Virus record (IMG/VR): IMGVR_UViG_2675903255_000012
Length of the DNA stretch: 11,120 nucleotides
Direction: 5' to 3' (one strand)
Origin: a virus
Taxonomy: Duplodnaviria > Heunggongvirae > Uroviricota > Caudoviricetes
Part shown: positions 1-11,120 of the stretch, piece after piece
How positions within the stretch are numbered: the stretch's first letter is position 1
How the letters are laid out: every line of letters starts with the position of its first letter
Position numbers and translations under genes: made by a program
The notes under the pieces: generated by a model
The model's input: only the letters and a program-made list of their open reading frames with translations
The model's database searches: none
Told to the model about the DNA's origin: nothing

Positions 1-505
<505 letters not shown>

Positions 506-776
506 CAGGGGCGGCTATGTCGTATGACCAAACGACTTCACAGTTATTGTTTAAAATCTGGACTTTCATTTCATACACCTGCTTTAACATGAGTGCCTAG
601 TGGCACAACATGACTCAACGAATCATCCTGGACTTCATATGCCCCAGGCGGCTACTTCGTGGGCGTCCTGCCTGTTCGTTTTTGACATTTACTGACTGCT
701 TACGACACATGCACCGTGTTGCAACCAGATTTTGTTGTAATCCTGTAGTTGGTCTGGAATAAAAGATAAAATTAAA

Positions 777-813
777 TTGCGAGATATGCAAGTGGTATTT
801 GCGAGATATGCAA
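777..813. promoter_or_regulatory. Two direct copies of 15-bp operator-like motif TTGCGAGATATGCAA (777-791 and 799-813), OL-like, overlapping a candidate leftward (pL-like) promoter
   Basis: Exact 15-bp repeat with 22-bp start-to-start spacing; internally palindromic ends (TTGC…GCAA); same motif class as the site at 1581-1595. On the minus strand TTGCAT lies inside each copy, followed 17 nt later by TATCTT. Confidence 0.55.
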
Positions 814-825
814 ATTTATAGGTAA

Positions 826-847
826 TAAAAAGCCACCTTTCGGTGGC
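826..847 (-). terminator. Rho-independent terminator downstream of cI (hairpin 832-847 followed by T-run on minus strand)
   Basis: GCCACC-TTTC-GGTGGC inverted repeat with AAAAA immediately 5' on the plus strand (T-tract on minus), about 20 bp past the cI stop. Confidence 0.6.
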
Positions 848-867
848 CGATGGATGGGATATTGAGG

Positions 868-1560
868 TTAATTATGTCTCTTAAGGGTTTGCGACTGACT
901 GATTAAGACCTTTCCAAAGACCATGAATCGGTGTTCGTTTTCGCTAGTAATTCCCCATTCACGGTAAATCTGGTTATCAGAAATCACCAGCAGTTTGTCA
1001 GGAATCATTTGAAGTCTTTTAACGTATATTTTGTCATCAAAACCAAAGACATATATACCATCACCATCAAACTGATTGATGCTGACATCAACGAAGATGA
1101 GATCTCCTGGCTCAATGGTTGGACACATACTGTCCCCACGAACGTTGATAACTTTGATGTGATTGGCTGGTCGTCCGCCGAACATTGATACAGCATTATC
1201 AGTTCTGTATTCGATGGCATGAATCACATCAATGACATCACCGCCCTGGATAAGGCCATTTCCCGCACTGGCACTGATATCCAGCATTTCAATACGGAAC
1301 ACATCCTTCACCTGCGCAACATCCTCATTATTACTGTTTTTATATACAGTATTACTTTTGTGGGCAGAGGTAAAGAGATCAGCAATATCAACACCTAAGC
1401 TCTTGGCAATATTACTCAGTGTTTGTTCGGTAAATTGTTTTTGCTTACCCGTTTCTAAGCGCGAGATGTTCGCCGCATCTACTCCTATCGCTTCAGCGAG
1501 ATCGGCGATTTTCATGTTCTTCGCTTGGCGAAGTTGTCTGACTCGGTTTCCTATGTTCAT
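868..1560 (-). CDS. cI: Prophage repressor cI (N-terminal HTH, C-terminal S24 LexA-like autopeptidase domain)
   Basis: N-terminal XRE-type HTH (KIADLAEAIGVDAANISRLETGK), candidate Ala-Gly cleavage region (SASAGNG), and S24 catalytic motifs (GDSMCPTI…, downstream KR). Divergent from cro. ATG sits directly after a promoter-like TTGCTT-N17-TGTAAT on the minus strand, so a leaderless mRNA as in lambda pRM is possible. Confidence 0.88.
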   Translation of the reverse strand: MNIGNRVRQLRQAKNMKIADLAEAIGVDAANISRLETGKQKQFTEQTLSNIAKSLGVDIADLFTSAHKSNTVYKNSNNEDVAQVKDVFRIEMLDISASAGNGLIQGGDVIDVIHAIEYRTDNAVSMFGGRPANHIKVINVRGDSMCPTIEPGDLIFVDVSINQFDGDGIYVFGFDDKIYVKRLQMIPDKLLVISDNQIYREWGITSENEHRFMVFGKVLISQSQTLKRHN

Positions 1561-1657
1561 GCGTTTATTACATTTCTTTATTGCGTGATAAGCAAATCAA
1601 CTTGCGCAAAATAATTGCGTGAAATAACATGCATAACGCGCAATATTTGGAGGGCGT
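1561..1657. promoter_or_regulatory. cI-cro divergent control region (OR-like): operator TTGCGTGATAAGCAA at 1581-1595 plus TTGCG/CGCAA half-sites at 1602-1609, 1615-1619, 1638-1642; candidate pR TTGCGC(1602)-N17-TAACAT(1625)
   Basis: Palindromic 15-mer matching the TTGCG-N5-NGCAA pattern of the 777-813 repeats; TTGCGCAA 8-bp palindrome; divergent genes on both sides. Confidence 0.55.
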
Positions 1658-1918
1658 ATGCAATCACCATTACGAAATGTGCGTAAGGCGCATGGTTTCA
1701 CTTTGCAGCATGTTGCTGCGGGTGTTCAAGTCAATCCAGCGACGTTGAGTCGTATTGAGAGGCTGGAGCAGATTCCATCTATCGAGCTTGCAGAACGTTT
1801 AGCCAATTTTTTTAAGGGTGAAGTCAGCGAAATGCAGATTCTTTATCCGGCACGTTTTCAATCTAGCCAAAACCAGAATGGGTTTAAACCACAGGAACAG
1901 GAGGTGAACCGTGGGTAA
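1658..1918 (+). CDS. cro: Cro-like HTH regulator
   Basis: Small protein with HTH (FTLQHVAAGVQVNPATLSRIE), divergent from cI, first gene of the rightward operon; GGAGG upstream of the ATG. Confidence 0.75.
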   Translation: MQSPLRNVRKAHGFTLQHVAAGVQVNPATLSRIERLEQIPSIELAERLANFFKGEVSEMQILYPARFQSSQNQNGFKPQEQEVNRG

Positions 1919-2462
1919 GCATCACTGGAAAGTAGAAAAACAGCCTGAGTGGTACGTGAAAGCTGTCAGAAAAACTATCGCAGCGTTGCCGGGGGGGTAC
2001 GCTGAAGCTGCTGACTGGCTGGATGTAACAGAGAACGCATTATTTAACCGCCTTCGTGCCGATGGCGATCAGATTTTCCCGCTGGGATGGGCAATGATTT
2101 TGCAACGTGCTGGTGGAACTCACTTCATTGCTGACGCTGTGGCGCAGTCTGCAAATGGCGTCTTTGTGTCTCTTCCTGATGTCGAGGATGTGGACAACGC
2201 CGATATCAACCAACGCCTGCTGGAGGTCATTGAACAGATCGGCAGTTATTCAAAACAGATTCGTTCAGCAATTGAAGACGGTGTAGTGGAACCGCATGAG
2301 AAGACAGCAATTAACGACGAGCTGTACCTCTCAATTTCGAAGCTGCAGGAGCATGCAGCACTGGTCTACAAAATTTTTTGCATTTCAGAAAGTAATGACG
2401 CCCGCGAGTGTGCAGCTCCGGGCGCCGTGGCGTGTCGTGACTGTGGAGAAACTAACGCATGA
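1911..2462 (+). CDS. CII-like early regulator (YdaT/CP76-type), GTG start
   Basis: Position immediately after cro with an 8-nt overlap; AGGAGG 6 nt upstream of GTG. Family assignment is from memory of CII-like/YdaT-type proteins following cro-like genes, not from a search. Confidence 0.45.
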
Positions 2463-2797
2463 ACAGTTTAACAACACACTACCGTCGCTCGCAACTGATT
2501 GCACTTCCTGTACCGGGTGGAAAAGCGAAGGTGGAGTATTGCTATGCAGTGAATGTACCAGGTGACAGGGAAATTGTAACCCACAGCTTTGCAGAGTGGG
2601 CTGTGGGTGATTTCAACAGGCAAAAGGAGACAGTCCTTTGCGACAAGTTAACCGCTGGTTCAAAGATCACTACGGAGTGCCCGTCAGAGTCATTCGTTGG
2701 GAACCGGAAACACAACGGGTTATCTACCTCCGCGAAGGCTATGAGCATGAGTGCTTCAGCCCGCTCGAACAGTTTCGTCGTAAATTCAGGGAAATAG
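2459..2797 (+). CDS. Hypothetical protein; the 3' half looks non-protein-like, so this may be a frameshifted gene
   Basis: ATGA start/stop overlap with the upstream gene suggests translational coupling. The N-terminal ~65 aa look like real protein; the C-terminal part (…[22 protein letters not shown]) looks like out-of-frame translation. Confidence 0.35.
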
Positions 2798-2817
2798 AGG
2801 TCGGTCATGAGCACTAA
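2638..2817 (+). CDS. Small hypothetical protein (59 aa, TTG start), or the C-terminal part of a frameshifted gene begun at 2459
   Basis: Frame +1 is open 2611-2817 and translates to a protein-like sequence (…[54 protein letters not shown]). AAGGAG at 2624-2629 sits 8 nt upstream of TTG 2638; the stop overlaps the O-like start at 2807. Not in the ORF track (below length cutoff). Confidence 0.4.
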
Positions 2818-3748
2818 ATTAACCGGCTATGTATGGGATGGTTGCGCTGCGTCAGGCATGAAGTTATCCAGCGTGGCAATTATGGCCCGCCTGGCTGATT
2901 TCAGTAATGACGAAGGTGTGTGCTGGCCATCAATTGAAACCATTGCCCGCCAGATTGGCGCGGGGATGAGCACCGTCAGAACGGCTATCGCACGGCTGGA
3001 AGCAGAAGGCTGGTTAACGCGTAAGGCGCGTCGCCAGGGTAACCGCAATGCGTCGAATGTTTATCAGCTTAACGTTGCGAAGCTTCAGGCAGCGGCATTT
3101 TCTCAACTGTCAGATTCTGACCCGTCAAAATCTGACGCATCAAAATCTGACCCGTCAAAATTTGATGCGTCGAAATCTGGCAAAAAAGCGGGTTTTCACC
3201 CGTCAGAATCTGGCGGGGATCCGTCAGTAAAATCAAAACATGATCCGTCAGATAAAAAACCTTCTCGTCCGGACGCTTCGCAACCGGACACGCAGACGGA
3301 TGAACAGGATTTTTTAACTCGCCATCCTGATGCGGTTGTATTCAGCCCTAAAAAGCGCCAGTGGGGGACGCAGGATGATTTGACCTGTGCACAGTGGCTC
3401 TGGAAAAAAATCATCGCCCTGTACGAGCATGCCGCCGAATGTGACGGCGAGGTGGTTCGTCCCAAAGAACCGAACTGGACAGCCTGGGCAAACGAAATTC
3501 GCCTGATGTGTGTGCAGGATGGTCGTACTCATAAACAAATCTGCGAGATGTACAGCCGCGTCAGTCGCGATCCGTTCTGGTGCCGTAACGTGCTCAGCCC
3601 GTCGAAGCTGCGGGAAAAATGGGATGAGCTTTCCCTGCGCTTATCGCCGTCCGTCAGCACGTACACCGAAAAACGCGAGGACCCGTACTTCAAAGCCAGT
3701 TACGACAACGTGGACTACAGCCAGATCCCGGCAGGATTCAGGGGGTGA
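2807..3748 (+). CDS. Replication initiation protein (lambda O-like: N-terminal winged-HTH, repetitive linker, C-terminal DnaT-like domain)
   Basis: Position after the cro/CII module; N-terminal HTH (SSVAIMARLADFSNDEGVCWPSIETIARQIGAGMSTVRTAIARLEAEGWL); an iteron array is embedded in the region encoding the low-complexity linker, as in lambda O. Confidence 0.7.
   Translation: MSTKLTGYVWDGCAASGMKLSSVAIMARLADFSNDEGVCWPSIETIARQIGAGMSTVRTAIARLEAEGWLTRKARRQGNRNASNVYQLNVAKLQAAAFSQLSDSDPSKSDASKSDPSKFDASKSGKKAGFHPSESGGDPSVKSKHDPSDKKPSRPDASQPDTQTDEQDFLTRHPDAVVFSPKKRQWGTQDDLTCAQWLWKKIIALYEHAAECDGEVVRPKEPNWTAWANEIRLMCVQDGRTHKQICEMYSRVSRDPFWCRNVLSPSKLREKWDELSLRLSPSVSTYTEKREDPYFKASYDNVDYSQIPAGFRG
3105..3262. 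repeat. Origin-like iteron array inside the O-like gene: about 4-5 tandem ~15-bp units (AAAATCTGAC[C/G]C[G/A]TCA) plus further CCGTCAG copies, followed by an A/T-rich stretch
   Basis: Visible tandem periodicity at 3110-3180 (tctgacccgtcaaaa / tctgacgcatcaaaa / tctgacccgtcaaaa / tttgatgcgtcgaaa); CCGTCAG at about 3200, 3221 and 3245; A/T-rich taaaatcaaaacatgatccgtcagataaaaaac at about 3228-3260. Confidence 0.65.
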
Positions 3749-3750
3749 GC

Positions 3751-4239
3751 ATGAGTCTTTTGAATGACGTTCAGAAATTCATTGAAGCCCATCCGGGCTG
3801 TACTTCCGGAGACATTGCGGATGCTTTTGCAGGTTACTCACGGCAGCGCGTTCTGCAGTCTGCAAGCAAGTTACGTCAGAGTGGGCGTGTGGCTCACCGT
3901 TGTGAAGGGGATACACGCAGACATTTCCCGCGCCTGACTGAGAGAGCGCAGGAGCCGGAACCACAACCAGTTCGTGAAACCAGACCTGTGCGCAATTTCT
4001 ATGTCGGCACTAACGATCCCCGGGTGATTTTGTGCCTGACCCGCCAGGCTGAAGAACTGGAGTCCAGGGGCTTATACCGTCGTGCTGCAACGGTGTGGAT
4101 GGCGGCATTCCGTGAAAGCCACTCCCAGCCAGAACGAAACAATTTTCTGGCGCGTCGTGAGCGGTGCTTACGGAAAAGCAGCAAGCGCGCTGTATCGGGT
4201 GAAGAGTGGTATCTGTCAGGGAATTACGTGGGGGCTTAA
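3751..4239 (+). CDS. PerC-family-like transcriptional regulator with an N-terminal winged-helix-like domain (start may be GTG 3745)
   Basis: C-terminal segment …LESRGLYRRAATVWMAAF…RRERCL… matches the PerC/Pch signature (LE-[KR]GL-x-RRAA-x-W) as I remember it. Overlaps the O-like stop. Confidence 0.5.
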   Translation: MSLLNDVQKFIEAHPGCTSGDIADAFAGYSRQRVLQSASKLRQSGRVAHRCEGDTRRHFPRLTERAQEPEPQPVRETRPVRNFYVGTNDPRVILCLTRQAEELESRGLYRRAATVWMAAFRESHSQPERNNFLARRERCLRKSSKRAVSGEEWYLSGNYVGA

Positions 4240-4892
4240 TGAGTAATAAATATTGCCAGGCGCTGGTGGAGCTGCGGAACAAACCAGCCCATGAACTGAA
4301 GGAAGTGGGCGATCAGTGGCGCACGCCGGACAACATTTTCTGGGGAATTAACACCCTGTTTGGCCCGTTTGTTCTGGATCTGTTCACTGACGGTGATAAC
4401 GCCAAATGTGCCGCTTATTACACTGCGGAAGACAACGCGCTGGCGCATGACTGGTCAGAACGTCTTGCGGAGCTTAAAGGTGCTGCCTTTGGTAATCCCC
4501 CATACAGCCGCGCCAGTCAGCATGAGGGGCAATACATCACCGGCATGCGTTACATCATGAAGCATGCCAGTGCCATGCGTGATAAAGGCGGGCGCTATGT
4601 TTTCCTGATCAAAGCTGCCACCAGCGAAGTGTGGTGGCCGGAAGATGCAGATCATATTGCTTTTATTCGCGGGCGTATTGGTTTTGAACTGCCTGCCTGG
4701 TTTATCCCGAAGGATGAGAAGCAGGTGCCGACAGGCGCTTTCTTCGCTGGTGCTATTGCTGTTTTCGACAAGACCTGGAAGGGACCGGCAATCAGCTACA
4801 TCGGGCGCTATGAACTTGAGGCATGTGGTGAGGCCTTTCTGGCGCAGGTTCGCCAGCAGGCAGAAAAACTGGTCAGGGAGATGGCGGCATGA
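4239..4892 (+). CDS. Phage Dam-family N6-adenine DNA methyltransferase (orphan)
   Basis: …GDQWRTPDNIF… N-terminal motif and NPPY catalytic motif (AFGNPPYS) typical of phage Dam-type MTases; TAATG stop/start overlap with the upstream gene; no restriction endonuclease partner nearby. Confidence 0.75.
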   Translation: MSNKYCQALVELRNKPAHELKEVGDQWRTPDNIFWGINTLFGPFVLDLFTDGDNAKCAAYYTAEDNALAHDWSERLAELKGAAFGNPPYSRASQHEGQYITGMRYIMKHASAMRDKGGRYVFLIKAATSEVWWPEDADHIAFIRGRIGFELPAWFIPKDEKQVPTGAFFAGAIAVFDKTWKGPAISYIGRYELEACGEAFLAQVRQQAEKLVREMAA

Positions 4893-5215
4893 CGACGTTA
4901 ACTCAATGCCAGCAGCAGGTGCTGGATATGCTGATTTCTTATCAGAAAGAACGTGGCTTCCCGCCAACCAATCAGGAGGTGGCAACCATGCTGGGATACC
5001 GTTCAGTGAATGCAGCGGTGGAGCATCTTCGCGCACTGGAGAAAAAAGGCGTCATCACGATAAAGCGTGGCGTGGCCCGGGGGATAACGCTTCATATCGC
5101 GGTGAAGGACGACGACAGCGAGGCGGTCGGGATTATCCGCGCACTGCTTGCCGGTGAGGAAAACGCAAGGCTGCGTGCAACCCACTGGTTACATGAGAGG
5201 GACCTGAAAGTATGA
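4889..5215 (+). CDS. LexA N-terminal DNA-binding-domain homologue lacking the S24 peptidase domain
   Basis: Alignable by eye to the LexA N-terminus (LTQCQQQVLDMLISYQKERGFPPTNQEVATMLGYRSVNAAVEHLRALEKKGVI versus LexA [53 protein letters not shown]); only 108 aa, no Ser/Lys peptidase domain. Confidence 0.7.
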   Translation: MTTLTQCQQQVLDMLISYQKERGFPPTNQEVATMLGYRSVNAAVEHLRALEKKGVITIKRGVARGITLHIAVKDDDSEAVGIIRALLAGEENARLRATHWLHERDLKV

Positions 5216-5601
5216 AGCTGATCCTGCCTTTTCCGCCCAGCGTGAACACGTACTGGCGACACCCCAACAAAGGGGCGTTTGCTGGTAAGAGCCTGATAAG
5301 CGCGGCGGGGCGAAAATTCCAGAGCGCGGCGTGCGCAGCAATAGTTGAGCAGTTACGTCGTCTGCCGAAACCAACGTCGGCACCTGCTTCAGTGGAGATC
5401 GTGTTGTTTCCTCCGGATAACCGGATCCGCGATCTGGACAACTATAACAAGGCGCTGTTTGACGCCCTGACCCACGCGGGTGTGTGGGAAGACGACAGTC
5501 AGGTGAAAAGAATGCTGGTGGAGTGGGGACCGGTTATCCCGGAAGGGAAGGTCGAGATCACTATCAGTAAGTACGAGAAAACGGCGGGTGCAGCCGCCTG
5601 A
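5212..5601 (+). CDS. rusA: Holliday junction resolvase RusA
   Basis: RusA signature …RDLDNYNKALFDALTHAGVWEDDSQV…; about 129 aa; ATGA overlap with the upstream gene. Confidence 0.88.
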   Translation: MKLILPFPPSVNTYWRHPNKGAFAGKSLISAAGRKFQSAACAAIVEQLRRLPKPTSAPASVEIVLFPPDNRIRDLDNYNKALFDALTHAGVWEDDSQVKRMLVEWGPVIPEGKVEITISKYEKTAGAAA

Positions 5602-5620
5602 TTAAGAGGAGAAACGAAGT

Positions 5621-6430
5621 ATGAATAATCTGATGGTCATTGATGGTATTGAAGTTCGTCGTGATGCTTATGGGCGTTACAGCCTGAACGATCTGCATCG
5701 CGCAGCAGTAGCATCTGGTGCAAATGCCAGAACCAAGGAGCCGGGAAAGTTTCTTTCCAGCCAACAAACTGTTGAGCTTGTTCATGAATTGACCAACACC
5801 CAGAATTTGGGTGTTGACCCGGTGAGTGTGATTCATGGGGGAAATGAACGGGGAACGTATGTCTGCAAGGAACTGGTGTATGCCTATGCAATGTGGATCA
5901 GCCCGTCATTCCATCTGAAGGTGATCCGTACTTTCGATATGGTAACCAGCGCACCGGAAAAATTATCCGGACAGGCTGCTGACAAGATGCAGGCTGGCGT
6001 GATCCTGCTGGACTTTATGCGCCGGGAGTTAAACCTGTCTAACTCTTCAGTGCTTGGTGCCTGTCAGAAACTCCAGGAGGCTGTTGGCTTACCGAATCTG
6101 GCACCGCGCTATGCCATTGATGCTCCTGCTGACGCGCCTGATGGCTCAAGCCGCCCCACGCTATCATTGAGTGCACTGCTGAAGCAGTATGGTATCCGCC
6201 TGACAGCTAATCAGGCATATCACCAGATGGCGAAGCTGGGGATCGTTGAACAACGTGAACGATACAGCCGCACTGCGATTAACAACATCAAAAAATTCTG
6301 GTCGCTGACAGCGAAAGGCTGCATGTTCGGCAAGAACATCACCAGTCCCGCAAATCCGCGCGAGACGCAGCCGCATTTCTTCGAATCCCGATTCCCTGAG
6401 CTGTTAAAGCTGCTCGATACCGTTCATTGA
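5621..6430 (+). CDS. KilA-N domain protein (antirepressor-like DNA-binding protein)
   Basis: N-terminal KilA-N-like region (IDGIEVRRDAYGRYSLNDLHRA… YAYAMWISPSFHLKVIRTF); AAGAGGAG SD 9 nt upstream of the ATG. Confidence 0.7.
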   Translation: MNNLMVIDGIEVRRDAYGRYSLNDLHRAAVASGANARTKEPGKFLSSQQTVELVHELTNTQNLGVDPVSVIHGGNERGTYVCKELVYAYAMWISPSFHLKVIRTFDMVTSAPEKLSGQAADKMQAGVILLDFMRRELNLSNSSVLGACQKLQEAVGLPNLAPRYAIDAPADAPDGSSRPTLSLSALLKQYGIRLTANQAYHQMAKLGIVEQRERYSRTAINNIKKFWSLTAKGCMFGKNITSPANPRETQPHFFESRFPELLKLLDTVH

Positions 6431-6431
6431 G

Positions 6432-7427
6432 GTGACCGTGAGAGCACTACTGACTCCTGAAATTGCCCCGCGTATGGGGATCGTATTGTTCAGGCCAGGT
6501 TCAGAGCTGATGCCCCTGTTTATGCAGGGGCGTGTCCTGCTGGAGCCTGAGCCGGAACGTTATTCATCTTTCGCCAGTGGTGCCGTTCCGGCGGCATCAC
6601 AACCGCTGGCGGATGATCCTGCCGTTCGGGCCGTGTTCCGCAATGAGGCAGTGATCCGTCGTGCTGGTGGCGTGGAATGTCTTGAAAGCTGGTTACTTCG
6701 TGAAAAAGGCTGCCAGTGGCCTCATTCCGACTGGCACAGCGAGAACATGACCACAATGCGACACGCTCCGGGCGCAATCCGTCTGTGCTGGCACTGCGAT
6801 AACCAGCTGCGCGATCAGTTCACGGAACGGCTGGAATCAATGGCAACGGATAACTGTGCCCGCTGGGTGTTGTCTGTTGTGCGTCGGGATCTCGGTTTTG
6901 ATGACAGTCACGTTGTGACAATGCCGGAACTGTGCTGGTGGCTGATTCGTAATGACCTGGCGGATGCCTTACCGGAAAGTGCAGCCCGTAAGGCACTTAG
7001 ATTACCGAAGCCTGTTGTGCCGTCTGTTACCCGGGAAAGTGACCTTGTGCCTTCGGTTCCTGCCACCAGCATCATCCAGGATAAAGCGAAAAAGGTGCTG
7101 GCGCTGAAAGTGGATCCTGAGTCGCCGGAGTCTTTTATGTTACGCCCAAAACGTCGCCGCTGGGTTAATGAAAAGTACACGCGCTGGGTTAAGACACAGC
7201 CGTGTGCATGTTGTGGAAAGCCTGCTGATGATCCCCACCACCTGATAGGTCACGGTCAGGGAGGAATGGGTACAAAAGCGCATGACCTCTTTGTGTTGCC
7301 TTTGTGCAGAAAGCATCACGACGAGCTGCATGCGGATACCGTGGCATTTGAAGAGAAGTATGGCTCCCAGCTGGAGCTGATATTTCGTTTTATCGATCGT
7401 GCGCTGGCAATAGGCGTACTGGCGTAA
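6432..7427 (+). CDS. DUF968-like phage protein with a C-terminal Cys/His (HNH-like) motif; GTG start uncertain
   Basis: C-terminal CACCGKPADDPHHLIGHGQGGMGTKAHDLFVLPLCRKHHDELH; lies immediately upstream of Q, as I recall ydfU-quuQ does in the K-12 Qin prophage. Start codon position is uncertain (GTG 6432, GTG 6438 or a downstream ATG). Confidence 0.55.
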   Translation: MTVRALLTPEIAPRMGIVLFRPGSELMPLFMQGRVLLEPEPERYSSFASGAVPAASQPLADDPAVRAVFRNEAVIRRAGGVECLESWLLREKGCQWPHSDWHSENMTTMRHAPGAIRLCWHCDNQLRDQFTERLESMATDNCARWVLSVVRRDLGFDDSHVVTMPELCWWLIRNDLADALPESAARKALRLPKPVVPSVTRESDLVPSVPATSIIQDKAKKVLALKVDPESPESFMLRPKRRRWVNEKYTRWVKTQPCACCGKPADDPHHLIGHGQGGMGTKAHDLFVLPLCRKHHDELHADTVAFEEKYGSQLELIFRFIDRALAIGVLA

Positions 7428-7440
7428 GTGGAGAACGAGC

Positions 7441-8193
7441 ATGAACTTTGAAGCCTTACCGAAATATTACTCCCCAAAATCTCCAAAATTGAGCGATGAC
7501 GCACCGGCGACAGGCTCTGGTGGTTTAACAATTACGGATGTAATGGCTGCGCAGGGGATGGTGCAGTCGAAAGCACCGCTTGGGTTTGCCTTATTCCTGG
7601 CAAAAGTTGGTGTTCAGGATCCTCAGTTTGCGATTGAAGGTCTGCTCAATTACGCGATGGCACTGGATAACCCGACATTGAACAAATTGAGTGAAGAAAC
7701 CCGGCTACAGATCATTCCTTACCTTGTGAATTTTGCCTTTGCTGATTATTCCAGGTCTGCGGCAAGTAAGGCTCGCTGTGAGCATTGTGCTGGTACTGGA
7801 TTTCATGATGTATTGCGCGAGGTGGTGAAACACTCCAGAAGCGGGGAATCTGTTATCAAGGAAGAGTGGGTGAAGGAACTGTGTCAGCATTGTCATGGTA
7901 AGGGAGAAGTCAGCACAGCGTGCAGAGGGTGTAAGGGTAAAGGTATTGTCCTGGATGAAAAAAGAACCAGGCTTCATGGCACGCCTGTTTATAAGGTTTG
8001 TGGGCGTTGCAATGGAAACCGGTTTAGCCGTTTACCAACCACACTGGCGCGGCTTCATGTCCAGAAGCTGGTACCAGACCTGACGGATTATCAGTGGTAC
8101 AAAGGATATGCAGATGTCATTGATAAACTGGTTACAAAGTGCTGGCAGGAAGAAGCGTATGCTGAGACACAATTGAGGAAAGTGACGAGATGA
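7441..8193 (+). CDS. Late-gene antitermination protein Q (phage 82/Qin QuuQ-like)
   Basis: 250 aa with Cys-rich zinc-binding motifs (CEHCAGTG…CQHCHGKGE…CRGCKGKG…CGRCNGN); followed within 60 bp by a strong promoter and a short-transcript terminator, the pR'/tR' arrangement. Confidence 0.8.
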   Translation: MNFEALPKYYSPKSPKLSDDAPATGSGGLTITDVMAAQGMVQSKAPLGFALFLAKVGVQDPQFAIEGLLNYAMALDNPTLNKLSEETRLQIIPYLVNFAFADYSRSAASKARCEHCAGTGFHDVLREVVKHSRSGESVIKEEWVKELCQHCHGKGEVSTACRGCKGKGIVLDEKRTRLHGTPVYKVCGRCNGNRFSRLPTTLARLHVQKLVPDLTDYQWYKGYADVIDKLVTKCWQEEAYAETQLRKVTR

Positions 8194-8224
8194 ATGATTT
8201 TCGACGAAAATGGCGACATGATGC

Positions 8225-8253
8225 TTGCATTTTTCAAAAAAAATGGATAATAT
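8225..8253 (+). promoter_or_regulatory. Late promoter pR'-like (TTGCAT-N17-TAATAT), presumed site of Q engagement
   Basis: Near-consensus sigma70 hexamers with 17-bp spacer, just downstream of Q and upstream of a terminator. Confidence 0.6.
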
Positions 8254-8301
8254 TTTCTCAATGATAGGCATTGTGTGTCCGGCTTTAATAAAAAGTAGAA
8301 A

Positions 8302-8327
8302 ACCCGCTGATGTGCGGGTTTTTTTTC
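8302..8327 (+). terminator. tR'-like rho-independent terminator
   Basis: ACCCGC-TGATGT-GCGGGT hairpin followed by an 8-T run. Confidence 0.75.
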
Positions 8328-8347
8328 GGAATTTTAGATGTGTGGCA

Positions 8348-8377
8348 TTGAAATGGTATTCGGCGAGTAGGTAGAAT
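8348..8377 (+). promoter_or_regulatory. Candidate autonomous promoter of the cargo cassette (TTGAAA-N18-TAGAAT)
   Basis: Sigma70-like hexamers located between tR' and the cargo ORF. Confidence 0.45.
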
Positions 8378-8404
8378 TTAAACTTTCGTCTCGTCTGGAT
8401 CGAC

Positions 8405-8947
8405 ATGATGTTTCAAGCCTTCCAAACAGCAGTATTTAAAAATGTTGCAGAGTATTTAAAAGGGCGCTTCCCTCATAAGTCGTTAGGGCTCGTATATGCC
8501 GACGAGCTGGTACTAAAAGATATGGAGTTCCTCAAGGCTAACAATAAACTGCGGTGGGATCCCGGACTAAAGTCGCGAGTGTTTATGGATATGATGGAAG
8601 AACACCCGATAAAACTAGTTGTTTATTATCGTGGGGAGCCTATTGGATTTGCATTTGGGTGTTACTGTAAGCCGAAAAATGCGGTGCATATTTGCTGGAT
8701 GGAAAAACGTAATGATGCACATGAAGACCTAGACCATCAGATGCTTGGTATCGTTTTGGATTGCTTCTCTGCATATGCACGATTTCTGAACCTTCAGGGT
8801 GAATCTATTGATTCGATAGCTTTAGTTAGTCCAGTTGATGGGGCAATAAGATACTATACTGAAAGTGGTTTTGAGTACATTGCTGATTACGAACGAGGTG
8901 GTTGCGCAATGGTGCTTAGGAGCGTTTTACCTAACCAATCAGTGTGA
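8405..8947 (+). CDS. Cargo (moron) protein, 180 aa, GNAT-fold-like putative acyltransferase; function unknown
   Basis: AT-rich with atypical codon usage compared with flanking phage genes; C-terminal region resembles the GNAT motif (…SIALVSPVDGAIRYYTESGFEYIADYE…) and β-strand-like KLVVYYRGEPIGFAFG, but the canonical R/Q-x-x-G-x-G/A acetyl-CoA motif is not evident. Confidence 0.45.
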   Translation: MMFQAFQTAVFKNVAEYLKGRFPHKSLGLVYADELVLKDMEFLKANNKLRWDPGLKSRVFMDMMEEHPIKLVVYYRGEPIGFAFGCYCKPKNAVHICWMEKRNDAHEDLDHQMLGIVLDCFSAYARFLNLQGESIDSIALVSPVDGAIRYYTESGFEYIADYERGGCAMVLRSVLPNQSV

Positions 8948-9138
8948 GTTAGATTCTTAATTTCTCCAGAATCATTACAAAAGTATTGAAAACCTCTTTT
9001 AGTTGATGCAATCTGGATCCACACAAAGCACACACAAAATGTACTACGCTTTACTTTATACATCTTCAGGTAACAAACTTTGTTGCCTTTATGCTTCAAA
9101 GAAGCAACTACAGCTTAGTGCTGAACAAGGGGATTTTT

Positions 9139-9324
9139 ATGAAACATCATGAGCAGATAGAGATTGAGGCAGCTAAAGTCGTCGCCGAACTCTTTGCTGG
9201 CAATGCATCTCCAATGGAAACCTTTGGTATTACATGGAGTCAAACTCAGATGTTAGAGCGTAAGAATCCTGGTGTAGTGATCAAACTAGTACCGGATGAC
9301 GGTAAAAAACTTGCGTATTGCTGA
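9139..9324 (+). CDS. Small cargo protein (61 aa), hypothetical; candidate partner of the 8405-8947 gene
   Basis: AAGGGGA SD 5 nt upstream of the ATG; AT-rich; followed by a terminator; same orientation and same cassette as the GNAT-like ORF. Confidence 0.4.
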   Translation: MKHHEQIEIEAAKVVAELFAGNASPMETFGITWSQTQMLERKNPGVVIKLVPDDGKKLAYC

Positions 9325-9383
9325 TAATTTTTAAAGATTTTTTCAGCTAGAGAATCGATTATTTTACTATAAATCGCGAAGGA

Positions 9384-9410
9384 GCCCCACATATTGTGGG
9401 GCTTTTTGTT
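9384..9410 (+). terminator. Rho-independent terminator closing the cargo cassette
   Basis: GCCCCACA-TAT-TGTGGGGC hairpin followed by TTTTTGTTT. Confidence 0.7.
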
Positions 9411-9581
9411 TCATCTTAGTTAGCCGTTATTCACATTCACTACTTTGCTACTTATCCACTGTAAAAATAAATTGTGAATTATTTTGTGGCTTATTGTTAG
9501 TGTTCTATCAATTTTGTGTGTGATATTCCATTGGCGTGGTTATTATCTGTGCATCGCACTTAAATGTATAAAGCTCACTAG

Positions 9582-9956
9582 TTGAGACAATCCTACCACC
9601 AGTTGGTGGTATCTCATGATTCACTGAATTGCAAATCTTCTGAATTGCTGGATGAGTTTAAATCTCACCGGCGCTATTTCTCCGTATCAGTCTCCGTGCC
9701 TTATACCGATGTCAGGACGCATAAGCCCGTTCAGTTCTACCCGGGTAAACATCCGTGCGAGAAACCGGCGGATATGCTCAGGCAAATAATCAATGCCAGT
9801 AGTCGACCTGGTGATCTGGTTGCTGATTTCTTTATGGGATTCGGTTCCACAATAAAAGCAGCAATGGCGCTGGGGCGTCGGGCGTTAGGTGTTTAACTTG
9901 AGTCAGAGCGGTTTAATCAGACGGTGAAAGAGGTAAGTGAACTGGTGGGGAAATAA
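9582..9956 (+). pseudogene. 3' remnant of an N6/N4 DNA methyltransferase gene (C-terminal motifs only), interrupted by an in-frame TAA at 9894
   Basis: …GKHPCEKPADMLRQIINASSRPGDLVADFFMGFGSTIKAAMALGRRALGV carries the HP-x-x-KP and FxGxG AdoMet-binding motifs that sit at the C-terminus of beta-class MTases; no DPPY-type N-terminal half upstream (AT-rich non-coding DNA). The frame continues protein-like after the TAA (LESERFNQTVKEVSELVGK). Confidence 0.55.
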
Positions 9957-10032
9957 TTCTGGTGGCCACGTTGCGTGGCCTTTTTATTTCCAACACAGCA
10001 CCCGCAAATATCGCGAGGTGAGAGATGACGAA

Positions 10033-10368
10033 ATGCCTCATAACCCAAATACCTGGCCGGACTGGCTGGAGTTGTTTCAGAGCTGGTGGCGTGGAGACAC
10101 ACCGCTGGGTGCAGTGATTATGTCGATCGTTATGGCTGGTTTGCGCATCGCCTATTTTGGCGGTGGTGGTGGCTGGAAGCGAAAAACGCTCGAGATTTTG
10201 CTATGTGGCGCTCTGACGCTGACCTTTGCATCCGCTCTTGAGTATGTCGGATGGCCTAAATCACTTTCTGTTGCCATTGGTGGTGGGGTGGGGCTGATCG
10301 GTGTCGATGCTATTCGTGGGGCTGCAATGCGAGTAATCGGTAACAAATTTGGTGGCTCTAAGGAGTAA
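10033..10368 (+). CDS. S: Class I holin (lambda S family); start codon tentative
   Basis: Three hydrophobic segments and a charged C-terminus, alignable by eye to lambda S (GAVIMSIVMAGLRIAYFGGGG versus GAILAFAMAYLRGRYNGG); immediately upstream of R. Confidence 0.7.
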   Translation: MPHNPNTWPDWLELFQSWWRGDTPLGAVIMSIVMAGLRIAYFGGGGGWKRKTLEILLCGALTLTFASALEYVGWPKSLSVAIGGGVGLIGVDAIRGAAMRVIGNKFGGSKE

Positions 10369-10371
10369 TTT

Positions 10372-10848
10372 ATGCAGGTACTAAATTCCCAGCGTAAAGC
10401 TTTCCTTGATATGGTGGCTTGGTCAGAAGGAACGGATAACGGACGACAACCGACACGTAACCACGGTTATGACGTTATTGTCGGTGGTGAACTCTTCACT
10501 GATTACTCCGATCACCCTCGCAAACTTGTCACGCTAAACCCCAAACTCAAATCAACAGCCGCCGGACGTTACCAGCTTCTTTCACGTTGGTGGGATGCTT
10601 ACCGTAAACAGCTTGGTTTGAAAGACTTCTCCCCCAAAAGCCAGGACGCTGTGGCATTGCAGCAGATTAAAGAACGTGGCGCTTTACCGATGATTGATCG
10701 TGGTGATATTCGTCAGGCTATCGACCGTTGCAGCAATATCTGGGCTTCGTTGCCGGGCGCTGGTTACGGTCAGTTCGAGCATAAGGCTGACAGCCTGATT
10801 GCAAAATTCAAAGAAGCAGGCGGAACGGTCAGAGAGATTGAGGTATGA
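10372..10848 (+). CDS. R: Endolysin R (lambda-type lytic transglycosylase)
   Basis: 158 aa, near-identical to the lambda R sequence as I remember it (…[57 protein letters not shown]…). Confidence 0.93.
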
Positions 10849-11120
10849 GCAGAGTAACCGCGATTATTTCCGCTCTGGTTATCTGCATCATCGTTTGCTT
10901 GTCATGGGCTGTTAATCATTACCGCGATAACGCCATTACCTACAAAGCCCAGCGCGACAAAAATGCCAGAGAACTGAAGCTGGCGAACTCGACAATTACT
11001 GACATGCAGATGCGTCAGCGTGATGTTGCTGCGCTCGATGCAAAATACACGAAGGAGTTAGCTGATGCGAAAGCTGAAAATGATGCTCTGCGTGATGATG
11101 TTGCCGCTGGTCGTCGTCGG
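10845..11120 (+). CDS. Rz: i-spanin Rz (3' end beyond window)
   Basis: [48 protein letters not shown]…, near-identical to lambda Rz from memory; ATGA overlap with the R stop. Confidence 0.93.
11065..11120 (+). CDS. Rz1: o-spanin Rz1, embedded in the +1 frame of Rz (partial)
   Basis: AAGGAG SD then ATG; translation [18 protein letters not shown]… matches the lambda Rz1 lipoprotein signal peptide. Confidence 0.8.

Follow-up and report, generated by a model that had tools for sequence, protein, structure and literature searches.

yfdN, a prophage gene for a predicted winged-helix/PerC-family protein, flanked by the genes of the replication initiator and of an adenine methyltransferase

The DNA analyzed here, referred to as the window, is a stretch of 11,120 nucleotides from a Caudoviricetes record and constitutes the immunity-to-lysis part of a lambdoid prophage (Table 1). 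The gene under study, yfdN, is located downstream of cro, a cII-like gene, and the gene of the replication initiator, and lies within the early-right operon behind an intact gene for an S24-type CI repressor. The same gene layout around yfdN occurs in SfV, ST64B, and F1055. Between positions 2400 and 5300, neither a sigma-70-like promoter (by a scan for the consensus only) nor a terminator on the + strand was detected by our scans. As yfdN has no detected promoter of its own and the repressor is intact, the gene should be expressed as part of the early-right transcript once the prophage is induced or a cell is infected. Profile searches revealed no P-, DnaC-, or DnaB-like gene in the module.

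Table 1. Coordinates of genes, signals, and protein domains in the window
Feature	Position	Strand	Basis
IS3-family transposase fragment	14-478	-	
S24-type CI repressor, intact	868-1560	-	
Cro-like gene	1658-1918	+	
CII/CP76-like gene	1911-2462	+	
DUF4222	2638-2817	+	
O-like replication initiator, 313 aa	2807-3748	+	HTH_36 and PHROG 391
Iteron-like direct repeats within the initiator gene, five to six x 15 bp, TCAAAATCTGACsCr	3095-3217		Repeat search
Conserved C-terminal tail of the initiator, aa 281-313, ...EDPYFKASYDNVDYSQIPAGFRG	3647-3745	+	
Shine-Dalgarno-like AGGGGG, 5 nt 5' of ATG 3751	3740-3745	+	Read from the sequence
yfdN-type CDS, PerC-family with N-terminal winged helix, 162 aa	3751-4239 (stop included)	+	ORF, Pfam PerC, and PHROG 1324
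Predicted winged helix-turn-helix domain, aa 1-60	3751-3930	+	AlphaFold2, Foldseek (PDB/BFVD), weak PHROG 1687 match, dN/dS
Pro/Glu-rich flexible linker, aa 61-89	3931-4017	+	pLDDT ~59, no secondary structure
PerC domain, aa 90-143, three helices	4018-4179	+	Signature A..LE.xGLYRRAATVW...R....RR..CL
C-terminal tail, aa 144-162, subfamily motif W.L(A/S)G.Y.G	4180-4236	+	pLDDT 54-75
Phage N6-adenine methyltransferase, Dam type	4239-4892	+	Pfam Dam PF05869, E 4e-45; TIGR01712, 253 bits
LexA DNA-binding domain only	4889-5215	+	
RusA	5212-5601	+	
KilA-N	5621-6430	+	
DUF968/HNH	6432-7427	+	
Q antiterminator	7441-8193	+	
AT-rich stretch	about 8000-9500		
Holin	9937-10368	+	
Endolysin	10372-10848	+	

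An earlier note, made from the DNA letters alone, had placed an open reading frame at 3751-4239, and this frame was confirmed: it runs on the + strand from ATG 3751 to the TAA codon at 4237-4239 and encodes 162 amino acids. The AGGGGG hexamer at 3740-3745 represents a good Shine-Dalgarno site for this ATG and lies within the last codons of the upstream initiator gene, which suggests that translation of yfdN is coupled to that of the initiator. The PGAP/RefSeq annotation starts the gene at GTG 3745, resulting in a protein of 164 aa. We consider ATG 3751 the better start, because in the alignment all relatives, down to 25% identity, possess the N-terminus MS(L/I/M). The ATG starts 2 nt after the stop codon of the initiator gene (TGA, 3746-3748), and the ATG of dam at 4239 overlaps the yfdN stop codon in the sequence TAATG. 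Thus, yfdN is tightly packed between its neighbors. Among 77 distinct E. coli-type alleles, the dN/dS ratio was 0.15 overall, with values of 0.10 for the winged helix, 0.09 for the PerC domain, 0.21 for the linker, and 0.39 for the tail. We conclude that yfdN is a real, maintained gene and that both domains are under purifying selection (dN/dS ~0.1).

The gene is the known prophage gene yfdN, and its product is a member of the widespread, already annotated YfdN subfamily (PHROG 1324). The PHROG 1324 profile matched over the full length (aa 1-161, E 2.4e-78), and 159 of the 162 residues (98%) are identical to those of YfdN (b2357) from the cryptic prophage CPS-53/KpLE1 of E. coli K-12. The two genes share the RefSeq name and have matching neighbors. 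In K-12, however, yfdO is a 5'-truncated initiator gene and yfdM a truncated methyltransferase gene, whereas the window carries both genes in full length within an intact module of CI, Cro, cII-like gene, initiator, and Dam. Many chromosomes of O157:H7 contain the 489 bases of yfdN with 100% identity, and RefSeq labels the gene there "yfdN: PerC family transcriptional regulator". Prophages of the O157:H7 type match the window as a whole, and in one strain the matching prophage is located at tRNA-Thr beside proA. Among 5426 complete E. coli genomes, about half (2674), K-12 included, carry yfdN. The gene is carried on mobile elements, namely the lambdoid prophage module described here and deposited phage genomes. 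The latter include SfV (orf40, 96%), SfII, SfIV, mEp460, Ayreon, and Stx2c and Stx2a phages, all at 96-99% identity, as well as ST64B (Sb43, 68.5%) and Salmonella phage F1055 (46%). A HMMER search of 1.84 billion representatives yielded no more than 100 proteins with E-values of 0.001 or below, of which about thirty were full-length two-domain relatives with 25-48% identity and a few were short PerC-only proteins. PADLOC gave no defense-system match for YfdN.

Since yfdN already carries the PerC label in RefSeq and Pfam, its detection in the window confirms an existing annotation. The wording "transcriptional activator", used in its PHROG and RefSeq names, is inherited from PerC. Our literature search revealed no functional experiment on YfdN-type proteins: K-12 YfdN is found in overexpression and interactome screens only, and K-12 yfdN was deleted as a precaution, as a possible confounder, in a ler reporter strain (PMC5931665). 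We also considered whether the gene corresponds to pchE and rejected this identity, because the genomic context of pchE is different: pchE (ECs1588) forms a polycistron with ECs1586-1587 and is located ~675 nt downstream of its promoter.

The domain architecture of YfdN was modeled with AlphaFold2 using an alignment of 32 relatives (mean pLDDT 86.9). The N-terminal 60 residues were confidently modeled as a winged helix, with helices at residues 3-13, 19-25, and 31-43 and wing strands at residues 47-52 and 55-60 (pLDDT 94-98). In a Foldseek search of the PDB, this part superimposed with 1.5-2.5 Å over ~60 residues on winged helices of the ArsR/SmtB, MarR, BlaI/MecI, and Fur types; the matches had a probability of 1.0 and E-values of only ~1e-2. 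Viral models in BFVD likewise gave winged-helix matches. The MarR profile PHROG 1687 matched weakly at residues 6-68, and none of the Pfam wHTH families reached threshold on YfdN. Full-length Foldseek searches of the PDB and BFVD yielded generic winged-helix matches and none to the two-domain whole, and the comparison with PDB sequences gave no match at E up to 10. The linker that follows differs in length and sequence among relatives and is gapped and unconserved in the alignment.

The three helices of the C-terminal half were modeled with a pLDDT of 95-98. Residues 98-150 matched positions 5-57 of the 90-position Pfam PerC profile (PF06069) with 37.3 bits (E 3.3e-9), which is above the curated gathering cut-off of 22.6 bits. 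BLASTP aligned YfdN with EPEC PerC from plasmid pMAR2 at 30% identity (17/56 aa, E 7e-7); the stretches A..LE.xG.YRRAA..W and RR..C are aligned in both proteins, and L103, R111, and A112 are invariant among the 32 relatives. Thus, the earlier note had correctly recognized both the PerC/Pch signature in the C-terminal half, for which the profile match is significant, and the winged-helix-like nature of the N-terminal segment. Judged by its sequence, the assignment of YfdN to the PerC family holds. The NCBIfam profile ANR_neg_reg (NF033650) also matched these helices (aa 96-142, 23.5 bits, E 3.5e-5), below its cut-off of 32 bits. The model of the PerC domain resembles TPR/MIT-like three-helix units. 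Such a fold is a generic protein-binding one that says nothing specific on transcription, and in this respect it counts against a transcriptional role of YfdN.

[quoted passage not shown] PerC and Pch, however, are small single-domain proteins, as is typical of the family (~90-105 aa; ~10 kDa according to a review, PMC5293775), and PerC itself has 89 aa, whereas YfdN consists of 162 aa and has an additional winged helix and linker. YfdN therefore represents a distinct two-domain subfamily, composed of wHTH, linker, and PerC domain, rather than a typical PerC/Pch protein. The wHTH-PerC layout is kept in relatives down to 25% identity, the two-domain relatives have the C-terminal consensus LAGxYxG, and G161 is near-invariant. 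A closer homolog of the PerC domain than EPEC PerC is EcCIMP1_025, encoded on a phage-inducible chromosomal island (PICI), with 45% identity and E 2e-11. This protein is again single-domain (93 aa), unlike YfdN, and its gene is located at the accessory end of the satellite. PerC and Pch genes, too, reside in accessory positions, whereas yfdN occupies a fixed position between the initiator and methyltransferase genes.

The gene directly upstream of yfdN indeed encodes a replication protein, as the earlier note had stated. It matched HTH_36 (E 4e-11) and PHROG 391, "replication initiation O-like" (E 4e-135). The repeat search of the initiator gene revealed a family of iteron-like direct repeats, D1, which presumably marks the origin, and, beside it, the inverted repeats I1 and I2. 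The final nine residues of the initiator, SQIPAGFRG, are identical in eight of nine positions to the C-terminus of E. coli DnaT, SQIPPGFRG.

To describe the neighborhood of the gene more broadly, we collected 240 loci with a YfdN-family gene and analyzed the adjacent genes. Among the 170 loci found via YfdN itself, the upstream ORF is an initiator of at least 200 aa, belonging to two linked clusters, in 164 cases, and its end lies -4 to +11 nt from the YfdN start. The other six loci show contig ends or short upstream ORFs, two of which, with 122 aa, have the length of K-12 yfdO. Conversely, loci fetched via the initiator of phage mEp390 carry a YfdN-family gene at the initiator stop in 70 of 79 cases. 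Wherever the upstream gene was readable among the 240 loci, an initiator with a DnaT-like tail (...DYSxIPxGFRG) precedes the YfdN-family gene. The initiators themselves are diverse: HTH_36 occurs with or without Phg_2220_C, and some proteins have no Pfam match. The part that is constant comprises the last 25-33 residues, with the consensus D(G/P).F(K/R).S(F/Y).N.DYS.(I/V)P.GFRG. YfdN proteins that are at least 98% identical are paired with initiators of 313 aa, of 330 aa (66% identical), or of 272 aa (~30% identical). As far as we found, neither the order initiator-YfdN-adenine methyltransferase nor the DnaT-like tail of the initiator has been described in the literature searched.

Enough downstream sequence was available for 230 loci, and in 189 of them (82%) an N6-adenine methyltransferase gene is the first gene after the YfdN-family gene. 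The enzyme belongs to the Dam family (PF05869) in 110 loci, to MT-A70 (PF05063) in 74, and to D12 (PF02086) in five. Three Pfam families of methyltransferase at a fixed position represent a non-orthologous replacement. In a further 24 loci, the first gene encodes a LexA DNA-binding domain only, and small or unknown ORFs follow in 17. A general role in transcription would explain neither why YfdN so strictly adjoins the initiator nor why an adenine methyltransferase so often lies next to it.

Natural losses of the gene were observed as well. In 7 of the 79 mEp390-type loci, among them mEp390, YfdN is absent, and the initiator is followed by the LexA-domain gene, with the methyltransferase absent, too. 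Phage cdtI has an in-frame internal deletion of ~400 bp in yfdN, which left a remnant of 31 codons and kept the TAATG junction to dam. In the Klebsiella phage ST147-VIM1phi7.2, an initiator ending with DTAFKSSYSDVDYSVPAGFRS is directly followed by Dam, without yfdN. All combinations of presence and absence of YfdN and methyltransferase thus occur. The mEp phages were reportedly isolated as plaque-forming phages, and the cdtI prophage was reported to be inducible. Since mEp390, cdtI, and the Klebsiella phage keep the initiator without an intact yfdN, we conclude that yfdN is an accessory, optional gene and does not encode a helicase loader.

From these data, and no more firmly than tentatively, we infer that YfdN is a DNA-binding modulator of transcription in the lytic phase; the tentative wording applies to DNA binding, targets, and sign of the effect alike. 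In this model, yfdN is a dispensable delayed-early accessory gene of lambdoid phages of the SfV/ST64B/mEp460 type. Its transcription is that of the early-right operon, and translational coupling links it to the initiator on one side and to the adenine methyltransferase on the other. The protein would be synthesized after induction or infection and not in the repressed lysogen. The winged helix would anchor YfdN on DNA, and the PerC module would change transcription in the manner of stand-alone PerC, Pch, or ANR-type proteins, through contact with a protein partner or through interference with silencing complexes of the H-NS type. Pch relieves the silencing by H-NS, StpA, and Hha at LEE1 and binds to many chromosomal loci (PMC4764244). 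PchE represses curli and adhesins and affects flagella (PMC6265319, PMC7369912), and the PerC-like protein of the PICI silences LEE1 (PMC11773190). As members of the PerC family either activate or repress, the direction of regulation is not fixed in the family.

An alternative that we regard as unlikely is that YfdN is an accessory of the replication module and cooperates with the preceding initiator, where it might help to recruit the helicase (DnaB-DnaC) as an adaptor or modulate this recruitment or the activation of the origin. The TPR-like PerC domain could possibly dock on the DnaT-like tail of the initiator. The strict adjacency described above is in line with this idea: a tail-bearing initiator lies upstream in 164 of 170 loci, the 70 YfdN-family genes next to mEp390-type initiators are retained though their products are only ~25% identical to YfdN of the window, and the deposited phage records that contain a tail-bearing initiator are nearly the same as those that contain YfdN. 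Moreover, the tail is the sole constant part of the initiator, and the module is devoid of a P-, DnaC-, or DnaB-like gene. On the other hand, nearly the same YfdN (98% identity or more) coexists with initiators that are ~30% identical to each other, and YfdN is thus not specific for the initiator body or the iterons. In mEp390, in the Klebsiella phage, and in cdtI with its internal yfdN deletion, initiators with the tail function in the absence of YfdN. The resemblance of the tail to the C-terminus of host DnaT points to a host partner, and the initiator may engage the host machinery itself. In addition, the stand-alone PerC genes of PICIs are found in accessory positions and not beside the primase gene. 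No literature linking PerC to phage replication or methylation was found in our search.

In its map position right after an O-like initiator gene, to which it appears translationally coupled, yfdN resembles the genes of lambda P, DnaC-type loaders, and lambda Ren. With lambda P and DnaC, however, YfdN shares no similarity in sequence, profile, or fold, and yfdN is dispensable in nature. Searches of Pfam, PHROGs, NCBIfam, and PDB sequences gave no match to a helicase-loader family (lambda P, DnaC/IstB-like). The idea that YfdN supplies the missing loader was rejected as the main reading, on the grounds of the YfdN-less phages with the same initiator type and of the DnaT-like tail that the initiator itself possesses. 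On the lambda map, ren is an accessory gene after the initiator, and yfdN behaves likewise.

The downstream neighbor raises the question of whether YfdN is a partner or regulator of the adjacent N6-adenine methyltransferase, governing its synthesis via translational coupling or targeting or modulating methylation of phage DNA. We consider this improbable. The high frequency of methyltransferase genes from three Pfam families at one position, the overlap of stop and start codons that persists even in the cdtI deletion, and the joint absence of YfdN and methyltransferase in mEp390-like loci would all be compatible with such a partnership. The two genes nevertheless occur apart: 24 loci have the LexA-domain gene directly after YfdN and no methyltransferase, and the Klebsiella phage and cdtI have a methyltransferase without YfdN. 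For SfV, a promoter of dam within orf40 was predicted by the depositors of the sequence; if this promoter is real, dam would be transcribed on its own. Furthermore, the loci are phylogenetically related, and the conserved order may be inherited.

The earlier note had also suggested that YfdN might act as a prophage-borne regulator of host genes, given that PerC-family proteins activate ler and LEE virulence genes, or else serve a role within the phage. Its structural observations, namely PerC domain, winged helix, and position after the replication gene, were upheld, whereas LEE activation is disfavored by the position in the operon, the spread to mostly LEE-less hosts, and the weak effect of homologs on ler. 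In a broader form, YfdN would be a prophage-encoded regulator of lysogenic conversion whose targets, ler/LEE or other host loci, are activated in the way known from PerC and PchABC. This appears to us a doubtful proposition at best, and lysogenic conversion through the LEE in particular is unlikely. The PerC domain itself, the origin of the window from an O157:H7-type prophage, the many host genes regulated by PerC and Pch (PMC5293775, PMC4764244), and the precautionary deletion of K-12 yfdN in the ler reporter study (PMC5931665) can be cited in its favor. However, yfdN belongs to a repressor-controlled early-right operon, our scan detected no promoter of its own, and the gene is carried by about half of E. 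coli, including K-12, and by Shigella and Salmonella phages; most of all these hosts are without the LEE. Activation of ler has been shown for PerC and PchABC; YfdN is just 30% identical to PerC within the PerC domain and has an extra DNA-binding domain. PerC homologs outside the PchABC group cause little or no ler activation, with PchD and PchE hardly affecting ler (PMC5931665), and the PICI homologs showed either no effect or repression, one of them repressing LEE1 (PMC11773190). EcCIMP1_025, PchD, and PchE do not activate LEE1 but repress it or act on other targets. For these reasons, we infer that a lytic-phase role within the phage fits the anatomy of the locus better than lysogenic conversion via the LEE.

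It is equally hard to favor the view that YfdN is an ANR-like anti-activator, whose helical domain binds and inactivates an AraC-type factor or H-NS without acting on promoters itself. The ANR family (e.g., Aar, NF033650) consists of small helical protein-binding modules, and its profile shows weak similarity to YfdN over the same helices. The TPR-like fold of the helical domain is of a protein-binding type, and the closest stand-alone homolog examined (45% identity) silences LEE1 and was suggested by its authors to be ANR-like (PMC11773190). Yet the ANR match stays below its cut-off, whereas the PerC profile exceeds its own, and ANR proteins are very small, single-domain, and without a DNA-binding domain, while the wHTH of YfdN suggests an action on DNA.

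Least probable of all, and frankly speculative, is the proposal that the PerC domain is a TPR-like peptide-binding module that docks on the DnaT-type tail (...DYSxIPxGFRG) of both the initiator and host DnaT, so that YfdN, anchored on DNA, would modulate either the recruitment of the primosome or helicase to the phage origin or the restart of host replication.

The gene is of modest importance, for two reasons: yfdN is very common, being carried by about half of the complete E. coli genomes and by phages that convert to Stx2c production or change the Shigella serotype, and other proteins of the PerC family are known to regulate virulence in these hosts. Our analysis of its context argues against assuming that YfdN activates the LEE. 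The conserved gene order and the DnaT-like tail of the initiator offer testable leads, and docking on this tail, if true, would link the PerC family to replication as well as to transcription.

The conservation among highly divergent replication initiators encoded upstream of YfdN-family genes, with similarity between initiators ranging from ~30% identity to no detectable similarity, was limited to the C-terminal tail. In the O-like initiator of the window, eight of the nine terminal residues are shared with E. coli DnaT, a primosomal protein whose C-terminus reads SQIPPGFRG. The tail may act as a peptide on which a host replication protein docks, and it may account for the lack of a helicase-loader gene in the module. 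Further upstream, the initiator gene carries 15-bp direct repeats, some of them paired as inverted copies, and the repetitive PSKSD linker of the initiator is their coding product. The repeats look like an iteron-type origin, which is likewise housed within the O gene of lambda.

Table. Features in and around the replication module and the region preceding the lysis genes (window positions, except where a phage is named)
Feature	Position	Strand	Details
IS3-family transposase fragment	14-478	-	rve integrase core; left end, adjoins immunity region
Direct repeats	3095-3217		15 bp, five to six copies, TCAAAATCTGACsCr; within initiator gene
Initiator tail	3647-3745		last 33 codons of 2807-3748; C-terminal end ...EDPYFKASYDNVDYSQIPAGFRG
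Methyltransferase gene	4239-4892	+	slot after yfdN
LexA DNA-binding domain-only protein	4889-5215	+	108 aa; PF01726, E 3e-19
Q-type antiterminator	7441-8193	+	DnaJ-like CXXCXGXG zinc-finger stretch N-terminal to Antiterm domain
AT-rich stretch	~8000-9900		GC 37-42%; between Q antiterminator and lysis genes
180-aa ORF	8405-8947		PHROG 11949, unknown function
Small ORF	9091-9324		within AT-rich stretch
N6_N4 DNA methylase	9582-9896		5'-truncated; within AT-rich stretch
yfdN remnant, phage cdtI (NC_009514)	L091 3081-3175		31 codons; in-frame internal deletion of ~400 bp

The HMMER search for YfdN relatives revealed a protein of 214 aa (P0183) with two tandem winged-helix domains followed by one PerC domain, an arrangement that points to modularity of the wHTH-PerC architecture. 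In phage cdtI, the TAATG junction at which yfdN overlaps dam has survived at the end of the yfdN remnant, as though coupled translation of the methyltransferase gene were being maintained. Across loci L001-L250, the slot after the YfdN-family gene is occupied by N6-adenine methyltransferases from three Pfam families, namely Dam (PF05869), MT-A70 (PF05063), and D12 (PF02086). This variety at a fixed map position is non-orthologous replacement. The LexA-type protein encoded next lacks the S24 peptidase domain and could be an uncleavable LexA mimic; conservation of its gene extends to SfV (orf42), mEp390, cdtI, and many related loci. The IS3-family fragment is missing from some prophages that are identical in other respects.

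The zinc-finger stretch of the Q antiterminator matched PF00684 with 31.1 bits, slightly below the cut-off of 32.7. In the AT-rich stretch, the 180-aa ORF gave neither a Pfam nor a PADLOC match. Stx phages carry stx at the equivalent map position, and the AT-rich stretch is thus likely a moron region.

Follow-up and report, generated by a model that had tools for sequence, protein, structure and literature searches.

A stand-alone LexA DNA-binding domain with a conserved C-terminal tail encoded in the nin region of lambdoid prophages of Escherichia coli

The window analysed in this work is the whole stretch of 11,120 nucleotides of the viral record IMGVR_UViG_2675903255_000012, and it harbors at 4889..5215, on the plus strand, an open reading frame (ATG start, TGA stop) coding for a LexA-like protein of 108 amino acids. 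The gene is located between that of a Dam-like N6-adenine methyltransferase (4239..4892, plus strand; PF05869, E = 5e-45, and the RefSeq annotation of an identical copy) and that of the Holliday-junction resolvase RusA (5212..5601, plus strand; PF05866, E = 6e-15), and it overlaps both of them: its start shares an ATGA (4889-4892) with the Dam stop and its own stop shares a second ATGA (5212-5215) with the RusA start codon. The overlaps at both ends are in agreement with the original prediction, according to which the gene is coupled to Dam upstream and to RusA downstream. The tightly packed block that runs from replication to Q also comprises an O-like replication gene (2807-3748), a PerC-like gene (3745-4239), a KilA-N gene (5621-6430) and a DUF968 gene (6432-7427), and ends with the gene for the Q antiterminator (7441-8193; PF03589, E = 8e-53). 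No sigma-70 promoter or terminator consensus was found on the plus strand from cro to the LexA-like gene. Given this tight packing and the lack of an intervening promoter or terminator, we assign the gene, by inference, to the rightward early operon. A promoter match of 10/12 lies just 3' of Q, at 8348-8377, and probably represents the late promoter.

The window also includes cro, a cII-like gene, the holin and endolysin genes, a fragment of an IS3-family transposase at the left end and, on the minus strand (868..1560), the gene of a cI-type prophage repressor, which combines HTH_3 with Peptidase_S24 (E = 6e-19) and is annotated as cI in phage SfII. The sequence of this repressor, read directly, contains an Ala-Gly dipeptide (SASAGNG) together with a serine motif (GDSM) and a lysine motif (VKRL); on the basis of these motifs the protein is predicted to be RecA-cleavable, that is, self-cleaving, as had already been proposed for it as an S24 repressor. 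The element appears to be a lambdoid prophage of E. coli, similar in type to SfV, SfII and mEp460. A PADLOC scan of the window yielded only a marginal and irrelevant match.

The N-terminal part of the 108-residue protein is a true homologue of LexA's DNA-binding domain, with a similarity far beyond chance. Indeed, the Pfam profile PF01726 (LexA_DNA_bind) covers residues 1-65 over its whole length (1-65/65; E = 2.9e-19, 69 bits, with a cut-off of 23.7 bits), a phmmer search against the PDB retrieves E. coli LexA with an E of about 1e-15, and 34 of 68 residues (50%) are identical when residues 1-68 are aligned with residues 2-69 of E. coli LexA. The AlphaFold model, which was built from 15 family sequences and has a mean pLDDT of 84, predicts helices at 6-22 and 28-35, a recognition helix at 40-52 and a beta wing at 56-58/66-68. 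This winged helix-turn-helix domain (amino acids 1-68; 4889..5092, plus strand), assigned by AlphaFold, Foldseek and the LexA alignment, has the same fold as E. coli LexA (1LEA, 3JSO), and its model is superimposed by Foldseek on the DNA-bound structure 3JSO with an rmsd of 1.1 A and 50% identity. Over its full length (1-108), the protein matches PHROG 362, whose annotation label is "transcriptional repressor", at profile positions 1-106/106 (E = 2.1e-58). The earlier assignment by eye to the LexA N-terminal winged helix is thus confirmed, and the profile search did not place the protein in an unrelated winged-helix family.

The protein is not LexA proper. The polypeptide ends at residue 108 and is without the S24 peptidase/dimerisation domain and its Ser/Lys dyad, and no Pfam match to Peptidase_S24 was obtained; with the LexA equivalog TIGR00498 it scores 69.3 bits (cut-off 110.95), only positions 1-91/203 of that profile being matched, and it does not possess a conserved cleavage site. 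HMMER aligns an Ala-Gly pair of the protein (A88-G89) under Ala84-Gly85 of LexA, in an alignment running to residue 90; we considered this dipeptide as a remnant of the cleavage site and discarded the idea, as the pair is replaced by AN, VG, ER, TR, DD or SG in relatives and sits within a predicted helix. RecA-stimulated self-cleavage is not expected, because the S24 domain is absent and the Ala-Gly pair is unconserved and embedded in a helix of the model, an expectation that fits the original prediction of a protein that RecA-stimulated cleavage could not remove. E. coli LexA differs from the LexA-like protein in having the S24 and dimerisation domain and Glu44 where the latter has Val44 and a C-terminal hairpin of its own; moreover, the latter is phage-encoded and belongs, on the reading given above, to an early lytic operon. 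LexA dimerises through its C-terminal domain. Since this domain is absent here, heterodimerisation with LexA, which had been suggested as a (poor) possibility, appears unlikely.

The protein contains in its place a different C-terminal structure, on which the original prediction had not commented. AlphaFold and the family alignment delineate a two-helix hairpin at amino acids 75-102 (helices 75-88 and 93-102; 5111..5194, plus strand), whose short, amphipathic helices are modelled with a pLDDT of about 88, vs 62 for the linker at residues 69-74. The hydrophobic positions 80, 82, 83, 86, 87, 93, 97, 100, and 101 are kept down to about 40% identity, and conservation reaches 99% for A97 and 96% for L101 among 118 distinct family sequences. 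The tail searched alone against the PDB sequences gave no match, and the only full-length fold matches found by Foldseek were weak ones to repressors, such as MecI/BlaI and MepR, in which a winged helix is combined with a helical domain for dimerisation. The hairpin is neither the LexA hinge nor its cleavage site; it is specific to the enterobacterial LexA-like family and had previously gone unnoticed. Such a small two-helix hairpin is most simply explained as one half of a four-helix dimer interface, and it probably represents a dimerisation module that would take over the role played in LexA by the missing C-terminal domain. On this basis the family can be defined as proteins of 105-135 amino acids composed of a LexA winged helix-turn-helix, a short linker and the conserved two-helix tail; the protein of the window has all three, and its gene is located, as is usual for the family, in the nin region just 5' of rusA.

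As for DNA recognition, the residues through which LexA contacts its operator are Ser39, Asn41, Ala42, Glu44, and Glu45 (PMC3091678, PMC13416735), Asn41 reading operator position 15 via a bridging water molecule (PMC5999292). The corresponding codons 39-45 of the LexA-like gene (5003..5023, plus strand) encode S-V-N-A-A-V-E, so that four of the five base-contact residues (S39, N41, A42, and E45) are kept and position 44 is a valine; His46, Lys53, and Arg64-Gly65 are also shared with E. coli LexA. Among the 118 family sequences, S39 and N41 are invariant, position 42 is Ala in 93%, position 46 is His in 98%, and positions 64-66 are R-G-I in 99%. Position 44 is occupied by A, V, F, or T and never by Glu, and position 45 is E in 60%, A in 18%, L in 12%, and S in 5% of the sequences, the roughly 40% of non-Glu residues including also D, T, G, and I (D, G, and I in single members). 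The LexA contacts are kept in the window allele except at position 44, and position 45 varies across the family. A LexA-like recognition is a reasonable reading for the window allele (AAVEH). Enterobacterial hosts share one LexA specificity, and for this reason a pure mimic of the host LexA should not vary at position 45; this variation, together with the fast divergence described below, suggests a diversifying DNA specificity rather than a uniform LexA mimicry.

The LexA-like gene is very common. It occurs in 50 phage records, including SfV, SfII, mEp460, Ayreon, Kati, and many Stx2c-converting phages, and in 2233 of 5426 complete E. coli genomes (41%), where RefSeq names its product "LexA family transcriptional regulator"; named relatives were found in Salmonella, Citrobacter, Cronobacter, and Hafnia. 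The SfV copy (orf42) is annotated as "unknown", and those of SfII and mEp460 as "LexA DNA binding domain protein". In BFVD, short "LexA DNA-binding domain" proteins are found in many unrelated phages (mycobacteriophage Wildcat, tectiviruses, and uncultured Caudovirales). In annotation, therefore, phage proteins consisting of a LexA domain alone are already recognised as a kind, and the gene studied here had itself been annotated. Our literature search found no functional study of the enterobacterial family, and the only related case that surfaced was gp6 of the Bacillus phage GIL01. A scan of genome contigs mostly returned genuine lexA genes of Halomonas and its relatives and was uninformative on the family.

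The 87 full-length copies of the gene comprise 48 distinct nucleotide alleles, all of which (48/48) are intact; their pN/pS is 0.10, and the recognition helix does not vary at all among them. The intactness of the alleles and the purifying selection acting on them indicate that the gene is functional. These data also bear on the idea that it might be what is left of a once captured lexA gene now in decay, devoid of any function of its own. The protein does resemble the first 90 residues of LexA, with an alignment passing through the hinge up to the Ala-Gly pair, as a remnant would; however, neither the selection on the alleles, nor the conserved and confidently predicted hairpin, nor the presence of the gene in so large a share of complete E. 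coli genomes is what decay would leave, and these selection and conservation data refute an idea that we regard as hardly tenable.

The comparison of the gene neighbourhood was carried out on a close set of 80 viral loci, whose LexA-like proteins are 97-100% identical, and on a divergent set of 122 loci representing three subfamilies from viral contigs (L174-L298). In the close set RusA and the PerC-like gene are each present in 77 loci, KilA-N in 76, DUF968 in 72, Dam in 59 (it is absent in 21), and the cI allele of the window in 35. Dam is not an obligate partner, as illustrated by phage Ayreon, which has no Dam upstream of the LexA-like gene, whereas RusA is nearly always present. In the divergent set RusA lies immediately downstream in 92/122 loci and the upstream gene varies (a C5 methylase, an MT-A70 methylase, or a 75-amino-acid ORF). 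The copies from Salmonella, Citrobacter, and Cronobacter exhibit the same order, LexA-like gene then RusA, and in a branch of 28 loci (P0137) a 67-amino-acid ORF and DUF968 are found downstream instead of RusA. An ORF at locus L207, which by eye had seemed UmuD'-like, gave no Pfam match, and the identification was dropped.

The two neighbours have not diverged at the same pace. Over 82 loci, the identity to the window proteins is 42-51% (median 45%) for the LexA-like protein vs 64-83% (median 75%) for RusA, and at locus L219 the nucleotide homology picks up again exactly at the start of rusA. On the strength of this difference and of this boundary, the LexA-like gene can be considered a fast-diverging or exchangeable cassette preceding a conserved rusA.

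The adjacency itself might reflect a role of the protein as a DNA-binding accessory for recombination or replication together with RusA, e.g., in the targeting or modulation of junction resolution. Indeed, RusA follows immediately, usually in an overlapping or tightly packed arrangement, in most loci of both sets, and the adjacency is still seen at an identity of about 40% and in elements of Salmonella, Citrobacter, and Cronobacter, while the upstream genes (Dam, C5 methylase, MT-A70, small ORFs) change. Nevertheless, conserved gene order without functional coupling is common in lambdoid nin regions, the P0137 loci do without RusA downstream, two residues of the recognition helix, Ser39 and Asn41, are invariant, which speaks for a base-specific reading, and we know of no RusA partner of the LexA-like kind. 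We consider such a role quite improbable.

Potential targets for a LexA-type protein exist in these phages. A near-consensus LexA operator, TACTGTTTTTATATACAGTA, is located at 1332-1351 (a strandless site), within linker codons of cI; it matches 18/20 positions of the consensus, vs a maximum of 16 among 300 shuffles, and is the sole outstanding LexA site in the window. Read on the cI sense strand (TACTGTATATAAAAACAGTA), it coincides letter for letter with the sbmC and umuD operators of LexA (PMC3009722, Table 4). This top-affinity LexA operator may be a target for LexA-type proteins. The cI of mEp460 is an allele with 7% divergence; it keeps the CTGT and ACAG cores of the box, even though neighbouring codons have changed. 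A promoter at this site was also considered and rejected, since there is no sigma-70 consensus near the box and reading by eye gave only weak hexamers.

In the close set this cI-internal box is found in 32 of the 80 loci, always with the cI allele of the window. A second box, TACTGTAAAAATAAACAGTG, lies in 22/80 loci at the 5' end of a methylase gene of the late region (the window retains only a 5'-truncated remnant of this gene, at 9582-9896), where SfV, Stx2c phages, and Ayreon carry a box, and in 3/80 a further one stands between rusA and a KilA-N gene of variant type. On the other hand, 32/80 loci lack any strong LexA box within 10 kb, and an obligate cis link between the LexA-like gene and LexA boxes was rejected, the boxes tracking the methylase or the cI allele. 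A different arrangement is seen in the P0137 branch: a DinI gene (PF06183, E = 1e-23), directly preceded by a box matching 17-20 of 20 positions, is followed by a 101-amino-acid ORF and then by the LexA-like gene, and no terminator that is convincing lies between the DinI and LexA-like genes. In this branch the LexA-like gene is physically linked to an SOS modulator and may be SOS-inducible. When loci are grouped by allele, strong boxes accompany E45 (AAAEH) in 13/51 loci, A45 in 0/26, and L45 in 17/17. The contrast between A45 and L45 reflects phage relatedness and not specificity, and a census of 4-mer-N8 palindromic sites by allele group, carried out for covariation with residue 45, revealed nothing allele-specific.

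Among the systems known from the literature, the closest parallel is that of GIL01, a tectivirus of Bacillus thuringiensis, whose gp6 is a truncated LexA homologue of 66 amino acids (PMC6182141). In GIL01 repression is exerted by the host LexA together with gp7, and gp6 binds a site of its own, different from that of LexA and overlapping the -35 of the late promoter P3, which it activates (PMC6182141). Like the LexA-like protein, gp6 is encoded by a phage that is tied to the LexA of its host, and amounts to a LexA DNA-binding domain devoid of the cleavage domain; unlike it, gp6 has no C-terminal hairpin and is a proven activator. BLASTP gave no alignment between the two proteins at E <= 100, and from this lack of detectable similarity we conclude that gp6 and the enterobacterial family derive from independent captures of LexA's DNA-binding domain.

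A LexA DNA-binding module immune to removal by RecA is also represented by the autocleavage fragment LexA(1-84) and by the non-cleavable (Ind-) mutants of LexA, which keep some repressor activity in E. coli. LexA(1-84) lacks the dimerisation module and is cleared by ClpXP via its new C-terminus; the LexA-like protein differs from it in having its own tail, ending in ...LKV, and in being under purifying selection. Genes of mobile elements that damp or reshape the SOS response are known as well (those of DinI-like proteins, GIL01 gp7, and plasmid PsiB), but their products act on the RecA or LexA protein, whereas the LexA-like protein would act at the operators. As regards architecture, the repressors BlaI and MecI have a similar layout, with a winged helix followed by dimerising helices (Foldseek full-length E of about 0.09); they belong to a different family with no sequence relationship, and the analogy is one of architecture only. 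A "bully phage" preprint was evaluated as a source for the mechanism and set aside, the effector there being Cro and not the LexA-like gene.

The reading that we prefer, with a probability of roughly 0.38, is that the gene codes for a dimeric, RecA-insensitive protein of the early operon, which binds LexA-box-like operators and restores LexA-type repression. According to it, a small winged-helix DNA-binding protein of the LexA type, beyond the reach of inactivation by RecA, would dimerise through its own C-terminal hairpin and would be expressed from the rightward early operon (cro to Q), that is, mainly after prophage induction or infection. As Ser39, Asn41, Ala42, and Glu45 are kept, the allele of the window would bind CTGT-type, LexA-box-like operators, and LexA-type repression would be restored once the host LexA has been destroyed. 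The host SOS genes and the LexA-controlled genes of the phage itself and of co-resident phages might be dampened in this way, the phage targets being the cI-internal operator in the window and the dinI, KilA-N, and methylase genes in relatives. This is supported by the finding that these phages are wired to LexA, with boxes at cI, the methylase, KilA-N, and dinI, and the mimicry of the SOS repressor advanced in the original prediction is, on the sequence data, plausible. Several observations count against it: position 45 is variable and position 44 never Glu; the LexA-like protein is far more diverged than RusA, as would be a changeable specificity determinant; many loci are boxless and the boxes track other genes; the distribution of boxes between the A45 and L45 groups runs opposite to what a simple association of boxes with Glu45 would give; and gp6 uses a non-LexA site and activates. 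A stronger version, in which the dimeric, RecA-proof surrogate of LexA, switched on after induction, re-occupies the SOS operators, shuts off the host SOS response, and silences, in rival prophages, the antirepressors and the genes under LexA control, and in which the differences between alleles in the recognition helix represent a diversification of targets between phages, seems to us unlikely.

Part of the same evidence can be read in another way, i.e., that the protein is a phage-specific transcription factor, either a repressor or an activator like gp6, which controls genes of the phage in the course of lytic development, which recognises an allele-dependent operator of its own and for which the LexA fold is a borrowed scaffold. 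A precedent exists in gp6, a truncated homologue of LexA with a distinct binding site, which activates P3, and the differences between alleles at positions 44 and 45 of the recognition helix, the greater divergence of the LexA-like gene with respect to rusA (with the homology at L219 resuming where a specificity cassette would end), and the many carriers without a LexA box in cis are all in agreement with it. Yet no candidate operator was found: the flanks contain no allele-specific N8 palindrome, and the cI/cro operators of the window are without CTGT half-sites. Furthermore, Ser39, Asn41, and Ala42 are nearly invariant and the window allele keeps Glu45, and the late genes of the window already have the Q antiterminator. 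An operator of its own is, in our opinion, possible though rather doubtful.

Truncated LexA homologues were already known from phages, one of them having been characterised, and what is new here is the conserved tail hairpin. Phages have acquired the DNA-binding domain of LexA on at least two independent occasions, once in the family described in this work and once in GIL01 gp6. The carriers include about 41% of complete E. coli genomes, the Shigella serotype-converting phages, and the Stx2c phages. In Stx phages SOS-driven induction controls the release of Shiga toxin, and for this reason the gene could be of clinical relevance. If the protein acted through an operator of its own, it would be a regulator, so far unrecognised, of a phage module that is very common. 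If, instead, LexA-type repression is re-imposed as in the reading that we prefer, the protein would be a natural non-cleavable LexA, usable as a tool, and its gene would provide these phages with an SOS off-switch and a means of competition between prophages.

A near-consensus LexA operator (18 of 20 positions matching the LexA operator consensus) lies at positions 1332-1351 of the window, within the linker-coding part of the repressor gene cI (868-1560, minus strand). Read on the cI sense strand, this operator is identical to the SOS operators of sbmC and umuD. It was found in every related locus carrying the same cI allele (about 32 loci), and its core is also conserved in the cI allele of mEp460, which has diverged by 7%. 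There is no obvious promoter adjoining the operator. Different possibilities can be envisaged for its role: it could serve as a roadblock, it could mark an internal or antisense promoter controlled by LexA, or it could control a truncated C-terminal product of cI starting at Met92.

LexA boxes were also detected near other genes in related phages. In SfV, Stx2c phages and Ayreon, a strong box, TACTGTAAAAATAAACAGTG (16/20), is located at the extreme 5' end of a gene that encodes an N6/N4 DNA methylase and is placed between Q and the holin gene (L004 12907-12926, L005 16597-16616 and L006 13597-13616), and this position suggests that the methylase of these phages might be under SOS control. In the window, the methylase (9582-9896) is a 5'-truncated remnant, a PF01555 fragment, from which the LexA box has been lost. 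Three close relatives harbor a LexA box in the 150-bp gap that separates rusA from a variant KilA-N domain gene (10765-10784 in L053, one of these loci), and this location makes it possible that the variant KilA-N protein, which may resemble an antirepressor, is under SOS control in those three relatives; the KilA-N gene of the window (5621-6430) begins 20 bp after rusA and has no LexA box.

In the divergent relatives of the P0137 type, each of two small genes is preceded by a very strong LexA box, scoring 20/20 at the first gene and 18/20 at the second (6836-6855 and 7320-7339 in L207; also in L190-L218). The first of these genes is an unannotated 109-aa ORF with the N-terminus MGFPSPAKDYAEQ, which by eye resembles the N-terminus of UmuD', but the ORF has no Pfam match. 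The second encodes a homologue of DinI, and the pair makes up an SOS-related gene cluster directly upstream of the LexA-like gene.

The gene directly upstream of Dam in the window (3745-4239) codes for a putative transcriptional activator of the PerC family (yfdN-like). It accompanies the LexA-like gene in 77 of the 80 close relatives, among which it is as constant a partner as RusA. In pathogenic E. coli, prophage-encoded PerC/Pch homologues are known to regulate virulence genes.

Two ORFs, of 180 aa (8405-8947) and 77 aa (9091-9324), lie between Q and the lysis genes, and neither has a Pfam or PADLOC match. The former, directly downstream of a putative late promoter (8348-8377), is probably a moron (an inserted accessory gene), since it is present in just 5 of the 80 related loci. 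At the opposite side, adjoining the immunity region, a fragment of an IS3-family transposase (rve integrase core; 14-478, minus strand) extends past the left edge of the window, whereas an otherwise identical prophage of strain 7784 (L001) has yfdT/yfdR-type early-left genes in its place; on this comparison, the region left of cI appears disrupted in the prophage copy of the window.

As regards the LexA-like protein itself, several proteins of 140-350 aa (P0129, P0130, P0148, P0149 and others) matched the query in two separate stretches in the representative search, which suggests that they may carry tandem LexA DNA-binding domains within one chain, as single-chain "dimers". A further family member, 50% identical, is encoded by an intact ORF beside an integrase on the chromosome of Cronobacter turicensis (L008 10001-10330), in surroundings that resemble a heavily decayed prophage remnant and with neither Dam nor RusA called next to it. 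This single case may hint that the LexA-like gene can be retained to the benefit of the host.

Follow-up and report, generated by a model that had tools for sequence, protein, structure and literature searches.

The late region of this prophage raises the question of where modules of different origin meet, and in particular whether a lambda-type lysis cassette was joined to the rest at an inserted cargo segment. The window, that is the whole stretch of DNA analysed, is 11,120 nt long, and the region studied (positions 7441-11120) carries the antiterminator gene Q, the cargo, the 3' remnant of a methylase gene, a holin gene, the endolysin gene R and the start of Rz. All features of the window for which coordinates are given lie on the plus strand. 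Our best explanation, which we hold with high confidence as a whole, is that the region is the head of the late operon of a defective SfV/Qin-type lambdoid prophage of the E. coli O157:H7 lineage, composed of five segments, and that its lambda-type end was gained by recombination within R.

Genomic context and phage backbone

More than 60 O157:H7 chromosomes were 100% identical to the region, because these are its source lineage. A chromosomal locus, L001, is 99.96% identical to the window, and the complete Rz and Rz1 genes were read there. The genomic context places the integrase beside tRNA-Thr adjoining proA, the site of integration. The prophage is defective, with IS1203 following iss and the packaging and head genes missing. 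Uniform identity to one known phage was also looked for, and no such match to the region was found among phage records.

Apart from the cargo replacement, positions ~3670-10600, which extend from the late early genes into the middle of R, are colinear with SfV at 94-95% identity, on the left of the cargo (3673-8325, 95.0%) as on its right (9587-10823, 93.9%). Phage vB_EcoM-689R6, which has the same cargo aboard, is 98.1% identical over 1886-10823. In a blastn comparison with lambda 35000-48502, alignment was confined to 10390-11120 (92.3%), and no alignment was found upstream of 10390, which covers Q, the holin gene and the early region. These alignments indicate that both cargo flanks are one SfV-type backbone. 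A first-pass annotation had described Q, the holin and the early region as clearly not lambda; this held at the DNA level, but Q (PF03589) and the holin (TIGR01594) are members of lambda families.

The Q module and the junction after tR'

The Q gene (7441-8193) encodes a 250-aa antiterminator of SfV/Qin type (PF03589, E 8e-53), identical to SfV Q at 245/250 residues and to lambda Q at 33.5%. It matched the lambda Q structure PDB 7UBM (E 1.8e-37) in two stretches, residues 1-120 and 160-250, either side of an insertion of ~39 aa relative to lambda Q (residues 121-159) that adds two CxxCxGxG motifs. This Q is a divergent member of the lambda Q family. The match to Qin ydfT extends over 7110-8322 at 89.7% nucleotide identity.

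A candidate late promoter PR' (8225-8253; TTGCAT, 17-nt spacer, TAATAT) was read from the sequence downstream of Q. It was not flagged by a promoter consensus scan; across the window, SfV, Qin, mEp460 and AR216.2b, its -35 hexamer does not vary and its -10 hexamer hardly does, consistent with a function as PR'. The stem and T-run of a tR'-like intrinsic terminator, AAAACCCGC...GCGGGTTTTTTTT, were read at 8299-8326, and the corresponding place in SfV has an annotated terminator. The alignments to SfV, mEp460, Qin and Stx2 phages stop at 8322-8325, just 3' of the tR' T-run, and four downstream sequences part directly after it. A Stx2k phage has tRNAs and stx2AB in this same slot. Together, these alignments mark the point just 3' of the T-run as a recurrent module junction.

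The cargo and the methylase remnant

The order of the ORFs confirmed the earlier placement of the cargo between Q and the lysis genes. This moron-like segment (8326-9586) did not align to SfV, mEp460 or lambda, and replaces SfV orf47 together with the first 683 nt of the methylase gene. Its GC content is 39%, compared with 48-53% in the flanks. A search of 50,697 phage records found it once, and a search of 5,426 E. coli genomes found it in 98, each with a copy at least 99% identical.

A sigma-70 promoter-like site (8348-8377; TTGAAA, 18-nt spacer, TAGAAT), which is a pattern match only (consensus scan 10/12), sits 28 nt 5' of a 180-aa ORF (8405-8947). The product of this ORF matched phrog_11949 over its full length and had no match in Pfam, NCBIfam or PADLOC; the family is small, with only 28 clusters, all from Enterobacterales. 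When its AlphaFold2 model (pLDDT 87.2) was compared with the PDB using Foldseek, the best 50 matches were all GNAT acetyltransferases (E ~2e-6, TM ~0.5), and a viral structure library gave the same result. The model thus predicts a GNAT-fold protein. The second ORF (9139-9324; 61 aa; phrog_11292, E 2e-44) is a conserved partner of the first, as Proteus and metagenome contigs have a 46-59% identical ORF of this type in the same position after a homologue of the 180-aa ORF. An intrinsic terminator with a 13-pair stem and T-run closes the cassette (9381-9407).

The cargo is followed by the 3' remnant of an N6/N4 DNA methyltransferase gene of SfV orf48 type (9587-9896), which matches PF01555 at profile positions 156-209 of 221 and is labelled 'incomplete; missing N-terminus' by PGAP. 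Alignment with the methylase genes of SfV and mEp460 makes the cargo/methylase junction visible. The proposal that the cargo sits exactly at a module boundary was therefore correct for its left edge (8325/8326), which directly follows the tR' terminator at the recurrent junction, but not for its right edge, which in the alignment cuts into the methylase gene and is not a gene boundary. A terminator scan found a further terminator downstream of the methylase remnant and ahead of the holin gene (9964-9985), where SfV also has one annotated. A second module junction lies at ~10020, where the alignments to mEp460 and AR216.2b stop, with other holins beyond.

Lysis genes and the switch within R

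The holin gene (10033-10368; 111 aa) is the SfV allele of the lambda holin family (TIGR01594, 125 bits; PF05106), identical to SfV S at 110/111 residues and to lambda S at 26.5%. The adjacent R (10372-10848; 158 aa) encodes a chimeric lambda-type lytic transglycosylase (PDB 1AM7, E 1e-101). The first-pass annotation had recognized an R-Rz-Rz1 cassette almost identical to that of lambda. This is true of the proteins, with 150/158 residues shared for R (94.9%) and 90/92 for the part of Rz in the window, but not of the DNA, as R matches lambda at 420/477 nt (88.1%) and its 5' half at just 83-85%. The codons of R that differ are synonymous in 41 cases and non-synonymous in 8. R is complete in the window, but only the first 92 of 153 codons of the i-spanin gene Rz (10845-11120; lambda/RzpD type, PF03245; 268/276 nt to lambda) and the first 18 codons of the o-spanin gene Rz1, embedded in the +1 frame (11065-11120; 17/18 aa to lambda Rz1), precede the window end. 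The complete proteins at L001 are identical to those of lambda at 151/153 (Rz) and 59/60 (Rz1) residues.

From Rz to iss, the locus matches the prophage of E. coli isolate K12a at 840/841 nt, with shared protein accessions for RzpD and Iss, and lambda at ~92-93%. Another E. coli prophage, PhiR47_2, is also nearer than lambda (95.7%). Since the 840/841 match is to the K12a prophage, lambda proper is not the source of the lysis end.

Informative sites were used to locate the breakpoint, with SfV and lambda as parents in one test and the closer pair Ec127 and K12a in the other. With the closer pair, all 26 sites up to 10497 were Ec127-type (SfV-type), sites were mixed over 10542-10767, and all 23 sites from 10775 were K12a-type (lambda-type). 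This defines a recombination zone within R at 10542-10767, with the best single breakpoint at 10616/10617 (Fisher 9e-13; 0/2000 permutations as extreme). Taking SfV and lambda as the parents put the breakpoint at 10608-10626, with 36 SfV-type and 3 lambda-type sites to the left of 10608 and 8 and 46, respectively, to the right of 10626 (Fisher 1.9e-14). Positions 10372-10616 are 98.8% identical to Ec127 and 82.9% to lambda, whereas 10617-10848 are 81.5% identical to Ec127, 94.8% to K12a and 93.5% to lambda. This places the switch to lambda-like DNA inside R, ~1 kb downstream of the cargo, so that the SfV-type side includes the holin gene and the 5' half of R. The middle of R fits neither parent, given the mixed sites and an identity to K12a of only 94.8%, and therefore either the true donor allele has yet to be sampled or there was more than one conversion event. 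On the right, the junction at which the lambda-type segment ends is not visible because IS1203 interrupts the prophage.

Alternative explanations

The mixed sites are also what favours an origin of the chimeric R from several short gene-conversion tracts among co-resident O157:H7 lambdoid prophages, with no single K12a-like crossover, and O157 genomes with 7-12 places matching these lysis genes would have offered ample templates for conversion. However, the best R-Rz-bor at another locus in O157 genomes that do not have the junction (PA20, strain 143) reaches ~93.9%, below K12a, and the clean match to K12a over Rz-iss (840/841) argues for a single long import, which makes this origin unlikely. 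We regard as very unlikely the arrangement first proposed for the region, in which a non-lambda Q module is joined directly to lambda-derived S/R-Rz-Rz1 and the cargo and methylase remnant mark the junction. The location of the cargo between Q and the lysis genes, its left end at the recurrent junction after tR' and the 95-98% identity of the R and Rz proteins to lambda would all agree with it. Against this, the cargo is flanked on either side by SfV-type DNA that is colinear with SfV and mEp460, both of which have an intact methylase there; the holin gene and the initial ~245 nt of R match SfV-type DNA at 96-99% but lambda at 83-85% or not at all; and lambda homology starts at 10390 and dominates only after ~10617.

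It seems least credible of all that no recombination occurred in R, its likeness to lambda reflecting strong purifying selection and vertical divergence of a ubiquitous endolysin gene. Although 2,790 of the 5,426 E. coli genomes have a lambda-type R, in most cases at 90-95% identity, and the differences of R here from lambda are mostly synonymous (41 vs 8 codons), the informative sites are strongly clustered, with runs of 26 and 23 consecutive sites of opposite parental types (p ~1e-12; 0/2000 permutations). In addition, the spanin of SfV-type relatives is non-homologous (24% aa identity to lambda Rz), whereas the locus matches K12a at 840/841 nt.

A model for the assembly of the region

We therefore favour recombination within R of an SfV/Qin-type prophage. 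The first of its five segments is Q-PR'-tR', from within the upstream DUF968 gene to 8325, common to SfV, Qin, mEp460 and Stx2c/Stx2k phages. The second (8326-9586) is a rare two-gene moron-like cargo, a predicted GNAT-fold protein and its 61-aa partner with their own terminator, which displaced orf47 and the 5' two-thirds of the methylase gene starting exactly 3' of tR'. The methylase remnant and its terminator (9587 to ~10020) form the third segment, the SfV-type lambda-family holin gene and the 5' half of R (~10021-10616) the fourth, and the lambda-type 3' half of R with Rz/Rz1 the fifth, running beyond the window into iss, the bor homologue. Homologous recombination within the conserved R gene would have joined the last two. 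One parent was probably a cargo-bearing SfV-type phage like the strain 127 prophage or vB_EcoM-689R6, and the other a prophage with R-RzpD-Iss like that of isolate K12a, with lambda itself probably not a partner. We infer this direction of exchange, as we do the function of the cargo and Q-dependent read-through. By homology with lambda, Q would modify RNA polymerase at the promoter just 3' of its own gene, and late transcription would run past tR' and two further terminators, those of the cargo and just ahead of the holin gene, to reach the holin, endolysin and Rz/Rz1 genes. With its SfV-type backbone and its informative sites switching to lambda type in R, the whole arrangement is ordinary modular exchange of the kind seen in textbook phage mosaicism; the first-pass annotation had likewise read it as modular exchange.

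Comparison with known systems

SfV (NC_003444), vB_EcoM-689R6 (ON470584) and the strain 127 prophage have the same gene order as here: DUF968/HNH, Q, PR'/tR', the methylase 3' end, a terminator, a lambda-family holin and the 5' half of R. The SfV proteins are 98% (Q) and 99% (holin) identical to those here, and in SfV the slot taken here by the cargo is filled by orf47 and an intact 351-aa methylase; the cargo of 689R6 and strain 127 is identical to the one here, and their DNA matches at 98-100% up to ~10550. All three continue with an SfV-type R 3' end, a non-homologous spanin pair (130-aa DUF2570 Rz, LysC), HNH and terminase, whereas a lambda-type R 3' end, Rz/Rz1 and iss follow here. The same cassette of Q, cargo and truncated methylase (at least 99.4%) was found joined to three different lysis cassettes: chimeric R and lambda-type Rz in O157, SfV-type R-Rz(DUF2570)-LysC in strains 127 and 1409 and phage 689R6, and essD-rrrD in AR216.2b.

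Lambda R-Rz-Rz1-bor (NC_001416 45493-46752) agrees in gene content and order, including the embedding of Rz1 in the +1 frame and the position of the bor/iss lipoprotein gene on the opposite strand (Iss here vs lambda Bor, 89/97). Its DNA is 92-93% identical overall and 83-85% in the R 5' half. The first 18 nt of R are unaligned because S and R overlap in lambda but are separate here, the holin gene ending 3 nt before R. Lambda Q, PR', S and everything farther upstream are unalignable.

Qin of E. coli K-12 (ydfU-ydfT/quuQ) and the Stx2c/Stx2k phages share with this region the DUF968 gene, the 250-aa Q, the PR' hexamers and tR', at nucleotide identities across the Q module of 89.7% for Qin and 94.6-95% for the Stx phages. 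The cargo after tR' differs, comprising cold-shock genes in Qin, tRNAs and stx2AB in the Stx phages, and the GNAT-fold protein and 61-aa ORF here, and their lysis cassettes are of other types, e.g. essQ-rrrQ-rzpQ or a class II holin.

The moron concept for lambdoid phages reportedly goes back to Juhala and colleagues in 2000. Like lambdoid morons, the cargo is an extra block present or absent between colinear phages, and it shares with them a lower GC content, a promoter-like site, its own terminator and a position in the Q-S interval. Unlike them, its insertion is coupled to a deletion that truncates the neighbouring methylase gene.

A defective O157:H7 prophage carries the late region

The 3.68-kb late region at 7441-11120 (genes on the plus strand) occurs unchanged, at 100% identity, in more than 60 complete E. 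coli O157:H7 chromosomes, and the locus of strain F1273 (L001) is 99.96% identical to the window over 460-11120. In this strain the prophage adjoins tRNA-Thr and proA, and its genes follow the order integrase, repressor, cro, replication genes, Dam, LexA-like gene, RusA, KilA-N, DUF968, Q, cargo, S, R, RzpD and Iss. At L001 15898-17776 and beyond, iss after Rz is followed by an IS1203 copy and then only by genes for baseplate, tail fibres and the pin invertase. Genes for packaging and the head (terminase, portal, head) are missing, so that the prophage is defective. A literature search on this O157 thrW prophage yielded only a PHASTER-style table of SfV-like prophages in O157:H7, with no account of the junction; one on SfV mosaicism gave papers on lambdoid phages in general and on the SfV family.

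A truncated C-terminus of an IS3-family transposase (14-478, minus strand, 154-aa ORF) is 94% identical in nucleotides to the IS1203 copy of L001. Strain F1273 lacks this remnant at that position, its alignment to the window beginning at 460, and carrier strains thus differ, to the left of the repressor gene, by a rearrangement associated with an IS. Within a replication-protein-like ORF (2807-3748), a 15-bp tandem repeat at 3116-3179 (4.3 copies, 81% matches) encodes a repetitive DPSKSDASKS stretch; this resembles iterons of a replication origin lying inside the initiator gene, the arrangement known from lambda O.

The cargo lies within an SfV-type backbone

The first-pass annotation described a non-lambda Q joined to near-lambda-identical R-Rz-Rz1 genes, with a cargo segment and a methylase remnant at the junction. 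We plotted identity in 100-nt sliding windows against related phages and prophages. The plot located the breakpoints and, together with a switch of informative sites in R, confirmed the proposed mosaicism of the late region; SfV, mEp460 and Qin each aligned over only part of the window. The Shigella flexneri phage SfV aligned to 3673-8325 (95.0%) and 9587-10823 (93.9%), mEp460 to 5941-8325 and 9587-10020, and phage vB_EcoM-689R6 without a break over 1886-10823 (98.1%), cargo included. Together these alignments place the DNA on either side of the cargo in a single SfV-type backbone. The cargo is thus not the boundary between lambda and non-lambda DNA that had been placed there.

The cargo (8326-9586) stands in place of SfV locus positions 8885-10029, which span orf47 and the 5' 683 nt of the methylase gene orf48. 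Its right edge falls within the methylase reading frame, and the ORF list and family scans identified the C-terminal third of an N6/N4 DNA methyltransferase at 9587-9896. As expected of a moron, the cargo is carried by 689R6 but by neither SfV nor mEp460, the flanks being identical, and its base composition deviates (39% GC versus 48-53% in the flanks). Pattern scans detected a promoter-like site at 8348-8377 (10 of 12 consensus matches) before the first cargo ORF and a strong terminator with a 13-pair stem (9381-9407) after the second; as pattern matches, these would correspond to the classical moron layout. Further downstream, in the 5' holin region, positions 10001-10150 are 88% identical in 689R6 and strain 1409 compared with 99-100% in SfV and strain 127, and by alignment these positions form an additional short patch of allelic difference among relatives that are elsewhere approximately 100% identical.

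The switch to lambda-like DNA occurs inside the endolysin gene

The holin, endolysin and spanin genes follow the order expected of a lambdoid late operon, with Rz1 nested in Rz in the +1 frame. A predicted terminator (9964-9985) precedes the lambda-family holin gene (10033-10368), whose product matches TIGR01594 'holin_lambda' and has 26.5% identity with lambda S. The Rz gene (PF03245) begins at 10845 and its first 92 codons reach the window end. Rz1, read as a full 60-aa gene in L001, starts at 11065, so only its first 18 codons lie inside the window.

The lambda-type endolysin R is encoded at 10372-10848. It is similar to lambda R over its full length (PDB 1AM7, E 1e-101), is identical to it at 150 of 158 residues, and retains unchanged the motif AWSEGTDNG with E19, the catalytic residue of lambda R. 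R had no family match in Pfam or NCBIfam scans and was identified by PDB sequence search and PHROGs, the PGAP name being GH24. At the DNA level, R matched lambda at 420 of 477 nt (88.1%), and the differing codons comprised 41 synonymous and 8 non-synonymous changes. The near-identity to lambda claimed for R and Rz is therefore a statement about proteins: it held for R and for the Rz codons in the window (90/92 aa), but not for R DNA.

Blastn against lambda 35000-48502 aligned only window 10390-11120 (92.3%). Among sites informative between SfV and lambda, 36 were SfV-type and 3 lambda-type up to 10608, whereas from 10626 the counts were 8 and 46 (Fisher 1.9e-14). Two prophages are closer parents. 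That of strain 127 carries the same cargo with an SfV-type R and a DUF2570/LysC spanin, and that of isolate K12a has a different Q and holin, followed by a GH24 R, RzpD and Iss, then HNH and P27-type terminase genes. Between these parents, all 26 informative sites up to 10497 were of the strain 127 type and all 23 from 10775 were of the K12a type, with mixed sites between. The best single breakpoint was 10616/10617 (Fisher 9e-13; 0/2000 permutations as extreme). Across R, identity to strain 127 fell from 98.8% left of this point to 81.5% right of it, while identity to lambda rose from 82.9% to 93.5%; on the right, identity to K12a was 94.8%. The distribution of sites places the lambda/non-lambda boundary inside R, approximately 1 kb downstream of the cargo.

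Source of the lambda-type lysis end

The complete genes in L001 are close to lambda in protein sequence (Rz 151/153, Rz1 59/60, and Iss 89/97 against Bor), and with L001 the lambda alignment extends through bor at 92.5-92.8%. Lambda itself as the source of the lysis end was rejected, given the 82.9% identity of the 5' half of R and the existence of closer sequences: PhiR47_2 is 95.7% identical, above the 92.3-92.8% of lambda, and from Rz through iss the region is identical to K12a at 840 of 841 positions, with shared RzpD and Iss protein accessions. Lambda is therefore also not the closest relative of the lambda-like part. A transfer from another resident O157 prophage was considered, but the best R-Rz-bor copy in O157 strains without this junction was only about 93.9% identical, and this candidate was also rejected; a K12a-like donor is favoured by this comparison. 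Homology to K12a reaches within about 40 nt of the IS1203 copy, so that the right-hand junction of the lambda-type segment is lost.

We found the cassette of Q, cargo and methylase remnant in 98 of 5,426 complete E. coli genomes, at least 99.4% conserved and always single-copy and chromosomal, and in a single one of 50,697 phage records. The lysis cassette next to it differs among carriers and is of three kinds: in O157 it has the chimeric R with lambda-type Rz; in strains 127 and 1409 and in phage 689R6 it is an SfV-type S-R-Rz/LysC; and in AR216.2b it is essD-rrrD with a lysis protein, joined at about 10020, immediately ahead of the holin start. Only 77 records contained the exact chimeric R junction (at least 99% over 10400-10900). 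Lambda-type R at 90-95% identity is present in about half of all E. coli genomes, and the block from the R 3' half through Rz to iss/bor, at 80% coverage or more, in 974.

Q and the junction after tR'

Q (250 aa, 7441-8193; six-frame ORF list and family scans) matched PF03589, the lambda-Q family (E 8e-53). It also matched the lambda Q structure PDB 7UBM (E 1.8e-37), where the two aligned blocks, 1-120 and 160-250, are separated by an insertion of about 39 residues (121-159) that adds two CxxCxGxG motifs, giving four in this Q compared with two in lambda Q. A sub-threshold DnaJ zinc-finger match was also found, and these motifs suggest that SfV/Qin-type Q proteins have a second zinc centre. 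Comparison with '82/Qin-type' phages had been suggested earlier. The Qin part of this suggestion stood, as Qin of K-12 aligns to 7110-8322 at 89.7% nucleotide identity; the 82 part did not, as the Pfam scan gave no match to the Q82/Q21 families PF06530 and PF06323 and returned only PF03589 and the DnaJ zinc-finger motif. Q and the holin are not lambda in that neither aligns to lambda DNA, but by their family matches (PF03589, TIGR01594) both are distant homologues of the lambda counterparts.

A five-way alignment showed that the end of Q, a candidate late promoter and a terminator are common to the sequences. The candidate promoter, TTGCAT-17-TAATAT (/TAAGAT) at 8225-8253, is conserved in all five and was not flagged by the consensus scan. 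The intrinsic terminator tR' (8299-8326, terminator pattern) is kept in five lineages; homology ends right after its T-run, with four different sequences downstream. The junction right after tR' is recurrent.

A rare pair of cargo proteins

Neither the 180-aa protein (8405-8947) nor the 61-aa protein (9139-9324), both from the six-frame ORF list, matched a Pfam or NCBIfam family, with no GNAT family at E<=0.01 for the former. PADLOC returned no match for either, and thus gave no support for a known defence system. The 180-aa protein matched phrog_11949, a PHROG without assigned function, and its family comprises just 28 clusters, all from Enterobacterales (Cronobacter, Proteus, Pragia and others). 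An AlphaFold2 model built on the family alignment (pLDDT 87.2, pTM 0.85) was used for structural searches. The top 50 PDB Foldseek matches were all GNATs (E 2e-6 to 3e-5, TM 0.45-0.55), and a viral structure library again returned GNAT acetyltransferases. On this model, the predicted fold of the 180-aa protein is the GNAT alpha/beta fold. GNATs bind the acetyl-CoA pyrophosphate through the motif Q/R-x-x-G-x-G/A at the start of helix alpha3. In the 180-aa protein, Q112-M-L-G115-I-V117 agrees with this signature at two of its three positions; across the family Q112 is invariant and G115 at least 90% conserved, and this segment resembles the CoA-binding motif.

The 61-aa ORF is kept as downstream partner of the 180-aa homologue, at 46-59% identity. 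In two Proteus contigs (L013, 5001-5898, and L014) both homologues are paired, at 46% identity each, directly following an unrelated Q (PF06530, 127 aa) and preceding holin, lysozyme and Rz genes. The pair thus holds the same slot across genera and Q families. A GNAT beside a small ORF invites a toxin-antitoxin reading, but this was unsupported: here the small gene lies downstream, about 190 nt away, an arrangement different from that of GNAT/RHH toxin-antitoxin pairs. We consider it rather unlikely that the two genes make up an accessory module of the late operon dedicated to one particular function; if they did, candidate roles would be superinfection exclusion, a part in the timing of lysis or, during induction, the modification of a target in the host or the phage.

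Proposed expression, history and comparison with known phages

By homology with lambda, Q would load onto RNA polymerase at the promoter just 3' of its own gene. The modified polymerase would be terminator-resistant and read past tR' and the cargo and pre-holin terminators, and the cargo genes, methylase remnant, holin, endolysin and spanins would be co-expressed late as a result. Historically, the cargo probably came in at the junction after tR', an event that also removed orf47 and the 5' part of the methylase gene, and the lambda-type end would have been installed by homologous recombination in R, which is conserved enough between phage types to serve as crossover substrate. Cargo entry probably preceded the R crossover, because cargo-bearing relatives with an unrecombined SfV-type R exist.

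Lambdoid phages are a textbook example of modular exchange, both at gene borders and inside conserved genes, and the finding, though real, is an ordinary one. The locus is of little importance except as a clean, quantified case of this long-known exchange, illustrating recombination in the conserved linker gene R, a recurrent post-tR' junction and one Q-cargo cassette with three lysis cassettes. It also teaches that protein near-identity to lambda does not make lambda the donor (88% in R DNA, with a 99.9% relative in another E. coli prophage), and that breakpoints should be mapped at the nucleotide level.

Stx2c and Stx2k phages (for Stx2k, phiSTEC1575-Stx2k, L017 1-10884) carry the same PerC-Dam-LexA-like-RusA-KilA-N-DUF968-Q block. 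They are 94.6-95% identical in nucleotides to the window over Q to tR' (7441-8325), the Stx2k phage at 94.6%. Scans of the whole window against Rfam (gathering thresholds) and for tRNAs were negative; tRNA genes and known RNA families are thus absent between Q and S, in contrast to this interval of Stx phages. The cargo slot, directly after the Q-dependent terminator, is the stx2 position in Stx phages with the same Q type; in this O157:H7 prophage, a rare pair of a predicted GNAT-fold protein and a 61-aa protein takes the place equivalent to that of stx. The Stx2k phage has tRNA genes and stx2AB between tR' and the holin, whereas the interval here holds the putative GNAT-fold cargo.

What the first reader, a model, noticed from the sequence alone, without database searches (positions are those of the whole stretch)
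8348..9410. Self-contained AT-rich two-gene cargo cassette (GNAT-like 180-aa protein plus 61-aa partner) in the Q-to-S moron slot
Between the tR' terminator and the lysis genes sits a module with its own sigma70-like promoter (TTGAAA-N18-TAGAAT, 8348-8377), two same-strand ORFs (8405-8947 and 9139-9324) and its own terminator (9384-9410). Its base composition and codon usage are visibly more AT-rich than the surrounding phage genes, the classic moron signature. This is the slot occupied by Stx toxin genes in Stx phages and by other cargo in K-12 cryptic prophages. ORF1 has a GNAT-like C-terminal signature (DGAIRYYTESGFEYI) but no clear acetyl-CoA P-loop-like motif, so it may be a divergent acyltransferase. 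GNAT-fold enzymes include tRNA-acetylating toxins, antibiotic-modifying enzymes and defence effectors. ORF2 is small and could be an antitoxin, immunity protein or regulator. I cannot place either protein in a characterised family from sequence alone, which makes this the best candidate in the window for an undescribed lysogenic-conversion or defence module.
Basis: partly seen in the sequence, partly recalled or inferred. Interest (0 to 1): 0.72.

Follow-up and report, generated by a model that had tools for sequence, protein, structure and literature searches.

The report
Portable GNAT-fold two-gene prophage moron
Between the late-gene activator Q and the lysis genes of this E. coli O157-type prophage sits a real, self-transcribed two-gene cargo cassette: a very divergent acetyltransferase-fold protein and a 61-residue partner that always follows it. 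Many different temperate phages carry the same pair, and its function has never been described.

Summary
ORF1 (8405-8947) and ORF2 (9139-9324) are real genes under strong purifying selection (dN/dS about 0.04-0.05). They lie in an AT-rich block (GC 0.40 against 0.50) between Q/pR'/tR' and the holin.

In 21 distinct related loci, the ORF1 homologue is always followed 92-226 nt later by a small ORF. tBLASTN recognises 20 of these as ORF2 homologues. A sigma70-like promoter lies about 60 nt upstream in 13 of 18 loci scored (2.8% at random positions). A strong terminator follows in 18 of 18 (4.7% at random).

The pair travels as a unit between slots: Q-to-holin behind three Q families, lambda tail K/I, the integrase/att end, beside cI, and the P2 gpA-portal defence hotspot.

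ORF1 never occurs without ORF2, but ORF2 remnants occur without ORF1. My best reading is an effector/antidote (toxin-antitoxin-like, probably phage-exclusion) module. That mechanism is inferred (about 0.35). The family is uncharacterised.

The parts
8225..8326 (+). Context, not part of the cassette: late promoter pR'-like (TTGCAT 8225-8230, N17, TAATAT 8248-8253, -10-like pause element AATGAT 8260-8265) and its terminator tR' (stem-loop 8299-8322, T-run to 8326). This is the short Q-controlled leader transcript.
   Evidence: Read directly. The terminator is listed (reported on the minus strand; it is bidirectional). The homologous arrangement TATGTT..TGACATTAACGATGGGCATTG plus terminator is seen in L020/L022. 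Only sub-threshold Rfam matches were found, all leader or sRNA models. The resemblance to lambda pR' (AACGAT pause element) is from my own knowledge.
8348..8377 (+). P1, the sigma70-like promoter of ORF1 (TTGAAA-N18-TAGAAT).
   Evidence: An equivalent site lies 45-80 nt upstream of the ORF1 start in 13 of 18 distinct loci, against 2.8% at random positions. The remaining 5 loci have weaker or extended -10 forms.
8405..8947 (+). ORF1, 180 aa: a divergent GNAT-fold protein (phrog_11949, unknown function). Beta4 is residues 93-101, the beta4-alpha3 loop is R102-N-D-A-H-E107, alpha4 is 145-153 with Y150/Y151. pI 5.95.
8986..9012 (+). Conserved promoter-like element in the ORF1-ORF2 spacer (TTGAAA-N15-TGCAAT, preceded by TG). 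Candidate P2 for ORF2, or an operator.
   Evidence: The motif columns are invariant in 7 aligned spacers whose remaining sequence diverges. Equivalent elements occur in more distant loci: TTGATG-N15-TGCAAT, TTGAAA-N15-TGCATA, TTGACC-N17-TAGAAT, and TATAAT forms. There is a single match in the window, with 0.10 expected by chance.
9068..9098 (+). Conserved hairpin (9068-9088) with a weak T-rich tail, lying in the spacer and ORF2 leader. In several relatives it is a full intrinsic terminator.
   Evidence: One search lists it. Three of the 9 stem pairs show compensatory changes among 5 sequences. Full terminators at this position are seen in L006, L003/4/32 and L005/31; a hairpin with a T-run is also readable in the L024 spacer, although the script did not score it. 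The leader 9020-9141 folds with z = -2.7.
9127..9324 (+). Shine-Dalgarno sequence AAGGGGA (9127-9133) and ORF2 (9139-9324), 61 aa: a three-helix protein (helices 4-18, 25-28, 33-42) with a disordered C-terminal tail ending in Cys. phrog_11292, unknown function. pI 6.04.
9379..9412 (+). Intrinsic terminator that closes the cassette (13-pair stem, 6 of them G-C, then TTTTTGTTT).
   Evidence: A terminator lies within 80 nt of the ORF2 stop in 18 of 18 distinct loci, against 4.7% at random.

Best explanation
**What it is.** It is a portable, autonomously transcribed two-gene moron.

**Shown:**
- P1 lies just after tR' and precedes ORF1, a divergent GNAT-fold protein.
- The 191-nt spacer holds a second conserved promoter-like element and a conserved hairpin, ahead of a strong ribosome-binding site and ORF2.
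- ORF2 is a 61-aa helical protein with a disordered tail.
- A strong terminator ends the unit.
- The pair is inherited and relocated together among lambdoid, P2-like and other temperate phages of Enterobacterales.

**Inferred:**
- The cassette is transcribed from its own promoters in the lysogen. During lytic growth it is also read through by Q-modified polymerase.
- ORF1 is the effector, an acyl-transfer-type enzyme acting on a protein or small-molecule target rather than on tRNA.
- ORF2 is its obligate antidote or controller. It is made from its own promoter and a better ribosome-binding site, and it probably binds ORF1 through its disordered tail.
- The pair therefore works as a toxin-antitoxin-like effector/antidote module. 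Its benefit to the lysogen is most likely exclusion of other phages or stabilisation of the prophage.

The chemistry, the target and the direction of control are not shown.
For: **Real, co-evolving genes.**
- dN/dS is 0.04-0.05 for both genes.
- dN values of the two genes track each other across relatives: 0.056/0.051, 0.118/0.076, 0.255/0.261 and 0.337/0.282.

**Obligate pairing.**
- All 31 genome and IMG/VR loci found with ORF1 carry ORF2 downstream.
- So do members of distant branches at 20-34% identity.
- Of 32 IMG/VR loci found with ORF2, 29 have ORF1 upstream.

**Asymmetry expected of an effector and its antidote.**
- No ORF1 was found without ORF2.
- ORF2-like genes without ORF1 occur in at least 5 Xenorhabdus-type contexts.

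**Autonomy.**
- The promoter and terminator are conserved in function, though not in sequence.
- In L034 the unit sits in the opposite orientation to the late genes.

**Separate expression of the partner.** The spacer holds a conserved promoter-like element and hairpin.

**ORF2 architecture.** It has a small folded N-terminal part and a disordered tail. This is the usual build of type II antitoxins (my own knowledge).

**Context: cargo and defence slots.**
- A 34%-identical branch lies in the P2 gpA-to-portal region. PMC9122126 describes that region as a hotspot of anti-phage systems.
- Other copies lie beside cI, at the int/att end, and in Q-to-lysis slots.
- In Xenorhabdus phages that Q-to-lysis slot holds HigBA, ParE and YafO modules.
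Against: **No toxicity, binding or defence data exist.**

**No match to known systems.**
- There is no PADLOC, Pfam or NCBIfam hit.
- Only 2 of 39 family members touch Acetyltransf_1, at E = 0.11.

**Enzymatic competence is uncertain.**
- The canonical CoA-pyrophosphate loop Q/RxxGxG/A is absent.
- Neither that loop nor the alpha4 tyrosine is conserved across the wider family. Only Y74 and G85 are invariant, with Q7, D39, E100 and P143 nearly so.

**The layout differs from known GNAT toxin-antitoxin pairs.**
- The gene order is reversed, with a 92-226 nt spacer.
- The partner is not a DUF1778/RHH protein, and no HTH is detectable.
- ORF1 is acidic in most lineages, unlike nucleic-acid-binding toxins.

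**Other weaknesses.**
- The ORF2 copies lacking ORF1 look decayed. They are truncated or mutated at otherwise invariant sites, so the asymmetry may only reflect how the slot recombines.
- A cargo hotspot is not proof of defence. PMC9122126 notes that P2 hotspots also hold partition systems and a cytolethal distending toxin.
- Co-folding could not be run.
Confidence: 0.35

Rival explanations
1. It is an anti-defence operon of the acr-aca type. ORF1 would be a GNAT-fold enzyme or decoy that inactivates a host immune protein or signal, as the acetyltransferase AcrVA5 does to Cas12a (my own knowledge). It would be expressed immediately on infection from its strong constitutive promoter. ORF2 would be the associated small regulator.
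For: - P1 is close to consensus: 10 of 12 positions in the window and 11 of 12 in L042.
- ORF2-like genes are found downstream of other genes. One of these is a Tad2-like gene (PF11195), in the Q-to-lysis slot of a Xenorhabdus phage. That is the pattern by which aca genes are recognised.
- ORF1 is acidic, as many phage inhibitors are.
- Palindromes lie just downstream of the -10 in some lineages (L002, L003, L036).
Against: - ORF2 shows no HTH signal in any of 45 members. hhalign against an XRE-type Cro gives 0.2% probability. ORF2 is also mildly acidic.
- The window's P1 has no operator-like repeat.
- A terminator separates the Tad2-like gene from the truncated ORF2 remnant in L041, so they are not an operon.
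- The two-promoter layout with a spacer differs from the compact acr-aca operons described so far (my own knowledge).
- Strong purifying selection on ORF1 is not the rapid diversification often seen in anti-defence proteins (my own knowledge).
Confidence: 0.17
2. It is a two-subunit or enzyme-substrate conversion function. ORF1 would acylate ORF2 on its Lys/Cys-containing tail, or would need ORF2 as a specificity subunit. The product or holoenzyme would then modify a host protein or detoxify a small molecule (an antibiotic, or a microcin-like compound), giving a lysogenic-conversion trait rather than immunity to phages.
For: - The ORF2 tail almost always carries a Lys and a Cys near the C-terminus.
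- The neighbours in some loci are resistance or competition genes: CAT in L004 and an S-type pyocin in L031.
- Separate promoters are compatible with a stoichiometric partner.
Against: - The tail is the least conserved part of ORF2. The terminal Cys is missing in several members (P0097, P0099, and the ORF2-like ORFs of L033 and L049).
- The cofactor loop is non-canonical.
- Nothing in the context points to a particular substrate.
- The asymmetry of orphans fits an antidote better than a substrate.
Confidence: 0.2
3. It is a bona fide member of the tRNA-acetylating GNAT toxin-antitoxin family (TacAT/AtaRT/KacAT). ORF1 would acetylate aminoacyl-tRNA and ORF2 would be its antitoxin.
Against: - These toxins score no better than dozens of unrelated GNATs.
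- There is no sequence match to any Pfam acetyltransferase or DUF1778 model.
- The gene order is reversed and the genes are separated by 191 nt.
- ORF1 is acidic (pI 5.95), whereas tRNA-binding toxins are basic (for ORF1; the comparison is my own knowledge).
- Motif A is absent.
Confidence: 0.05
4. It is decaying or selfish filler with no function: two chance or degenerating ORFs in an AT-rich recombination scar.
For: - The flank carries a truncated methyltransferase gene (9582-9896) and AT-rich non-coding DNA.
- The family is small: 36 representatives among 1.84 billion proteins.
Against: - dN/dS is 0.04-0.05 for both genes.
- The ribosome-binding site, promoter and terminator are conserved.
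- The fold prediction is confident.
- In the E. coli search, every place of at least 99% identity (98 genomes) spans at least 80% of the 1.4-kb query.
- The pair is conserved down to about 20% identity across genera.
Confidence: 0.02

Closest known systems
Phage morons (lambda bor/lom, and the stx operons in the Q-to-S slot of Stx phages)
   Same: - It is an independent transcription unit (promoter, genes, terminator) of deviant base composition, inserted between conserved phage genes.
- It occupies the same slot downstream of pR'/tR' as stx. It can therefore be expressed from its own promoter and also by Q-dependent read-through (my own knowledge; PMC8065619 states that stx is co-transcribed with the late genes, as listed).
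   Different: - The cargo is a cytoplasmic GNAT-fold protein plus a small partner, not a toxin or an outer-membrane protein.
- There are two tandem promoter-like signals inside one cassette.
- The same cassette is found in at least five different slots in different phage types.
GNAT-type type II toxin-antitoxin systems (TacA-TacT, AtaR-AtaT, KacA-KacT)
   Same: - It is a GNAT-fold protein strictly linked to a small partner gene on a mobile element.
- The partner has a folded N-terminal part and a disordered C-terminal tail.
   Different: - The order is reversed (GNAT first), with a 92-226 nt spacer carrying its own promoter-like element.
- The partner has no DUF1778/RHH or HTH signature.
- There is no Q/RxxGxG/A loop.
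- ORF1 is acidic.
- There is no significant sequence similarity: the best Pfam Acetyltransf_1 E-value is 0.11, in 2 of 39 members.
Prophage defence gene plus adjacent self-immunity gene (TaiEcA-AtiEcA of phi80; BstA-aba)
   Same: - A lysogen-expressed gene in a moron locus near the Q-controlled late operon is paired with a small neighbouring counter-acting gene.
- In phi80 the small gene is expressed by Q read-through, and the two proteins bind each other (PMC11364771).
   Different: - There is no homology. A tBLASTN search of ORF1 against 50,697 phage records finds only one prophage-derived record, and it is not phi80.
- Tai is 26 kDa and is transcribed divergently in a non-contiguous operon. 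Here both genes are on the same strand, and each has its own promoter-like signal.
Anti-CRISPR acetyltransferase AcrVA5 and acr-aca operons
   Same: - A small GNAT-fold phage protein lies behind a strong promoter and is followed by a small conserved gene.
- That small gene is also seen next to other cargo, including a Tad2-like anti-Thoeris homologue.
   Different: - No HTH is detectable in ORF2.
- There is a spacer with a hairpin or terminator between the genes.
- There is no evidence of any anti-defence activity.
- The comparison with AcrVA5 rests on my own knowledge, not on a test here.

Membership tests
GNAT (GCN5-related N-acetyltransferase) superfamily | Core topology beta1-alpha1-alpha2-beta2-beta3-beta4-alpha3-beta5-alpha4-beta6(-beta7) | tested here: met
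GNAT (GCN5-related N-acetyltransferase) superfamily | Motif A: the acetyl-CoA pyrophosphate-binding loop Q/R-x-x-G-x-G/A between beta4 and alpha3 | tested here: not met
   The loop is R102-N-D-A-H-E107 and is followed by acidic residues. It is invariant in the close family but replaced by unrelated sequences in the wider family. hhalign to RimI aligns only beta5-alpha4.
GNAT (GCN5-related N-acetyltransferase) superfamily | Significant match to a curated acetyltransferase sequence profile | tested here: not met
   ORF1 has no Pfam or NCBIfam family at E <= 1. Only 2 of 39 family members touch PF00583, at E = 0.11. No PDB sequence hit is to a GNAT.
GNAT (GCN5-related N-acetyltransferase) superfamily | Acyl-CoA binding and acyl transfer | not testable with these tools
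   This needs biochemistry. Y151 aligns with the RimI catalytic Y115 but is not conserved in distant members. E100 at the end of beta4 is nearly invariant.
GNAT-type type II toxin-antitoxin (TacAT/AtaRT/KacAT) | Antitoxin with a DUF1778/RHH DNA-binding domain, encoded upstream of and adjacent to the toxin | tested here: not met
   The partner lies downstream after a 191-nt spacer. It has no Pfam family. The order and spacing are the same in all relatives.
GNAT-type type II toxin-antitoxin (TacAT/AtaRT/KacAT) | The toxin is growth-inhibitory, and the partner neutralises it in a complex | not testable with these tools
Moron (autonomous accessory transcription unit in a temperate phage) | Own promoter and own terminator flanking the cargo | tested here: met
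   A promoter is found in 13 of 18 loci (2.8% at random) and a terminator in 18 of 18 (4.7% at random). Actual transcription was not tested.
Moron (autonomous accessory transcription unit in a temperate phage) | Base composition differs from the neighbours, and the unit is present or absent between genes that are otherwise adjacent | tested here: met
   GC is 0.40 against 0.50, and GC3 is 0.37-0.38. The unit is found behind three Q families, between tail K and I, at the int end, beside cI, and in the P2 gpA-portal region. Only 105 of 5426 E. coli genomes carry it.
Known anti-phage defence systems (PADLOC-DB v2) | Profile match to a component of a described or candidate system | tested here: not met
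   Neither protein matches any family at E <= 1.
acr-aca type anti-defence operon | The downstream gene encodes an HTH repressor that binds repeats in the operon promoter | tested here: not met
   There is no HTH signal. There is no inverted repeat with arms of 6 nt or more in the window's P1 region. DNA binding itself was not testable.

The most novel reading that the evidence does not exclude
ORF1 and ORF2 would found a new family of phage-borne effector/antidote (toxin-antitoxin-like) anti-phage modules.

- The effector is a GNAT-fold protein that has lost the canonical acetyl-CoA loop and probably uses an unusual cofactor or target.
- The antidote is a novel 60-residue protein with a disordered tail, expressed from its own promoter and structured leader.
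- The module spreads as a ready-made moron among the cargo hotspots of lambdoid, P2-like and other temperate phages of Enterobacterales.
Probability: 0.3. Interest if true: 0.7.

Novelty: new variant of a known kind. Interest (0 to 1): 0.55.

Why it matters
**Scale.** The cassette is in about 2% of complete E. coli genomes, many of them O157:H7. It also occurs in prophages of Enterobacter, Citrobacter, Cronobacter, Erwinia, Proteus, Morganella, Photorhabdus and others. Every database calls both genes hypothetical.

**Why it is a good candidate.**
- It is compact, at about 1.1 kb.
- It is strictly paired.
- It is strongly constrained by selection.
- It repeatedly lands in hotspots where defence and toxin-antitoxin cargo accumulates.

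These are the properties that have led to new immune systems before.

**Pay-off if it is an effector/antidote or defence pair.**
- It would add a GNAT-fold effector with a non-canonical cofactor site.
- It would add a new antidote type.
- It would bear on prophage competition in Shiga-toxigenic E. coli.

**Pay-off if it is an anti-defence or conversion function.** It would still assign a role to a widespread O157 prophage gene pair.

**Testability.** The conserved two-promoter layout with a structured leader gives a directly testable regulatory model.

Tried and rejected
1. **Co-folding.** I tried ORF1 and ORF2 as a linker fusion with a 14-row paired alignment. 
2. **Foldseek against afdb50.** The library was not installed. 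BFVD was used instead and gave only generic GNATs.
5. **ORF2 as an HTH regulator.** By eye the motif FGITWSQTQMLER resembles an XRE helix-turn-helix. hhalign against the window's Cro-like protein gave 0.2% probability, and none of 45 members hits an HTH Pfam. I rejected this as unsupported.
6. **Fur box at P1.** A perfect TGATAATAATTATCA palindrome (15-16 of 19 matches to the Fur consensus) exists only in the Photorhabdus-type loci. The window scores 9 of 19, below the commonest background scores of 10-11. It is not a property of this cassette.
7. **Hidden genes in the spacer or antisense strand** (8887-9099 minus, 9003-9152 plus, 9246-9392 minus). Relatives interrupt these frames with stops or frameshifts, or the similarity is only the antisense of ORF2.
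8. **Rfam.** No family reaches its threshold anywhere in 8150-9650.
9. **Tai/Ati of phi80.** I read the paper because of the similar logic. There is no homology and the arrangement differs.
10. **Literature.** Searches for the RefSeq accessions and for GNAT-based prophage defence found nothing describing this family. The only phage record carrying it is a prophage extracted in silico.
11. **Motif A at Q112-x-x-G115.** A constant-offset extrapolation from the RimI alignment suggests this, but those residues lie inside the predicted helix alpha3. I do not claim it.
Full report
**Where the window comes from**

The 1.4-kb region around the finding is 100% identical to a chromosomal prophage of many E. 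coli O157:H7 strains. It is present in 105 of 5426 complete E. coli genomes, always as one copy and never on a plasmid.

In a RefSeq strain the prophage sits next to tRNA-Thr and proA. It combines a lambdoid early and late-control region with a P27-type terminase, an HK97-type head and a sheathed tail. RefSeq annotates two 'hypothetical protein' genes exactly at window 8405-8947 and 9139-9324.

**Checking the observation**

- Q is at 7441-8193 (PF03589, E = 8e-53).
- A 3' fragment of an N6/N4 DNA methyltransferase lies at 9582-9896.
- A lambda-family holin and a lysozyme follow.

Between Q and the cassette I read a late promoter of lambda type: TTGCAT 8225-8230, N17, TAATAT 8248-8253, then the -10-like AATGAT. 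A strong terminator follows at 8299-8326. Related phages with a different Q have the same layout.

The promoter-like site at 8348-8377 and the terminator at 9379-9407 are found by the scan. The promoter match alone is not above chance: 2 sites were found against 5.0 expected.

The cassette has GC 0.40 against 0.50 for the rest of the window. GC3 is 0.37-0.38 against 0.46-0.67 in the neighbouring phage genes.

**Are the ORFs genes, and do they belong together?**

ORF1 has 28 homologous clusters in 5.8 billion proteins. A profile search of 1.84 billion representatives finds only 36, all single-domain proteins of about 175-197 aa. ORF2 has 48 clusters. Every member of either family that carries an organism name is from Enterobacterales.

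Against relatives, both genes show dN/dS of about 0.04-0.05, and their dN values rise in step.

From the ORF1 side, pairing is complete:
- In every one of 31 loci retrieved with ORF1 from genomes and IMG/VR, an ORF2 homologue follows on the same strand.
- Five further lineages from distant branches (20-34% identity to ORF1) again have a 54-61 aa ORF 92-165 nt downstream.
- Four of those five are recognisable ORF2 homologues by tBLASTN or alignment. The fifth, in L034, is only faintly similar.

From the ORF2 side, 29 of 32 IMG/VR loci have ORF1 upstream.

The exceptions all involve Xenorhabdus-type ORF2 copies, which are often truncated or mutated at otherwise invariant sites. They sit in the Q-to-lysis slot:
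- behind a Tad2-like gene;
- between HigBA and a ParE module;
- behind an unknown 104-aa gene;
- behind a YafO toxin gene.

So ORF1 was never seen alone, while ORF2 sometimes is.

**The cassette is a mobile unit**

DNA similarity to the window ends about 20-35 nt before the ORF1 start and a few nucleotides after the ORF2 stop in L022 and L024. Function is nevertheless kept in the flanks:
- A sigma70-like site lies 45-80 nt upstream of ORF1 in 13 of 18 distinct loci (2.8% at random positions). The other 5 have weaker or extended -10 versions at the same place.
- A hairpin plus T-run lies within 80 nt of the ORF2 stop in 18 of 18 (4.7% at random).

The unit is found in these slots:
- behind Q proteins of three different families (PF03589, PF06530, and CHP02642-type), before holins of different families;
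- between lambda-type tail genes K and I in Erwinia;
- between the host gene mtfA and the integrase in Citrobacter-type prophages;
- next to a cI repressor;
- opposite in orientation to the late genes, beside umuDC;
- between the replication gene A / Ogr-type activator and the portal gene of a P2-like prophage.

PMC9122126 describes that last position as a hotspot of anti-phage systems.

This is the classic behaviour of a moron.

The 191-nt spacer is not junk. The element TTGAAA-N15-TGCAAT at 8986-9012 is invariant in seven spacers that otherwise diverge. It occurs once in the window, with 0.1 expected by chance. It has counterparts in distant loci, including the near-consensus TTGACC-N17-TAGAAT and TATAAT forms.

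It is followed by a hairpin at 9068-9088. The stem is maintained by compensatory changes in 3 of 9 pairs. In several lineages the hairpin is a complete terminator. After that comes the conserved ribosome-binding site AAGGGGA.

ORF2 therefore probably has its own promoter and a structured leader of about 120 nt (fold z = -2.7).

Alternative small ORFs in the spacer are not conserved. No Rfam family matches.

**What the proteins are**

*ORF1.*
- It has no Pfam, NCBIfam, PADLOC or PDB sequence match. Its PHROG is 'unknown function'.
- With the 28-sequence alignment, AlphaFold2 gives a confident model (pLDDT 86, pTM 0.84). The model has the exact GNAT order of strands and helices after an extra N-terminal helix.
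- At sequence level the link is faint. hhalign aligns only beta5-alpha4-beta6 with RimI, placing Y151 on the catalytic Y115, at insignificant probability. Two of 39 family members touch PF00583 at E = 0.11.
- The beta4-alpha3 loop, where GNATs bind the CoA pyrophosphate, reads R-N-D-A-H-E followed by D-L-D-H-Q. This stretch is the most conserved in the close family but is replaced by unrelated sequences in distant members.
- Across the whole family only Y74 and G85 are invariant. Q7, D39, E100 and P143 are nearly so.
- ORF1 is acidic in most lineages; the window protein has pI 5.95.

*ORF2.*
- It is predicted (pLDDT 79.5) as three helices (4-18, 25-28, 33-42) and a disordered tail.
- The conserved core is F-A-x4-P-M-E-x-F-G-x2-W-x6-E-R-x2-P.
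- The tail is variable but usually has a Lys and a near-terminal Cys.
- It has no structural or sequence relatives of known function and no detectable HTH.

**How it most likely works**

*Shown:*
- It is an autonomous unit with two conserved promoter-like signals, one terminator and a hairpin in the spacer.
- It is an obligate, co-evolving gene pair.
- ORF1 has a GNAT fold.
- The unit sits in cargo or defence hotspots.
- ORF1 is never solitary, whereas ORF2 sometimes is.

*Inferred:*
- The unit is expressed in the lysogen from its own promoters. Q-modified polymerase reads through it in lytic growth.
- ORF1 is an effector enzyme and ORF2 is its antidote or controller. ORF2 is made independently and probably binds through its tail.
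- The pair acts as a toxin-antitoxin-like module that excludes other phages or stabilises the prophage.

I give this about 0.35.

*Points against:*
- The cofactor loop is missing.
- The putative catalytic residues are poorly conserved in distant members.
- The layout is reversed and spaced, unlike known GNAT toxin-antitoxin pairs.
- ORF1 is acidic.
- There is no match to any known defence or toxin-antitoxin profile.
- The solitary ORF2 copies look decayed.

*Rivals:*

| Reading | Confidence | Main point |
|---|---|---|
| Enzyme plus substrate or subunit, giving a conversion or detoxification trait | 0.20 | |
| acr-aca-like anti-defence operon | 0.17 | Weakened by the lack of any HTH in ORF2 |
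| True TacT/AtaT-type tRNA acetylation | 0.05 | |
| Non-functional filler | 0.02 | Contradicted by selection |

**Comparison with what is known, and novelty**

It works like a moron, and it meets the definition of one.

ORF1 belongs to the GNAT superfamily by fold, but it fails the sequence-motif and profile criteria. I therefore file it as a divergent GNAT-fold protein, not as a member of any characterised acetyltransferase family.

It fails the defining features of GNAT-type toxin-antitoxin systems that could be tested: partner type, gene order and adjacency.

It is not homologous to Tai/Ati of phi80, which has a similar 'defence gene plus small neighbouring counter-gene' logic.

I found no paper or database entry describing the family.

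I rate it a new variant of a known kind, with interest 0.55. It is a clean, widespread, experimentally tractable candidate, but its function is still only inferred.

Noticed in passing
window 8225-8326: A lambda-like late promoter (TTGCAT-N17-TAATAT, then the -10-like AATGAT) with a strong bidirectional-looking terminator. Together they would give a short pR' transcript of roughly 65-70 nt, a possible prophage sRNA. Rfam gives only sub-threshold matches to leader and sRNA models (isrK at 18.9 bits, Leu and Trp leaders).
   Followed up: partly
window 8986-9133: The ORF1-ORF2 spacer has a conserved promoter-like element, a hairpin kept by compensatory changes, and a predicted pairing that would hide the ORF2 ribosome-binding site. 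The MFE fold pairs the CAUCUU stretch with GGGGAU. The alifold consensus instead pairs CGCUUU with AAGGGG, but those columns are invariant and so carry no covariation evidence. The region could be an attenuator or a small RNA.
   Followed up: partly
window 9582-9896; L003 4587-5669: The window holds only the 3' third of an N6/N4 DNA methyltransferase gene, downstream of the cassette. In Photorhabdus (L003) and Xenorhabdus phages (L050, L052) the full-length homologue shares the same Q-to-holin slot. It lies upstream of the cassette in L003 and L050 and downstream of the ORF2-like gene in L052. The two cargos have therefore been shuffled independently, and the window copy was truncated.
   Followed up: partly
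L041 3211-4162 (Xenorhabdus bovienii): A 223-aa Tad2-like (PF11195, anti-Thoeris family) plus DUF7823 gene occupies the Q-to-lysis slot. It is followed by a terminator homologous to the one behind ORF2 in L032, and then by a truncated ORF2 remnant. This suggests cargo replacement within the slot.
   Followed up: partly
L050 2348-3918; L083 1321-2674: In Xenorhabdus-type phages the same slot is packed with toxin-antitoxin genes around a solitary ORF2-like gene. L050 has HigB/HigA and a ParE toxin with an HTH partner. L083 has a YafO toxin behind an unknown 202-aa gene.
   Followed up: no
L003 about 5955-5969, and the equivalents in L004 and L032: In the Photorhabdus-type loci the ORF1 promoter is overlapped by a Fur-box-like sequence (15-16 of 19 consensus positions; background frequency of a score of 15 or more is 0.16%). 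It is a perfect 7-1-7 palindrome, TGATAATAATTATCA, in L003. This hints at iron regulation in that lineage only. The window's P1 has no such site.
   Followed up: partly
window 14-478 (minus strand): A transposase fragment, from an IS-type (IS3-like by my reading) element, lies at the left edge of the window. The reference O157 prophage (L001) has yfd-type early genes to the left of the cI-like repressor. This copy of the prophage is therefore interrupted or rearranged on its left side.
   Followed up: no
window 868-1918: The cI-like repressor and the cro-like gene are also AT-rich (GC3 0.41-0.42). Low GC is therefore not unique to the cassette within this phage.
   Followed up: no
L034 2775-5881: A distant homologue of the pair lies next to a umuD/umuC-like pair (Peptidase_S24 plus IMS). 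Both are opposite in orientation to the phage's Q-like and lysis genes. Expression there cannot depend on Q read-through.
   Followed up: no
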